A stretch of DNA of 64,000 nt from Candidatus Obscuribacteraceae bacterium. GTDB taxonomy: Bacteria; Cyanobacteriota; Vampirovibrionia; Obscuribacterales; Obscuribacteraceae. The stretch covers positions 544,001-608,000 of the forward strand of contig JBGASG010000001.1 in assembly GCA_044229845.1 (NCBI GenBank), in the 5' to 3' direction. Below the pieces are notes generated by a model. That model worked only from the letters and a program-made list of their open reading frames with translations. It had not been told where the DNA came from and ran no database searches. The first letter of the stretch is position 1, and each line of letters opens with the position of its first letter. This document shows, in pieces, positions 1 through 64,000 of the stretch. The position numbers and the translations under genes are program-made.

Positions 1-602
1 TTGAGATTTTCCTTAGCCCACTCACGTCCCTTCTGAGCAGCCTTGATGTTGAGTTCAGCCGCGGATTTTTTGCCTTCAAACTGGCGGCGAATCGCTTTTT
101 CGACTTCAGCCTGGTCGATAACGAGAAGTTCGGCGGCGACACCGACATAAATCATGTTGGTGACCAGCTTGCGCAGCTTGATGTTCTCGGTCGTCTGGGC
201 TGCCAGTTCGGTAAAGGGCACCTGATAGTGTTTGACGTCGCTGCGCACACCGTCCAGATGCAGTTCGACCGGACTGATGACGACCGCTCCTGCGCCCAGG
301 GCTTTGACGTCTTCAATCGCCGTTTGCGGATTCATGGCGACAAGAATGTCGATTTCCTTCTTGCGCGCTACCCAGCCGTCCTTATTGACGCGAATCGTGA
401 ACCAGGTCGGCAGACCTGCGATGTTCGACGGGAAGAGGTTTTTGCCACTGACCGGGATGCCCATTTGAAAAATGGAACGCATCAGCACGCTATTGGAAGA
501 TTGGCTTCCAGAGCCGTTTACTGTGGCAACTTGAATCGAAAAATCATTTACGACACGGCCCGATTCGGTTTTCTGGGCACTGTCTGCAGCAAGTGTTTTC
601 AC
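1..602 (-). CDS. 2-oxoacid:acceptor (ferredoxin) oxidoreductase subunit alpha, N-terminal part (runs off the window)
   Basis: Not in the ORF track. Manual minus-strand translation from GTG at 602 gives VNDFSIQVATVNGSGSQSSNSVLMRSIFQMGIPVSGKNLFPSNIAGLPTWFTIRV, the typical N-terminus of KorA/OorA-like alpha subunits. Confidence 0.85.
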   Translation of the reverse strand, partial: MKTLAADSAQKTESGRVVNDFSIQVATVNGSGSQSSNSVLMRSIFQMGIPVSGKNLFPSNIAGLPTWFTIRVNKDGWVARKKEIDILVAMNPQTAIEDVKALGAGAVVISPVELHLDGVRSDVKHYQVPFTELAAQTTENIKLRKLVTNMIYVGVAAELLVIDQAEVEKAIRRQFEGKKSAAELNIKAAQKGREWAKENL

Positions 603-764
603 CGGGACTTACCTTGGTTGGCTTTACAACAGCCTCTTAGTTTATCAATTTATCGCCGCCGAGCGGCAGAAGTACCAAATCTGCTAAGGATTGCCAGTTC
701 CCCATGGCGACTGGGTTTTGAGCGGAAAACTAACGAAAACGGTACTAGTCAAGTGACATCAAAC

Positions 765-1814
765 TTAAAAATGGTCCAGCTCGAACAGCGGGCAGGGCAG
801 CGGCTCTCGCCACTTCGCAACCCGCTGGTCGAAGGGCAGAAGCATCGGCAGTGCGTAGTCTCGCTCGACGAAACGCACACCTCGAAGAGGTGGTGCGGCG
901 GCTTCCCAACCGCGAATCACGCCTATGCCGGCGTCAATTGCCAGCGACAAAATGCTTTGCCAGAGATTCTCGCGGGTTTCGCAGCTACCCACCACTTCCA
1001 GCACTCGCATAATCTCCGCTGTACGTTCCAGGACTGCGTAGCCTGCGGAAAAGCCGGACTCTTTGCTGCGCATCAATTCCAGCGGTGCGAAAGTGCGAGA
1101 GCTGCGTTGGCTGACATAGCGCTCGCGAGCCAGCTTATAATGCCAGTAATCCTCACTTCGTGCTGTCGCGAACGGTAAATTGACCTGGCACCGCTGGTAG
1201 TAGCGCACCATATCCGGCACCATGTCCAGATCGATCGCCGTCACCTGATATCGCCGGCTGGTTGCGCTGTCGATTGCCGGCAGCCATGTGTGCGGCACCG
1301 CTTCCGCGGCCCCGCTGTTCGGCAGCCAGAGGTAAAAGTCGCAGGACCCCAGGACTTCGAACCCGATCGCTTCGTACAGCTCAAGTCCGATGTCGGAGTA
1401 GAGGAGCATGCCGTCATAGGCTTCCGCCGCGCTGCTGCAAAAGTTTCTCACTGCGTGCAGAAACTCCACCGCATGCCCCTGTCCGCGATGAGGGCGAGGT
1501 GTATAGACGGCTCCAATGCCGGCTATTTTGAAGTGCTGGTGATGCGACATCATATCCAGCGTGTAGAGCTTGCAACTGCTCAAAATCTGATCCCGGTCGT
1601 TTTTGTAGACCAGATATCGATAATTCTTTCGCGACCAGGGCTGGTGCATCTGCCACCAGATGTACTGATAGTAGGTGGACTTGTCCAATCCACTCGACCA
1701 AATCTGATGCGATTCACGGAGCACGCTCTGAATGTCTTGCCATTCGGCGAGTCCGAGACGCGCCGTTGATCTGGCATTTGACTCGCCGGCAACGGTTGTG
1801 GCGATGGCAGACAT
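765..1814 (-). CDS. GNAT family N-acetyltransferase
   Basis: Acetyl-CoA binding motif IGAVYTPRPHRGQGHA and LYSDIGLELYEAIGF. Confidence 0.8.
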   Translation of the reverse strand: MSAIATTVAGESNARSTARLGLAEWQDIQSVLRESHQIWSSGLDKSTYYQYIWWQMHQPWSRKNYRYLVYKNDRDQILSSCKLYTLDMMSHHQHFKIAGIGAVYTPRPHRGQGHAVEFLHAVRNFCSSAAEAYDGMLLYSDIGLELYEAIGFEVLGSCDFYLWLPNSGAAEAVPHTWLPAIDSATSRRYQVTAIDLDMVPDMVRYYQRCQVNLPFATARSEDYWHYKLARERYVSQRSSRTFAPLELMRSKESGFSAGYAVLERTAEIMRVLEVVGSCETRENLWQSILSLAIDAGIGVIRGWEAAAPPLRGVRFVERDYALPMLLPFDQRVAKWREPLPCPLFELDHF

Positions 1815-1904
1815 TTCTTCCTTCCTGGCTTCTTGGCAGCGAAAATCGTCTCGGGGCCGCTTTACTGATCTAAAATACTGCGGCTATGAGAAGGCTCTTT
1901 ATCA

Positions 1905-3299
1905 ATGCCCCGACTTGCGAAGAAAGATTCTAACAAACATTCTCACGAGAGTAATGGCGCGCGCCGCCGCATTACCGCTTATTTGGGGCGCATCATCACC
2001 CCGGTCGACTGGCAGACTTTTCGCGAGTTCTTAGACGGCGCCTTGATTGTCGACGAGCAGGGCAAAATCGAGGCAGTCGGCAGTTGGCGCGAACTGGAGC
2101 GCAAATATCCTGAAGCCGATGTGATCGATTTTGGTCCGCGCCTGATATTGCCTGGTTTCATAGATTTGCATGTGCATCTGGTGCAAATCGCCCAGACGGG
2201 ACGTGCGGGCGATACGTTGCTCGGCTGGCTGAACAAGTACATCTTTCCGGAAGAGATGCGCTTTACTGAACCGGCTCACGCCCACCGCATGGCAGACTGG
2301 TTTTTCCGCGAGTTGGCCAAGAACGGCACCACGCTGGCCGCCGTCTTCACGAGTGTGCATGCCGATGCAACCGACATTGCCTTTCAGACGGCCGCCGCCT
2401 CGGGCATGCGCGTGATCATGGGCAAAACGATGATGGATCGCAATGCTCCACGCGGTCTGCTCGAAGATACGCAAGTTTCTTTGCAGCAGTCTGAGTCTCT
2501 CTGCAAAAAATGGCACAACTTCGATCATGGTCGTTTGAAGTATGCCTTCACTCCGCGCTTTGCGCCCACGTCCACTCCTGAGTCGCTGGAGAAAACCGCC
2601 CAGCTCTGGCGGCGCAACCCCGGTACCTATCTGCAGACGCACCTGTCAGAGAACGTCGATGAGATCAAATGGGTGCATGAGTTGTTCCCTGATGCGGCGA
2701 ACTACTTCGATGCCTATGAGCAGTGCGGTGTCGCCGGACATAACTGTCTGTTTGCGCACAGCATTCATCTGGATTCCGCTGAGCTGGCAGGCATGAAGCG
2801 TACAGATTCTTCAATTGCGCACTGTCCCAGCTCCAACTTTTTTCTAAAGAGCGGTATCTTCCAGTACACACGGGTCAAGGACGAGGGCATCAAGTTCGGG
2901 CTGGGTTCTGATGTGGCGGCAGGACCGGAGATGAGTATTTTTCGCGTCATGAAAGACGCTGCCTACATGCAGTATCAACTCTGGATCAGCCCGGTCGAGC
3001 TGTTCTACCTCGGAACGCTGGCTGGTGCCCGGGCCGTCAATCTGGAAGACACGATCGGCAGTCTGGATGTCGGCAAAGATGCCGACTTTATCGTGGTGGA
3101 CCCGACGCGCAAGAGCCTGGTGGTCAAAAACGTCATCGAGCACCCGGCTGAAGAAGTGCTGTCTGCCCTGGTTTACGTCGGCGATGACCGGATGGTCTGT
3201 GCGACGTTTGTGCGCGGCAAAGCCATCTACGCGGCAGACAATTTCGAAGTGCCGCTGCGCGTCCAGGGCAGGTTTCAGAGTGCCGTGGGTTTAACTTAA
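1905..3299 (+). CDS. guaD: guanine deaminase (amidohydrolase)
   Basis: PGFIDLHVH, LLGWLNKYIFPEE, TPRFAPT, QTHLSEN, HCPSSN and GLGSDV motifs; adjacent to hpt. Confidence 0.9.
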   Translation: MPRLAKKDSNKHSHESNGARRRITAYLGRIITPVDWQTFREFLDGALIVDEQGKIEAVGSWRELERKYPEADVIDFGPRLILPGFIDLHVHLVQIAQTGRAGDTLLGWLNKYIFPEEMRFTEPAHAHRMADWFFRELAKNGTTLAAVFTSVHADATDIAFQTAAASGMRVIMGKTMMDRNAPRGLLEDTQVSLQQSESLCKKWHNFDHGRLKYAFTPRFAPTSTPESLEKTAQLWRRNPGTYLQTHLSENVDEIKWVHELFPDAANYFDAYEQCGVAGHNCLFAHSIHLDSAELAGMKRTDSSIAHCPSSNFFLKSGIFQYTRVKDEGIKFGLGSDVAAGPEMSIFRVMKDAAYMQYQLWISPVELFYLGTLAGARAVNLEDTIGSLDVGKDADFIVVDPTRKSLVVKNVIEHPAEEVLSALVYVGDDRMVCATFVRGKAIYAADNFEVPLRVQGRFQSAVGLT

Positions 3300-3376
3300 T
3301 AACCTGAAGCTAAGAGCCATCTCTGTGCCCGTTTTGAGATAACATACTGCCTTTCCCGACGGCGACAGGTGAGCTT

Positions 3377-3979
3377 ATGAATGCAACAGACGTACGCAAG
3401 AGAGTGTACAAGCCAGATGCTCCCGGTGAGGCACACGTGGCGCAGATTCGTGAGATGATTCCGCAGGAAAAGCTGGCTGCGCGCATTCGCGAGTTGGCTC
3501 AGGAAATAAACGCTGAATACGGTCAGCTGGAGCGGCCTGTAGTGATAGGTGTTCTGAAGGGCGCCGTCCTCTTTCTCTCTGATTTACTGCGGCACCTCGA
3601 CTTCAAAGATCCTTTGCAAGTAGAATTTGTGCGGTTGGCCAGTTATGGCAGCGGCATGGAAAGCTCCGGCACCGTGCAGGCTCCGAATTTGGATCTGCCC
3701 AATTTGAGAGGGCGCAATGTGTTGGTCGTCGAGGACATCATCGACTCCGGGCGCACTTCCAAGTTTTTCCTCGATTACCTGCGCGATCAGTTCGAGCCGC
3801 GCACGCTTAAGATGGCATGTCTGCTCGACAAACCGTCGCGCCGCGTCGTCAAAGGCGAGGCTGACTTCGTCGGATTCACAATCGAAGATAAGTTCGTCAT
3901 CGGCTACGGTCTGGATTACGCTGAGCAGTTCCGCGAACTACCTTTTATCGGTGAACTGGTTGAGTTTGCTGCCGAGTAG
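3377..3979 (+). CDS. hpt: hypoxanthine phosphoribosyltransferase
   Basis: GVLKGA, PRPP-binding motif VLVVEDIIDSGRT, FVIGYGLDY. Confidence 0.95.
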   Translation: MNATDVRKRVYKPDAPGEAHVAQIREMIPQEKLAARIRELAQEINAEYGQLERPVVIGVLKGAVLFLSDLLRHLDFKDPLQVEFVRLASYGSGMESSGTVQAPNLDLPNLRGRNVLVVEDIIDSGRTSKFFLDYLRDQFEPRTLKMACLLDKPSRRVVKGEADFVGFTIEDKFVIGYGLDYAEQFRELPFIGELVEFAAE

Positions 3980-3985
3980 CTCGAT

Positions 3986-5041
3986 TTGATGAAATCGGTC
4001 AGCCGAATAAAAGTCGCGTTTTTGGCATTTGTGCTGGTGCTTGTGTGTGCACCGGTGTCTTTGAGTGCGCCGGCTGCTTCCAGCAGTCCAGCATCGACGC
4101 CGACCGTTCAACGGCGTGCACCGCAAGTAGTGGCGCAAGCGAAGAGCGAACCCGATGCCGAGAGATTCAACGAGCTGGTACGAAGCGGCGGCATTGCAAA
4201 AAGCAGAGGCATGTATCGCGAAGCGGAGAAACTACTTAAAGAAGCTGTGGACATCGGTTTGGCGACCAAGGTCGAGAAGACTCAGATGCTGGTGCCGCTC
4301 AATAATCTGGCCGGTACCTACATGCAACTTGGGAAATTGACCGAAGCGGAGGCAACTTACAAGGATGTATTAGGGGCGCTTGAAGAGTTGAAGATGCGCC
4401 ACAACATGAGTTATGCCACTGTGCTGGATAACCTGGGACAGGTCTATTCGCGAAAGGGAGATCTGGTCCAGTGTGAACAGATGCAGCGGGAGGCGATCGA
4501 GATTTACGCCAAGTCAGACAATCCGAATGCCCGTCAGGAGCAGGCGATTGCCATGGCGAATCTGGCGCAGACCTACGTCGAGGAGAAGAAGTTTGCGCTT
4601 GCCGAATCTAACTTTCGCGCGGCTTTGAAGACTCTGGAAGATCTGGACCCGGACAGTTCGATTGTAGCCATTCTCTTGGACAATTACTCTGCTCTTTATC
4701 GCAAGCAAGGTAAGTTTGCCGAGGCACTCGAACAGCAGGAGCGAGCGGTCAAGCTGCTTGAGAAGACTCTGGGGAGAAACCATCCTGAAGTGGCGATTGC
4801 TTTGAGCAACATCGCTTTCACGTACACAAAATTGCATCGGGAGACAGAGGCAAAAGATTGCCTGGAGCGGGCGCTGGAGATAAACGAGAAAGCTTTCGGG
4901 ACTAATTCGGCGCCTGCCACCGCGTCGCTTGGGAGAATGATCGCATTCTTGAGAAGTACTAATAAGGCGAGCGAAGCCAAACAGTACGAACTACGGCTAT
5001 TGCAAGCCGGCGGTACTATTTCGGTTCCTCATAAACCGTAG
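3986..5041 (+). CDS. exported tetratricopeptide repeat protein (kinesin-light-chain-like 42-aa TPRs)
   Basis: Signal peptide; repeated LNNLA/LDNLG/ALSNIA...Y...G.F.EA motifs; LGRNHPEVA. Confidence 0.85.
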   Translation: MMKSVSRIKVAFLAFVLVLVCAPVSLSAPAASSSPASTPTVQRRAPQVVAQAKSEPDAERFNELVRSGGIAKSRGMYREAEKLLKEAVDIGLATKVEKTQMLVPLNNLAGTYMQLGKLTEAEATYKDVLGALEELKMRHNMSYATVLDNLGQVYSRKGDLVQCEQMQREAIEIYAKSDNPNARQEQAIAMANLAQTYVEEKKFALAESNFRAALKTLEDLDPDSSIVAILLDNYSALYRKQGKFAEALEQQERAVKLLEKTLGRNHPEVAIALSNIAFTYTKLHRETEAKDCLERALEINEKAFGTNSAPATASLGRMIAFLRSTNKASEAKQYELRLLQAGGTISVPHKP

Positions 5042-5054
5042 GATCGGGTCAGAG

Positions 5055-5510
5055 TTAGTTCTTGCAGGCGGCGTAGTGTTCGGACGCCCGCTTTTGAATT
5101 TCCTCAGGCGTCAGATCTTCCTTGTGAGTCGCCATGTACCACATGTTGCCCCAGTTGTCTTTGACGCCGGCATTGCGGTCGCCATAAAACTGGTCGGCGG
5201 GTTCCACCAAACTGGTGGCGCCGGACTTGAGGGCGCGGTTGTACGCAGCGTCAGTGTCTTCGACGTAGACGTAGAGACACATCGGCACAGGCGGATGACC
5301 TTCCTTGGCGCCGCCCATCATGACGTGAGAATTGCCGATCATGATTTCAGCGTGGGCGATGGAGCCATCCGGTCCCTTCATCGCTGGACCTTCCATTTTT
5401 GCTGCGAATGTTTCTTCCAGAAACTTGATCAGTCCTTGAACATCAGCGCAGACGAGATAAGGAACGACGTTGTGATAGCCCTTGGGAATGTAATCAACTT
5501 TGGTGGCCAT
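5055..5510 (-). CDS. VOC/glyoxalase (PhnB-like) family protein
   Basis: IPKGYHNVVPYL, HAEIMIGNS, DQFYGDRNAGVKDNWGNMW; RBS AGGAGGG before ATG at 5510. Confidence 0.9.
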   Translation of the reverse strand: MATKVDYIPKGYHNVVPYLVCADVQGLIKFLEETFAAKMEGPAMKGPDGSIAHAEIMIGNSHVMMGGAKEGHPPVPMCLYVYVEDTDAAYNRALKSGATSLVEPADQFYGDRNAGVKDNWGNMWYMATHKEDLTPEEIQKRASEHYAACKN

Positions 5511-5640
5511 AATCCCTCCTCTGTGTGGAGGCACATTCTCTCGTGCCTGCCCGTTTCTTTCATTAGATGATCCGGTTCGGGAAGCAGGTCATATCTCCCT
5601 GAACGACCTGCGCCCGAATCCGGCGCTCACAGGAGGAGGT

Positions 5641-5796
5641 ATGTCGGACGAGGCAAGTGAGCGTGGAACCTATGTTTCTAGCGTCTGTTGGAGGGGCGCA
5701 GCTTGCGAATCTCTCCCGGTCCTCGAATTTCGTGATCAGGAGGAACTACGGCGAAGATTGCTTGGGTGGTGGGAGTCCAACTCGAGAAAACCTTAG
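5641..5796 (+). CDS. putative small protein (51 aa)
   Basis: ATG at 5641 directly preceded by AGGAGGAGGT; no recognisable domain; antisense overlap with 5678..5983. Confidence 0.3.
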   Translation: MSDEASERGTYVSSVCWRGAACESLPVLEFRDQEELRRRLLGWWESNSRKP

Positions 5797-5983
5797 AGGC
5801 CTCGCTCTCGGGATCTTCACTCTCGGGAAGTGTGGGACAAATCACGTTCAGCAAATCGGTCAACTGATGGTGGCAGCTGACTGCCAGGCGCAAAGCCAGG
5901 TATGCCAGTCGCAGCCTGATTGAAAAGATGAGATAAAGCAGACACTTGGGCGCTGTCGTTCGTTCTTTGGGTGATTGCAGCAC
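5678..5983 (-). CDS. hypothetical protein (101 aa)
   Basis: GTG start with GGAGGT RBS 7 nt upstream; hydrophobic N-terminal stretch; no recognisable domain. Confidence 0.4.
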   Translation of the reverse strand: MLQSPKERTTAPKCLLYLIFSIRLRLAYLALRLAVSCHHQLTDLLNVICPTLPESEDPESEASKVFSSWTPTTQAIFAVVPPDHEIRGPGEIRKLRPSNRR

Positions 5984-6126
5984 GGTGGTTACCTCCGCAG
6001 CAAAGTGGTGGAAGTAGCGTGTGGGAATTTGGGGTCTACCTATACAACGTTGGTCGACCCGAAAAAGTTCAATCGAAATAGTGCTTGAAATGTGGCTTTT
6101 AGATTAATTGCGAAACTGCCGCGACC

Positions 6127-7002
6127 TTACATTCGATAAGCTCGCATCATTGCCTGTGTGCCCTGGTCATCGCCAGTGGTGGCATCCAGCTCCGCCGCCA
6201 CTTCGAACTTCTGTGTCGATAATTCTGCCCCGGGCAAATTGCGACCGGACTTGACCATCACATCTCGAGCCAGGCGGAGATCTTTCAACATGTGCTTGAT
6301 GGCAAATCCAGGCGCAAAGTCAGTCTTGACGATGCGCTGCCCGAGGTTTGCCAGAGCCCATGAGCCGCCGGCGCCGGTCGAGCAGACATCCACAATCAGC
6401 TGGGGGTCGATCTTCAACGTTTCCGCGAGGGCGAATGCTTCGCACACTGACACCATGTTGACCGCGCAGAGGATCTGATTGCACAACTTGACGCCCTGCC
6501 CGCTGCCTGAGCGTCCGCAGTAGTATATATTTTTGCCCAGACACTCGAAAAGAGGGTTGGCGAGATGGAAGTCTTCTTCGTCCCCGCCCACCATGATCGT
6601 CAACGTTCCGGCGCGGGCGCCGATATCGCCACCGGAGACTGGCGCATCTAGAAAACGCGACCCCCGTTTCTTCAAGAGCGCGTGTGCGTGTCTGGCAAAG
6701 GACGGTCCGGTGGTGCCCATGTCGACGATCAGGACATGGGCGGCAGCATGTTCCGCAACTCCGCCTGGACCGAAGATGACCTTGTCGACGTCTGGAACAT
6801 CGGCCAGGCAGAGAATGATTGCTTCCGCGTCAGCAACGGCTTCTTTGATCGTGAGCGCCTGGGTGGCACCGGCTGCGGTGGCAACTTCGATGTTTTCGCT
6901 GTCGGCGGTTCGATTCCAGACCGTAACTGTCTGACCAGCTCTGGCCAAATTCGCAGCCATGGCTGAACCCATGATGCCCATGCCAAGGTAAGCAACACGC
7001 AT
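6127..7002 (-). CDS. NAD(P)-dependent oxidoreductase, 3-hydroxyisobutyrate dehydrogenase family
   Basis: GMGIMGSAMAANL, FLDAPVSGG, GTLTIMVGG, VKLCNQ, KDL motifs. Confidence 0.9.
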   Translation of the reverse strand: MRVAYLGMGIMGSAMAANLARAGQTVTVWNRTADSENIEVATAAGATQALTIKEAVADAEAIILCLADVPDVDKVIFGPGGVAEHAAAHVLIVDMGTTGPSFARHAHALLKKRGSRFLDAPVSGGDIGARAGTLTIMVGGDEEDFHLANPLFECLGKNIYYCGRSGSGQGVKLCNQILCAVNMVSVCEAFALAETLKIDPQLIVDVCSTGAGGSWALANLGQRIVKTDFAPGFAIKHMLKDLRLARDVMVKSGRNLPGAELSTQKFEVAAELDATTGDDQGTQAMMRAYRM

Positions 7003-7065
7003 TATCGACTCCGATCGCATTTACGCAGTCAGTTTAGTCACGAGAGCGCGATCATAGCGAATTGC

Positions 7066-7281
7066 TTAGCCGCCTGGAAAGTCGACTTCCGTATAAAAGC
7101 GGTCTTCCATCGGGTTGTTGTTCATATATATGGGAACCAGATCGCGCCTGTCACGAGCGCCGCAATTGGGGCACCGCAGGTCGTTGTCTGTTTCGTTGCC
7201 GTGAAATATGGTCTCGCACCAGATACATTCGTAATCAGCCGGCTCAACAGGCTTTTGGCCCTTCGGCATCTTAGCTTTCAC
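7066..7281 (-). CDS. small zinc-ribbon protein (CxxC...CxxC) ending in Gly-Gly
   Basis: YECIWCE...RCPNCG; GGAGG RBS upstream of GTG; C-terminus TEVDFPGG. Confidence 0.7.
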   Translation of the reverse strand: MKAKMPKGQKPVEPADYECIWCETIFHGNETDNDLRCPNCGARDRRDLVPIYMNNNPMEDRFYTEVDFPGG

Positions 7282-7286
7282 GGTGT

Positions 7287-7337
7287 GAACCTCCAGTTAG
7301 GTGTCAAATCAAAGACGGGGGTTAACTGCCGAGGTTC
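7287..7337 (-). promoter_or_regulatory. 5' leader hairpin sequestering the RBS of the zinc-ribbon gene
   Basis: On the minus strand GAACCTC pairs with GAGGTTC and CAGTTA with TAACTG; the GGAGG RBS lies in the 3' arm. Confidence 0.45.
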
Positions 7338-7475
7338 CATTGGTTGGTTGAGCCGACAGATATAAAAAAGCGGTCATTAGCCGTTAAATTGCCGGCTTCC
7401 TCCTTAAAACACTCTGGTTGTGTGTTAATTTGAGATCGTCACGACCTCGCACGCCTGTCTAAACCACCACCTCAA

Positions 7476-9002
7476 ATGCGACTTCGCCCTGCCGTCACGT
7501 TGGTCTATCTGGCAACTGCTTTGGCATTTGCCGGACCGGTGCGGGCTGATGAGGCTGAAATCCAACCCAGCGCGCCGGCGCGTCCCGCCGCGATTTCGGT
7601 GGCTATTCCACCGACACCGGTTCTACAGGGCTCGGCTGCTCTCAATAGCGGGGGGAAGTGGGAGAAAGAGTATCAGGCCGGGCAGCAGGCCTTGCAGACT
7701 CACCGATACGCCGAGGCAGAAACCAGACTGCAGAGCGCCTGGTGGGAGTTGCGGAAGCGAAACTTGCGCGATATGCGCCTCAGTCTTGTTCGTCTGGCTC
7801 TAGGTGAAGCTGAATTGGCGCAGAACAAATTGGAAGACGCCGACAAGCAGTTTGTTGCGGTTTTGACCACCGATCGCCAGAACAATGCACCGATGGACAG
7901 CGACCAGCATCTGAAGGCATTGAACTGCGCGACCCGCACAGCCCTGGCGCTCTACAAGTTCCCCCGCGCGCAGCAGTTGTCCGAGCAGGCTATGAACATT
8001 GTGGACAGTCGCAAGGGCGGGGCCCTGAATCGCGAGATTTACACCGCTCAAATCAATCACAGCATCCTGCTGATTAAGGGTGCACATTTGGAAGAGGCTA
8101 CAGAGCTGCTTTCGGACGTGGTGAAAGGGCTGGAAGAAACCACCGGCAACGATGATCTGCTCCAAGAGGCGGTCTACAATCTGGGCATCTCGATTGCCCG
8201 GCAGGGCGATCCACAGCGAGCTGAACCATACTTTGCGCGCGCTTTCGAATTGATGGAAAAGCAGGTGACGTACAACCGTACTGCGCGCCACGGCAGCGTG
8301 AAAATGGTCTGGGAAGACGGCTCACCGCGAGCCCGTCAGATGTGGGATCCCGAATATCCCCTCAAGTATGTGCATCTGAAGAACATCCGTGTCGCCACGA
8401 CCATTGTGCGCAGTGAAAACCTGGTCAGTGTGCTGATTTCAATTGCCAACTGCGGCAAGGAAAGAGTGCAGGTGGGCGTCGGCGATGTCCGGTTGCAGAT
8501 GCTTTCTCCCGTGAAAAAATATCTCGTCTGGATCGACGGCAACATCCTTGACCGCACGCTCGAAGAAGATCACGTCAATAACTTGACCTGGCGTCGCCGC
8601 TGGCTGGCACACATTCAGAAAACGCGCCGTATTCCGGGTTATTTGAAAGACGGAGCGCTGAGCACCGATAACTTTTTCGGCAACAACGTTTTCGGACCGT
8701 ACGGGCACTGGCCGGTGATGGCGTACACCGATCCGGCGGTAGTGACGCGCGAACAATACTACTTTGATGCCTCCGATTCACCGACGGAGACAACGACCGG
8801 TGCCGACAAGGTGACGACAGCCTTCGCCAACAATAGCGGTTCGGTGCTCAAACCTACCTTTCTCGATCCCGGCGATGCGCGCACCGGCGTGGTTTACTTC
8901 CAGCGTGAGAGGTTCGACTCTGCTCGCCTGCAGATCTCCCTGGGAAACACGATCTTCGAGTTTCCGTTCAATGCGCCTGGCGGTCCGAGCGGCAAACACT
9001 AG
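7476..9002 (+). CDS. exported TPR protein with C-terminal beta-rich domain
   Basis: Signal peptide (AFAGPVRA); TPR helices (AVYNLG...AEPYFARAFEL); C-terminal LKPTFLDPGDARTGVVYF. Confidence 0.75.
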   Translation: MRLRPAVTLVYLATALAFAGPVRADEAEIQPSAPARPAAISVAIPPTPVLQGSAALNSGGKWEKEYQAGQQALQTHRYAEAETRLQSAWWELRKRNLRDMRLSLVRLALGEAELAQNKLEDADKQFVAVLTTDRQNNAPMDSDQHLKALNCATRTALALYKFPRAQQLSEQAMNIVDSRKGGALNREIYTAQINHSILLIKGAHLEEATELLSDVVKGLEETTGNDDLLQEAVYNLGISIARQGDPQRAEPYFARAFELMEKQVTYNRTARHGSVKMVWEDGSPRARQMWDPEYPLKYVHLKNIRVATTIVRSENLVSVLISIANCGKERVQVGVGDVRLQMLSPVKKYLVWIDGNILDRTLEEDHVNNLTWRRRWLAHIQKTRRIPGYLKDGALSTDNFFGNNVFGPYGHWPVMAYTDPAVVTREQYYFDASDSPTETTTGADKVTTAFANNSGSVLKPTFLDPGDARTGVVYFQRERFDSARLQISLGNTIFEFPFNAPGGPSGKH

Positions 9003-9044
9003 GCGCTGCCGCGACTCGCATTCAGACGCACCATATTCAGTATC

Positions 9045-9210
9045 AAGAAAAAAATAGCCGTGCCGCACAATCCCGGCTGCGGGACAATCGTACAAAAATA
9101 GCTGGCTAACTGTACGGCACGGACCTTTTCCCTGGGTCAACTTTGTAGCGGGGCACCGCAGCGCTGTGGGCGCCAAACCGTGGGCTGGCGGACGACAGAT
9201 TGCGGGATGG
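9045..9210 (-). ncRNA. candidate small structured RNA (uncharacterised)
   Basis: Perfect TATAAT on the minus strand at 9215-9220; multi-stem structure closed by CCGTGCCG/CGGCACGG; T7 run at 9048-9054; no credible ORF. Confidence 0.3.
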
Positions 9211-9419
9211 CTGCATTATAGAACAAGATCCTCGTTGTCATACCTTAAATTTAGCGGCTGATAGAGAAAAAGTTCAGGGCGGGGCCGGTTTCAAAGCGAC
9301 GCACCGGAAGGGCGATGGGGAACAGAAGAATCAGAACGGCAGGCGAGCGATTTGAGCCTGGACATCTGTGCCTCGACAACGAGGGGCAGAAATTGGTTTG
9401 CAGTTTGGGGCGGGCATCG

Positions 9420-9740
9420 ATGAAGAGAAACAGACATCTGGCAGCAGCGACGTTATTGGGTGCCGCTTTGTCATTGCTGACGGCAACGCCCGCAGCGCAC
9501 GGACAGGAGTCCTGGGAGTCTTATTATCAGGCTGCCCAACAAGCCTACGACGGACACAATCTTTTCGAGGCGCGGCGCCTTTTTCTCAGTGCACTCAAAG
9601 AGGCGCGCCAGAGAAAGCAAGACAAACAGCTAACTTCACGTCTAGAGAATCTGGCCGATTTTTATGTTCAGACCGACAGGCGCTCGCAGGCGGAGCCTCT
9701 CTACAAGCTGCTCAAGAAACTGCGCACGCGGCAAGGATAA
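9420..9740 (+). CDS. small exported TPR-like protein
   Basis: Signal peptide (AAHG-QE); LENLADFY...AEPLYK TPR motif. Confidence 0.7.
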   Translation: MKRNRHLAAATLLGAALSLLTATPAAHGQESWESYYQAAQQAYDGHNLFEARRLFLSALKEARQRKQDKQLTSRLENLADFYVQTDRRSQAEPLYKLLKKLRTRQG

Positions 9741-9882
9741 CTTTGCACCATAGGCGGTGCCTGCGAGGAATTGTTTCCCGTTGAAAGTCAAGGGGGCGGT
9801 GGTGGTGGTAGGTGCTCCCGGCCTGAGTACATCTTGCTGATGTGCTGTGAAACCTGCGAAGATCTGTCTCCGAGGTGGCAAG

Positions 9883-10257
9883 ATGAACAGCATTAGCAGC
9901 AGTCAACAAGCAGTCCAATCGGCTGTCGGGCAGAAAATCAAACATGCCGTCAGCAGTCTGGAGAATCTATCGCTCGAATTCGAAGGTGGACACGGAATTC
10001 TAGTTAGCGCGCAATCGGCTGAGGACAAACCGGCAATTCTGGTTGAGCAGATGGCCGCTGACAAATTGCCGCGCCAACCTGATGCGGTCTGCTCTGTGGA
10101 TTGGTCATGGATAAGCCAGTCGACCCTGGCGGCAGGGACAGTCAAAGAAGGTGTACTGCGTCTGGATTTGAATCCGGCCGGTCCGGTGACTGTTTCGGTG
10201 CAGTTCTGGCAAGGAAAACCGTTTCTAGCATTCCAGCCCTACAAGCCGGCCAAGTAG
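9883..10257 (+). CDS. hypothetical protein
   Basis: GAGGTGG RBS; globular-looking 124-aa ORF (AVCSVDWSWI, WQGKPFLAFQPY). Confidence 0.7.
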   Translation: MNSISSSQQAVQSAVGQKIKHAVSSLENLSLEFEGGHGILVSAQSAEDKPAILVEQMAADKLPRQPDAVCSVDWSWISQSTLAAGTVKEGVLRLDLNPAGPVTVSVQFWQGKPFLAFQPYKPAK

Positions 10258-10501
10258 GTGTGATACCGCTTGTGGTGCGCCCGTCGTCACAGCGAAGTGG
10301 CGGCGAACTACTGAGTTCGCCGATACTTTGTTGCGCCACGGGCCAACGAAGCAGGACAACGAGCAGGTGATGGCACGATCGGCCTTGAGCACGACAATGC
10401 ACAGGATAATGCAACGCAAACCAGAGGACGTGTCTGGCGGCGACCAGACGGTGCGGGCTTGGGGAAACTGAGACTGGAGAGTTAAGACCTGGAGGACTGG
10501 A

Positions 10502-10702
10502 CTAGACGAAGAACAAGGACAGGAACATGGTCACGCTCATGAAGAGGCAGAACAATATGAGTGCCGGTAAGAAGTCATCTACGGCATCTGCAATGGACAA
10601 TTTACGAACGCTTCTGCCGGTTTTAGAGCCATGAATCAGCTTGTCGTAATAGGTGAAGTATGGATCTTTGGTCCCGTCTATAACTGCGATTTCGTCACGC
10701 AT
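10502..10702 (-). CDS. small membrane protein (66 aa)
   Basis: C-terminal hydrophobic helix; lies in an otherwise empty intergenic gap; weak RBS. Confidence 0.45.
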   Translation of the reverse strand: MRDEIAVIDGTKDPYFTYYDKLIHGSKTGRSVRKLSIADAVDDFLPALILFCLFMSVTMFLSLFFV

Positions 10703-10916
10703 TTCTTATCAGTACCACGCTGGGATGAATAAAACAGGATTCCGTGGTGCTACCAGGACTGAGTTCAATTGAGTAGGGAGGGGCTGCTTGAACTGGAGTG
10801 GGGAGCGCCGGTGGCGATCCCGTTCTGTAGATGCAAGGTTTGTTTACCTGCATCTCACAGTTTAATGTTCGGTTAAGCAATGTCAAGATAACAAACGCTA
10901 ATATGGGCACGGTTTC

Positions 10917-12101
10917 TCACATTGACTCAGCGGCTGCATAGGCGGAAGCCCATGCCCACTGAAAGTTGTAGCCACCCAGTTGACCGGTGACGTCCACGAC
11001 CTCGCCAATGAAATGCAGTCCGGGCACCTTTTTCGATTCCATAGAGCGCGACGACAGTTCGCTGGTATCGACTCCACCGCGCGTCACTTCGGCCTTCATA
11101 TAGCCTACCGAGCTGCGCGGTACAACCCGCCAGTGATGCAAGGCGGCGGCGATTTCGTGAATCTGCTTCTCGTTGTACTGGTTGAGCGGACGCGACTCTA
11201 GATAGAGCTGGCAGAACTTTTCAGCAAAGCGTTTGGGCAAGAAGTCGGCGAGGATGTTTTTCAGTTCGGTGCGATTGCCCAAACGTTTCCTCTCTAAAAG
11301 GTCCTCCAGAAGCGGTTTTCCTGGCAGCGTGTCAATCTCCAGTGGCTCCTGAGCATTCCAGTACAAAGACGCCTGCAGAATCGCTGGCCCGGAAAGTCCG
11401 GTATGCGTGAAGAGCGAGTTCTCGTGAAACGCCACACCGTTGGCTGAGACTATGGAATCGAACGAAACGCCGGACAACTCAGGGAGTTCATGCAGCTCGG
11501 GTTCTCCAAGGTTAAACCCAACTAATGCGGGAGCGGTCTTCACTATCTTGAGCCCGAACTGCTCGGCGATGCGATAACCGAATCCGGTGGCACCAATCTT
11601 TGGGATTGAGAGTCCGCCGGTGGCAATCACCAGACGCTCGCACCGGTAGGCACCATGATTGGTATCAAGCTGGAACAACTGCTTCTGGCTCAAATGGCTA
11701 ATGGAGTCGACCGTGCAGCGCATCTGAAAATCGACAGCGGCGTGGTGACACTCCTTTTGCAGCATATCCACGATCGCCTGGGCGGATCCATTGCAGAAAA
11801 GCTGACCGAGTTTCTTCTCGTGAAATGCTATGCGGTGTTTCTTGACCAGAGCAATGAAATCGTCAGGCGTGTATCTCGACAGTGCCGACTTGCAGAAATG
11901 GGGATTGGCTGAGAAGTAATTGGCGGCTGTGGCGCCGGTGTTGGTGAAATTGCAGCGCCCACCACCGGAGATGAGAATCTTGCGTCCGAGAATGCTGGCG
12001 TGGTCGATCAGCAGGACGCGTTTGCCGCGTTTGGCCGCTTCGGCCGCGCACATCATGCCGGCGCCACCGGCGCCCACGATTATCAGGTCATAGCTTTTCA
12101 A
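10917..12101 (-). CDS. HI0933/YhiN (BaiN-like) family FAD/NAD(P)-dependent oxidoreductase
   Basis: GAGGAG, GRKILISGGGRCNFTN, ATGGLSIPKIGATGFGY, GQLGGYNFQWAWASA. Confidence 0.92.
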   Translation of the reverse strand: MKSYDLIIVGAGGAGMMCAAEAAKRGKRVLLIDHASILGRKILISGGGRCNFTNTGATAANYFSANPHFCKSALSRYTPDDFIALVKKHRIAFHEKKLGQLFCNGSAQAIVDMLQKECHHAAVDFQMRCTVDSISHLSQKQLFQLDTNHGAYRCERLVIATGGLSIPKIGATGFGYRIAEQFGLKIVKTAPALVGFNLGEPELHELPELSGVSFDSIVSANGVAFHENSLFTHTGLSGPAILQASLYWNAQEPLEIDTLPGKPLLEDLLERKRLGNRTELKNILADFLPKRFAEKFCQLYLESRPLNQYNEKQIHEIAAALHHWRVVPRSSVGYMKAEVTRGGVDTSELSSRSMESKKVPGLHFIGEVVDVTGQLGGYNFQWAWASAYAAAESM

Positions 12102-12122
12102 CTTGGTGCCGCACTTTCCACA

Positions 12123-13715
12123 TTACGACAGCAGACGCTTCAGCACTTTGCCCGTGGAGTTGCGCGGCAGCGTTTCGAGAAACTCCACCAGGCGCGGCAC
12201 TTTGTACTCGGCAAGCAACTTGGCGCAATGCTCTTTGATCTGCTCCACTGTGAAGGCTTGACCTTTGAAAGGAACCACAAACGCTTTCACGCGCTCGCCC
12301 ATGAGTTCGTCAGGGACGCCGATTACCGCCGCGTCGGCGACACCTGCCAGGCGCAAAAGTACTTCTTCGATTTCCCGCGGATAGATGTTTTGGCCGCCGC
12401 GAATGATCATTTCTTTTTGACGACCGACGATGTAGATGTAGCCATCATCGTCTTTGTAGCCCAGATCGCCTGTGTGGAACCAACCGTCCTTCAACACCTC
12501 CGCGGTGGCTTGCGGGTTGTTATGGTAACCCTGCATAACGTTGGGACCGCTGATGATAATTTCGCCGACGTGTGACTCGCCCGTCGGCAATAGATTACCG
12601 GCGCTGTCGGCAATTTCGATATGCAGTCCAGGCAGTGCCGGGCCGATGGAGCCGACCTTGCGGGGACCGTGGAGTGGATTGATGGTGGCGGCACAGGAGG
12701 ACTCTGTCAGACCGTAGCCTTCCATGACCGGTGCGCCAAAACTCTCTTCAACCTTTTTGAGGACGGCCGGCGGCAGCGCTGCCGCTCCGGCAAAACAAAT
12801 GCGCAGGGCACTCAAGTCGACTGGATTCTTCTCGTATTCCATGAGCAGGAACTGATACATGGAAGGCACTGCCGGCAGTACCGTGACTCGTTCGCTCGCC
12901 AGCGTCTTCAACACTTGCTGGACTTCGAATTTAGGAATAACGACCAGGCGACCGCCTTTGGAAAGCGTGCCCATCATTACCACCGTCAGTCCGTAGATGT
13001 GGCACAGTGGCAGCGCTGCCAGGCACACATCGCCTTCTGAAAGGTCAAACATATCCAGGCGTGCGGGAAAGATGCTGAGCACATTTTTGTGAGTGAGCAT
13101 CGCCCCTTTGGGTTTGCCAGTCGTGCCCGATGTGTACACCAGGGCGGACAGGTCCTTTTCGGGATTGAGCGGTGTCGGCCATGACATCGAAGCTGGTGCA
13201 TCCTCGACATCGGTCAGCCTTTCCAGCTTGGCTTTGCCGGCGCTGCCTGTGAGCTGCTCGCTTGGCGCCGCTGATACGAACAAGTGAGAGACCTGATGAC
13301 CGCCTTTATCGACGGCGGCGATGGCTTCAGTGAGACCAGTCTCGTGCAGAATCAGAACGGTTGCTCCGGAATCCTGCAGAATGTGCGAGATCTCCTCGCA
13401 TTTGAGGAGCGGATTTATCGGTACAGCCGTAGCTGCCAGCGATGCGACCGCGAACAACGAGGCCACGTAATCCGGATGGTTGGGAAAGAATAGCCCCACC
13501 TTATCGCCTTTTTTGACTCCAGCCAGCCTGAGCTGCCAGGCAATCGACCGGGTGCGGCGCAGTAGCTGCCCATAGGTGATGCGTCTGTCGAGAAAGGTAA
13601 GTGCCTCTTTTTCGCCGTGGCGACCGGTCCTGTCAAGAAGGATGCCGACCACGCCAAAGGTAGCCAGGCTGCCTTCTAGCGAAACTGCTGTCATAGCATC
13701 AACGGATTTCTGCAT
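12123..13715 (-). CDS. long-chain-fatty-acid--CoA ligase (AMP-binding enzyme)
   Basis: YTSGTTGKPKG, EGYGLTE, GWFHTGDLG, LPRNSTGKVLK; start codon uncertain. Confidence 0.9.
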   Translation of the reverse strand: MQKSVDAMTAVSLEGSLATFGVVGILLDRTGRHGEKEALTFLDRRITYGQLLRRTRSIAWQLRLAGVKKGDKVGLFFPNHPDYVASLFAVASLAATAVPINPLLKCEEISHILQDSGATVLILHETGLTEAIAAVDKGGHQVSHLFVSAAPSEQLTGSAGKAKLERLTDVEDAPASMSWPTPLNPEKDLSALVYTSGTTGKPKGAMLTHKNVLSIFPARLDMFDLSEGDVCLAALPLCHIYGLTVVMMGTLSKGGRLVVIPKFEVQQVLKTLASERVTVLPAVPSMYQFLLMEYEKNPVDLSALRICFAGAAALPPAVLKKVEESFGAPVMEGYGLTESSCAATINPLHGPRKVGSIGPALPGLHIEIADSAGNLLPTGESHVGEIIISGPNVMQGYHNNPQATAEVLKDGWFHTGDLGYKDDDGYIYIVGRQKEMIIRGGQNIYPREIEEVLLRLAGVADAAVIGVPDELMGERVKAFVVPFKGQAFTVEQIKEHCAKLLAEYKVPRLVEFLETLPRNSTGKVLKRLLS

Positions 13716-13864
13716 TGCGTGCCGTCCCGAACCCGGAAAGTAGTAATTATCGGGCCTTTTGGTCCGAAACAGGCGCTGGCTGGCGGTCAAACGTTTTTCA
13801 TATATAAGGAACGGATTGGGAATATATAGGCATAGGCTCCCGGTTCGCTTCTCCGTGTGCGTAT

Positions 13865-14299
13865 ATGGACGACATTCGAATCTGGCTAGTTTTGATCATC
13901 GTCGTTTGTGCCGTGATTGGCGTCACACTCAACTATTTCATCGGGCCGAAAAATCCCTTCAAACAAAAAATCGCTAATGAGGCCCGGGCTCTGGAAGTTC
14001 GGATTCGCATGGAGCAGGGGGAGGAGTTGATAGACGACCTGTGCGCGCTGGCCAATCTCTATGGGCGGGGTGGCAAGAACTGGGAGGCTGAACAAACGTT
14101 TCAGCGGGCCATCAATACTTGCTCGCAACAGTTCGGCGATCGCCACAAGACACTGGCTCGCATTTTGCGCGATTATGCGTCTTTGCTGCGCAACTTGAAT
14201 CGATTTCCAGAGGCGGAGCGTTGTGACGAACGCGCCACTCGCATAGAACGCGGAGAGGATCCAGGCAAGACAATCGAGTTCAAGAAATCGCGCAAGTGA
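13865..14299 (+). CDS. membrane-anchored TPR protein
   Basis: N-terminal TM helix; LANLY...EAEQTFQRAI...FGDRH motif. Confidence 0.75.
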   Translation: MDDIRIWLVLIIVVCAVIGVTLNYFIGPKNPFKQKIANEARALEVRIRMEQGEELIDDLCALANLYGRGGKNWEAEQTFQRAINTCSQQFGDRHKTLARILRDYASLLRNLNRFPEAERCDERATRIERGEDPGKTIEFKKSRK

Positions 14300-14393
14300 T
14301 TAGAAAAAGTGACAAGTCGACCTGAGCGGCCGACCTGTCCTACCCGCGTGTGAAATGTATTTGCTTGTTCGACACTCTGTTGGTCGCGGGAAC

Positions 14394-14702
14394 TTAAAGT
14401 CCCATGGCGAGCGGGAAGAAGTAGCCCATCAGACTGGCTACGATGACGCTGGCGCCGACTGCCCAGCGACGTTGACCGCGCTGGAACAACATGCCGATCG
14501 CGATACCACCGGCGATGGCAATGCCAATTTCCCAACTACCTATGGATTGCATGATGTTTCCCAGATTCTGGCGAACAAGCCCCAGGTGAGTTGCGGAGAC
14601 TGCTGCAACTGTGAAGACTGCCCAGAAAAATAGAAGTCCAGGCAAAGCAGACGTAGTTCCATGAAGGCTCATGTGATTGCGTCGCGGCATTACAGATTGC
14701 AT
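14394..14702 (-). CDS. small integral membrane protein
   Basis: Three hydrophobic segments; GAGGTG RBS. Confidence 0.6.
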   Translation of the reverse strand: MQSVMPRRNHMSLHGTTSALPGLLFFWAVFTVAAVSATHLGLVRQNLGNIMQSIGSWEIGIAIAGGIAIGMLFQRGQRRWAVGASVIVASLMGYFFPLAMGL

Positions 14703-14926
14703 ATTCACCTCGGGCCCGCGTTAGCGAGTGACTAAACAGTACTGTGGCTTTCTGAAAAACGTTTGAAACCGAGAAATTAGGCAACTTCGATTGTAAGTGC
14801 AAGGTTGTGAATCTCTCGTAAATGCCGAGACGAATCCGCATTAGCTATGTTTCACAAATCGCCAATCAACTGCATATGTCTAAGGCTCGACACCAACCAA
14901 GCCTCTGAGGTTTTGATTCGATTTGA

Positions 14927-16255
14927 TTAGCTTGCGGCTCGCAGCGTTCGCAGGTTACGCAGTGAGCGTTTGAATTCCTGTTGGCGTTTCGCTGCTGCCT
15001 CGCGGCTGTAAACACGATCGATTAGATTGATGAAACCGTGTCGCAGTTGATCCACACTCATATCTGAGGGTTTGAAGTTGACGTCGAAGAGCGTGCACTT
15101 GTCCCAGCGCTCGTCTTCGAGAATGCGACCCTCGCTCTTCAAGCGAGTGTAGAGCGGTGTGCCCGGAAATGCCGTTTGTATCGTCAATTGCACGTCGAAC
15201 AAGCCGAGTTCGCCGACGTAGTCGTATAGGGAGTCGATGGCTTCGATCCTCTGTCCGTCCAGCCCAAGGATGAAGCAGCCGATGACGCGAATTCCATGCG
15301 ACTGAATTTTTTGAATGGATTCCCGAGTTTTGTTGAACATGCGGTATTTATAATCGGCGCGCAGCTCCATATTCTTTAAGGAGTCGGCGACGTTGCTTTC
15401 CAAGCCGATCAAGACTTGCATGCAGCCGCTCTGTTCCATCTTGTACAAGAGCTCCGGATCATCAGCGATAGATAGATCTGTCTCGGCGAACCAGCGCACA
15501 TCACGTTTGACCATCTCCGGTAATAGTTCGTTTTTCCAGAACGCGCGATTGACCAGCGAATTGTCGTCGGCGAATTCGATGAATGGGCGACGCCAGATTG
15601 ATTGAATGCAGTCGAGCTCGGCGAGCACTTTTTCTTTGGGCTTCTGTTTGTAGCGATTGGTAATCAGAATCGATGCCGCGCAGAACTCGCAGCGGTGCGG
15701 GCAACCGCGGCTGGTCTGGATGGTGAGACGGTTGTATTTGCTCGGCTCCAGCAAATGGAACGCGGGCATCGGTGCGTCCTTCATCTCGAAACTGCTGAAT
15801 TGTGATCCATAAAATGGCTTGAGTTGACCTGCTTCGCAGTCTGCGACGATCTGGTTCCAGATTGGTTCGCCTTCGCCGATTGCTACTGCGTCGCAGTACT
15901 GTGCTGCTTCGTGCGGGAGCGAGCTGACATGTGGTCCGCCGATGACCACCGGAATCTTTAGTGCGCGGTAGCGCATGGCTAACTCATAGGCTTCGTGTAT
16001 TTGTGCGCTGTAACTAGATATGGCGACCAGATCGAACTCGCCGGGGACGCTTTCGACCGCGCTCAGGGCCGGCACTTCTATGTAGAAAACCTGATGTCGT
16101 TTGTCTGTGAGCCCAGCCAGGGTCAGGAGAGCCAGGCTCGGCAATGATGCAATGGCTTTGCCTCGGTCAAGAAACCCGGGCAGCGTCAACCCAACGGCTG
16201 CAACTTCCGGATCTATAACGTGTACGCCGCTCATGGCAATCAATCCAATTTTCAT
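14927..16255 (-). CDS. B12-binding-domain radical SAM protein
   Basis: VVIGGPH cobalamin-domain motif, TSRGCPHRCEFC (CxxxCxxC), FADDN, IGLES, PGTPLY. Confidence 0.9.
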   Translation of the reverse strand: MKIGLIAMSGVHVIDPEVAAVGLTLPGFLDRGKAIASLPSLALLTLAGLTDKRHQVFYIEVPALSAVESVPGEFDLVAISSYSAQIHEAYELAMRYRALKIPVVIGGPHVSSLPHEAAQYCDAVAIGEGEPIWNQIVADCEAGQLKPFYGSQFSSFEMKDAPMPAFHLLEPSKYNRLTIQTSRGCPHRCEFCAASILITNRYKQKPKEKVLAELDCIQSIWRRPFIEFADDNSLVNRAFWKNELLPEMVKRDVRWFAETDLSIADDPELLYKMEQSGCMQVLIGLESNVADSLKNMELRADYKYRMFNKTRESIQKIQSHGIRVIGCFILGLDGQRIEAIDSLYDYVGELGLFDVQLTIQTAFPGTPLYTRLKSEGRILEDERWDKCTLFDVNFKPSDMSVDQLRHGFINLIDRVYSREAAAKRQQEFKRSLRNLRTLRAAS

Positions 16256-16641
16256 TTTAGAAGCCCCAGGAAGAGGAAACTACCAGTAGCCGCCACCAAC
16301 GTTACGACCGGCACCACAAACAAGTGACGAAGCGGCCTTTGGAACGCCGCAGCGAAACATGTCAGTGGCATCGTTGCTTGGGCAATCACAAAAAGGAGCG
16401 AAGTAAGCGCAAGCGATTCCGGTGGGATATTTAGCCACTTAGCCGTCGCGACATAAGCAAAGTTGAGGAACGCCAGTCCAAAGCAGGCGATGTGTCCCAA
16501 CCGCAGCAAACGGCGCGTCCACGAGTTATAGCCTCCGAGCCACTCCTCTTCGTTGAACTTCAGTCCGATCGGCACGGCAACAATCAGACCGGCGAAGACG
16601 CCGGCCCAGGCAGCAATCAAATTCATTTCCATACTGCGCAT
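16252..16641 (-). CDS. four-TM membrane protein, translationally coupled to the radical SAM gene
   Basis: Hydrophobic segments, WLGGYNSWTRRLLRLGH motif; 4-nt overlap with the downstream gene. Confidence 0.7.
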   Translation of the reverse strand: MRSMEMNLIAAWAGVFAGLIVAVPIGLKFNEEEWLGGYNSWTRRLLRLGHIACFGLAFLNFAYVATAKWLNIPPESLALTSLLFVIAQATMPLTCFAAAFQRPLRHLFVVPVVTLVAATGSFLFLGLLK

Positions 16642-16732
16642 TCTCGCAGAGGGGGGTTTGCTTGATTTGCCGGTCCGAACAGTTTGCCGACTGTACGGTT
16701 GCAGGAAGTTGTCGCCAAGGTATTTAGTGCTC

Positions 16733-17344
16733 TTAGTTCAAGATGAGCTGGGTAGTTCCTGACCTAGACGTTGGCAGTGCCAGCATCTTTGAGAGCCATT
16801 CCGGCAGCAGCTGGAAACGCGCGGCGCATTCATCCCAGTCTCGCTCAGTCCAGCCGTCGATGGTGTGCTGTAGGAAGTGCACGGGATTGGAGGATCTTCC
16901 TAGATGCCATATGGTGCGCAACTCCGTACCCACTGTTGAATCAGTGAGGACGAGCTTGCGCATGCTGGCACCTACATATTGGATCGGTCCCTGTGAGGTC
17001 CAGATGCGACTGCTGCGTCCACTTACCGCAAAGATTTCGGCGGGCGGTTCCTGCTGGGGGAGTCCGACCTCTCTCGCGAATTGCGCACTCACGCTGGCAA
17101 TAATCTTGTGAAATACACGCGCCTTCGCGAGGGCAATTTCCGTGATGCTGGGTTGGGGAGTATTGGGTCCTCCTTTGATGTATAACCCCCACGCGATGCG
17201 TGTGATTTCTTTGTTAGCGTGTAGTCTCGACAAAGCTGTATCGATCGCACCGCGGTTTTTGGCTAGGTGGAGCACCTGTCGGGTTGCTATCATCGCGCCT
17301 TCCGGGATGCTCTCTATTAGTTCTCTGATTTCTTCGATTGCCAT
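16733..17344 (-). CDS. DUF6088 family protein (AbiEi-like type IV antitoxin/wHTH regulator), orphan
   Basis: IESIPEG...RGAIDTALSRL...ITRIAWGLY N-terminal wHTH pattern; C-terminal LPEWL; AAGGAG RBS before ATG at 17344. Confidence 0.75.
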   Translation of the reverse strand: MAIEEIRELIESIPEGAMIATRQVLHLAKNRGAIDTALSRLHANKEITRIAWGLYIKGGPNTPQPSITEIALAKARVFHKIIASVSAQFAREVGLPQQEPPAEIFAVSGRSSRIWTSQGPIQYVGASMRKLVLTDSTVGTELRTIWHLGRSSNPVHFLQHTIDGWTERDWDECAARFQLLPEWLSKMLALPTSRSGTTQLILN

Positions 17345-17397
17345 AGGGTTTCTCCTTTCGTTTGATCTAAGGATTGTTATATCTAATGGCGCGTCTG

Positions 17398-17995
17398 ATT
17401 TGCAAAACATTCGAATCTAGAGCACCACAGGCGGTGCGAGATGTTAGTGGGGGAATTCTCACATCTTTGTTTGCTCGCGCTGCCTCCCTGGAGCCCTCCG
17501 GCGCCCGCACCGTCTGGGCATTGATAGATTTTGGTACCAGAATCTATCAATATCTGCCACGAGGTTTGCTCAAGACTGAGCGCGATGCTTGCACTCGGCG
17601 TTTCTTGTGAATGCCGTGTTGTGGATTTTGGTTGGTACTGGAATCTATTATTTGCAAACGATTGAAACTGGAGCGCCGTTAAATGTGCGATATTTTGGTG
17701 AGGAAATTTCTCGCGCTTCGTGTTTCGCGTTGCCGCTCTGGCGCCTCCGGCGCCCGTCCGCGCCAACCTAGGCATTGATAGATTTTGGTACCAAAACCTG
17801 TCAACGTCTGCCACCAGAGTTTGCGCCGGGGCGAGAGCAAAACTTGCTCTCGTGCGTTTCGTTTGCATCCCGTATTGGTGGATTTTGGTACTTGAATCTG
17901 ACGTTTTGGCTGGACGCTGTCTGTACAAGCGCCTTTGCGCTGGGGGTGAGCAAATCGCTTTGGCTTCGAATTGTTAGTTTTTAGGACTAAAACCT
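17398..17995. repeat. array of ~30-bp palindromic repeats (consensus TTGATAGATTTTGGTACCARAATCTATCAA) within a diverged ~254-bp tandem duplication
   Basis: Copies at 17521-17550, 17619-17651, 17775-17804, 17875-17904 and 17971-17995 (last one interrupted by the IS); weaker copies near 17433 and 17684. Confidence 0.85.
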
Positions 17996-18120
17996 TTGAC
18001 GTCCTCCCCTCCCTGAAGGAAGGGGATTGCGGCTAAGCAGCCGAAGCTGCCGACACGGTGGGTTCCTGCTTCGCCGAGGCACCCATCGGCACCTCTCCAC
18101 CGCAATCACAATGCCATGGT
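17996..18120 (-). ncRNA. TnpB omega/reRNA scaffold region (right end), overlapping the tnpB 3' remnant
   Basis: Minus strand encodes ...CGGEVPMGASAKQEPTVSAASAA* (TnpB-like tail, stop at 18033-18035), then AATCCCCTTCCTTCAGGGAGGGGAGGACGTCAA. In IS200/IS605 elements this region encodes the reRNA. Confidence 0.6.
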
Positions 18121-18121
18121 G

Positions 18122-18245
18122 CCGCCATCTCCAGAAGCTCTGGGGAGACAGTCTATGGTCTCCTAGCTACTTCGCTGGAAGTTGCGGAGGCGCCCCTATC
18201 AGCATTGTTCGCCAGTATATTGAGCAGCAACGCACCCCACACTGA
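18122..18245 (+). pseudogene. tnpA: IS200/IS605 TnpA (Y1 transposase) C-terminal remnant
   Basis: LWSPSYFAGSCGGAPISIVRQYIEQQ is the canonical TnpA C-terminus with the catalytic Tyr; the HUH-containing N-terminal part is missing. Confidence 0.85.
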
Positions 18246-18425
18246 TCGACAAGGCGTCTGCGCCGCCGGCGCTATCCTCCTCGCCCTGAAGGACGAGGCT
18301 TGCCGCGCATCTTGGTCAAAGACAGCGGGTGATGCGACCGAGAGAGTGTTTTGAAAAATCGAGAGCGTGTTTTGCGCGTTTGTGAAAACGTGAGGCTCAA
18401 ATCGCAAGCGTAGACCGGAATCTGC

Positions 18426-18455
18426 TTGACGCGACATACTAATGTATGGTAGCTT
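18426..18455 (+). promoter_or_regulatory. dnaE2 promoter with candidate SOS (LexA-type) box CATAC-TAAT-GTATG
   Basis: TTGACG (18426-18431), palindrome 18435-18448, TG-G-TAGCTT extended -10 (18447-18455); same motif upstream of imuA. Confidence 0.7.
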
Positions 18456-18500
18456 GAGGACAGCTGATTTAGACTGTCTTTTATAGGTCGTGCGCCGCCA

Positions 18501-21500
18501 ATGGTGGAGTATGCGGAGCTGCATTGCCATTCGGCATTCTCTCTTCTGGATGGAGCTTCCAACCCGGAAGAACTGGTGGCGAGGGCTGTTGAAGTGAAAC
18601 TGAGCGCTCTGGCGCTCACCGATCATGACGATATGGGCGGCATGGTTCGTTTCTCGCATACAGCGAAGGAATATAACTTGCCTGCCATCGTAGGCACCGA
18701 ACTGACTATGGAGGAAGATCATCACCTGGTTTTGCTGGCGCAAAATCTCTCTGGTTATAAAAACATTTGCCATCTCATCACGAAAGGACGTTTCAATAGT
18801 GAGCGTGGTGCGCCGCGTATATCGTTTGAGACGCTGTCCGAGCACGCCGATGGCGTAGTTGCTCTGTCGGGATGCCCGCAAGGTATAGTGCCCGCGTTGT
18901 TCGCGCGCGGAGAGCATGAGCGTGCCACGACGGAAGCCTGCCGCCTGAGGGAATTGTTTGGCGAAAACTTCTTCTTGGAACTTTGGGATCACAATTTGCA
19001 TCAAGAGGGACTTATTTGTCGACAGATGTTGGATCTGTCGGCGCGGTGGGCGATACCGTGGGTGGTGACCAATAACGTTCATTATGCGCCGCCGGAAAAA
19101 CGCATGATCCATGACGTGCTTACATGTCTCAAGCATGAAACTACGCTGCAGACCGCCGGCCGCCGATTGCGGCCAAATGGCACCTGGTACATGAAGTCTC
19201 CCAAGGAGATTGAGTATCAATGGCAGCATGATCTGACCGGCGTTTGCAATACACTGGTTGTGGCGGAGCGCTGTCAGTTTCGTCTGGAAACATTGAAGCC
19301 GGTTCTGCCGGAGTGCCGCATTCCGGCAGGCATGGATCGCAATAGCTACTTGCGCGACCTGGTTTGGCAGGGCGCTCGTGAACGTTATGGCAGCCGGCTG
19401 ACTGAAAAACATGTACAGCAACTTGAACACGAACTTTCCATAATTACCCGGATGCAATTGGAGCCGTATTTCCTCCTTATGCACGAGATTGTCGAATACG
19501 CTCGTTCGCAAGGCATCGCGGTCCAGGGACGCGGTTCCGCTGCCAATTCCGCCGTCTGTTATTGCCTGATGATCACAGCCGTAGATCCAATTGGTATGGA
19601 TTTGCTTTTCGAAAGATTCATTTCGGAAGAGCGCAACGAACCGCCGGATATAGATCTAGATATTGCCCATCAAGAAAGAGAAAAGGTGTTGCAGCATGTC
19701 TATCAAAAGTATGGACGGCAGCACGCCGCGATGGTTTGCGAGCACATTACTTACCGGGGACCTTCCTCTGTGCGTGATGCGGCACGGGTGTTCGGATTCT
19801 CTCAGGAACAGGCGGATCGCTTATCGGCGGAGTGTCAACATGGCGAGGCGCGCACGGCAGCGGAAGGTCTGCTCGCCGGCGGTGCCCGGCGCGCCGGATT
19901 AGATCCATCCGATCGGCGCGTACAGCTACTCATCCAGGTTGTCGCCGGACTGCACCAGTTGCCTCGGCACCGCTCCATACACGTCGGCGGCTTTGTGCTT
20001 TCGGGGGAACCGCTGGGACAGATAGTGCCTATAGAACCCGCCGCCATGGAAGACCGCACCGTTATCCAGTGGGACAAGGATGACCTTGAGCTGGTCGGCT
20101 TGATCAAGATAGATTTGCTGGGGCTGGGGATGCTGACCCTGATCCAGGAAGGCGTTAAGCTGGTTCAGCAACATCGAGGCGTCGATCTGGACCTGGCGCA
20201 ACTGGACATCACCGACCCAGAAATTTACAACATGCTGCAGCGAGCTGATACCATCGGCTTGTTCCAGGTAGAGTCGCGCGCGCAGATGTCCATCCTGCCG
20301 CGCCTTAAACCGACTTGCTTCTATGACATCGTTGTGTCGATTGCGCTGGTGCGCCCGGGTCCTATTCAAGGCAAGATCATTCATCCGTATTTGCGACGGC
20401 GGCGCGGACTGGAGCCTGTCACATACCTGCATCCTTGTGTAGAACCAATTTTGAAGCGCACTCTCGGTGTGCCGTTGTTTCAAGAACAGGGTATGCGTCT
20501 GGCTATTGCGGCTGCCGGATTTACAGCGGCGGAGGCGGATGGCTTGCGGCGTGTGATGACGCACAAACGTTCGCTGGAGAAAATGACTAAGCTCTGCGAA
20601 CAGCTGGCTGAGGGAATGCGACGCAACGGACTCTCCGACATTGCCATCGAAACCATAACTTTCCAGCTGCGCGCTTTCGCCAATTATGGTTTTCCAGAAA
20701 GTCATTCGGCATCGTTTGCTTTATTAGTGTTTGCATCCGCTCACCTGAAACGATACTATGCACCGGAATTTTTCTGCGCCATACTCAATGCGCAGCCGAT
20801 GGGCTTCTACAGCCCGGCTACTTTAATCCGCGATGCAATTCGGCATGCTGTCGAAGTTCGTCCTGTCGACCTGGCAAAAAGTAGTTGGGACTGCACTCTG
20901 GAAAATGACGAAACAGGCGAGCGTCCCCCAGCGCTGCGCTTGGGCATGCGCTATGTGAACGGACTGGGATATCATGCCAAGCTGGCGTTGCAGAGGGTCT
21001 GGACGGAAGGCGGCTCTTTTACATCGGTGGAAGATGTCTGCCTGCGCAGCGGACTTAAGTCTAAAGATCTGGAAAGGCTAGCTATGGCTGGTGCCTTCGC
21101 TTCTTTTCTACCCGGCAGGCGTCGGGCGTTGTGGATGGTGCTTTCCATTTTGCGCAATCGCTTTGATTTGCCTTTGATGAGGAAACTCAAAGAGTTGCAG
21201 ACGGCACCGGAAATGGTGCCGGAAGGTATTGTGCCGATGGACGAACTGGAAGAGATTATTGCCGACTACAGGACGACAAATCTTTCGACTGGACGGCATC
21301 CCATGACTTTCTACCGGCAATGGGCGGATGACCGCGGCATGTATGCGGCGAATCAGCTTACCTGGCTGAGGGACGGTGACCGGGTTTCTACCGCCGGCGG
21401 TGTCATTGTCAGGCAACGACCAGAAACTGCCAAAGGTTTCGTCTTTATCACCCTCGAGGACGAAACTGGAACGTCAAACATTATCATCAATCCACAGGTC

Positions 21501-21665
21501 TTCGAACAATACCGGAAGGAGATCCTGCGCCATCAGTTTCTTGCCTTCACCGGTCAGCTCCAGCTCACGGACAACGTCGCCAGCATTAAAGCAGAGGAAG
21601 TCATGCCGCTGCCGCGCATCACAGACGAAACATCACTGCACCTGCACGCCCGCAACTTCCACTAG
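18501..21665 (+). CDS. dnaE2: error-prone DNA polymerase DnaE2 (ImuC)
   Basis: YAELHCHSAFSLLDGAS PHP start, GRGSAANSAVCYCL, PPDIDLD, YGFPESHSASFALL, RQRPETAKG OB fold, C-terminal ARNFH (SRDFH-like DnaE2 signature). Confidence 0.95.
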   Translation: MVEYAELHCHSAFSLLDGASNPEELVARAVEVKLSALALTDHDDMGGMVRFSHTAKEYNLPAIVGTELTMEEDHHLVLLAQNLSGYKNICHLITKGRFNSERGAPRISFETLSEHADGVVALSGCPQGIVPALFARGEHERATTEACRLRELFGENFFLELWDHNLHQEGLICRQMLDLSARWAIPWVVTNNVHYAPPEKRMIHDVLTCLKHETTLQTAGRRLRPNGTWYMKSPKEIEYQWQHDLTGVCNTLVVAERCQFRLETLKPVLPECRIPAGMDRNSYLRDLVWQGARERYGSRLTEKHVQQLEHELSIITRMQLEPYFLLMHEIVEYARSQGIAVQGRGSAANSAVCYCLMITAVDPIGMDLLFERFISEERNEPPDIDLDIAHQEREKVLQHVYQKYGRQHAAMVCEHITYRGPSSVRDAARVFGFSQEQADRLSAECQHGEARTAAEGLLAGGARRAGLDPSDRRVQLLIQVVAGLHQLPRHRSIHVGGFVLSGEPLGQIVPIEPAAMEDRTVIQWDKDDLELVGLIKIDLLGLGMLTLIQEGVKLVQQHRGVDLDLAQLDITDPEIYNMLQRADTIGLFQVESRAQMSILPRLKPTCFYDIVVSIALVRPGPIQGKIIHPYLRRRRGLEPVTYLHPCVEPILKRTLGVPLFQEQGMRLAIAAAGFTAAEADGLRRVMTHKRSLEKMTKLCEQLAEGMRRNGLSDIAIETITFQLRAFANYGFPESHSASFALLVFASAHLKRYYAPEFFCAILNAQPMGFYSPATLIRDAIRHAVEVRPVDLAKSSWDCTLENDETGERPPALRLGMRYVNGLGYHAKLALQRVWTEGGSFTSVEDVCLRSGLKSKDLERLAMAGAFASFLPGRRRALWMVLSILRNRFDLPLMRKLKELQTAPEMVPEGIVPMDELEEIIADYRTTNLSTGRHPMTFYRQWADDRGMYAANQLTWLRDGDRVSTAGGVIVRQRPETAKGFVFITLEDETGTSNIIINPQVFEQYRKEILRHQFLAFTGQLQLTDNVASIKAEEVMPLPRITDETSLHLHARNFH

Positions 21666-23903
21666 TTAAAGAACAGCATCGGCGGTAAAGTGGATCTCTG
21701 CATTGCTGCCTGCCGGATCGACGTCGAACTTAGTTAGCTTAATCATGTTCCACTTATTGTCTTTGAAGAGTCTAAGCTTGCCGTCGAACTTGAACGGCAT
21801 TTCCAGTTTCTTCAAATGACCGGTAATCACTTTGCGTTCCAGACCTTCCGCAATGCCGCCGGTCACTTTGCTCCAATCCAGATTGACGTCATCTCCGAAG
21901 CCCAGGTCGACGTCTACCTTGTAGGATAACTCACTGTCTGCCAAAGACCTGTTCGGCAACAAGCTGTAATCCATCTCGCCATCACCACTGACGGTGGCAG
22001 TTGCTTTCCAGGGCTTCGTCTCGGTCTCCGCATCACTTTTGATGATTGCCATCAGGCTGCCCTTGTCGATTGTCCCATCGGCCAGCAGGTCAGCCTGGAC
22101 TTTGAACGTAAACTGATTGTCGTTTTTCAAATTCATGCGGTCGATTTCCAGGTCTGACATTTTGACTGTTTTGACAGTAGCGTTGCGATAGCGCCACTTG
22201 CGGTCTGATACTACTTTATTGAGGTTGAAGACCTTTTCCTTCGGCAGGCGTGCCGTGATTGCCTTAGCGAGAGCGCTTTGCGGCAATGTGACGGTGCATG
22301 ACTTGAGGTGCAAGCGTGCTTGACCATTTACCGAAGAAACATCCAATCCTTTCGCCTTGATCTCGGCTTTTTCATCTCCCAGCAATTTGCACTGGTCGAG
22401 CGTGAAGTTGAGTTGGCTGGTTATGTGCACATCAGGATCCAGCACAATCATCAAGGCACCGTCCAGATCGCTCAATTGCAGCACACCGGCCGGACCAGCA
22501 AAGCTTGCTGAACCCAGTTTTACCGTAATCGGCAAAACCATTTGCTGTACTTCCCGGTCCTTATTGAGCGAGAGGTTCATCCCCGCCGGCAAGGATAGTG
22601 TTGAATGTCCTTTGGTTGTGAGCTTGAATGTTTTCTGCCCATTGCTCCAGACGATCTGGTCAAGCTTGGCAGTTCCCTTTGTGATGCTGAAGTCCATTTC
22701 GCCATGTTTGTCGAAGTTTATTTCATCGATGACCGCATCAGATAGGTAGAGGGACAACTGCGTTGTCGGTCGATTGACGTGCACAGTAGCTTTGGATGCC
22801 GTCTCTGGTTCCAGAGTCGAGAATCTCGTTTCGCGAAACTCTTTCGTCACGTCGAGACTAAGTTTGGCGGGAATCGGATCCTGGAAGTGCGCTTCGGTTT
22901 CTTGCCGCTTAGTTCTGATTGCCACATCGGTGTTGGTCAATTGCATCGGTGCAACTACATGCAGTTCACTGTCCTCCTGACCTTCTGTCTTCTTCCAGTC
23001 GATCTGAGTCGGGGTGATTTCGCATTTGCCGGAGTGCGCCGAGGAGCGTTTCTCTTTGCCGAATTTGAAAGTCGAGTCGGTGAGCAAAACCTTGGGTGGT
23101 GTGTTGCCTAACATGAGCTCGACTTTGCCAGCGACGCGATTGGCGTTCAATTGCAAAATCACGGAGCCACCGTTAAACAGAGTATCGACCTTTTCGCCGG
23201 CCCAATTGCAGCCGGGCAGGAAGTTCAGATTGGCTTTGAAACTGCCGACATAGTCTAAGGATCTATCGATGGCGGCATCCTTGAGTTCCACGCTGGAGCC
23301 TTTGCCTACGTGCAGCACCTTGTCATCGAACTTTAGAAATGAATCGGGTTTGAGATCAACTCGTGCCGATTCGATGCTGAGCAAATCGACGATCTGAGTC
23401 AATTCCTGATTCTTGACGCTATCTGCCTGGTTGTTGATGACGTTCAAGAAGTAAGTCCCGAGCAGTCTCAGGAGATCAATGTCTGAAGTGGCCTTGCCGT
23501 CCTTCAGTTCGATAGTTTGCGGCAATGGCACTCCCACAACCAGCACCGAGCTTGAAGTCCAGAGCTGCCCGCTGGCGTGTTCGGTGGAAATGACCGCTGG
23601 ATTGTCTACCGGCAGTGACATAGTGAGCCGGAAATCGGTTATTTTGTTGATGGTGACAGTCCGCCCGCGCACCTGATAGTTGCCCGGACGTAGTCGTCCA
23701 CGCGCCACCACTTCAACTTTCTGAGCGGCTTCCAGCAGGCGGCGCACCGACGGGTCGCTTACCTTAACCGAAAAGACAGCAGGGATCACCGGCTTGCTGG
23801 TGTTCAACTGAGGGAACATACTGCATCCGCTCAGCACGCACAAAAGCGCTGCCGTCACAAAGGCAGTGAAACAGCTGGCGACGTATTGGCGTGCTGCGTT
23901 CAT
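21666..23903 (-). CDS. large beta-rich putative lipoprotein, paralog A (745 aa)
   Basis: Lipobox-like LSGC; end-to-end similarity with 24020..26287. Confidence 0.8.
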   Translation of the reverse strand: MNAARQYVASCFTAFVTAALLCVLSGCSMFPQLNTSKPVIPAVFSVKVSDPSVRRLLEAAQKVEVVARGRLRPGNYQVRGRTVTINKITDFRLTMSLPVDNPAVISTEHASGQLWTSSSVLVVGVPLPQTIELKDGKATSDIDLLRLLGTYFLNVINNQADSVKNQELTQIVDLLSIESARVDLKPDSFLKFDDKVLHVGKGSSVELKDAAIDRSLDYVGSFKANLNFLPGCNWAGEKVDTLFNGGSVILQLNANRVAGKVELMLGNTPPKVLLTDSTFKFGKEKRSSAHSGKCEITPTQIDWKKTEGQEDSELHVVAPMQLTNTDVAIRTKRQETEAHFQDPIPAKLSLDVTKEFRETRFSTLEPETASKATVHVNRPTTQLSLYLSDAVIDEINFDKHGEMDFSITKGTAKLDQIVWSNGQKTFKLTTKGHSTLSLPAGMNLSLNKDREVQQMVLPITVKLGSASFAGPAGVLQLSDLDGALMIVLDPDVHITSQLNFTLDQCKLLGDEKAEIKAKGLDVSSVNGQARLHLKSCTVTLPQSALAKAITARLPKEKVFNLNKVVSDRKWRYRNATVKTVKMSDLEIDRMNLKNDNQFTFKVQADLLADGTIDKGSLMAIIKSDAETETKPWKATATVSGDGEMDYSLLPNRSLADSELSYKVDVDLGFGDDVNLDWSKVTGGIAEGLERKVITGHLKKLEMPFKFDGKLRLFKDNKWNMIKLTKFDVDPAGSNAEIHFTADAVL

Positions 23904-24019
23904 GTGAGAGTTATTCCCCCCATGATCTTATCTGATTGGCCTGGCGATCTGATCCGGTGAAGTTGGCTGATTATCAGCCTTTTGATGTACTGACAATGAC
24001 TGACGGATCGCAGGGACTG

Positions 24020-26287
24020 CTACATAACAGCGTCGGCTGAAAATCGCATCTCGCATCCGCTTTCTGAAGGAACGACGTTGACACCGGTCACACGCATAAA
24101 ACGCAACTGTTGGTTGCTTCTATTGAAAGCGGGAAGGTTGCCCTCAAACTGAATCGGCATGTTCAATTCCTGGATGCTGTTGACGACAGCTTTGCGTTCA
24201 GTATCTTTGAACAGTCCGTCGTTTACTTGCGACCAATCTACGTTGATATCCTCACGCACGGGCAAATCAATGGCGACCTTGTATTCGATCTCCGTTTCAG
24301 ATAGCGATTTTGGTGCCTTGATCTCGTAGGTGACGGTGCCAGTGCCGGCAACGCTCGCGCTAGCATTCCACGGGCGCGTTTCTGTTTCCGCATCGTCTTT
24401 GAATATTGCCATCAATCCGCCCTTGTCCACCGTGCCTTCGGCGGCTAGATCGCCTTTGATCGAGAATTTGAGCGTGTTTGGTCCGCTGAGCTGCATGCCA
24501 TCGATTTGCACGTTGCGTATGTGCAAGTCCGAGACTTTGAAGTTGCGGTAACGCCATTTTTTCTCGGCAAGGACTTTATTGAGTTGCAGGTCCTTCTCCT
24601 TGGGCACACGTTTCAAAATGGCTTCCCGCAGGGCATCCTGGGAGACCGTGACTGACACTGACTTAATGTGCGCAGAAGCAGAGCCCTTGTCAGACTCGAT
24701 GCGCAGACCTCTTGCTTTGATCATCGCCTTCTCGTCTCCCAAAAGCTTTGATTGGTCAATTGCGAAATCCATATCGCTGGTGATGCTGACATCGGGATCG
24801 CAGGCGATCAGAAGCTGACCATTGAGGTTGCTCAAAGCGAACGAGCCGGACGTGCTGGACAAAGAGGCAGAGCCCATCTTTACTGCAATCGGCAGAACCA
24901 TCTTGGTGTTGCCAGGTTGTTTACTGAGATTGAGACTCATCCCGGCAGGTAACTCCAGAACCGATGCGCCGGTGGAAGTGAGAGTAAACGTTTTCTTGCC
25001 GGTAGACCAGTAGACCTTCTGCAGTTTGGCTGTGCCGCGCGACAGATTGAAATCCAGATCCCCATGTTTGCTCCAGGCAATTTTGTCTACCTTCGCGTTG
25101 GTGAGATCCAGTCTGACTTTGGTTTTCGGTCGGTGAATATCTACTGTTGCAACCGAGGCTGTCGGCGGATTGAGAGTGGAAAATGTATTGCGCCTTCCGG
25201 CGCTGTCGATGTCGACGGTAAGCAGTGCCGGTGCCACTCCAGGGAAGGTCGCGTCGGTCTGTTGCGTATCTGTCTTCACACAAACTTTAGTGTTGGAAAG
25301 ACCAAGTGGAGTGATCAGGTGAAGATGAGAGTCCGGCGCACCCTCCGGTTTAGACCACGTCAATTCCGTCGGTCTCAAGACGGCAGTGGTGCTGTGCGCA
25401 CTCGAACGTTTTACTTTCCCGAATTTGAAAAGACAGTCGGCGAGAGTGACCCGTGCATCGCGTCGGGCGAGCGTCAGTTTGACGTCCCCATTTACCCGTG
25501 TAGCTTTCAACTTCAAGTTGGCTGAACCACCGTTGAAGAGCACATCGACCTTCTCGCCGATCCAGTTGCAATCATTGAGAAGGTTTAGTTGAGCGATGAA
25601 GTCCCCTTTGTAGTTCAGGTCACCGTCCAGAACGACATCTCGCAGCTGGACAATCGAGTCTTTGCCGATGTGCAGTTTTTTCTTGTCGAAGTAGCAATCT
25701 GCGCCCGGGGTCAAACGCATGGTGGCAGTTTTCACAACCAGCACGTCCAGAATCTGACGCAGGTCTGCTTGCTTGGCGCTTTCGCTTTGATTCTCCAGGG
25801 CGTTTATGAAAAACATGCTCAGCATGCGCAGCAGATCGACGTTCGATGTGGCCTTGCCATTTTTGATCTCGATAGTTTTCGGCAGCGGTAGGTTCATGAA
25901 CAAGACTTCTTCTGACGTCCAGAGGGTGCCGGAGGCACGCTCTGTGCTCAGCACCGTCGGATCGTCTATCGGCATCGAGATGTCCAATTTGAAGTCGGTG
26001 ACTTTTTTGATTGTGATCGGACGGCCGTTAACGACGAAGGTGCCGGGTTTCAGCTTGCCGATTGCCGACAACTCTATGTGGTCGGTTATTTTCAAAAACC
26101 TGACCACGTCCGGGTCCGCGACTTTCACATTGATGATGGCCGGAATCACCGGTTTGGCTGTACCCATCTCCGGTATTACGGCGTGGTGAGTGAGTGTTTT
26201 GTCTTGCAGGACCGGAGTGCATGCAGCCACTGCGCAAAGACATGCCGTCACCGGCAAAATGAGCAAACTGAACAACCTGTGGCGCAT
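24020..26287 (-). CDS. large beta-rich putative lipoprotein, paralog B (755 aa)
   Basis: Lipobox-like VAAC; blocks shared with paralog A (KPVIPA, GEKVD.LFNGGS, FKFGK.KRSSAHS, KWRYRN, AETET.PW.A). Confidence 0.8.
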   Translation of the reverse strand: MRHRLFSLLILPVTACLCAVAACTPVLQDKTLTHHAVIPEMGTAKPVIPAIINVKVADPDVVRFLKITDHIELSAIGKLKPGTFVVNGRPITIKKVTDFKLDISMPIDDPTVLSTERASGTLWTSEEVLFMNLPLPKTIEIKNGKATSNVDLLRMLSMFFINALENQSESAKQADLRQILDVLVVKTATMRLTPGADCYFDKKKLHIGKDSIVQLRDVVLDGDLNYKGDFIAQLNLLNDCNWIGEKVDVLFNGGSANLKLKATRVNGDVKLTLARRDARVTLADCLFKFGKVKRSSAHSTTAVLRPTELTWSKPEGAPDSHLHLITPLGLSNTKVCVKTDTQQTDATFPGVAPALLTVDIDSAGRRNTFSTLNPPTASVATVDIHRPKTKVRLDLTNAKVDKIAWSKHGDLDFNLSRGTAKLQKVYWSTGKKTFTLTSTGASVLELPAGMSLNLSKQPGNTKMVLPIAVKMGSASLSSTSGSFALSNLNGQLLIACDPDVSITSDMDFAIDQSKLLGDEKAMIKARGLRIESDKGSASAHIKSVSVTVSQDALREAILKRVPKEKDLQLNKVLAEKKWRYRNFKVSDLHIRNVQIDGMQLSGPNTLKFSIKGDLAAEGTVDKGGLMAIFKDDAETETRPWNASASVAGTGTVTYEIKAPKSLSETEIEYKVAIDLPVREDINVDWSQVNDGLFKDTERKAVVNSIQELNMPIQFEGNLPAFNRSNQQLRFMRVTGVNVVPSESGCEMRFSADAVM

Positions 26288-26418
26288 TCAAATCACGCTG
26301 AGTGAGGATTATCCATCTCCAGGACGTGACGTATTGAGAGCGATTCTAGTTTCGGCCGGTTGGTTAAATTCAGGGTGACAACCGTCGACGATGCCCTGAG
26401 TTTGTGCCGCGGACATGT

Positions 26419-28002
26419 TCAATCAAAGAAACCTTCCAGGTGCCAGGCGTCAACTTCGTGGTCGTGTACAAGCAGGATCAAGAAAGACTCACTCTTCGAT
26501 TCGATAAGAGCGACGTAGTATGACTTGCGCACCGGCGTCTCCCACCACAGTCCGGAGAGCCTTTCAGGAGTGGTGATCTCTTTGATTTTGTGCCAGCGGT
26601 GTTTATAGGTGACGGCGGTTGGCTGATTGTTTTGAAACTCGACCAGCACCGGGCACGGTGGTGTGCTGCGGCGCAGCACCAGACCGCAGGCAACTTGCTG
26701 CGAACCGACGCGGCTGCCCACATATTCCAGATTGATTGGCAATACATCGCGAATTACACCGTAAGCGCTATCGGTCACCGGCAGCCAGGCGCCGGCATGC
26801 TCTGGAATGTGTTGATCGTTATGTACCGAACGCACCACTGCATGTTCTCCAAGTCGAGACATAAATTTCTGCAGCAGTAAAGTCAACGATTCTGTAAGTC
26901 CATGGTTGTTGTGCAAAGTCAGCAAACTGCGTTGCTGATGGTGCTCGCCCGTCTCATAGCTGATCTGTTGCCAGGACTCTTTCGAATGGCGAGAAACTGT
27001 CACCACGCAGCCGGTGAACTCTCGTGTCAGCGGCTTTGATTCAAGAGATAGCCTGGCTATTTCAACGAGAAACTTTACCTGATTGCTGGGGCGAATTAGA
27101 TTGAGCGTGCGCTCGTCAATCTTCTCGTTTTCGTTGAAAAAGGACAGCGTCAACTCTTCCGCCCAGAGTCCGTTTTGTTTCAGGTCGAACGTCAGACGAT
27201 CGAGCATGGATTTGAGAATGAACTGAGTCTCGTGCAGGAGTTCGACCGGGGCACCTAATTGAACGATACAGGTATAGTTGCGCTCAGCTGCCGGCAAATG
27301 CGGCTGCACATTGTCGATGCCGCGCGCCAATTCGTGCACGGCAAGCCCCTCACGTCCGAAACGCTCCACAACATGGTCGACTGGCAGTTTTACCAGTTCG
27401 CCCAGCGTATTGATGCCCAGATCGCTGAGCGTTGACTGGAAGTCTTCCGATATGGGCAGGTGTTGCACCGGCAGTGGTGCCAGGAAATCCTGGTCGCCTT
27501 CGGCTGGCACAATGCAAAATTGCTTTTGTCGAGAACGCGTTGCCACCAGTGCCGCAAAGGAACTATCAGCGATGCCGGTGCGCAACTCGGCAAAGCCTGA
27601 ACGGTTGACTACCCGCTGCAGGTTGCGGCAAAAGCGACGTTCGCCGCCCAGGAGTGTCAATCCGCTGGCGTCCAGGAGAAAAATGCCCAGGGCCTGCACC
27701 GTCACTTTGGGAGAAACGGTAATCAGCTCGTGCGAGAGAGCTTTCTGCGCTTTCAGGTAGGCGTTTTGATCGTATTCTTTGAATTGCAGATCGGCGCAGA
27801 TTGCGCGGGCCTGCGAAAGTTTCATGCCTGCCGAAACATTGCGGCGGCTGGCTTCTTTCGAGCACATAACCACATGAGCGCGACTGCCCTTACCCTGGAC
27901 GAGTGCGAATGGCTTACCTTTGAGCTCGGGAGCGAGTTTTTGATGTACGCCTATCTCGAACCTGGGGATGCGTAAACAGGCGATTCGCTGTGGAGCACTC
28001 AA
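26419..28002 (-). CDS. imuB: ImuB, catalytically inactive Y-family polymerase-like protein
   Basis: VSAGMKLSQARAICADL, FLLDASG, FLAPLPVQHL, LGINTLGEL, C-terminal PERLSGLWWE...WHLEGFFD; GGAGGT RBS before TTG. Confidence 0.9.
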   Translation of the reverse strand: MSAPQRIACLRIPRFEIGVHQKLAPELKGKPFALVQGKGSRAHVVMCSKEASRRNVSAGMKLSQARAICADLQFKEYDQNAYLKAQKALSHELITVSPKVTVQALGIFLLDASGLTLLGGERRFCRNLQRVVNRSGFAELRTGIADSSFAALVATRSRQKQFCIVPAEGDQDFLAPLPVQHLPISEDFQSTLSDLGINTLGELVKLPVDHVVERFGREGLAVHELARGIDNVQPHLPAAERNYTCIVQLGAPVELLHETQFILKSMLDRLTFDLKQNGLWAEELTLSFFNENEKIDERTLNLIRPSNQVKFLVEIARLSLESKPLTREFTGCVVTVSRHSKESWQQISYETGEHHQQRSLLTLHNNHGLTESLTLLLQKFMSRLGEHAVVRSVHNDQHIPEHAGAWLPVTDSAYGVIRDVLPINLEYVGSRVGSQQVACGLVLRRSTPPCPVLVEFQNNQPTAVTYKHRWHKIKEITTPERLSGLWWETPVRKSYYVALIESKSESFLILLVHDHEVDAWHLEGFFD

Positions 28003-28825
28003 GCATTACCTCCCTCGATTGTGTCATACCGTCTTTGAATACCGAGAACTTGAAGCTGGGCTGAATCAACGCAACGCCACCCAGTCCCGCTTCACAGCGG
28101 ATGGCGGCGCCGATGTCGAACTGAAAGCGCGCGTAGCAACCCCAACCTTCAGCCTGTTGCTGTTGTTGGGCATTGTTGTCGCCGCTGGACAGATTGGCGT
28201 CGCGCACCACCATTAGTGCTGACCGCGATTTATCCAAAGAGCGTTGCAAACGCGCATAAACCCGGCTGGGAACGTTGCTGTAAGCCAGCCCCTGCTTGCG
28301 GCTGTCAGTGGGATTAGCGCTGCCGAAATCCAGGATGACGACATCGAAAGCGTTGGAGCGGATAAATTGATCGGCGCTCCAGATGGCTTCTTGTACCAGC
28401 AGTGTTTTGCGTGAAATAAGCGGTACGACCTGCTCGTCGCTGGACGTGCTGCCGCTGCCGGCAGTGGCGGCAGACTTATTATCCGGCGGTCGGACGATCC
28501 AAAATTTGCCGGCATTGGTACCGGCATCGACATCTGCCCAATCGGCAGCCAGCAATTTGCCTTCCGCATCGATGTAGGCAACATTGAGTCCCGACTGGCA
28601 CCAGTTGCGAATAGCAGCGCGCAACAAGGTGGACTTGCCTGAGGATAAAGGTCCGATCCATTCGGTGATGCGGCGACGCGCAATGCCACGCGTCAGTGAT
28701 AAATCTATGCATTCCAGTCCGGTGGTCAGGTTGCGAGTACGCTCGCTGTTTGCGGTCAGCCATTTGCCCGGAAAGAGTTGTTCGAACTGTTGCTTTAAAT
28801 TGGACACGCGCGCTTGCATGTTCAT
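27914..28825 (-). CDS. imuA: ImuA-like RecA-superfamily protein
   Basis: TGLECIDLSL.RGI...RITEWIGPLSSGKST (Walker A), AYID, FDVVILD; immediately upstream of imuB; GAAAGGT RBS before ATG at 28825. Confidence 0.8.
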   Translation of the reverse strand: MNMQARVSNLKQQFEQLFPGKWLTANSERTRNLTTGLECIDLSLTRGIARRRITEWIGPLSSGKSTLLRAAIRNWCQSGLNVAYIDAEGKLLAADWADVDAGTNAGKFWIVRPPDNKSAATAGSGSTSSDEQVVPLISRKTLLVQEAIWSADQFIRSNAFDVVILDFGSANPTDSRKQGLAYSNVPSRVYARLQRSLDKSRSALMVVRDANLSSGDNNAQQQQQAEGWGCYARFQFDIGAAIRCEAGLGGVALIQPSFKFSVFKDGMTQSREVMLECSTANRLFTHPQVRDRRTSKTRSRAQR

Positions 28826-28962
28826 TGGATTACCTTTCTGTTGCGAATGAATCCCAGGCATGACGAGTTCGCCCACACACACACTCGAAAACAGAGAGTG
28901 CGCAGAGCCGACCGCCATGGGAGCCCATGACCGTTGGATTTGCAGTGATTTCTTGCTGCTAC

Positions 28963-28992
28963 TATTTAGCCATACGAGTGTATGGGCGTCAA
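28963..28992 (-). promoter_or_regulatory. imuA-imuB promoter with candidate SOS box CATAC-ACTC-GTATG
   Basis: Minus strand TTGACG (28992-28987), CC, CATACACTCGTATG (28984-28971), GC, TAAATA. Confidence 0.7.
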
Positions 28993-29175
28993 CTAGGAAA
29001 AGCCCCAAAACTCACTTTTTATCTTCGGAATAAAAGCGACTGTGTGGGGATTCTACGGATGACAAGCGATATGTCATTCGTATAGCCTAACGTCAACAAA
29101 ATATGGGCGGTTCGCATCTATCTATAAGGATGTGAACGGAAACTTTTGATTGGTGTTTGCTTAGAGGACTTGCGG

Positions 29176-30678
29176 ATGTCCGTAGCGATAAAAGAGCGTC
29201 CCGCGGCGGTAGTTGATACTGCTTCGGCAGAACTGATCTCAGCCAGCACCAAAATCGGTGCCGGTATGCAAATCGGCATCGGTGCCTTTGGTGCCTGGGC
29301 GCTGGGCGTTTCTTCCAACATCGGTTCGATGGCGTTTCTCTTCCACGGCTGCATGATCGCTTCGGGCGGACCGCTGGCTTCGGTGCTGGCGTGGACCATC
29401 GCCGCCTGCATGGCTTTGCCACTGGCCCTGGTGCTTGCCGAATTGTCGTCCATGTTTCCGTCGGCCGGCGGACCTTACGTCTACAAGTATTTCGCCCTCA
29501 AAAGGCTGGTGCCTGGCATGGGCGAATGCCTCGGTTTCCTCACCGGCTGGATCTTTTTCGTCTACCTGATTTCGGGCTATGCCTGCATGTCCAACGGTCT
29601 GGTCAACATGCTGAGCAATGCTATCTGGGGCGCGCCTCAGGCATCTCCACTCTGGTTCGGACCGGCGGTCATTATCGGTTTGTTCGGAAGTCTCACCGGG
29701 TTGAATTTGATGCAGGTCAAAGAGGCGAGCCGGCTCAATAACGTTTTCACCCTGCTAAAAGTCGCGGCTGTCCTGGCTTTCATCGGACTGGCACTGAATT
29801 GCCGGACGATGAGCTTCACCAACATTCTCTCCGTCAGCAACCTCAGTGGCGGCAGTAATCTGTTCGCCAATATTGCCGTAGTTCTGCCGCTGGCCATGGC
29901 TGGTTTCTCCGGGATCGAAATGGTCGGCTGCACCGCATCTGAAACCAAAGACGCCCGCAAAAGCGTACCGTCAGCGATTCTTCGCACGGTCCTGACAATC
30001 GCCATGATCTACATAACTATGTGTGTCGCTACATCCATAATTACGCCTTATGCATTGAGTGCCGACAAGACCATGGCAGTGGTGCCGGGCACGCATGTGA
30101 TCGCCACCGCTCCTGCTCTGGCTGAATTTCTGGGTGGTAAAGCCTGGGGTCTGGCGCTCACCATCGGCGTGATCATGTCAATCTTCAGCTGTGGTTTCTG
30201 CGGGCTTTTGGCGGCGGCGCGCACCAGTATGTCGATGGCGCAGACCGGGCTGTTTCCAGCGCAATTCGCCAAACTAGACAGCCGGACACGCGTCCCGAAA
30301 TACGCGTTGATTTTTCAGCTGGTCTTGCTGTGCGCCACCGGCTGTGGTGCCTTCCTGTTGGCTCGCCTAGGGGTGGTCCCGGATGCCTATAGTTTTCTGG
30401 GCGGTGCCTGCGGCTTCATTTATGGCGTGCTGGCTATGCTGTATGGCGTCTGTCTGATTGGACTTCGATACACCGATCCGACCATGCCGCGTCCTTTTCG
30501 GCTCGGACGCTCCGGCAATGCCGTTGCCTGGCTTTTCGCGCTTGGCTCGTTCGCTGTATTTGGTTTTGTCGCCTTCGGTTGCTCGCAGCTCTCCCACGAA
30601 ATCGCGGGGCTGGTGCTGCTTCTTTCCGGCCTACCTATATATGGCTATTACCGCTGGCGCGCCAGGTCGGCTGGCTAA
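29176..30678 (+). CDS. APC family amino acid permease
   Basis: LAELSSMFPSAGGPYVY, GFLTGW, FSGIE...ASETKDARKSVP, MPRPFRL; about 12 TM helices. Confidence 0.9.
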   Translation: MSVAIKERPAAVVDTASAELISASTKIGAGMQIGIGAFGAWALGVSSNIGSMAFLFHGCMIASGGPLASVLAWTIAACMALPLALVLAELSSMFPSAGGPYVYKYFALKRLVPGMGECLGFLTGWIFFVYLISGYACMSNGLVNMLSNAIWGAPQASPLWFGPAVIIGLFGSLTGLNLMQVKEASRLNNVFTLLKVAAVLAFIGLALNCRTMSFTNILSVSNLSGGSNLFANIAVVLPLAMAGFSGIEMVGCTASETKDARKSVPSAILRTVLTIAMIYITMCVATSIITPYALSADKTMAVVPGTHVIATAPALAEFLGGKAWGLALTIGVIMSIFSCGFCGLLAAARTSMSMAQTGLFPAQFAKLDSRTRVPKYALIFQLVLLCATGCGAFLLARLGVVPDAYSFLGGACGFIYGVLAMLYGVCLIGLRYTDPTMPRPFRLGRSGNAVAWLFALGSFAVFGFVAFGCSQLSHEIAGLVLLLSGLPIYGYYRWRARSAG

Positions 30679-30687
30679 AAAGCGGTC

Positions 30688-31053
30688 CTATTTGCAGCAT
30701 TCCGAACAGCTTTTGCAGCTGGCTATGCACGCATCCAGTTTTTTGTCGTTGGCGGCTTTACAGGCTTCCATGCACTTCTGGCAGGCCGCCACACAAAGCT
30801 CGTTTGCTTGCGACAGTAGTGGCGAATTGCGTTTTTTCAAATCTTCGGCGAGCTGGCAAATTTGTGCGCAGTCTTCTGTTGCTTTCCGGACGGCTGCGTA
30901 CTGTGCTCCCTTCTTGCCTTTGGCATAGGCGAGGACTTGCTTGCACTGAGCGGCGCATTCATGGCAGTTGATTTCACACTTGTCGGCACCTAAGACTGCC
31001 GGACCAGTCGCTAGCGAAAATAAGAGGGATGCCAGAGCGACAGTTTTTCTCAT
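30688..31053 (-). CDS. exported four-helix-bundle Cys-rich copper storage protein (Csp/DUF326-like)
   Basis: Signal peptide; 15 Cys in CxxxCxxC / CxxxC helical repeats. Confidence 0.75.
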   Translation of the reverse strand: MRKTVALASLLFSLATGPAVLGADKCEINCHECAAQCKQVLAYAKGKKGAQYAAVRKATEDCAQICQLAEDLKKRNSPLLSQANELCVAACQKCMEACKAANDKKLDACIASCKSCSECCK

Positions 31054-31219
31054 TGAGCATGTCCTCGCTGCATGGTTTCTCCACTAGTTATACCCTATTG
31101 AACGGTTCGCTAAGGCATGTGCGGGTAACTAACAGCCGTCAGGTGGGCTTTTCACCCGATGAAACTTTTGCACGCTCGTCCCGTCAGAGCAACCGATGAG
31201 TTGAGAGGTTACCATTACA

Positions 31220-31639
31220 ATGACAATTCGAGAAGAACATGTAGTCGTCGAAGACTACACACCGATTTCAGAGCGAGTGCGCAACTCCTCCAACGTCGGT
31301 ATTACTTTGCTTGCACTGCTAGTCGTAGTGGCTGTCGCCATCACTGCATTTTTCTTTGCGCAATCGAATCATGATTCTCAAAGTCGGCTCCTGCAGCAGG
31401 AAACGCAAAACCGCTTGCTCGATCAACTGAGCCAACCAAAGCCGGCTGAAGTGCAGCCAGCTCCGCAGGTGATTCAGACACCGCCGCAAGTAATACAAGT
31501 GCCTGTGCCGCATGAAGTGAAAGTGCCGACTCCCGTCTATGTCCCGACACCGGCAGCGCAACCTGCTCAGCCAGCTCAACCAGCGCCCCAACCGGCGCAG
31601 CCGAGCGAACCGGCATCGCAAACCGAACCAGCTCAATAA
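31220..31639 (+). CDS. single-TM protein with Pro/Gln-rich tail
   Basis: GAGAGG RBS; TM helix followed by PAQPAQP repeats. Confidence 0.7.
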   Translation: MTIREEHVVVEDYTPISERVRNSSNVGITLLALLVVVAVAITAFFFAQSNHDSQSRLLQQETQNRLLDQLSQPKPAEVQPAPQVIQTPPQVIQVPVPHEVKVPTPVYVPTPAAQPAQPAQPAPQPAQPSEPASQTEPAQ

Positions 31640-31671
31640 GCAAGTACAAGTTACCGAGTAGGAACAGGGAA

Positions 31672-31699
31672 GAGCCTGCACCATATCCGGTGCGGGCTC
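31672..31699. terminator. hairpin between convergent genes (likely bidirectional terminator)
   Basis: GAGCCTGCACC-ATATCC-GGTGCGGGCTC stem-loop. Confidence 0.55.
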
Positions 31700-31706
31700 C
31701 TTACTG

Positions 31707-32939
31707 CTAGCCGGCCGGATTGGGGTCGGTTGTCACCGAGATATTTTCTACGTCCGCTTCCATGGGTGTTGTTCCTGGCGTGACTATCGAGACGTCGCCG
31801 CTGATTGGGGGCTTGGTCGGAACTGTCATGACCACGGTGTCGTCCAGAACCCGCTCCGGTTGTTGCTGGTTGGTCAAATGGCTGACGAGGACGTTGATGC
31901 AACACGCCGCGGGCAAAGAGAAAATAATACCCAACATGCCGTCGACGCGGGCACCGACCATGATGGCAACGAAAATCAAAATTGGGTGCACACCAATGAC
32001 ATTGCCCATGTATTTCGGACCGACCACGTTGTCTTTGACTTGTTGAATGACTAGAAAAATGACCGTGATGATAGTCATGTGGGCGAGGTTATTGCCGGGC
32101 GCATGCATGCCGCCGATTGCCACTGCCAGAAGTGCCGGCGCGAAGCCGATGGGCGGACCGATAACCGGCAATATCTCCCATGCCGCTAGAAAGACGCTAA
32201 GCACCAGTGCATACTCGACTCCCAGGCACAGATAGATCGCGCCCATCACCAGACCCATGAGGGCGGCGAGCACAATCTGTCCCTTGAAAAATGCCTGCAG
32301 TGTGCGGTCCATTTCCATGGCGATTTGATTGAGATCGCCGCGCATTCGTTCTGGAAAAAGCCGAATAATTCCTTCTTTGATGCGGTAACCGTCCATCAGA
32401 AAGTAAAACGTCACAACTGAAATCGAAATGCCGTACATGACCCAGGTCGCCGTCGACATGGCTACGTCGCTGACCCGTGACAAAAGAATGCCCGGATCGG
32501 GTTTTGGGATGCTGTTGGCGATGTTGGTGAAAATATCAATCGCCTTCACGTCGATGTGGCGCTCGCGTAGCTTCTCCTCGAGCGGACCCAGTTGCGTCAC
32601 TACCCATTGAATGAACTCCGGCAGTTTGTTGAATGTGGTCTCAACCATTTGTGTCAACTGCAGAACCAACTGCGGTACGACAAGAAATGCAGCCAGTACG
32701 GTGATGATCACAATGCTGGCGTAGACGATGATCACGCAGAGAGCGCGATTGCGCAGGTATTTCTGCAGAAAGTCGACCGCATTGATGAACAGATAAGAAA
32801 CAAGAACCGAGATACCTAAAATGCGCAGGATGTCCGCAAAATAACTGCCGATCAAAAACAGTATATAAAGCAGAGCCAGCGCTAAGAGCGCGACGGTCAG
32901 TTGCCTCTGAACGAGCTTTAGATCGATGTGGTCCTTCAT
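31707..32939 (-). CDS. AI-2E family transporter (PerM-like)
   Basis: FYFLMDG, FFKGQ, PVIGP, GPKYMGNVIGVHP...GIIFSLP. Confidence 0.9.
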   Translation of the reverse strand: MKDHIDLKLVQRQLTVALLALALLYILFLIGSYFADILRILGISVLVSYLFINAVDFLQKYLRNRALCVIIVYASIVIITVLAAFLVVPQLVLQLTQMVETTFNKLPEFIQWVVTQLGPLEEKLRERHIDVKAIDIFTNIANSIPKPDPGILLSRVSDVAMSTATWVMYGISISVVTFYFLMDGYRIKEGIIRLFPERMRGDLNQIAMEMDRTLQAFFKGQIVLAALMGLVMGAIYLCLGVEYALVLSVFLAAWEILPVIGPPIGFAPALLAVAIGGMHAPGNNLAHMTIITVIFLVIQQVKDNVVGPKYMGNVIGVHPILIFVAIMVGARVDGMLGIIFSLPAACCINVLVSHLTNQQQPERVLDDTVVMTVPTKPPISGDVSIVTPGTTPMEADVENISVTTDPNPAG

Positions 32940-32952
32940 TGTTGTGGTTTCG

Positions 32953-33672
32953 TCAATGCGTTTGAAGTTTTGCTTTCAAGTAATCGAGTTTGGCTTTGAT
33001 TTCAGCGAAGTCTGGGCTGTCGGGTGGGAAAAGGGGCGCGGCCAGCCGATACTCGAGCAGCGCCTCGTCGGGGCGCGAAACCTGCATCAGCAATTCTGCC
33101 ATGAGCTTATGGTATTTGCCCTCATTTGGTTTGAGAAGCAGCGCCATTTTCAATTCTTCCTCGGCCGCAGGTCCTTGATTCATCTGCATAAGCAATTGGG
33201 CAAGTCGGGAGCGAAACTCGGCATCCATAGGCTGCATGTCTCGTGCTTGTTGAAATTCTGTCCGCGCTTCATCAAGTTTATTTAGACGCTGCAAAATGAT
33301 GCCGTAATTGAAGTGGTAATCAGCACGATTGGAGCGCAATTTGATGGCCAGCGCGGCTTCTTTGGCAGCCTCATCGAGTTTGTTCTGGTCTTTGAGAACC
33401 ACTGCCAGATTGTTGTGTGCCGCCGGACCAGCGGCGAATAAACTAATTGCCTTCCGATATTCTTGTGCTGCTTCTTCCAAGCGGCCTGCCGCTTGCAGCT
33501 TTATGCCGCGCACGTTGCACTCACGGGCCAGGTCCTGCGGATCATTGCTGGCGGCTGGCTGGGACTGAGCCGCTACGGCGCCAATCCACAAGCAGGTACT
33601 CAACAACAGGCAGAGAAGTCCGGTCCTGAGTGTATTTAGTTGCCTATTTTTCTTGAACGTGAACTGGGTCAT
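32953..33672 (-). CDS. exported TPR protein
   Basis: Signal peptide; AAHNNLAVVL and ADYHFNYGIIL TPRs. Confidence 0.85.
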   Translation of the reverse strand: MTQFTFKKNRQLNTLRTGLLCLLLSTCLWIGAVAAQSQPAASNDPQDLARECNVRGIKLQAAGRLEEAAQEYRKAISLFAAGPAAHNNLAVVLKDQNKLDEAAKEAALAIKLRSNRADYHFNYGIILQRLNKLDEARTEFQQARDMQPMDAEFRSRLAQLLMQMNQGPAAEEELKMALLLKPNEGKYHKLMAELLMQVSRPDEALLEYRLAAPLFPPDSPDFAEIKAKLDYLKAKLQTH

Positions 33673-33778
33673 TGAGCTTCATTGTGTTGATCTAACTATC
33701 CTGTGCCCAGAAATGCTCCTGCTCATTGCAAGCCGCCGGCAAATGCACGCTAAGATCTGTGGGTGACTGGGGGGCTGC

Positions 33779-34771
33779 ATGAAGCTGAAAGTCGTGGTCG
33801 GTTTATTGGGTCTGTCGGCGTTGTTCAACGTTGCGGGTCTGGTTTTCATGATCGGCTACATTGACGCCCGGGGCGACGTAAAGCAACTCAAGAAGCAGCG
33901 CCAACAGATTGAGCAAAATCTAGCCATGGCGCAGTCCAGCGCCCTGGCTAAAGAACGCACTCCGGGCGGTTCGCCGACTGGCAGCACCAACGCTTCCAAT
34001 CCGGAGTTGGAGCGTTCGATAGAGCGTAAGTTCGCCAGTCATCTCGATGGCGTTGAGGATCAGTTCCGAGTGCTCTTGCCCCAGTGGTCGGGAGGTCCGC
34101 GCGAGTACACGCTGCTTGTCTACTTGCATGGAATGGGTTCGACCGAGCTGGAGCCGTTTCTGGTTCCGTCGGACACTTCGATAGCGCGCGGTCTGACCAG
34201 CGTCGATCGCAACACTTGCATCATCTCTTGCAGCTGCCGCAAAAAGCAGGCGTGGGGCAACGATGCTGCAATTGCCGATATTACGCAGAACATTCGCAAT
34301 GTCATGTATGAGTTGCCGTTCAAGCGCATCGTCATTTGCGGCACCTCGATGGGAGGTTGTACGGCGCTCAATTATGCGGCCAGCGCGCCACCTGATATCA
34401 AAGAGAAAATTTCCGGCATCATCTGTGTGGAGGGCGCTGGAGATGTGGCTGGCATTTATCATCAAACTCATACCGACGTGATTCGCACGGCTATGGCGGA
34501 AGCCTTTGGTGGCACTCCCGAGCAGGTTCCGCAGGTCTATGCGGCCAAGAGTTTCATCAACAAAATCGACAAGGTGCAAGCCGGCACGCGTTTTGCACTG
34601 GTCACCACCAGTGCCGATACCGTGGTGCCAGCAGCGCTGCAAATGGATGTGGTCCAGCGCCTGAAAGCCACCAGTCATCCGGTTAAGCAGTTTGAATTGG
34701 CAGGCGAACATCACGTGCCTCCATGGACTACGTTTGCCGATGCCTATCGATTCGTTTTGAACGGAAATTGA
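33779..34771 (+). CDS. alpha/beta hydrolase with N-terminal membrane anchor
   Basis: VYLHGMG, nucleophile elbow GTSMGG, DTVVP, late His (GEHH). Confidence 0.8.
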   Translation: MKLKVVVGLLGLSALFNVAGLVFMIGYIDARGDVKQLKKQRQQIEQNLAMAQSSALAKERTPGGSPTGSTNASNPELERSIERKFASHLDGVEDQFRVLLPQWSGGPREYTLLVYLHGMGSTELEPFLVPSDTSIARGLTSVDRNTCIISCSCRKKQAWGNDAAIADITQNIRNVMYELPFKRIVICGTSMGGCTALNYAASAPPDIKEKISGIICVEGAGDVAGIYHQTHTDVIRTAMAEAFGGTPEQVPQVYAAKSFINKIDKVQAGTRFALVTTSADTVVPAALQMDVVQRLKATSHPVKQFELAGEHHVPPWTTFADAYRFVLNGN

Positions 34772-34788
34772 AACACCTGCGAATATAA

Positions 34789-34809
34789 AAATCGTTATAG
34801 ATACGATAA
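34789..34809. promoter_or_regulatory. candidate NrtR operator upstream of nrtR
   Basis: AAATC-GT-TATAGAT-AC-GATAA fits the 21-bp GT-N7-AC NrtR palindrome. Confidence 0.5.
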
Positions 34810-34876
34810 CTGGGTGTTGTACCTGAACTGGTAAAGGGGCAGAATGACGTTATCCAGCCGGTAGCAGCGCGCCAAA

Positions 34877-35554
34877 ATGACCACCGAGAACGCAAAAGTA
34901 ACCGTCGATACCGTAGCATTCGCGGTTCATCAGACCACGCTGGAAGTACTTCTGGTGAAACGGAAGTACGACCCCTTCAAGGCTAGTTGGGCCTTACCGG
35001 GCGGCTTCGTCACCGACCAGGACGAGACCCTCGACCAAGCCGCGGTGCGCGAACTTTACGAAGAGACGAATGTCTCCAACGTTTATCTGGAGCAGCTTTA
35101 TTCGTTTGGCGATCAGGGACGTGACCCGCGCGGGCGGGTGATCACGGTGGCGTATCTGGTGCTGCTGCGCCAGGAAGGCTTGGAGTTGAAGGCCAGCTCT
35201 GATGCCAGCGGCGTTGCCTGGTGGCCTGTCAATGATTTGCCGACACTGGCGTTCGATCACGAGCGCATTATCAACTATGCTTACCAGCGCTTGAAGTATA
35301 AAATCGAATATTCGCCGGCGGCATTCAACTTGATACCAGACAAATTTACTTTGCGCGATCTGCAAACCGTCTATGAAGCAGTACTCGGGCGGCAGATCGA
35401 CAATCGCAACTTTCGCAAGAAGTTTCTCAGTTCGGGAGTTTTGCAAGAGCTGGACGAAACCAGCCAGGAGTCATCCTATCGCCCTGCCCGCCTCTATTCT
35501 TTTTCAGAGGCTGACTTCGAGAAACTGCCGGACCGGCCAGTGTTTGTGTTTTGA
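34877..35554 (+). CDS. nrtR: NrtR Nudix-related transcriptional regulator
   Basis: Nudix domain (WALPGGFV...AAVRELYEET, LEQLYSFG...RDPRGRVI, LAFDH) plus C-terminal wHTH (FTLRDLQTVYE...NFRKK...RPARLY). Confidence 0.88.
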   Translation: MTTENAKVTVDTVAFAVHQTTLEVLLVKRKYDPFKASWALPGGFVTDQDETLDQAAVRELYEETNVSNVYLEQLYSFGDQGRDPRGRVITVAYLVLLRQEGLELKASSDASGVAWWPVNDLPTLAFDHERIINYAYQRLKYKIEYSPAAFNLIPDKFTLRDLQTVYEAVLGRQIDNRNFRKKFLSSGVLQELDETSQESSYRPARLYSFSEADFEKLPDRPVFVF

Positions 35555-35593
35555 CTTACCAGTGCGTGCCCCGCTTTCAATGAGGACCAGCGA

Positions 35594-36832
35594 TTGACCA
35601 GGTCGAGGAGAACGAAGCCATTTGCATCACTGATTGCGGCGGCACTGATGGCCTGCACTGCCTGCGGTGCCATGGCTCAACTGCAGACATGGAGTCCTGA
35701 AGCCAGGTCGAAATCTCAAGCTCTGGTTTCTGCCTCGGTTTCGCTCCTGTTGAAGCGCCAATGGGATCTAGCCATCCAGAGTTTGACCAGGGCGACTGTC
35801 GCCGACGGCAGCGATCCGATTGCATTCGAGATGCTGGGATTGGCCCTGGGGGCGCGACACCGATTAAATGAGGCTCTGGACAACTTGCAGCACGCGTACT
35901 CTCTGGAGAAGTCGCCGGAGATCTTGCTCTCCACCGGAATCGTTTACTATCTCGACCATGACTATCAGGCCGCGCTCAACTCATATAGTCGGGCGTTGGA
36001 ACTGAAGTCCAACTGGATAGATATCGCCGGCAACATCGGCTACGCCTATTACCGCCAGGGTGACCTGCCGCGCGCCGAGGAGAACTTTCGGGCGCTGATT
36101 AAAGCTCATCCCAACTGGCAGTTCGGCTACCAGGGACTGGCGACGGTGCAATACTTGCGGGGACAATTTTCAGCCGCTCGCGGCAACGCCATGCATGCCG
36201 AGACCTTGCGCAGTTATGCGCCGACAATGCTTCTGCTGGCGAAGCTGGATATGCTGGAAGGGGACCTGGCTGGTGGAACAAAGCGCGTTTCACTCTACCG
36301 CTCGAAGCTCAAGAAAAATTTTGCCTGGCGCCCGATGACAGAGCTAGGCTTTCCCGTGCAGCGCGACTTCAAATGGGATCCATATATTGCTGATAATTAT
36401 GACAGCGGGACACTGCTTTTGGCTCGCGCCTCCGGCGGCGACGCAAAGAAGCGCGATTCGCTGGCCAAGCAAGGTGGTGCTGATTCTATGATCGCCACCA
36501 TATCTGATGCCCTGCGGGAGTCCCCGAATGATGTGATGCTCTTGCGAGACCTGGGGCTGGCGCAACTGGCTGCCGGGGCTAACGAAGATGCCGCCAAGTC
36601 GTTTTCCCAGGTGCTGCGACTGAGTCCCTCGTGCACGGTCGATCGCCTGCATTTAGCCCGAGCTCTGTCCGGCATGGGCAAAGACCAGGAAGCGGCTGAA
36701 CAAGTCGCTGCCTTTCAGCGTGCCGCACCGCGCGAGAAACTCTCTCCAGCCTTCACATCTTTGCTACAGCAGAAAGGAACCTCAGGCCCTGGTTCCGGCG
36801 GCGGAACAAAAGATAGCGGTTCTGGTTTTTGA
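35594..36832 (+). CDS. exported TPR protein
   Basis: Signal peptide; multiple TPRs (GNIGYAYYRQG, RDLGLAQL). Confidence 0.8.
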   Translation: MTRSRRTKPFASLIAAALMACTACGAMAQLQTWSPEARSKSQALVSASVSLLLKRQWDLAIQSLTRATVADGSDPIAFEMLGLALGARHRLNEALDNLQHAYSLEKSPEILLSTGIVYYLDHDYQAALNSYSRALELKSNWIDIAGNIGYAYYRQGDLPRAEENFRALIKAHPNWQFGYQGLATVQYLRGQFSAARGNAMHAETLRSYAPTMLLLAKLDMLEGDLAGGTKRVSLYRSKLKKNFAWRPMTELGFPVQRDFKWDPYIADNYDSGTLLLARASGGDAKKRDSLAKQGGADSMIATISDALRESPNDVMLLRDLGLAQLAAGANEDAAKSFSQVLRLSPSCTVDRLHLARALSGMGKDQEAAEQVAAFQRAAPREKLSPAFTSLLQQKGTSGPGSGGGTKDSGSGF

Positions 36833-36858
36833 AAACGGCGTTAAAATAGCTCTGACGA

Positions 36859-38208
36859 TTGCGGAGCGAGATCACATTGGTTTCCAACGATCCGACGCCA
36901 AAAGCCTCACGGACGGAAGATTTGCAGGATCCAAACTTCGGTCAGATCAGCGCCGATCTGCTCGACACAAACAAGAGTTATCGCTGCCATGTCTATCGCA
37001 TGTCCGATGAAATGATGCAGGCGCTCACTGAACATACGTCATTCACCGCTAACTTCGATGCGCCGACTATGCGAACTGCGGTCATGGACCTCTGGAAGAA
37101 CCAGGGGACGGTGATTATCGCGATTGAGCGCAACGCCAAGCCGAAGGATATCAGCGTCCGATATCCCAAAGACCGCTGGACGGTTCTAGAGACACTGACT
37201 GTTGAGGCTGAAGGGATGAAACCTTCGGTTAAAACCGAATACGGTGCTGTAAAGCTGGCAGGCAAAGTCTTCACGACCGTAGCCAAGACGCTCAATATTC
37301 CTCCGGACATGATGCCTGAGATTCTCCTGCGCATTAATCTGAAGGACAAAACTTTTGCTGTTATCGCTGAAGAGTGGCTGGCGGAAAAGCTGCCGCCGGA
37401 TGCGATGACAGCTGCAGCGGTAGCCGGTGTATCGGCGACCGCCGCACCAACCGAGATTGCGCCGGAAGTAAGGGCGACCGAAGACCCCGCCCAGTCTGAG
37501 AAACCCGCGGTGCCTGCAGTCGATGAGGCGGCTGATAAAGCTAAGGCGGCATCAAAGTCCAAGGCACCAAAATCAGTATCACCACAGAGTAACGATATGG
37601 ATCAACAACAAAAGTACTCCACGTATTCGCGGAGCGAAGTCGATCAATTGTTGAAACAACAGGCTGAGCAACTGGCTGCCACCCTGGGCGCGAAGATCTC
37701 GCAACAGCAGCGCGCGCTTCAAGAAGCCATGGAGAAGCAGGAGAAGAGCTTTGGACGGATGACTGAGTCGATGTCATCTACGATGGACACGGCGCGCACC
37801 AAACTGGAAACCGCATCTAAGGCGGCGAGCGATCAGACTGCCAAGGACCTGGAAGAGTTCAAAAAGACCCTGGGCAAAGAATTGGAAAATTACCGCGCTT
37901 CCATCAATAAAGCCAGTACGCGAGAGGTCAGCAAACCGGCGGCTGCTGGCGAGAGCACTCCTAAAGTGGAGAAGGCACCGACGACGATTCCGTCTCCTTC
38001 CGGACCGGTCGTGGTAGGTGGTCCGCCGGCTCGCGATCAGGTTGTGATGGCGCTTTTAGTGGCAGCAATCGTTGCTGCCATGGTCAACATGATTACGATC
38101 ATGCTCAGCGTCAGCGACGTGAAAGAACATCTGGTCGGCATCGAGTCCAAACTGAATCAGATGTCTCCAACTACCGCTCCGGGAACAGCGCCCGCCACGC
38201 CCAAGTAG
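36859..38208 (+). CDS. hypothetical protein with coiled coil and C-terminal TM helix
   Basis: Long ORF; globular N-domain, Ala/Pro linker, heptad region, hydrophobic VVMALLVAAIVAAMVNMITIML. Confidence 0.7.
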   Translation: MRSEITLVSNDPTPKASRTEDLQDPNFGQISADLLDTNKSYRCHVYRMSDEMMQALTEHTSFTANFDAPTMRTAVMDLWKNQGTVIIAIERNAKPKDISVRYPKDRWTVLETLTVEAEGMKPSVKTEYGAVKLAGKVFTTVAKTLNIPPDMMPEILLRINLKDKTFAVIAEEWLAEKLPPDAMTAAAVAGVSATAAPTEIAPEVRATEDPAQSEKPAVPAVDEAADKAKAASKSKAPKSVSPQSNDMDQQQKYSTYSRSEVDQLLKQQAEQLAATLGAKISQQQRALQEAMEKQEKSFGRMTESMSSTMDTARTKLETASKAASDQTAKDLEEFKKTLGKELENYRASINKASTREVSKPAAAGESTPKVEKAPTTIPSPSGPVVVGGPPARDQVVMALLVAAIVAAMVNMITIMLSVSDVKEHLVGIESKLNQMSPTTAPGTAPATPK

Positions 38209-38210
38209 AA

Positions 38211-39464
38211 ATGCCACCACAGGTAGTTATTGTCGGCGGTGGATTTGCCGGTTTGCATGCCGCGCGAGGACTGGCCAGACTGCCGGTCGAAGTAACCATT
38301 GTCGACCGCAAAAACCATCATACTTTTCAGCCGCTCCTCTATCAGGTGGCGACGGCGACCCTGGCTCCTGAGAATATTGCTCAGCCAATCAGATCGATTC
38401 TGCGCGACTACAAAAACGTGAAGGTGTTGCTGGATGAGGTGACCGGCTTTGACCTGGTGAAAAGCGCCGTGCTCTGCAGAAACATCACACTGCCTTTCGA
38501 TTATTTGGTTCTGGCTGCCGGTGCCACCCACTCCTATTTCGGCAACGATATGTGGGAGCAATTTGCGCCCGGACTGAAGACTGTCGAAGATGCACTCGAG
38601 ATCAGGCGGCGGGTGCTTCTGGCTTTTGAATTGGCTGAGCGTCAGGTGGCTGAAACCGGCTCGCACGATCCGCTCAATTTCATCGTCATCGGCGGCGGAC
38701 CTACAGGTGTCGAACTGGCTGGGGCCATTTGTGAAACTTGCAAGATCTACATGAGCCATGAATACAGATTGATAGATCCCGCTAAAGCTCGGGTTCTGCT
38801 CGTGGAGGGACAGGGGCGCATCCTCGGACCGTATCCGGAGGAATTATCCAAAAGCGCGGCGCGGCAACTACAAAGCATGGGTGTCGAGATTCTCACCTCG
38901 ACGCAAGTCGTGGATGTGTGTGCCGATCAGATAGTCACCAAAGAAGCCACCATAAAAGCCGCCGCCATCATCTGGGCCGCCGGTGTGCAGGCGTCTCCGC
39001 TGGGCAAGCTGCTTGGGGTCGAGACTGACCGCCGGGGCTGCGTGATCGTCAACGAGTTTTTGAATCCGCCCGGTCAGGCAAATATCTTTGTTTGCGGGGA
39101 CCTGGCGCACGCGGAAGAAAACGGCAAGCAGCTTCCGGGGGTGGCACCGTGCGCGATGCAGATGGGCGATCATGCGGCTCTCGAAATCGCCGGCGATCTC
39201 AGCGGTAAGCCACGCACCAGGTTTCATTACTTCGACAAGGGGGACATGGCGACGATCGGGCGCCGGCGAGCTGTCGCCGATGTGAAATGGCCTTTCCGTG
39301 CACGTCTGCAAGGCTATCTCGCCTGGCTCTCGTGGCTTTTGATCCACCTGCTGTTTTTGATAGGACTGCGCAATCGTATGATGGTGCTGCTCGAATGGAT
39401 CTGGACGTACTACGCGCGAGGACGCGGCGTCCGCCTGATCACCGACAAGCAGTCTCGTGATTAG
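38211..39464 (+). CDS. ndh: type II NADH dehydrogenase (NDH-2)
   Basis: VVIVGGGFAG, FQPLLYQVAT, IGGGPTGVELAG, YFDKGDMATIGR. Confidence 0.9.
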   Translation: MPPQVVIVGGGFAGLHAARGLARLPVEVTIVDRKNHHTFQPLLYQVATATLAPENIAQPIRSILRDYKNVKVLLDEVTGFDLVKSAVLCRNITLPFDYLVLAAGATHSYFGNDMWEQFAPGLKTVEDALEIRRRVLLAFELAERQVAETGSHDPLNFIVIGGGPTGVELAGAICETCKIYMSHEYRLIDPAKARVLLVEGQGRILGPYPEELSKSAARQLQSMGVEILTSTQVVDVCADQIVTKEATIKAAAIIWAAGVQASPLGKLLGVETDRRGCVIVNEFLNPPGQANIFVCGDLAHAEENGKQLPGVAPCAMQMGDHAALEIAGDLSGKPRTRFHYFDKGDMATIGRRRAVADVKWPFRARLQGYLAWLSWLLIHLLFLIGLRNRMMVLLEWIWTYYARGRGVRLITDKQSRD

Positions 39465-40060
39465 GACTCAGGCATCGGTTCCGGAGCCAGTTCCTTGGTC
39501 TTTTGCCAGCGTCCGCGATAGTGCAATTTCTTCCACTTCCCGTCTTTCTTAACGAACACATCGGTGATGTTTGATTTTTCGCGAGTCGGGTGTGCACCGC
39601 CTACGGATCTGTAGGCGACGAAAGTGACGACCGCTGTATCACCTGTGACTTTGGCGTACGGCATGTCGATGGTGAATGAGAGCAGAGGATGCTCACCGTC
39701 CGGCTTGTTAGCGGCAAACGATTCTTTCAGGTTGGACAGCACGTTCTCTTTTCCGGAGACGAGTTTATGGGTGTCTTCCTGGAACGTGGTGCAATTGTCG
39801 TCCAAATATTCTTCGTAAGTTTTCAGGTCGCCCGCGGTGTAGGCCTTGACCAGGAGTTGCAAAGTTTCGATTACTTTGGCAGATTCAGGACAGGCTGCAT
39901 GCGGCGAGTGGCATTTGACCTTGCATTCGCCCTCGCCCACCGGCTTGGCGTCGAATTGCGAGGCGTCGATAGCGAATGCTGGAATTGCGAACGACATTAC
40001 AGACAAGGCTGCCGAGAGGGATGCCAAGTGGATTGTCGTTCTTCTTATCATGCGCAGCAC
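39461..40060 (-). CDS. exported NTF2/SnoaL-like (DUF4440-type) protein
   Basis: Signal peptide; AYTAGDLKTY..., GDTAVV, TDVFVKKDGKWK. Confidence 0.75.
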   Translation of the reverse strand: MLRMIRRTTIHLASLSAALSVMSFAIPAFAIDASQFDAKPVGEGECKVKCHSPHAACPESAKVIETLQLLVKAYTAGDLKTYEEYLDDNCTTFQEDTHKLVSGKENVLSNLKESFAANKPDGEHPLLSFTIDMPYAKVTGDTAVVTFVAYRSVGGAHPTREKSNITDVFVKKDGKWKKLHYRGRWQKTKELAPEPMPES

Positions 40061-40122
40061 CTCATTAAACCGGTCTAGTTTATCAGTAATGATGTCAATT
40101 TGAGCGAGATTTTATCTGTATT

Positions 40123-40416
40123 TCATCTGGCGTTACGCAATGCTGCATCCACGTCGTCGAGCGCCTGATCGACTTGTTTGATGTATTGATCGATGCGCGT
40201 CAGTCGCTGATTCAACCGATCAATTTGTCCCTGCGTCTCCCCGAAGGCTTGCTTCAGTTCTGCTCGTTGAGAGAGCAGTGCGTCGCGCGAACGCTTCAAA
40301 TTGTCCTGCAGATATGGATCGTAGCCCGGGGCGCAAGCCGCACGGGGAGCGATAGTTAAGCCGACAGATAAGCCGATGAGAATAGCCAGACACAGCCATG
40401 CACGATGTGGTTGCAT
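40123..40416 (-). CDS. small exported coiled-coil protein
   Basis: Signal peptide followed by a heptad pattern; AAGGA RBS. Confidence 0.65.
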   Translation of the reverse strand: MQPHRAWLCLAILIGLSVGLTIAPRAACAPGYDPYLQDNLKRSRDALLSQRAELKQAFGETQGQIDRLNQRLTRIDQYIKQVDQALDDVDAALRNAR

Positions 40417-40746
40417 TCGTTATTTCCTTTGCCCCAACCGGCTGCGAACAGTTTCTTCAGCAGCCTCAGCAGAAATTATCGACTCAGCCATGACAACTGT
40501 CTAGCACTTATGTCTCAAAGCAAAGCGCGGAAATTCACGAGCTTTTGCGGCGGCGAATTCAGCGCAAGTTTCGAGGCTCTCTGTTTTCGCTCCGGTTAGT
40601 AGGGCGTAACGTGCATTTTACATTTAATCCAGGGTGCCTTGGTTGTCCCTGATACAGCAATGAGCCATTCCTGTTGATATCCAGACAGAGCTTCGCGCTA
40701 GTCTGGCTTGGCGCTCGCTCTGATTTAATGAATTCCCTGGTACTTG

Positions 40747-40792
40747 TTGACAAAAAGTGCTAAACTGATTATTAGCGTAAAACTGACGTTTA
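40747..40792 (+). promoter_or_regulatory. nadCAB promoter overlapped by candidate NrtR operator
   Basis: TTGACA (40747-40752), 17 nt, TATTAG (40770-40775); TTAGC-GT-AAAACTG-AC-GTTTA (40772-40792) fits GT-N7-AC. Confidence 0.65.
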
Positions 40793-40863
40793 CTTAAAAC
40801 GAATCGCCACGTACGCAGGTCCTTCAAGGAAGTCCACGATATATTCACTGGATAGATGGAATC

Positions 40864-41838
40864 ATGACCAGCACGACACATGCAAAACTCATCACTAACT
40901 CGCCGGAAGCGGCAGTCGTCAGCGCTGACTCTGCAAAAGAAACCGCAGCGCCGCGCTTTCAGTTGCAAACGCCGACGCCGTCCCAACTCTTCAACAATCT
41001 GCAACCAGATCTAGAGAAGATAGTGAGAACGGCTCTGACCGAAGATCTTGGACGGGAAGGTGACATCACTGCTGACAGTGTAATACCAGGTGACTTGCAA
41101 GTAACTGCTGAGGTCATCTTCAAAGAGTCCGGTGTTCTAGCCGGGTTGCCGGTTATGCAGCGCGTGTTTGAGATTCTCGATCCAAGCATTCAGTTCATGC
41201 CGCTCGTCGCCGAGGGCACGTACATAGGCGAGAAGGCAGTGCCCATCAAAATCGCGACCCTGAGCGGCGCTGCTCGTTCGGTGCTCAGCGGGGAACGCAC
41301 CGCACTCAATTTGATCCAACGTCTGTCCGGCATTGCCACGATGACATACAGTTTCGTCAAAGTGGCTCGGCCCTTCAAAATCGCTATACTCGACACGCGC
41401 AAGACCACGCCTGGACTGCGCTCTCTCGAGAAGTACGCGGTCAGGGTCGGCGGCGGCGTCAATCATCGCATTGGTTTGTACGACCGCATTCTTATCAAAG
41501 ACAATCATGTGCGCATTGCCGGTGGTGTCAGCGAAGCCCTCGCTCGGGCTCGGCAGACCAGACCCGACGATGTCGTGGAAGTTGAAGTCACTACCCTGGC
41601 AGAAACAGAAGCAGCTGCTTGCGGCGGTGCCGACATCATCATGCTCGATAACATGAGCCCGGACACCATCAAGGAAGCCATTCGCGTCATCGGCGGCAGG
41701 AGTTTTGTGGAGGTTTCTGGCGGCGTCAAATTGAGCAATCTGTCCAATTATCTGATCCAGGGGGTGGATGCCATCTCGGTAGGTGCGCTTACGCACTCTA
41801 TTAAAAGCATCGACATCAGCCTGGAAATAGAGGGCTAG
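40864..41838 (+). CDS. nadC: nicotinate-nucleotide diphosphorylase (quinolinate phosphoribosyltransferase)
   Basis: ERTALNLIQRLSGIAT, DTRKTTPGLR, LIKDNH, IMLDNM, ISVGALTHS. Confidence 0.96.
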   Translation: MTSTTHAKLITNSPEAAVVSADSAKETAAPRFQLQTPTPSQLFNNLQPDLEKIVRTALTEDLGREGDITADSVIPGDLQVTAEVIFKESGVLAGLPVMQRVFEILDPSIQFMPLVAEGTYIGEKAVPIKIATLSGAARSVLSGERTALNLIQRLSGIATMTYSFVKVARPFKIAILDTRKTTPGLRSLEKYAVRVGGGVNHRIGLYDRILIKDNHVRIAGGVSEALARARQTRPDDVVEVEVTTLAETEAAACGGADIIMLDNMSPDTIKEAIRVIGGRSFVEVSGGVKLSNLSNYLIQGVDAISVGALTHSIKSIDISLEIEG

Positions 41839-41842
41839 TGCC

Positions 41843-42820
41843 ATGGCAACCGTATTAACTGAATTCAAAGAAACCGCTCACGAAGCACAATTGGTGTCCG
41901 AGATCTACGAGATGCGCAAGAAGCGCAATGCCGTTATTCTCGCGCACAATTATCAGATTCCCGAGATCCAGGATGTCGCGGATTTTGTCGGCGACTCGCT
42001 GGGACTGTCGCAGCAGGCCGCTAAGACCAGCGGTAAGGTCATCGTTTTCTGCGGCGTGCACTTCATGGCTGAAACTGCAGCCATTCTTTGCCCCGATAAA
42101 CGGGTTTTGATTCCGGATCTCGATGCCGGCTGCTCGCTGGCGGCGTCGATCAATATCGATGAACTGAGAGCCTGGAAAGCTGAGCATCCGGATGCGGTAG
42201 TCGTTTCTTACGTCAACACGACGGCTGACATCAAGGCGGAGACCGACTACTGCTGCACCTCCGGAAATGCGCTGAAGGTCGTGCAGTCAATTCCCGAGGA
42301 CAAAGAAATTCTGTTTCTCCCTGATCAATTCTTAGGCTCCTGGGTCCAGAAGATGACTGGGCGCAAGAATATGCACATCTGGATGGGCGAGTGCCACGTG
42401 CACGCCGCTATCCCGCCGGCGCGCATCGACGAACAGATCAATGCGCACCCGAAGGCGGAATTGCTCATTCACCCCGAATGCGGCTGCCTGACCCCTTATC
42501 TTGACCGGGTCGTACGCCAGAACGGCTGCAGCGCGCTAAAAGTGCGCTCCACCGAAGGCATGATTAACCAGGTTCGTGAATCCAAAGCCAACGAGTTTGT
42601 CGTGGCGACGGAAATCGGAATTTTGCACCGCTTGCAGAAAGAAAACCCCGAAAAGACGTTCCTGCCGATAGACAACGAAATGAGCTGCAAATACATGAAA
42701 ATGATCACTCTTGAGAAATTGCATCGCGCGCTCAAAGATGATGTCTATCACGTGACCGTCCCGGAAGAAACCCGGGTCAAGGCTCTGAAATCCATTGAGC
42801 GCATGATCTCGATTTATTGA
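41843..42820 (+). CDS. nadA: quinolinate synthase
   Basis: ILAHNYQ, FCGVHFMAET, AGCSLA, YVNT, ECHVH, HPEC, CKYMK. Confidence 0.96.
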   Translation: MATVLTEFKETAHEAQLVSEIYEMRKKRNAVILAHNYQIPEIQDVADFVGDSLGLSQQAAKTSGKVIVFCGVHFMAETAAILCPDKRVLIPDLDAGCSLAASINIDELRAWKAEHPDAVVVSYVNTTADIKAETDYCCTSGNALKVVQSIPEDKEILFLPDQFLGSWVQKMTGRKNMHIWMGECHVHAAIPPARIDEQINAHPKAELLIHPECGCLTPYLDRVVRQNGCSALKVRSTEGMINQVRESKANEFVVATEIGILHRLQKENPEKTFLPIDNEMSCKYMKMITLEKLHRALKDDVYHVTVPEETRVKALKSIERMISIY

Positions 42821-42852
42821 AGTCCATCTGAGATTGAAGGAGGTAAGTCACC

Positions 42853-44490
42853 ATGGCTTACCCGGCACAAAGCAAAATTGAAACTGAAGTACTCGTCTTG
42901 GGATCGGGCATCGCAGGTCTTCTGGCTGCCTACGAGTTGCAAGCCTCCGGCGCCCGGGTCATCGTAGCCACCAAAGGCAAGTTGGCAGATTCCAACTCGA
43001 CGCTGGCCCAAGGAGGATTAGCGGCTGTGACGCCCAGCAATCCGCTCGATACACCCCAACTGCACCTGGCTGACACGCTTTCCGCTGGTGCGGGACTGTC
43101 GGATGAGCATATCGCTCGCGTCATAGTCAACGATGGGCAGGCGCTGGTTTCTCGACTGCAGGAGTTGGGTGTGATTTTCGATCGCGCCGAGCAGGTTGCG
43201 GGAAGACCTCTGGAATTGGCGCGCGAGGGAGGACACTCTCAGGCGCGTGTGTTGCACAATAAAGATGCCTCCGGCAAAGCTATAACAACCGGACTGATTC
43301 AAGCTCTGCGCAGCGCTCCTCATGCTCAGGTGCTCGAGGACATTTTTGCTCTCGATCTGATTGTCTCGGAGTACGGATGCGAGGGTGCACGGCTGCTGAT
43401 CGGTAGTGAAATGGTGGAAATCCTCGCCGAATACACGATTCTTGCTACCGGAGGACTGGGGCAGATCTTCGCTCGTACCACCAATCCGGCGATTGCCACC
43501 GGTGATGGTATCGCTATGGCATTCCGCGCCGGAGCCAATGTCGTAGATATGGAGTTCGTCCAGTTCCACCCGACGGCGCTTGTCAAAGAAGGAGCGCCGG
43601 CCGCGCTCATATCGGAGGCTGTGCGCGGAGCGGGAGCTCATTTGATTGATAAGAGCGGAGTGCGCTTTGCCTTCAATTATCATGCAGACGGCGAACTGGC
43701 GACCCGTGATGTAGTGGCGCGGGCCATTCTCAACACGATGATCGAGCAGGAACTGCCGCATGTCTGGTTGGATTTGCGTCCGATCGGCGGTGCCAGCATC
43801 GAGCACCAGTTTCCCAACATAGTGAAGAACTGCCGTGCACGCGGCATCGATCCGGTCACCGCACCGGTGCCGGTGGCACCTGCGGCCCACTATTTCATGG
43901 GCGGCATCTGGACGGATGATGTAGGTCAATCAACGGTGCCGCGCTTGTTTGCTATCGGTGAGTGCGCTTCAACAGGGCTGCATGGAGCCAATCGTCTGGC
44001 GAGTAATTCGCTGCTCGAAGGCGGCGTTATGGCGAGGCGCGCGGCTAATAAGATTGCGGGCGAACTGGGCGGGGCGCGTGCGTACGTCAAGTTCCCCGAT
44101 ACGTTTTCGCACCAGAGACAATCGTACCCGACGCCGGAAGACGTCCGCCGTTTCAAGAAAGACATGTTCGAGAACGTTGGGCTGCAACGCGACGGCGATC
44201 ACTTGCAGCGGTTCATCGAAGAATTGACCGACAAGTGTCCGCAAACCCTGGTCACTGAAGACAGACAGGTCGCGGAAGCGGCTAACATGGCCCTCTTGGG
44301 CTGGTTGATTGCGCGCGCGGCCCTCGAGCGCAAGGAATCGCGCGGCGCTCACTGGCGGACCGACTTTTCCTCCGCGAGCGACGATTTCCTGGGACGCTAC
44401 AGCATGTCTAAAGACGGGGCGGAATGGCTGCCGCTGGCACACCCGCAAGTGGTACTACCGGCAGTTCCAACCACGATTGCGCGCCGCTAA
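42853..44490 (+). CDS. nadB: L-aspartate oxidase
   Basis: GSGIAGL, AQGGLAAV, REGGHS, QFHPT, ISEAVRGAG, AHYFMGG, GLHGANRLASNSLLEG, ESRGAH. Confidence 0.95.
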   Translation: MAYPAQSKIETEVLVLGSGIAGLLAAYELQASGARVIVATKGKLADSNSTLAQGGLAAVTPSNPLDTPQLHLADTLSAGAGLSDEHIARVIVNDGQALVSRLQELGVIFDRAEQVAGRPLELAREGGHSQARVLHNKDASGKAITTGLIQALRSAPHAQVLEDIFALDLIVSEYGCEGARLLIGSEMVEILAEYTILATGGLGQIFARTTNPAIATGDGIAMAFRAGANVVDMEFVQFHPTALVKEGAPAALISEAVRGAGAHLIDKSGVRFAFNYHADGELATRDVVARAILNTMIEQELPHVWLDLRPIGGASIEHQFPNIVKNCRARGIDPVTAPVPVAPAAHYFMGGIWTDDVGQSTVPRLFAIGECASTGLHGANRLASNSLLEGGVMARRAANKIAGELGGARAYVKFPDTFSHQRQSYPTPEDVRRFKKDMFENVGLQRDGDHLQRFIEELTDKCPQTLVTEDRQVAEAANMALLGWLIARAALERKESRGAHWRTDFSSASDDFLGRYSMSKDGAEWLPLAHPQVVLPAVPTTIARR

Positions 44491-44516
44491 TCCTCGCGCT
44501 CCCGAGAGGACCGTTG

Positions 44517-45572
44517 TTACTTCGATGTACCAAGTTCTTGAAGCAGCTGAGCAGCTTGCGGATGAGATGTGTTGCTCAGATAATTGATGAAAGCCGGTCT
44601 GGCAAAGGGGCGTTTTTTGATGCTGGAGGCGAGACGCAAAACGGCGGCATCGGCTGACGCAGTAATTTGCGGGTTGTTCTTAGCGTCTGGATGCTTGTGT
44701 GCAATAACGTCTAGCATGTCCAGGGCATCGGCGACCTGCAGGTCGGTTGAATAGCTCAGCTTGGCTATCAAACGCTCCACCAACACCGGATCGTCAATCG
44801 TGTCAAACAGAAACAATGCCTTAGTCAGCTGAGCATTCGGTCCTCGCAATTCGATTGAAGCGGTGATCTCTTTCTGGATGTCTGCCTTCGACCAGCCTGG
44901 CTTAAACAAGGATTGATTGACATCGGACCAGTCTCCACGAGGCAGCGGCAAATAGTTGATTGCTATCTGCGGAACTGGTTCTGTGTGGCTATAAGTCTTG
45001 TCCAGAATTGCTCGTATTGCTCTCTTATCGGGAGCCATGCAAAGTAAGGACGGCAAGTAATAACTGAGCACCGGCGAATTGGCGAATGGACGAAAACGCG
45101 TTTGCGTCTGCAACCAGGACAGTCGTTTTTCGATCGTGGATGGCTGCACTCTGAATTTGATCCACTGCGATTGTGCCAGGACATGAGTTTTATCGCGCGG
45201 ATCGATGACGCTCCAGCGCACCGAGTATTTGCCTGGTGCAGGAAAGGGATGAATAATGTGCAACGGCAGGTGATTGGGACGGGTTTGCCGGCTCGAGATA
45301 GATTCACTTTGATTGGTATCGGTAACAAGAATCGTTTTGTCGCCCTCGCGCAGTTCGATGCGATTCATTCCGAAATCCACTGGATTTGGCGAGAATGGAT
45401 AGTAACAAGTGAACGGCTTCTTCAAATCGGAATCCAGCCACACAGGCAGTCCGCAATAGGCTGGCTGACTGACCATCAGGCGGAAAGACTGGGGTTCTTT
45501 CGCGCAGACAGAGGGAGCTGTTGTAATCCAGAAGATGAAACCTGCCACCAGTGGCAATAGTAATTTGTGCAT
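44517..45572 (-). CDS. exported hypothetical protein (beta N-domain, helical C-domain)
   Basis: Signal peptide from MHKLLLPLVAG; PGKYSVRW Ig-like strand; start uncertain. Confidence 0.6.
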   Translation of the reverse strand: MHKLLLPLVAGFIFWITTAPSVCAKEPQSFRLMVSQPAYCGLPVWLDSDLKKPFTCYYPFSPNPVDFGMNRIELREGDKTILVTDTNQSESISSRQTRPNHLPLHIIHPFPAPGKYSVRWSVIDPRDKTHVLAQSQWIKFRVQPSTIEKRLSWLQTQTRFRPFANSPVLSYYLPSLLCMAPDKRAIRAILDKTYSHTEPVPQIAINYLPLPRGDWSDVNQSLFKPGWSKADIQKEITASIELRGPNAQLTKALFLFDTIDDPVLVERLIAKLSYSTDLQVADALDMLDVIAHKHPDAKNNPQITASADAAVLRLASSIKKRPFARPAFINYLSNTSHPQAAQLLQELGTSK

Positions 45573-45635
45573 CGGCCATTGACCGTGAAGTATGACTGCA
45601 CCATTATACGAGGTTGAGGAAGAGCAGGTCATCAA

Positions 45636-46625
45636 GTGAAGAAACTTCGGAGTTGGCTGACCACACTTCTGGGCATTGCGATCATTGCCGCCCTGATCAT
45701 GTGGCTGAACTCCGGCGAAGCTCTCCACCTGCTCTCTCGCGCGGACTGGGCATTACTGGTAGTGGCAGTAATTTGCACGACTGCATCGTATCTTTGTATG
45801 AGCATAGCCTACGAGCAGATCAATCGTATTTTCAATGTGGCTGCGTCTACGAAAAGCTTGCTGGCGATTGGCTTCTTATCCACGGCACTGGGTGAGTTCA
45901 TGAGCATGGGCGGACTGAGCATGCATTCGGCACGCCTGGTCTTTCTGAAGAAGGAAGGCGTGCCCTATGCAGATGCACTAGCGGCCTCGCTGTTCAATAC
46001 CTATTTGAATGCAGTGGTGTTGCTATCGCTGGCTCCTTTCGGACTGATGCGCATCTTGCGTGAGCATAAGCTACGTACGTCGGTGGAGACATCTTTGGTA
46101 ACCGGTACGCTGTTGTTGTCCGTGATATTGGTGGCACTGGGATTTGCGATGTTCAAATCAAGCGTGCGCCAGACTTTCATTGCTGCATTCAAGGTCTGGG
46201 CGAACAAGTGCGGTAGACTTGACGGACTTGAGAAGTTTATTCTTTCCTTTGACAATACATTCGATCGCGGTGCCTTGCAGTTTCGCCGGCACCGCAAGCT
46301 GGTCGCCTGGACGATCACCCTCATGGTAGCCGACTGGCTGTTTGCGGCGGCTGCGCTTTGGTTTTGCATGGATGCCCTGGCGGCACCAATTGATCTAGGC
46401 ATTTTGCTTACTGGATTCTGCGCCGGCATGGCGCTGGCGTTCCTTTCTATGATCCCCGGTGGATTGGGTGTGCAGGAAGGATCTATGACGGCGATCTATG
46501 TAGGTTTCGGCGTCGATCCGGAACAGGCTGTGTTGGCAGTGTTGGCTTTTCGACTGGTCTACCAAACGGTGCCTTTCGTGATCAGTTTGCCACTATACAA
46601 AAGACTGATGTCTACCTGGACCTAG
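45636..46625 (+). CDS. lysylphosphatidylglycerol synthase TM / flippase-like (UPF0104) membrane protein
   Basis: Multi-TM; IPGGLGVQEGSM and AVLAFRLV motifs. Confidence 0.85.
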   Translation: MKKLRSWLTTLLGIAIIAALIMWLNSGEALHLLSRADWALLVVAVICTTASYLCMSIAYEQINRIFNVAASTKSLLAIGFLSTALGEFMSMGGLSMHSARLVFLKKEGVPYADALAASLFNTYLNAVVLLSLAPFGLMRILREHKLRTSVETSLVTGTLLLSVILVALGFAMFKSSVRQTFIAAFKVWANKCGRLDGLEKFILSFDNTFDRGALQFRRHRKLVAWTITLMVADWLFAAAALWFCMDALAAPIDLGILLTGFCAGMALAFLSMIPGGLGVQEGSMTAIYVGFGVDPEQAVLAVLAFRLVYQTVPFVISLPLYKRLMSTWT

Positions 46626-47086
46626 TCAAATAGACCGTGCAGGCGGCAGCCGAGATCTGGTCGGCATTGTTCTCCCATCGCGGATGCTGCGACGGACCCG
46701 CTGGTCGATAGGTGGAAGGAACTACCCACGGTGGCATGAACAAAGTTTTCGTTGGCTTCGGCGCGGCTCAAAAATGGATCTGTGCACGAACCGTTGCAGA
46801 GCACCATGGTGCAAAACGAAGGATTTTTCAAGTTATACAACCAGCGCTCCGCAATGCCGGATGGCACAAAAAATACCGGGCTGGCGCCAAGTGTAATCTC
46901 CGGCTTGCGGCTGAGGCGCAAGCCGGAGTTCTGTGCTTGCCCCATCATGGAAGCTATCGGGACATCATGGGACTCAGCGCAGCAGTCGGCACACGCGGGA
47001 AGGCCGCCTGGCAGGCAGCAAAAGAGAGCCAGCGCCAACACCCGGAGTTTGACTAGAAGCGGTTTAACCAACTGCACACCGGACAA
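46622..47086 (-). CDS. hypothetical Cys-rich exported protein
   Basis: Signal-like N-terminus and several Cys; start uncertain (overlaps the upstream gene). Confidence 0.45.
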   Translation of the reverse strand: MSGVQLVKPLLVKLRVLALALFCCLPGGLPACADCCAESHDVPIASMMGQAQNSGLRLSRKPEITLGASPVFFVPSGIAERWLYNLKNPSFCTMVLCNGSCTDPFLSRAEANENFVHATVGSSFHLSTSGSVAASAMGEQCRPDLGCRLHGLFD

Positions 47087-48321
47087 TGGAGCACGCCGAG
47101 TCCGCCGCCGCCGCCAAAACCGGTTCTCGAACGCACCAGCCCGCTGCCAATCGAGATGGCGCTCATTCCTACAGCTGTGGCAGCAGACTGCAGAAATTTT
47201 CTTCGACCCGGATGACTGTTCTGGCTGGCGCCGGAATTTAGCGACCCGCTGTTGGCACTCAATGGTGCTTGCTGTTGGGCAGCGCCGAGACCGGAAAATG
47301 GTGCGTTGTTGACGCTGAGATTGTTCTGATTTGCCGAAGCCGCCAGGTCTGCTTGCTGAGCCTGCCCTTGTAGAAGCGGCGTGCCGTTACTGTTACTGGG
47401 ACTGCCGGCATAGAATGGACCGGACTGATACCCAGCTTGGCGGAAATCCGGAGCGGGAGCGGGAGCGTACGGATCTTGCGAAGCCTGCGGTTGCTCGTAG
47501 CTGAACGATGAAGCTGTTGCCGCCGGTGATTGATCGGCGAATGGTTGGGCGTTGCTGCCGTACTGACCCGGCACGGCGCCGGCAGTATTGCCCAGTTTCT
47601 TCTGCACCGCCACTACAGCTTCCTGGATATCCGCGTCGTTGGGGGCACCTTCCGCAGCGGCCTGGTAGTGAGCCAGTGCGCGTTGCAGATCGCCGGTTTC
47701 TTCGCAGATTACACCCATATTGAAGTGGGCATTGACGTTTTTGGGATCGGCACGGAGAGCGCGGCGGAAAGCCGCTTTCGCCGCTGCGAGATTACCTGAG
47801 TTATGATGCTGCATTCCCAGACGAATATCGTCTTCGACATGCGCCTTCAGTGAATTTTGCGCAGCAGCAGTTTTGCCGGCTGCCGGCGGAGCAGGATGCC
47901 CATTGGTTGCCGCCAGCGGCTTGCTGGTCTTTGCCCGGGCGGCAGCGCTCGGGCGCGGCGTCGCCACCGGATGTGGTGCTATCGATTTAGGCGCCTGAGG
48001 CACAGGCTCGGTAGTCGCGGTTGCCGCCGTCGACGATACATCGACCTTGGGAAGTTCAGGCGGCTTGAAGTTTTGCACGGTAGAGCCGCCGGTCACATCA
48101 GCCAGGTCTTTGACACGTTTGACCAGTGAGCCGGTTCGCACCTGTCCGTGTACCACCTTTTCAAGCGCCGCCACCCGCTCTGCCAGGCTGAGATTGGGCT
48201 GCGCCTTGCCGGTTACTTTTGATTCCAAAAGATTGAGTTGCACATTGAGGTCGGGCGAAGAAGCTAACGCTGCCTGCGCACAGAGGATAAGTGCTGCAAT
48301 AGTGAATGCCTGTTTTCTCAT
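47053..48321 (-). CDS. exported TPR protein with low-complexity linkers
   Basis: Signal peptide; AFRRALRADPKNVNAHFNMG TPR; C-terminal LHCPVC. Confidence 0.8.
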   Translation of the reverse strand: MRKQAFTIAALILCAQAALASSPDLNVQLNLLESKVTGKAQPNLSLAERVAALEKVVHGQVRTGSLVKRVKDLADVTGGSTVQNFKPPELPKVDVSSTAATATTEPVPQAPKSIAPHPVATPRPSAAARAKTSKPLAATNGHPAPPAAGKTAAAQNSLKAHVEDDIRLGMQHHNSGNLAAAKAAFRRALRADPKNVNAHFNMGVICEETGDLQRALAHYQAAAEGAPNDADIQEAVVAVQKKLGNTAGAVPGQYGSNAQPFADQSPAATASSFSYEQPQASQDPYAPAPAPDFRQAGYQSGPFYAGSPSNSNGTPLLQGQAQQADLAASANQNNLSVNNAPFSGLGAAQQQAPLSANSGSLNSGASQNSHPGRRKFLQSAATAVGMSAISIGSGLVRSRTGFGGGGGLGVLHCPVCSWLNRF

Positions 48322-48380
48322 TTAGGCTGCATTCGAGTTACTGAATCCCAACATATCACAGAAGACATTACTTAGATCGA

Positions 48381-49085
48381 TCAGGTGCGGGTGTGACTCA
48401 GGCGCCGTGATTGCCAGATTTCCAGAGCCTTCTGGCGTTTCTTCGCGCCTTCTTCTGCCAGCTTCTGCTGGTCTTGCGGAGTGAGCAATTTGTCGAAGAT
48501 GCGGTCGCCGACATTGGCTGCTGCTTTGGGAGTCTTATAGCCCAGTTCGCGGGCTATTTCTGCCCAGCTCTTACCAGCACTCAGTAAATCGAGCAGGCGA
48601 GCTTCTTTCGCCGATATGTCGTCGCGGATGAATACGTGACGCATCATGCTGGCAACAAGGATCACTTCGCCTTTGATGGCCATCTTCAATTCAGCCAGCA
48701 TCTCAGGAACTTCCGAGATGCGGGCTCGCTTGCACAGATAGCCGTCGCAACCGGCTGCCAGGGCGCGCTGCCCGTCGGCGGGCGACTTGGAGTTGGTTAA
48801 AACAATAATGGTCCCGTAAAAGCCACGTTGATGGCGCATCTCTTCCAGAATGCGAATACCGGCCAGCGAACTGACCGACTTGTCGCCGTATGAGTACGGC
48901 AATTGCAGGTCGAGCAAGACGCAGTCTGCATCGTGGAGCTGCGGCGAGCGAATCACCTCGAATGCCTTCTGCTCGCAATTGATGACGTCCATTACCTGCA
49001 GTTCGGGGTCTTGTTCGATGACCCGGCGCAGGATGCTGGAAAAGTCCTCATCGTCTTCGATAATCAAGATTTTGGTGATGGTCAT
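48381..49085 (-). CDS. response regulator (REC plus HTH-like output domain)
   Basis: ILIIEDD, LLDLQLP, IIVLT, AGCDGYLCK; C-terminal GKSWAEIARELG. Confidence 0.88.
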   Translation of the reverse strand: MTITKILIIEDDEDFSSILRRVIEQDPELQVMDVINCEQKAFEVIRSPQLHDADCVLLDLQLPYSYGDKSVSSLAGIRILEEMRHQRGFYGTIIVLTNSKSPADGQRALAAGCDGYLCKRARISEVPEMLAELKMAIKGEVILVASMMRHVFIRDDISAKEARLLDLLSAGKSWAEIARELGYKTPKAAANVGDRIFDKLLTPQDQQKLAEEGAKKRQKALEIWQSRRLSHTRT

Positions 49086-51585
49086 TTTTTCTCACATTGG
49101 GTGAATGAGTGGCTACACCGTCTTCGTCTTCTGTTCCCGTTTCTTCCTCTTCTGCCGCATCTTCCTCGGTATCCTCAGTAACTTGGGTAACTTCGGCGAT
49201 TTCGTCTTCTAAGTTGTCCGGCGCGATGTTGATGGATGCGGTCGTGGACTCGATTCCCTGCAGGTCTGCGGCGGAAACCTCCCAGGGCAGGTTGGATTGT
49301 GGATGTACGTACGATTCGAACGCGACAGGAAAAGTGAGGATGAAGCTGGTTCCCAGCCCCAGTTCGCTCTCTACACAGATTTCACCGCCCATCTGCTCCA
49401 TCAAAGTTTTGGCGATGTCCAGTCCCAGCCCCTGCCCGCTTGTGGTTTCCGGTTCTACGCGGAAGCCGGCTTCGAATATGTTGTCCAGGTGCTGCGCAGC
49501 GATGCCTTTGCCGTTGTCTGTAATAATCAGGACGTGACAGGGGCTCTGCGTCTCCACCGCGACGCTGACGCGGGTGCCCGGCGGGTTGTGTTTGACCGCG
49601 TTGCGGATCAGGTTGTCGACCACTCGTGTTAACTGCAACTGGTTGGCCATCACCCACAGTGAGTGATCCGGGATGTTGCATGCGATGGTGGCATCGTGTT
49701 TTTCGGCCAGCGTGATCAACACATCGACGCTGTCGTGAACAATGGCACCGAGGTCGCAGACAGTCAGGTTTTCATCGCTGGAGATGATGCTTTCATAGTC
49801 GTATGATTGCACCAACTGATCGATCAACTCGCACAGACGGTCGGATGACTTGACCAGGCGGGCGACTTTTTCGCGCACCTGCGGATTATCCAGTTCGATC
49901 AGTTGAAGTTCGGCAATTGTCCAGTTGAGGTTGCTGACCGGGGCGTTGAGATCGTGGTTGATGCGCCGTACGAATTCGTGACGCCGGCGTTTGTCCATAA
50001 TCGCTTCACGGGTCTGGGCTTCGGCCTCCTGCCGTTTCAGTTCGGACTCGTACTTGTCCTGGGTCAAACCCAACATCTCTGACGCGGCGGACAACCGAGA
50101 TTCGACGTGCTCTTCCCGTTCCTTTTCGCGCTCCCACAAAATTGCGGCCAGAGTGCCCAAACCGATGGCAATGGAAGGTGCGAAGACCGGCACGATCAGA
50201 CCGCCCTCGGAGAAGACCAGACAGGCGACCACCCAGGTGCCTCCCAGAAGCGATATGAAGACTAGCATGTCGCTGAGCAGATATTTGAAGCGCTTGGCGT
50301 CTGCAGATCCAGGCGGACCGGGAGCCACAGGAGTCTGAGAACCTTTCCAGGCAAACCAGATCATGCCACCGATCATGGTGGCAATCACCGTGTAGAGCAT
50401 GGAATCTACGCCGTCCAGTCTGTACGGCCAGGAGCAGCGCGAGATGGTGTCCATGGCATGAGCCAAAATTTCAGTGCCGCTGCGTTGATTGGTGTACTGG
50501 TTGGTGAACGGAGTGCTGTGTACATCGAACACACCGTCGCCGATGAAGACGATGGCACCGCGCAGATCGAGATCTGAGAGTTTGTCCGGATGCAAGAGCG
50601 CACGCCGCATGTCAGGATCGAGAAGGTAGTTGTGCGGACGCACCGGATAGAGTTCAGAGTTGGGTGGACTGGCGAAGTCGATGTACATGTTGTCTGGCAC
50701 ATCGGTCGCTACTTTCTCGCCGATGTTTTCCAGCGCTTTCACCACGATCGACTCGTGAATGCCTTCGGTGACGCCGGGGCGAGCCAGTTCGATGCGCCTG
50801 ACCACCTGATCGGCATCCGGCTCGATGCAAGCCATGCCCGTGTACTTGCTGACCACGTCTTGCCCAGGCTCCATGGTCTGCAACTCTTCCAGGACGCCTC
50901 GCGGATAGCTGGGCACCTTGATCTTCAGCAGGTCACGCGACGAGGAAGTATTGACCGAGCTGACCATGAGCACCCGCACCGGACGCCCGTACTTGCCGAT
51001 GTCGCAGTTATGAATCACCTCCGCCAACCGGCGGTCGTCGTCCGTGTACTGCGGATACTCATTGTCCAGAATGATCAAACGGGCTCCAGCGCGAGCCAGG
51101 ACCTCGACCATGTCAGCCACGGTCTTGCGCTTGAGTGGAAAGTCCAGCAGCGGTTTCATCCACGGGTACTGGTTGATCGCCTGCCGGGGTGGCTCGTCTT
51201 CAGTGGAGTGGTTGAAGATGACCACTTTGTGCATGACCGGCGGGTGGTTGTATTCGACCAGCCAGCTCAACGTGTAATCCCACGCCCACCACTGTTTCGG
51301 GATTTCATGTGCTTCGTGGTACTGCCAGAGAAGGGGCAGGTTGAGCCGCTCCAGGCTTTTCTTCGACCAGACCAGCCATTGGCGCACTTCGAAGCGCAGG
51401 TTGATTGTCTGCAATTCCTGGCGTTCGAACATGGGTGAGGTTTCCAACGCCACGCCCACCACCAGAGCCACTGCCACGTAGATCGTGAACATGCTCAGGA
51501 AGAAGTGCCGTTTGCTGTTGGTTGTCGAATGAATGTGACTGATCGCTCTCACCCCTGAGCACTGAGTCTTATATTTTCTAATCAA
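49048..51585 (-). CDS. CHASE2-domain sensor histidine kinase
   Basis: CHASE2-like region (AGARLIILD, DADQVVRR, SGTEILAHA), 3 TM, H-box INHDLNAP, N-box NLIRNAVKH, DNGKGI, GQGLGL; start uncertain. Confidence 0.9.
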   Translation of the reverse strand: MIRKYKTQCSGVRAISHIHSTTNSKRHFFLSMFTIYVAVALVVGVALETSPMFERQELQTINLRFEVRQWLVWSKKSLERLNLPLLWQYHEAHEIPKQWWAWDYTLSWLVEYNHPPVMHKVVIFNHSTEDEPPRQAINQYPWMKPLLDFPLKRKTVADMVEVLARAGARLIILDNEYPQYTDDDRRLAEVIHNCDIGKYGRPVRVLMVSSVNTSSSRDLLKIKVPSYPRGVLEELQTMEPGQDVVSKYTGMACIEPDADQVVRRIELARPGVTEGIHESIVVKALENIGEKVATDVPDNMYIDFASPPNSELYPVRPHNYLLDPDMRRALLHPDKLSDLDLRGAIVFIGDGVFDVHSTPFTNQYTNQRSGTEILAHAMDTISRCSWPYRLDGVDSMLYTVIATMIGGMIWFAWKGSQTPVAPGPPGSADAKRFKYLLSDMLVFISLLGGTWVVACLVFSEGGLIVPVFAPSIAIGLGTLAAILWEREKEREEHVESRLSAASEMLGLTQDKYESELKRQEAEAQTREAIMDKRRRHEFVRRINHDLNAPVSNLNWTIAELQLIELDNPQVREKVARLVKSSDRLCELIDQLVQSYDYESIISSDENLTVCDLGAIVHDSVDVLITLAEKHDATIACNIPDHSLWVMANQLQLTRVVDNLIRNAVKHNPPGTRVSVAVETQSPCHVLIITDNGKGIAAQHLDNIFEAGFRVEPETTSGQGLGLDIAKTLMEQMGGEICVESELGLGTSFILTFPVAFESYVHPQSNLPWEVSAADLQGIESTTASINIAPDNLEDEIAEVTQVTEDTEEDAAEEEETGTEDEDGVATHSPNVRKNDHHQNLDYRRR

Positions 51586-51652
51586 TAAAGTACCCGTGCG
51601 CGACTACCCCAAAACTGCATTCTGTCTGGACCAGATACAATTTGACGCAGAT

Positions 51653-52876
51653 ATGAACCTGTTTCTCATCGGTGGCATCACACTTCTCTGGGCGGCATTG
51701 CTGCTCATAGTGCGCCGACTGATAAGAGAAAAAGCGCTGGGGACAAGTCCAGTTTCCCTGCCTGTGGTTGGAAACGAGGGTGCGCTGCGTCCGGCCGAAC
51801 TTGCTTACCTCGTGCGTGACGGTGACATGACCCATACCATGATTGTCATGGCGCTGGATCTCATTCAAAGAGCTGTGAAATCGCAGACAGCCACCAACGT
51901 CGGTGAGAACCTCGCTCCGTACGAGATGGAGATCTGGCAGCGGGTCAAAAGCCAGGTGCGCGGCTGGGCTGAGAAGAAAGTCAATGAGGTCAATCCGCTG
52001 GCCACCGTCAATCCAGCCGAAGTGATCCGTCGTCTGAATGCGATCAAGATTTTTTTCACTACCACGGTCGGCAGATTCTTGCAGGATGTGGTTCGAGATC
52101 CCAAGCGCATCAAGGGCTACTTCACTCTTGCCGGCATCTTGAGAGTGGTGGCTGATCTGACCAGAGCGGGTTACGGCGCAGTGATCGAGCAAGACATGCG
52201 CAATGCGCTTTTGTCGCGCGGACTGATCGTGGAGGAGTCGCAGCGCACTCGTGGTGGCACGTTCAGTCTGGTTGCGGCAGGTGTGGCGTTCGTGCTGATG
52301 ATCGCCGCCTGCCTGCTGTTGCAAGGCTTAACGGAACCGGCTGTTTATGCCACTTTCATGGCGGCTTGCGGTGGTGCGTTCTTCAGTGCCGTGATTTTGC
52401 GCGCACTGCTGATGGTGCCGCAGTTTGTGCCTTTCTATGAGGAGATTTCACTGGTCTTAAGCGAGGCGTCTCGATCCAGCTGGCAGGTAGTGGTACTGCG
52501 GACGGTGTTCGGCTTGGCTCGACTGATTGCCTGGTCGCTCTTCGCGCTGACTATATTAACCATCCTTGGTATTGCTGCACTGGTCTTTTCCTTTGCCATG
52601 CATGCTGAAGTCGGCGGGGCACTGCTGGCTCTCTTCGCCGCTTCAGTCTGGTGGATGACCTTTATGCAATTGTTGATCGATGCACACGGCTTGATTATGC
52701 GCGAAAGTAAGACGCTTCGGGCTGAGCGACAGGTGGAGAAGGCTAAGCAGGAAATTAAGCATGCCACTGCGCTCGGAACTCTCAAAGATGTTTTCGCCAA
52801 CCCCGACTATGATCCGACTTTCTCCAATCTAGTGGCGGTTTATGGCGTGGAGACGATCTGGTTGTTGACAAAATAA
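51653..52876 (+). CDS. hypothetical multi-TM membrane protein
   Basis: N-terminal TM, LRPAELAYL motif, four C-terminal TM helices. Confidence 0.7.
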   Translation: MNLFLIGGITLLWAALLLIVRRLIREKALGTSPVSLPVVGNEGALRPAELAYLVRDGDMTHTMIVMALDLIQRAVKSQTATNVGENLAPYEMEIWQRVKSQVRGWAEKKVNEVNPLATVNPAEVIRRLNAIKIFFTTTVGRFLQDVVRDPKRIKGYFTLAGILRVVADLTRAGYGAVIEQDMRNALLSRGLIVEESQRTRGGTFSLVAAGVAFVLMIAACLLLQGLTEPAVYATFMAACGGAFFSAVILRALLMVPQFVPFYEEISLVLSEASRSSWQVVVLRTVFGLARLIAWSLFALTILTILGIAALVFSFAMHAEVGGALLALFAASVWWMTFMQLLIDAHGLIMRESKTLRAERQVEKAKQEIKHATALGTLKDVFANPDYDPTFSNLVAVYGVETIWLLTK

Positions 52877-52895
52877 TCTTGTGGCAGGAGCAGCA

Positions 52896-53756
52896 ATGGG
52901 CATTAAATCTCGTGGTATTACTCGTGGTGCGGCAACGATTGTCACCGGCGCGTCCACCGGCATCGGAAAAGCCCTGGCTGTGCGCTTAGCCAGGCGCAAG
53001 GGCTGCCGCATGGTATTGAACGCTCGCAATGCTGAGGTGTTGGAAGAAACAGCCAAGGCTGTTCGCACCGCCGGTGGTGAAGCTCTGTGCGTCGCCGGTG
53101 ATGTCGCCGATCCGCAAGTGGTAAAGTCGCTGGTGTCAACGTGCAAGGAAAATTTTGGTGGCATCGACTTGCTCGTCAACAACGCCGGGCTGGCGAAGAC
53201 AGGACCTATGCACAAATTGAACGTTGAAGATTGGCGTTACGTTTTTGAAGTAAACTTTTTTGCTCCTTTGATGCTGATTTATGAGGTCTTGCCGCATTTC
53301 TTTGAGAAACACAGCGGCAAGATCGTTAACGTCGCCTCGGTGGCCGGGAAAATTGCGTTTCCCGGCAGTGTCTGTTACAGCTCCAGCAAATTTGCCCTGA
53401 CCGGACTTTCGGAGGGCATGGCGGCTGAGCTTTCCTGGCGGGGCGTCGACGTGGTGACGGTCTGCCCCGGTTGGGTGCGAACGGAGTTTTTTAAAAAGAA
53501 CAGCTCTTCGGAGGATCCCTCGGAAATCGCCAGGCGCCAGGATATTCAGGGCTGGCTCATGCGTAATGTGCTGAGCATCAGCGCGGAGCAGTGCGCCGAT
53601 AACATAATTTCTGCCTGCGAGAAGGGAGGCTGCCACGAAATCATCCTCACCAAACCTGGAGTTGTTATGGAGAGAATGTCAGGGATAGCCCCGAATCTGA
53701 CTTTCCAGCTGGCCCGGTATGTTCCCGCGAACAGGGGTCCTAAGCGCGACAGTTAG
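52896..53756 (+). CDS. short-chain dehydrogenase/reductase
   Basis: TGASTGIG, NNAG, YSSSK catalytic motif, CPGWVRT. Confidence 0.92.
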   Translation: MGIKSRGITRGAATIVTGASTGIGKALAVRLARRKGCRMVLNARNAEVLEETAKAVRTAGGEALCVAGDVADPQVVKSLVSTCKENFGGIDLLVNNAGLAKTGPMHKLNVEDWRYVFEVNFFAPLMLIYEVLPHFFEKHSGKIVNVASVAGKIAFPGSVCYSSSKFALTGLSEGMAAELSWRGVDVVTVCPGWVRTEFFKKNSSSEDPSEIARRQDIQGWLMRNVLSISAEQCADNIISACEKGGCHEIILTKPGVVMERMSGIAPNLTFQLARYVPANRGPKRDS

Positions 53757-53876
53757 CGTTCCTGCTATCTTGATATTGTCTTTTTGTTGTCGATTAGTGG
53801 CGGAAGGGCAGGGGTACAAAGTAGTGGTCGATACCCCTGGCATCGACGTTGAGCGTTGAATTAGAGGCCCTGAGTT

Positions 53877-55373
53877 TTGATCGAGAAATCGGCATCCTCG
53901 CCAGCTTCCACGGAAGATCCGTTAATCGGGACGCTCCTGGAAGATCGCTATCGCATCCTCTCCGTCGTCGGACGGGGTGGGATGGGCGTTGTCTACCGGG
54001 CGAAACAGGAATACATGGACCGTATCGTCGCGGTCAAAATGCTGCAGCCTCAGCTGGTTAAGGATTCGATAACCGTCAAACGATTCGAGCAAGAGGCTAA
54101 ATCAGCCAGCCGCCTCATGCACCCGAACATTATCACCCTGCACGATTACGGGTTTGTCGGTGAAGTCCCTTATCTGGTCATGGACTTCGTTCAGGGGACC
54201 AGCCTCTCCGAATTGATCAAATCGGGCGGATCGCTCGGCGTGATGCGGTCGATCAACATTTTTGCCCAGGTCTGCGATGCCCTCGAGCACGCGCACCGCA
54301 ACGGCATCGTGCACCGCGACTTGAAACCTGGCAATATCATGCTTCTCAACACCGATCAGCAGGACGACTTTGTGAAGGTCGTCGACTTCGGTGTGGCAAA
54401 GATCCTGGAATTAGGCGACGAGGACTCCCAGCGGCTCACCTCCACTGGAGAAATCTTCGGCAGTCCCGTCTATATGAGTCCTGAACAGTGCGAAGGACGT
54501 CATCTGGACGGACGCGCCGACCTGTATTCGATGGGCGTCGTCATGTTCGAGACCTTGACCGGAAAACTGCCGCTGGCCGGCAAGAACGTCATCGAGACAA
54601 TTACCAAGCACCTCAATGAGATCCCGCCGTCCTTCAACCAGGTAAGACCGGACCTCTACTTTCCCGATCGGCTGGAGGGCGCGGTCATGCGGGCCCTGGA
54701 GAAACACCCGGACGATCGCCAGCAGTCGATGCTGGAGTTGAAAAACGAACTTTTGGCGGCGTCTCCACGGCGACGTGCATCGTCGATGTCGATGACGAGT
54801 CTCACCGCGGTCTCCACCACATCCCAGGACAATGCAATAGTTGCGCTGCAAGAGCAACCTCGACGCTCTTATAAAGTGCCGATCATCATCGGAGTATTGA
54901 TGGCCTTCGTGGTCGTCGCAGCAGTCGCTTTCACCCTCGTCTCATCTTTGTTGCGCGGTATTCACCCGATGAATGCTTCGCACGACACCAACGGCGGCGG
55001 CGGCGGACAACACCAGGCCCAGACGGCACCGGATGTCGACAGCCCGACCGATACACCGACGCCACCTAAAATCCCGGTGGTGCATGAGGCTCCCCCTGTT
55101 CCGCCTCCGCAGCAGAACCAGACTGCTCCTGCCAAACCGCCTCATCAGCAAGCTGTTATTGCCCACCCGCGGCCCAAGCCGAAGCCGGTGCGTGTTCAGC
55201 AAACCTATCAGCAGCAGCAAACCTATCAGCAGCCGCCCCGTCATTCGGGCGGGAGCGCCTCCAGTATCATCCGCGACGGCTTTGGCGGCGGTGGCGGCGG
55301 CGGTGGTTCGCCGGTCTGGCAGCCTCGACCTGCCGGTTCCGTCAATTATGAGAACGAAGGCTTCGGACATTAA
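53877..55373 (+). CDS. Hanks-type Ser/Thr protein kinase, single TM, Pro/Gln-rich extracellular tail
   Basis: GRGGMG, VAVK, HRDLKPGN, DFG, GSPVYMSPE. Confidence 0.93.
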   Translation: MIEKSASSPASTEDPLIGTLLEDRYRILSVVGRGGMGVVYRAKQEYMDRIVAVKMLQPQLVKDSITVKRFEQEAKSASRLMHPNIITLHDYGFVGEVPYLVMDFVQGTSLSELIKSGGSLGVMRSINIFAQVCDALEHAHRNGIVHRDLKPGNIMLLNTDQQDDFVKVVDFGVAKILELGDEDSQRLTSTGEIFGSPVYMSPEQCEGRHLDGRADLYSMGVVMFETLTGKLPLAGKNVIETITKHLNEIPPSFNQVRPDLYFPDRLEGAVMRALEKHPDDRQQSMLELKNELLAASPRRRASSMSMTSLTAVSTTSQDNAIVALQEQPRRSYKVPIIIGVLMAFVVVAAVAFTLVSSLLRGIHPMNASHDTNGGGGGQHQAQTAPDVDSPTDTPTPPKIPVVHEAPPVPPPQQNQTAPAKPPHQQAVIAHPRPKPKPVRVQQTYQQQQTYQQPPRHSGGSASSIIRDGFGGGGGGGGSPVWQPRPAGSVNYENEGFGH

Positions 55374-55475
55374 GCCGCTCTGATACCGCATTTGGTATCG
55401 CTACGTGGATGACAAGCTGAGCTCGCCGGCGGCGCGTCGCAGCGCTTAACGATTGCCGTGTAGCTGGATGCCAAT

Positions 55476-58439
55476 GTGGTTAAATGGCGCGACCAGTCAC
55501 ACTCAGGGAATCTTTGCGTTATGCGTTTGTTTCTTGCCGATCGTTGTTTGTCCGTGATTTCTTGCATGGCGGTTTTTATTTCGTCATGCGCTTTGCCGGT
55601 AACAGCGGCCCCATCCGTCGCCGGCAGTCAGACTAAGAAAAACACCACTCACGGTGGGCGAGCCATTTCGATCGTCAAATCCGATGCCAAAACCGGCATC
55701 ACGGAATACAAGCTGGATTCCAATGGTCTGCAGATATTGCTCGCCGAGCGCCATGCCACACCGGTGGTGACGGTGATGGTGCTCTATCACGTCGGTTCGC
55801 GCAACGAAGCGGTCGGCTATACGGGCTCCACGCATTTTCTGGAACACATGATGTTCAAAGGTACGGCAGCTCACGATCCTCTTTCGAAGACGGGCATCGA
55901 TGACGTCTTGAAACCTGTCGGCGCCATGAACAATGCCACTACGTCGTACGATCGCACCAACTACTTCGAAGTCTTGCCGGCCAAAAATCTCGATGTTGCC
56001 TTGCAGTTGGAAGCTGATCGCATGCGCAATGCACTTTTGCGTGAGAAAGATCGTCAGTCTGAGATGACCGTGGTGCGCAACGAATTGGAGCGCAATGTCG
56101 ATGATGCCACCACGCTCCTTTCCAACAACGTTTTTTCAACGGCTTTCCAAGAACATCCATATCACCATCCGATCATCGGCTGGCGCAGCGATGTGGAAGG
56201 CGTACCGATTCAGAGACTACGGCAGTTTTACAACGACTTCTACTGGCCAAACAATGCCACCTTGATCGTGGTAGGTGACTTCGATCAGCAAAAGGCGCTC
56301 AACATGATTTCGCGGGAATTCGGCAGGATCCCCCCTTCGCCCAAACCCTTTCCAAAGGTGTACACACAGGAGCCTCCACAAGAGGGAGAGAGACGGTTCG
56401 TAGTGCAGCGCGGACAGGATTTGCCGAAAGTAGAAATCGGTTGGCACGTCCCTGCGGCGAAGAGCAACGATACTTATCCTCTCGAAGTAGCTGCAGCGAT
56501 TCTGGGCGATGAGAAGCGGCAGTCGAGCCGCCTCTATAAAGGTCTTGTGGAAAGCGGACTGGCGTCTGATACCTATGCCTACAACTATTCGATGCACGAT
56601 CCCGGTCTTTTCACCGTCTTTGCCTCGGCAACTGCCGATACTCCGCTTCCTAAAGTGGAAAAGAAGCTGATCGAAGAAGTAGAGCGTCTGGGTTCACAGC
56701 CGATCAGCGATGCAGAGCTGGAACGTGCCAAAACATCTATCTGGAAGAGATTGAAACTTTCAGCTGCCGATCCGGTCGGACTGGTCGATCAGGTAGCGGA
56801 GGCAATCGCGGTTGCCGATTGGACCTGGTGGGTGGGGCTGGAAGACAAGATCAAAGCGGTGACGAAGGAAGATGTGCAACGCGTGATCAAAAAGTACTTT
56901 GTGTCATCCAATCGCACCGTGGGTCACTACGAGCCTAAGGCGACTAGCGCCGACACCAAGGACAACGACAAAGACAAAAGCAAGGACAAAGAAAGCAAGG
57001 CTGCAGAGTCCCCTGCAGAGGGGTGCCTGGAAGCTGCCGGCATAATAGCCGCGCCACCAGCCGAGGTGGCGCTGATTACAGATACGGGTAGCGCCTCAGC
57101 TCCACCGCAAAAAGGATCAACCACCCCGAAACTGGCTCCCGAACTGAAGCAGACTAAGACGTCGACGCGCAGCATCGCCTCGCAAGTGCGCACGACTGTC
57201 CTCAGCAACGGCATCACCCTCCTGGTGATGCCGATCAGAAAAACCGGCGTGGTCGCTGTATCAGGCAAGGTACGGGCCGGCGACTATTTTCAGCCATCCG
57301 GCACCACCGGCATCCCCGGCATGATGGCGGAAATGCTCACTAAAGGCTCTACAGGACTGTCGAAAGAACAGCTGGCGCAGAAGCTCGAGCTGTTGGGCAC
57401 GTCGCTCGAGTTTGACGTCAGTGATTTCTGGCTCGATTGGAATTCTGATCTTGTTAGTGAAGATTTGGGCAGTTACTTGCCGTTGCTCGCTGAAGTCATC
57501 CAGCACCCCAGGTTCGATCGCAGCGAGCTGGACAAGTCGATCAAAATCGGACAAGCCGATATCAAGTCTGCGATGTCCGATACCACCCAGGTGTCGATGA
57601 ATGTGTTTGACGGTGCCCTCTACAAGCCGCACTGTGTTTTCTACCAGAAGCCGCTTGCTGACCAGCTTACCGACCTCGGTAAAATCGACTCCGACAGTCT
57701 GCAGGCTTTCCATAAAAAATACGTGGTGCCTGCGAATACTATCATTTCCATAGTCGGTGATGTCGATCCCGACCAGGCACTGAATATGGTGCGTCAACAT
57801 TTTGATAGCTGGCAAGGTGGAGAAGCCTCGAAAATTGATGTCTCCGATTGCGCCAAACCACTGCATGGCAAAACGCGCATCGAGACAGCCATCCCCGATA
57901 AAACTAATGTCGATATCACGCTTGGGCACACCGCCGAGACTTCGATCCAAGACAAGGACTTTTATGCCATGCAAGTGGCTAATGCCGCTCTCGGTTATGA
58001 CACCATTTCATCGCGACTGGCTGAGTTGAGAGAAAAGCATGGCTTGACCTACGGCATTTCGTCGGCATTGCTCAACAACAGCTATAAAGGCAGTCCCTGG
58101 GTGATCTCGCTGACGGTGGCACCCGAAAATCAAAGTAAAGCACTGACGCTGATCGATCGCATCGTCGGCGATTATGTAAAAAACGGCATGACCGAGACTG
58201 AGCTGAAGGAGGAGTCTCAACGACTGGTAGGCGAGTACATCGTCAGCCGGCTGCGCACACCCAAGCAGATAGCAGATGGACTGACAAAATATCAGTTTCT
58301 CAACCTTGGACCTCAGTTCATGGATAACTATGCGGCACGCGTGCAAGCCGTCACGCTCAAAGATGCCAACGCGGCGATTCGCAAATATTTCGACCTATCC
58401 AACTCAGTGCTCAGCATCGCGGGTAGCCTGAAAAAGTAA
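55476..58439 (+). CDS. M16 family (pitrilysin/PqqL-like) zinc peptidase
   Basis: HFLEH inverted zincin motif, NATTSYDRTNY; duplicated M16 architecture with LREKHGLTYG; start uncertain. Confidence 0.92.
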   Translation: MVKWRDQSHSGNLCVMRLFLADRCLSVISCMAVFISSCALPVTAAPSVAGSQTKKNTTHGGRAISIVKSDAKTGITEYKLDSNGLQILLAERHATPVVTVMVLYHVGSRNEAVGYTGSTHFLEHMMFKGTAAHDPLSKTGIDDVLKPVGAMNNATTSYDRTNYFEVLPAKNLDVALQLEADRMRNALLREKDRQSEMTVVRNELERNVDDATTLLSNNVFSTAFQEHPYHHPIIGWRSDVEGVPIQRLRQFYNDFYWPNNATLIVVGDFDQQKALNMISREFGRIPPSPKPFPKVYTQEPPQEGERRFVVQRGQDLPKVEIGWHVPAAKSNDTYPLEVAAAILGDEKRQSSRLYKGLVESGLASDTYAYNYSMHDPGLFTVFASATADTPLPKVEKKLIEEVERLGSQPISDAELERAKTSIWKRLKLSAADPVGLVDQVAEAIAVADWTWWVGLEDKIKAVTKEDVQRVIKKYFVSSNRTVGHYEPKATSADTKDNDKDKSKDKESKAAESPAEGCLEAAGIIAAPPAEVALITDTGSASAPPQKGSTTPKLAPELKQTKTSTRSIASQVRTTVLSNGITLLVMPIRKTGVVAVSGKVRAGDYFQPSGTTGIPGMMAEMLTKGSTGLSKEQLAQKLELLGTSLEFDVSDFWLDWNSDLVSEDLGSYLPLLAEVIQHPRFDRSELDKSIKIGQADIKSAMSDTTQVSMNVFDGALYKPHCVFYQKPLADQLTDLGKIDSDSLQAFHKKYVVPANTIISIVGDVDPDQALNMVRQHFDSWQGGEASKIDVSDCAKPLHGKTRIETAIPDKTNVDITLGHTAETSIQDKDFYAMQVANAALGYDTISSRLAELREKHGLTYGISSALLNNSYKGSPWVISLTVAPENQSKALTLIDRIVGDYVKNGMTETELKEESQRLVGEYIVSRLRTPKQIADGLTKYQFLNLGPQFMDNYAARVQAVTLKDANAAIRKYFDLSNSVLSIAGSLKK

Positions 58440-58543
58440 GAATGTCGTAACTATTCCTTCACCCGTTCTTAAACGGCCCACGTCAATAATGGTGGTGTAG
58501 AAAAGAAAAACGAACACGACGAGAAAGAGAAGAGGAACAGCAT

Positions 58544-58669
58544 ATGCCAGTCTTTGTAGAGAGCATAGTCATCATAGCTGTAGCGGCTTTCATAGCTATC
58601 TGGGTCAACGATTCAGACTTCGAAATTGGTGGCGGATATCTGCCGGAAGAAACGTCTGAGGCTGCTTGA
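58544..58669 (+). CDS. small single-TM protein (41 aa)
   Basis: Not in the ORF track; AGAGGA RBS; MPVFVESIVIIAVAAFIAIWVNDSDFEIGGGYLPEETSEAA; followed by a terminator. Confidence 0.6.
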   Translation: MPVFVESIVIIAVAAFIAIWVNDSDFEIGGGYLPEETSEAA

Positions 58670-58684
58670 GGCAGCCTTTTCTTT
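58659..58684 (+). terminator. intrinsic terminator
   Basis: AGGCTGC-TTGAG-GCAGCCT followed by TTTCTTT. Confidence 0.6.
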
Positions 58685-58702
58685 CGGAGGCGTCGACTGC
58701 TG

Positions 58703-59764
58703 CTAGCGGGCCATTTGCGTTACGAGTACAACGATGCCTGCCAGAGTGGCAAGCAGCATCAACGACAAAATCACTTGCATCCACATCGCCTGGCTGAGTG
58801 GCTTGTGGCGTTTGACGGCGTTTTGTCTGTCTGCTCCCACACCCACGCCGCGCACCGCGTTATCGAGATCTTCCATGAGGTCGACCGCGCTTTGATAGCG
58901 GTCTTCCGGTGCTTTCTTCATGCACTTGAGCGCGATGTACTCAAGGTCGCAAGCGAGCGGCGAGTTCTCCATCAGCTGGAAAAACGGTTGAGCAGGCTCG
59001 TTAATCTGAGCTTTGATCGTACTTTCCACGGTGTCACCACCGAAGGGTGGGTGTCCTACGAGCATCTCGCGGAGCATGCAACCAAGTGAATAAATGTCCG
59101 TGCGAGCATCCATGATCTCGCCGCGGCAGCGTTCAGGACTCATGTAATGAGAACTCTCAAGAACGTTATTGCGCGGGTTTGTGGAGTCAAGATCCTCCTC
59201 GGGCCGGCGCACGAAACGTCCGATGTCGAAATCGACAAGTTTGACTACGTCACTTTGAGACTCGCTTTCCGAGACGATCGCGTTGACCGGCTTTAAGTCT
59301 CCGTGCAAAACGCCCGTTTCATGGGCGTGGGAAAGCGCATCGGCGATCTGAATGGCGATGGCGGCTACTCGCGAGGCAGGCAGCGGTGATTCGGCATCGA
59401 TTAGTTCTCGTAGCGTCTCGCCGTTGAGCAAGTCCATGGCAAAGTACGGTTCATTTTGAGGAGTCAGACCGCTCTCGTAGACGGCCACTATGTTCGGATG
59501 ACTGAGTGAAACGATCGATTCAGACTTTCTCGTGAAGCTCGCACCGTCCACCGGATCCCTCAGCAACTCCTTCTTAAGGGTCTTTATGGCGACAGTGCGG
59601 TTGATTTGGGTTTGCCTGGCCTTGTAGACACGACCGAAGTCGCCCTCGCCAAGCAGCGAGATAATCTCGTAGCGCTCGGACAGCAGGCTGCCGATCAAAG
59701 GGTCAGCCTGTAGGGTTTTCTCGGTTTTGCTGCCGCTGGTTGTCGGCGTATCTTGGCTTGCCAC
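58703..59764 (-). CDS. Ser/Thr kinase-like protein with degenerate motifs, C-terminal TM
   Basis: GEGDFG, VAIK, HGDLKPVN, DFD (instead of DFG), YMSPE. Confidence 0.85.
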   Translation of the reverse strand: MASQDTPTTSGSKTEKTLQADPLIGSLLSERYEIISLLGEGDFGRVYKARQTQINRTVAIKTLKKELLRDPVDGASFTRKSESIVSLSHPNIVAVYESGLTPQNEPYFAMDLLNGETLRELIDAESPLPASRVAAIAIQIADALSHAHETGVLHGDLKPVNAIVSESESQSDVVKLVDFDIGRFVRRPEEDLDSTNPRNNVLESSHYMSPERCRGEIMDARTDIYSLGCMLREMLVGHPPFGGDTVESTIKAQINEPAQPFFQLMENSPLACDLEYIALKCMKKAPEDRYQSAVDLMEDLDNAVRGVGVGADRQNAVKRHKPLSQAMWMQVILSLMLLATLAGIVVLVTQMAR

Positions 59765-59952
59765 CGGGGAAGACCTCTACTCATAATTCATTTACCCAGC
59801 CTGGCCTGGAATGCAGCGCCTGGCGCTTTTTTCTCATGAGAGAAATTTGAGGATATGCGTTTAACCCTTGTTGTGGTGACGCACGGCTACGTTGGGTAGA
59901 TAATTAAAGTGCGCCGCGAGATATCAGCGGTTACTGAAGGACGCAGGGAAAA

Positions 59953-61023
59953 ATGAGCAATCAATCGGGCAGCGGCGGGGGCGGTAATACCGGCAACCGT
60001 CCGAAGAAAGACAACCCCAATGTCAGCGACATGATTTTGGGTGGCATGAAGTCGCGTGCTGGCAAAGAGACCAGCAGCTGGTTGAGCAATATGGCCGGCA
60101 AAGAAAGCGTCAAAGACCACATCGAACAGGAAGCTAACGCCGCCCAGGCGCGCCACACCGGACCGGCGCCCACCGGTAAAAACTCCATTGTCGCCTGGTT
60201 CGACAAGATTTTTGATAACTTCGCTCAGTACGAGGTCGAGTTCAACCGTGCCGTCTCCGGCACCGAACTGGCTGTCTCGGCGGAGCGTCCTGATTATTCC
60301 AATGCGGAGCTTTTCCGCGGCAAGCTGTCCACACGCGAGTGGGCGCTCGTGCTGCGCAACAAATCGGGCATCATAGAAGGATTCTTTGTGCCTTCCGACA
60401 AGATGATTGCATTCAGCATCAACGACAAGAGCTTTACGCGCATCCTGCAGATGAAGCCGGGAATGTCGGACGACGAACCGTGCTTCCTGGTCGGCGACAG
60501 AGGCACACCGGTCCTCTACTCGCAGTTACCCTATTTCAGCAAGCAGTTGTTTGGCGCTTTGATCCGCGTCGCTAAAGGCGAAGGCAGCGATCAAGAAGAG
60601 TTCATCTGGATGCCGCCATCTGCCATGCCCGAACGCCAGCCGACCAGCAAAGAATTTGATGCCGCACGCACTGCGGATAGCCCGATGCCGGCTGTCCCGT
60701 CGTCGATGCGGGCTTCCTCATCGCATGCCCTGCTGGGACAACCGCAAGCAGCACCGAATGCCTATGTGCAGCCTCGCCCGCTAGATGGCGACAGCGGGTT
60801 TGCTTCCGAGCCCATGACTCTGTCGGCAGCTTTTGATGCCGTGTTGCGCGCCATGGAATTCGAACTGGAAAACCTGGCGCAAGTTGGTGCGCAAGCATTC
60901 GAAGACAAAGACCAGGTGCGTGTGGATGCCGTCATGAAGCGCACTAACAAAGTGAAGGCCTATCGCGAAAGACTGCGCGGCGCCATCACCGAGTGGAAAT
61001 CGATACTGGCTTCGGAAGAATAA
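59953..61023 (+). CDS. hypothetical cytoplasmic protein
   Basis: Long ORF with AGGGA RBS; C-terminal helical hairpin. Confidence 0.7.
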   Translation: MSNQSGSGGGGNTGNRPKKDNPNVSDMILGGMKSRAGKETSSWLSNMAGKESVKDHIEQEANAAQARHTGPAPTGKNSIVAWFDKIFDNFAQYEVEFNRAVSGTELAVSAERPDYSNAELFRGKLSTREWALVLRNKSGIIEGFFVPSDKMIAFSINDKSFTRILQMKPGMSDDEPCFLVGDRGTPVLYSQLPYFSKQLFGALIRVAKGEGSDQEEFIWMPPSAMPERQPTSKEFDAARTADSPMPAVPSSMRASSSHALLGQPQAAPNAYVQPRPLDGDSGFASEPMTLSAAFDAVLRAMEFELENLAQVGAQAFEDKDQVRVDAVMKRTNKVKAYRERLRGAITEWKSILASEE

Positions 61024-61061
61024 TCTGCGTAATCTGCGAAGAAATAATCTAGCCGCTTAGC

Positions 61062-62663
61062 TTATGGCGGCTGTGAGCGGAAGTCTTCCAGGATGTCCGT
61101 ATTCGTCTGCGGTGGCAGCGAGTATCCACCGCCATTCCCTGAGCCGCCGCCGTGATGTTTTCGTATGGGCTTGTGGCGCTTGGGCGGCGCTGCCGGAGGA
61201 GAGACCGTAGTCGTCGTAGTCTCGGTCGCAGTCGTTGTCTGAGTTTGCGTATCTCCACCCGTCGTTTCTTGTGTGGCGTCGGTAGTGGTGGTTGTGTTGG
61301 TCTCTGTGCCACCGCTGCCGGTGCTGGTCGTGGTGCCGCTCTGGGTGTTGGTGTCGGTGGTGGATTGTTGCTGGTTGCTGCCGCCGCCGCCGTTTTGCTT
61401 GCTGTCTTCCATGGTCTTCCAGATGAAGAATCCGCCGACGCAAACTACGCCGAAGAAGAACATCATCATCAATCCGACGATTAAAATCACGGGCAACAAA
61501 TTGCTTTTCGCTGCCGGTTCACTTCCTTGTGCGGGTTGTTGTGTTGTGCGCGAGGACGCCAGGCTGGACGAAGCACCGCTTGTGGCACCACCGGCACTGC
61601 TGCCGGTGCGGGCGGCCGTGCTGCGGGCGGCGCCCTGTTGAGTCGAGCCCGGGTTGGCAACCACAAAACTGCCGCTTCCGGCTTTGGTCGAGCGTTTTAA
61701 TTCCGATTCCAAGGCACGTTTCAGTACGGTGCGCAATTCTGACATCGTTTGATAGCGCTTGGCCGGGTCCTTCTCCAGGCATTTGAAGACGATGGCTTCC
61801 AACTGGGGATCGATGGTGAGATCCGGGCGCACTTCTTTGAATGTTCTGGGTTGCTCGTAAATCTGTTTGACGATGATGGCGGCGATTTTGGTGGCATCGA
61901 ACGTCATCTCACCGGTCAGCGCTTCATACATCACCAATCCGAACGAGTAGATGTCGCTCCGCGGATCTAGTTTCTCGCCTTTGCACTGCTCCGGGCTCAT
62001 GTACACGGGGCTGCCCCAAACTTCGCCGGTTTTCGTCAGGCGCTGCGACACCATCTGGTCGTCGGTATATTTGACGATGCCGAAATCAACTACCTTGGTC
62101 AGGTGTTGATCATCTTCGCAGCGGACGAGCATAATGTTTTCAGGCTTCAAGTCCCGGTGGATGATGCCCTGCTTATGCGCATGATCCATGGCGTCACAAA
62201 CCTGAACAAACATGCGCAGGGCAAATGCCGGTGCCACCGGTCCCGCTTCTTCCAGCATCTTCTCGATGGAGCGACCCTTCAGGTACTCCATGATGAAATA
62301 CGGGCGGCCGGTGGGTGTCTGTCCGATATCGAAAATCTTCAACAGGTTCGGATGATCGAGTTTGCTCAGAGAACGAGCTTCTCTGGAGAAACGCTTTTGC
62401 TGGACCGGGTCGGACGCCAGCTCCGGACGCATTATTTTTACTGCCACGTAGCGGTCAACCGCCGTCTGTTTGGCTTTGTACACAATCGCCATGGCGCCCT
62501 GACCGATCATTTCGATCAATTCGAATCGACTGGCAAGCAGCTGTCCGATCAGCGGGTCTTTGACGCCGACAACTTTGTACACCTCATTGGCCCGACTGAT
62601 GCTGCCGGACAGGGTGCGTTTGAGGACGTCTAGTTTTTCTGCTGCACCGGAGGCTAAAGACAT
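61062..62663 (-). CDS. Hanks-type Ser/Thr protein kinase, single TM, Thr-rich tail
   Basis: GQGAMA, VAVK, HRDLKPEN, DFG, GSPVYMSPE. Confidence 0.93.
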   Translation of the reverse strand: MSLASGAAEKLDVLKRTLSGSISRANEVYKVVGVKDPLIGQLLASRFELIEMIGQGAMAIVYKAKQTAVDRYVAVKIMRPELASDPVQQKRFSREARSLSKLDHPNLLKIFDIGQTPTGRPYFIMEYLKGRSIEKMLEEAGPVAPAFALRMFVQVCDAMDHAHKQGIIHRDLKPENIMLVRCEDDQHLTKVVDFGIVKYTDDQMVSQRLTKTGEVWGSPVYMSPEQCKGEKLDPRSDIYSFGLVMYEALTGEMTFDATKIAAIIVKQIYEQPRTFKEVRPDLTIDPQLEAIVFKCLEKDPAKRYQTMSELRTVLKRALESELKRSTKAGSGSFVVANPGSTQQGAARSTAARTGSSAGGATSGASSSLASSRTTQQPAQGSEPAAKSNLLPVILIVGLMMMFFFGVVCVGGFFIWKTMEDSKQNGGGGSNQQQSTTDTNTQSGTTTSTGSGGTETNTTTTTDATQETTGGDTQTQTTTATETTTTTVSPPAAPPKRHKPIRKHHGGGSGNGGGYSLPPQTNTDILEDFRSQPP

Positions 62664-62672
62664 AGATTAACT

Positions 62673-62948
62673 CTAGGAGGAGGAGTCCGTGGTCGTGATC
62701 GGGGGTGGAGAGCCTCCGCCTGTGGCAGCAGCGTCATTCTCTTGCTGTTTCAGACCGACCTGTCTGAGAAAGTAACCGAGAACGATGACTACGACGCAAA
62801 AAATGACCAGCAGCATCCCGTAGCCGCCGTTTTGCTTGACCGGATACTTCTCTGGCGGCGTCCATTCGCCCATAGGCGCAGCTGCTGGAGTTTCTTGCGT
62901 GATTTCTACTTCTGGTTTCTTCAGATCCTGTTTGTCTTGTTCACTCAT
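62673..62948 (-). CDS. small single-TM protein
   Basis: Hydrophobic helix MLLVIFCVVVIVLGYFL; co-oriented between ppdK and the kinase. Confidence 0.65.
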   Translation of the reverse strand: MSEQDKQDLKKPEVEITQETPAAAPMGEWTPPEKYPVKQNGGYGMLLVIFCVVVIVLGYFLRQVGLKQQENDAAATGGGSPPPITTTDSSS

Positions 62949-62959
62949 GTGTAGAACCC

Positions 62960-64000
62960 TTATTTGTCTTTCTCTTCACCGCTCAAAGTCGCCTGTGCTG
63001 CTGCCAGTCTGGCTAATGGCACCCGGTAGGGTGAGCAGCTGACATATGCCAGCCCCAGCTGGTGAGCAAAACCGATTGAAGATGCCTCACCACCATGTTC
63101 TCCACATATACCCAGCTTGAGGTCCGGGCGTGTCTGTAATCCGTATTCAACAGCAATCTTCATAAGCTTGCCAACCCCGTTCTGGTCCAGAACCTCAAAC
63201 GGATTGTTGACCATTACTTTGTGGCTTTGACCGTTCCAGTCGATGCCCTCCAGATATTTCTGAAGAAACTTGCCTTCGGCGTCGTCTCGGCTGTAGCCGA
63301 AGGTCATTTGTGTCAGGTCGTTGGTGCCGAAACTGAAAAATTCGGCATGCTCGGCAATTTCATTGGCAGTCACGCAGGCGCGCGGTATTTCGATCATCGT
63401 TCCGAATTTATAGTCGACTGTGGTCTTTTCGCGGTCCATAACTTCTTTGGCCGTCGCTTCCAGTTGAGCTCGCGCCAGCTTTAATTCGGACGCCAACCCG
63501 ATCAGAGGAATCATAATCTCGGGATAGACTTGCATGCCTTCTTTCTTGACAGCAATCGCTGCTTCGAAGATCGCCTGCACCTGCATGATGTTGATCTCGG
63601 GAAACATGAGACCGAGCCGGCAGCCGCGCAGACCCATCATGGGATTGGCTTCCTTGAGTTCGTTCACCTTGTGCAGTAAAGTTTCCTTTTCGCGCAGCTC
63701 GGCGCCCTTCACCCCCTTGGCTTTCATGGTCGCTACTTCTTCCAGCAACTGATCATGCTTGGGAAGAAACTCGTGAAGCGGCGGATCGAGCAAGCGAATG
63801 GTTACCGGCAGTCCTTGCATGGCTTTGAAAATGCCGATGAAATCTTCACGCTGCATAGGCAGAAGTTTCTTCAGCGCATCCTGGCGTTCGCGAGATGTAT
63901 GGGCAAGAATCATCTCTTGCATGACGGCAAGCCGATTCTGGCTCATAAACATGTGTTCGGTGCGGCATAGCCCAATGCCCTCGGCTCCGAATTCGCGAGC
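62960..64000 (-). CDS. ppdK: pyruvate, phosphate dikinase, C-terminal part (starts beyond the window)
   Basis: TIRLLDPPLHEFLP, EANPMMGLRGCRLG, GTMIEIPRA, FSFGTNDLTQMTFGYSRDD, GICGEHGG, YVSCSPYRVP. Confidence 0.96.
   Translation of the reverse strand, partial: AREFGAEGIGLCRTEHMFMSQNRLAVMQEMILAHTSRERQDALKKLLPMQREDFIGIFKAMQGLPVTIRLLDPPLHEFLPKHDQLLEEVATMKAKGVKGAELREKETLLHKVNELKEANPMMGLRGCRLGLMFPEINIMQVQAIFEAAIAVKKEGMQVYPEIMIPLIGLASELKLARAQLEATAKEVMDREKTTVDYKFGTMIEIPRACVTANEIAEHAEFFSFGTNDLTQMTFGYSRDDAEGKFLQKYLEGIDWNGQSHKVMVNNPFEVLDQNGVGKLMKIAVEYGLQTRPDLKLGICGEHGGEASSIGFAHQLGLAYVSCSPYRVPLARLAAAQATLSGEEKDK

Follow-up and report, generated by a model that had tools for sequence, protein, structure and literature searches.

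A single-copy, internally deleted IS605-family element at a TTGAC site in a palindromic repeat, with a guide-RNA region that is likely non-functional

Insertion sequences of the IS605/IS606 type carry tnpA and tnpB as divergent genes, and in IS608 the distance between subterminal hairpin and cleavage site is greater at the left end than at the right. The guide RNA (ωRNA) of ISDra2 is reported to have a scaffold of 116 nt, in which bases -5 to -3 pair with bases -103 to -105 next to stem 1; removing everything 5' of this core was harmless, and double mismatches at positions 1-12 abolished cleavage (PMC10097598). In a trimmed form of the same ωRNA, deletion of any one of SL1-3 abolished activity (PMC10821889). 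PATE-like derivatives described from Geobacillus stearothermophilus have both transposon ends, no intact gene and a dependence on TnpA in trans; they are said often to encode ωRNAs which need TnpB in trans, and the same source reports that off-target binding by TnpB shows little seed dependence (PMC10055086). For TldR repressors, ChIP-seq is reported to indicate a seed of approximately 6 nt, with mismatches well tolerated (10.1101/2023.11.30.569447).

The window analyzed here is a stretch of 64,000 nucleotides from a Candidatus Obscuribacteraceae bacterium (contig JBGASG010000001.1, positions 544,001 to 608,000), in which the minus strand of 17996-18314 is a 319-bp IS605-family element, internally deleted by comparison with three full-length copies in its own genome (Table 1). 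We consider it very probable that this mini element is a single-copy deleted derivative of the family which inserted at TTGAC in the fifth repeat of a palindromic array, and the guide-RNA region of which is likely non-functional. When the genome was searched with 17996-18319, query positions 1-105 and 120-324 matched at three places (98-100%), at each of which approximately 1.45 kb separates the two matched parts. The full-length copies at these places measure 1,763 bp including TTGAC (1,758 bp for the element itself) and lie at C14:111638-113400, C14:172377-174139 and C8:29233-30994; those on contig C14 are mutually identical, and the copy on C8 has 7 differences. Read in the minus-strand sense of the window, each begins with TTGAC and the hairpin-bearing left end, continues with tnpA, which is encoded on the opposite strand, and tnpB, and closes with the right-end hairpin and ...GGACGTCAA. 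The genes, tnpA (138 amino acids) and tnpB (403 amino acids), are divergent, and tnpB stops 37 nt before the right end. The parent TnpA matches Pfam Y1_Tnp (4.3e-43, profile positions 1-121), a domain which occurs in this genome in the three copies and in the mini remnant. The parent TnpB has the Pfam domains OrfB_IS605, Cas12f1-like_TNB and HTH_OrfB_IS605, and is homologous end to end with the ISDra2 protein, residues 3-383 aligning with chains 8bf8 and 8h1j (E 3.5e-51). In the one alignment inspected for its motifs, that with the ISDra2-type designed relative 9yyg, GIDMG, IEDL and ADLNAARN stand opposite GVDLG, VEDL and DENAALN, and the CxxC pairs of the zinc ribbon likewise coincide. Each of the three cognate tnpB genes is open over its full length, with 99.5-100% identity to the copy used as query. 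With a Y1 TnpA, and a TnpB that matches ISDra2 and has the acidic motifs, the parent is thus, on sequence grounds, an autonomous member of the IS605 family whose nuclease is predicted to be active. The search with the mini element therefore recovered the autonomous copy that was sought elsewhere in the genome, three times over, and with it a cognate TnpB available in trans, as three intact genes in which the RuvC D-E-D residues are present.

Like IS605/IS606-type elements, the parent has a Y1 HUH transposase and TnpB, subterminal hairpins in direct orientation with no terminal inverted repeats, and a habit of inserting, with no target duplication, on the 3' side of a specific short sequence. 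It differs from them in its target, TTGAC, in a right end that stops at GTCAA, the reverse complement of that target, and in its host, apparently a non-photosynthetic relative of the cyanobacteria. The unequal distances between hairpin and cleavage site at the two ends of the mini element (16 versus 9 nt) resemble those of IS608.

Table 1. Coordinates of the mini element, its target and the neighboring array (positions are those of the window)
Feature	Position	Strand	Remarks
DUF6088/AbiEi-like gene, downstream of array	16733-17410	-	Pfam DUF6088 1.5e-07; PADLOC AbiEi 9.3e-22
Array of five palindromic repeats, ~26-30 nt, upstream of DUF6088 gene	17520-17995		Repeat family D1
Sibling repeat 3	17775-17804	-	TTGAC plus 16/20 match to would-be guide
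Repeat 5, left 26 nt, split by the insertion	17970-17995		Remainder at 18315-18319; intact in G001
Would-be guide, AGGTTTTAGTCCTAAAAACT (starts AGGUUUUAGUCC...)	17976-17995	-	Directly 3' of ...GTCAA
Right end, last 105 nt of ~129-nt ωRNA scaffold	17996-18100	-	
Right-end subterminal hairpin, also 3' stem of ωRNA (helix 6)	18006-18025	-	9 nt from cleavage site
Point change, G on + strand (C in RNA sense)	18029		G of GGAAUC in all 40 aligned elements
tnpB 3' remnant, 21 codons and TAG stop	18033-18100	-	Residues 381-403
tnpB interior fragment, 19 nt	18097-18115	-	Between the two deletion junctions
tnpA 3' remnant, 43 codons and stop (18243-18245)	18115-18245	+	Y1_Tnp profile positions 87-121
Left-end subterminal hairpin, CCTCGTCC-TTCA-GGGCGAGG	18279-18298	-	16 nt from cleavage site
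TTGAC target/TAM, 5' of left end, pre-existing part of repeat 5	18315-18319	-	GTCAA on + strand in G001

The limits of the insert are set by a comparison between species. Across 41 genomes (40 relatives and the source genome itself) searched with 17300-18620, the only one to align to the intergenic flanks was that of a same-genus relative, G001, all other matches being to the start of dnaE2 or to element sequence. In G001 the flanks are contiguous (...GGACCAAAACCT|GTCAAAGG), and the joint in its longer form, ...ATTGATAGGTTTTAGGACCAAAACCT|GTCAAAGGC, is an intact palindromic repeat. This empty site settles where the insert begins and ends, in which orientation it lies, that its target is TTGAC and which flank is the would-be guide; by this alignment the insert is exactly 17996-18314, or 319 bp, and reads on the minus strand TTGAC(18319-18315)|CAAGATG...GGACGTCAA(17996)|AGGTTTTAGTCC. 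The first-pass annotation had described a 319-bp internally deleted IS200/IS605 element read on this strand, had named TTGAC as target and TAM, and had taken the right-end flank as the would-be guide; all three points are upheld by the empty-site allele, which was looked for in related genomes and is present in G001. The target is further attested by the distinct left-end junctions of the own genome, G001 and one public contig, of which five of six have TTGAC and one has GTGAC, and the same preference for TTGAC is seen in loose ends of metagenome contigs after 18319. Insertion was thus 3' of a fixed short target, with no target duplication and a scarless empty site, which sustains the simpler reading in that annotation, namely that the TTGAC end of the repeat served as an insertion target. 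A plus-strand reading, with the TTGAC of 17996-18000 as target, was considered and rejected: G001 has no TTGAC there on the plus strand, and the geometry of tnpB and of the hairpins fits the minus strand. Judged by the same alignment, the TTGAC that the plus strand shows at 17996-18000 belongs to the element itself, as its GTCAA terminus.

Between these borders, the mini element consists of three pieces of the full-length copy. The first corresponds to full-length positions 1-206 with a 1-nt gap, the second is a 19-nt segment identical to positions 1478-1496 in the interior of tnpB (blastn, 19/19), and the third matches positions 1659-1763 at 104 of 105 nucleotides. Two internal deletions therefore took out 1,439 bp of 1,758 bp; what remains is 201 nt from the left end, 19 nt from inside tnpB and 105 nt from the right end, with a 4-nt microhomology (GTGG) at the second deletion junction. 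Both ends and both subterminal hairpins are present, as had been claimed from the letters alone; the two hairpins form a 32-nt direct repeat (D3) with 81% likeness. Beyond these, gene remnants remain and no intact coding gene. The remnants depart somewhat from the codon counts first given, in that the approximately 40 codons ascribed to tnpA number 43 and are frameshifted by a 1-nt deletion after 18132 relative to the full copies, and the approximately 30 ascribed to tnpB come down to 21 and a stop. This structure occurs at one place in its own genome, and contigs over its junction have a depth close to that of single-copy flanks, with no sign of PATE- or MITE-like amplification of the short form. 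The mini element therefore resembles the Geobacillus stearothermophilus derivatives in having both ends, no intact gene and a presumptive need for TnpA in trans (PMC10055086), but it is a single copy where PATEs are an amplified family, and its deletion cuts into the ωRNA scaffold where PATEs are reported often to encode ωRNAs.

Together these findings suggest a short history for the locus. The parent inserts after TTGAC without duplication, and TTGAC is the end of the palindromic repeat when read on the minus strand; an element landed 3' of this motif in repeat 5 of the array that precedes the AbiEi-like gene, and two internal deletions produced the mini form. As both of the ends recognized by the transposase are intact, the mini element is predicted to be still movable by TnpA in trans.

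Such a history presupposes that the mini element exists outside the assembly. The two ends of a collapsed full-length copy might in principle have been mis-joined, as IS copies are in related assemblies, and one public contig, L031, does join the mini element's right flank to the left flank of another locus. We give this explanation practically no credence. Contigs bridging both outer junctions were found in all four DNA metagenome runs, which come from four studies, and in each of these a 92-nt contig covers the mini-specific junction (18071-18162) at a depth near that of the single-copy flanks; the mini element moreover has a private 19-nt insert, 1-nt deletion and point change. Recovery of the mini-specific junction from runs of four studies therefore speaks against an assembly artefact, and the mini element is real and widespread in the population. 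As for L031, it was entertained as a full-length copy at the mini site and discarded, as its left flank belongs to C8:643503, which makes it a chimera or a rearrangement. At the position equivalent to 18029, the higher-depth contigs of full copies read the other base; a flank-linked contig of run X7, and L031, have the ancestral base at 18029 itself. The point change may accordingly not be fixed, or these two contigs may follow the repeat graph. An empty joint of 17995 to 18315 was absent from the contigs of the four DNA metagenome runs, which drop rare variants, and one low-depth joint of 17804 to 18412 with 11 other letters among these contigs probably comes from another organism.

Whether the mini element could still yield a guide RNA depends on what the family's ωRNA requires. 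From 454 confirmed TnpB relatives in public genomes, 80 loci were kept, in which a profile built from the own-genome copies located right ends with 78 hits; 76 right ends, including those of the own genome, were reduced to 48 at <93% identity, of which 40 were aligned and eight with long insertions were excluded before counting. RNAalifold predicts 24 pairs from the 40 aligned right ends, 15 of them with compensatory changes, arranged as a 5' hairpin, a long-range helix (CCUGU/GCAGG) enclosing a variable hairpin, a further stem and the right-end hairpin. We then joined the loop of the 5' hairpin, by a 4-bp pseudoknot, to the NGUC which precedes AA|guide. With the pseudoknot included, pairing holds in 97.5% of 1,119 cells, and both sides change in 16 of 28 pairs; none of 500 shuffles reaches these values, and slid controls are 38-47% paired. 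Taken alone, the pseudoknot pairs at 98% and has a single covarying pair (AU 32, UG 3, GC 1, UA 1, unpaired 3), so that its support from the alignment is moderate. Three gene-less modules elsewhere in the own genome likewise retain the 5' hairpin, and as they have no reading frame there, coding constraint cannot explain its retention. The scaffold so defined begins approximately 129 nt before the right end. It resembles that of ISDra2 in overlapping the 3' end of tnpB and in the pairing of the first-hairpin loop with bases just before the guide, and the TAM is of the TTGAT/TTGAC type in both systems; it differs in being approximately 129 nt rather than 116 nt long, in a sequence that is unalignable by eye, and in being, here, a prediction from sequence. 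The ωRNA of this family would thus need a scaffold of approximately 129 nt, in which the first-hairpin loop would pair with the NGUC before the guide, as in ISDra2.

Measured against this scaffold, the mini element falls short. A covariance model (R1) built from the 40 elements, and checked on the eight held out, gives 110-111 bits to the full copies, 98-100 to the tnpB-less modules, 78-131 to the held-out elements, and 47.8 to the mini element. In the R1 alignment of the mini element, unrelated sequence stands at the 5' hairpin, the 5' strand of the long-range helix is deleted, and the pseudoknot strand is lacking; at 18029, C replaces the G of GGAAUC, a column invariant in 40 of 40, and so breaks a C-G pair. 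No curated Rfam family covers the ωRNA, searches with the mini element, a full copy and a module returning sub-threshold HgcC alone (22-30 bits against a gathering threshold of 50). With the 5' hairpin and a helix strand missing, the RNA of the mini element would therefore likely fail to form a working complex with the TnpB of the intact copies, which would not use its transcript; that the stem and the pseudoknot are needed is deduced from ISDra2 and from their conservation. The first-pass annotation had the mini element retaining the TnpB guide-RNA region, and conceded that a deletion of essential 5' scaffold would leave no complex. What is retained, 105 nt without the 5' stem, the pseudoknot strand or the helix strand and with an invariant G changed, is likely not that region in working form, and the part deleted is 5' scaffold predicted to be essential (R1, 47.8 bits versus 78-131).

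That annotation went further, proposing that the mini element makes a working guide RNA with which a TnpB or a nuclease-dead relative in trans might bind sibling repeat 3 without cutting it, thereby influencing the array. Its description of the match is accurate: the sibling repeat agrees with the guide at 16/20, with mismatches at 8, 11, 13 and 18, and has a seed of 7 nt and an exact TTGAC TAM, and the 30-mer restored by removing the element agrees with the minus strand of 17775-17804 at 25/30. Among 26,435 genomic sites with TTGAC or TTGAT, the sibling repeat is the guide's best match; the next three are other faces of array repeats, with TTGAT, and the best outside the array reaches 13/20. 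Three intact cognate tnpB genes, the trans-dependent ωRNAs of PATE-like elements (PMC10055086) and the mismatch-tolerant binding reported for TldR and TnpB (10.1101/2023.11.30.569447; PMC10055086) also fit such a proposal. As binding is tolerant beyond a seed of approximately 6 nt, a 7-nt seed with TTGAC is no obstacle in itself; on our analysis the obstacle to binding at the sibling repeat is the RNA and not the target. The likeness between guide and sibling repeat exists because the element inserted into one member of a repeat family, and by sequence the match reflects repeat paralogy and is no independent coincidence. Even if a complex did form, the pair of mismatches that the sibling repeat has in positions 1-12 would be expected to prevent cutting (PMC10097598).

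The remaining evidence also bears chiefly against a guide RNA acting in trans. The proposal resembles the TldR repressors in that a TAM and a short seed direct binding at a promoter-proximal site, but differs from them in that the guide RNA is truncated and that the genome yielded no TnpB homologue with a dead nuclease. Scans with Pfam (PF01385, PF07282) returned no TldR candidate and a total of four TnpB-like genes, namely the three cognate ones and a member of a second family (59% identity), in an assembly that is 88% complete and from which a further tnpB-like gene could be missing. Acidic motifs are present in both families (those of the cognate TnpB in the 9yyg alignment, those of the second family by eye in its translation), so that, within this assembly, the nuclease-dead TldR which had been envisaged has no counterpart. 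A simple consensus scan for σ70-like promoters, one promoter type, found none on either strand of 17350-18550. In four RNA or presumed-RNA runs, contigs on the element cover 18115-18319 alone; the lack of cover over 17996-18100 proves nothing, and loose ends and an extra A show that these contigs derive from the tnpA of full-length copies or from insertions at other sites. The half-palindrome in the guide can moreover fold back on the 3' end of the scaffold. With these points, the missing scaffold parts, the changed invariant G, a score of 47.8 bits and the essential nature of the equivalent ISDra2 stems (PMC10821889), we judge a working guide RNA that acts on the sibling repeat to be very unlikely.

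A narrower form of the same idea draws on the deletion junction, the sequence of which allows a pseudo-hairpin (CACCA-UGGCA-UUGUG) approximately where the lost 5' stem would stand, with three of the four possible pseudoknot pairs. If this pseudo-hairpin replaced the stem, then the mini transcript might still load onto TnpB and dwell on the TTGAC-flanked sibling repeat. The same pattern is found in 11% of random genomic 45-mers and in 20% of shuffles, however, and is likely due to chance; we rate this form lower still, as barely credible. Were it true, a transposon relic would modulate, through RNA guidance, the operator-like array that belongs to an AbiEi-like gene, and a guide RNA acting in trans would more generally mean that gene-less relics supply natural trans-acting guide RNAs which regulate host loci.

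We return to the reading preferred here, an insertion that decayed within an array, and to its possible effects on the neighboring genes. The array is conserved in G001, and its repeats are better conserved between the two species than are its spacers; on contig C7, a DUF6088 paralogue is likewise preceded by an array with this core. AbiEi proteins are autoregulators which bind inverted repeats, and the array repeats are plausibly operator sites. On the other side of the locus lies dnaE2, encoding an error-prone polymerase (NF004225, 1,235 bits). The insertion might therefore have a regulatory by-product, if by ruining the outermost operator-like repeat, and by placing the array a further 319 bp away from the SOS-type promoter of dnaE2, it changed expression of the AbiEi-like gene or of dnaE2. 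The insertion does separate repeat 5 from its last 5 nt, two DUF6088/AbiEi-like genes have arrays with a common core in front of them, and the insertion is present in all four DNA runs from the four studies. Yet repeat 5 is the furthest from the start codon of the AbiEi-like gene (approximately 560 nt) and was already a divergent variant in both species, and the LexA-box-like site and the sequence adjacent to dnaE2 are untouched. We consider a regulatory by-product improbable, albeit somewhat less so than either guide-RNA proposal.

A separate observation concerns the tnpB-less modules. Five modules resembling the right end, without tnpB, lie elsewhere in the genome, and three of these are complete scaffolds of approximately 250 nt. 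All five have a promoter-like TTGCAT-17/18-TATACA upstream of the scaffold, overlapping a palindrome, (C/T)ATAC-N4-GTAT(G/A), which in the C18 copy ends in C. The strict palindrome pattern has 15 sites in the genome, four of them at modules; others lie upstream of lexA, ssb, rmuC and the ribonucleotide reductase small chain gene and, within the window, upstream of dnaE2 (18435-18448) and of a gene for a RecA-domain protein (27914-28918). From these sites, the palindrome looks like the SOS box of this lineage, which suggests that the guide-RNA modules may be under LexA control. The modules' promoter is absent from the upstream region of the second tnpB family, and neither a left end nor TTGAC was found at the modules' shared 5' border. 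Trans targets of the module guides were sought, and none was better than two mismatches in the first 12 nt with at least six overall. A literature search by title and abstract found no paper on SOS or LexA control of TnpB guide RNAs. These tnpB-less modules with LexA-box-like promoters deserve separate attention.

PATE-like elements which need TnpB in trans are already described in the source cited above (PMC10055086), and the mini element is likely an ordinary decayed insertion. As it stands it matters little in itself, beyond being a well-documented case of IS605-family decay. The locus nonetheless provides a clean pair of empty and filled sites for a TTGAC-targeting element in an uncultured lineage, and illustrates why palindromes that end in TTGAC attract IS605-family elements. 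The covariance model and pseudoknot proposed for the guide RNA of this TnpB clade, finally, offer a means of telling intact modules from relics.

Five right-end/ωRNA-like modules in the host's own genome, all without tnpB (see table), carry a shared upstream architecture. Three of the five are complete scaffolds, which score 98-100 bits against R1, the covariance model of the guide-RNA scaffold of the element's family. Upstream of each lies a promoter-like TTGCAT-17/18-TATACA, which at every module overlaps a LexA-box-like palindrome. The 5' border common to the modules has neither TTGAC nor a left-end hairpin. Their guides yielded no good trans target, and a search of 30 other genera of the family did not find the modules; G001, the same-genus genome with the empty insertion site, has one of them, 100% identical together with its flanks.

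The palindrome, (C/T)ATAC-N4-GTAT(G/A), occurs at 15 sites in the genome, and genes downstream of these include lexA, dnaE2, ssb, rmuC and that for the ribonucleotide reductase small chain, as well as one encoding a RecA-domain protein (window 27914-28918). This palindrome probably represents the SOS (LexA) box in the host lineage, and it resembles the cyanobacterial type.

Coordinates of features in the window, in the host genome (G000, with C-numbers for its contigs) and in collected loci (L-numbers)
Feature	Position	Locus
tnpB-less module, complete	G000:C7:43190-43447	L121
tnpB-less module, complete	G000:C18:352755-353007	L119
tnpB-less module, complete	G000:C19:309452-309698	L122
tnpB-less module, partly deleted	G000:C3:318677-318827	L125
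tnpB-less module, partly deleted	G000:C13:73439-73580	L123
LexA-box-like palindromes	window 18435-18448; 28971-28984	
LexA-box-like palindromes	G000:C15:95398; C1:739387; C8:33429; C3:243090	
HgcC sub-threshold matches (Rfam)	window 17984-18165 (-); L121:1519-1680; L005:1509-1618	
129-aa ORF, downstream of AbiEi-like gene	window 16252-16641	
745-aa ORF, after dnaE2	window 21666-23903	

A further tnpB family (59% identity) has one member at G000:C14:120100-121293, which lacks the first ~8 residues and tnpA, and another, broken into two frames, in G001 (C8, L111); both keep a full ωRNA scaffold (108-113 bits). At the three positions listed in the table, the 3' part of the ωRNA draws sub-threshold matches (22-30 bits) to HgcC, an archaeal RNA family in Rfam, which hints that HgcC itself is a TnpB guide-RNA family.

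Two contigs show odd joints at this locus. In a public 2,349-bp contig (L031), a full-length element copy is attached to the locus's right flank (89 nt, 100%), and the left flank instead matches G000:C8:643503-644004; this points to one of two things, a chimera that arose during assembly across the repeat or an insertion that has been rearranged or is polymorphic. A single low-depth contig of sequencing run X1 joins window 17804 to 18412, skipping 607 nt and carrying 11 other letters, and its probable source is a related organism whose array is shorter.

Since the 129-aa ORF has no match in Pfam, NCBIfam or PADLOC, the AbiEi-like gene has no recognisable AbiEii partner; the 745-aa ORF is likewise unmatched in these databases. 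A second array, with four copies of ...GAGATTTTGGTATCAGAACCTCAC..., lies at G000:C7:45516-45706, immediately upstream of a paralogue of the DUF6088 gene (identity 43% across the first 58 aa). Arrays of palindromes may thus be common to these AbiEi-like genes in general.
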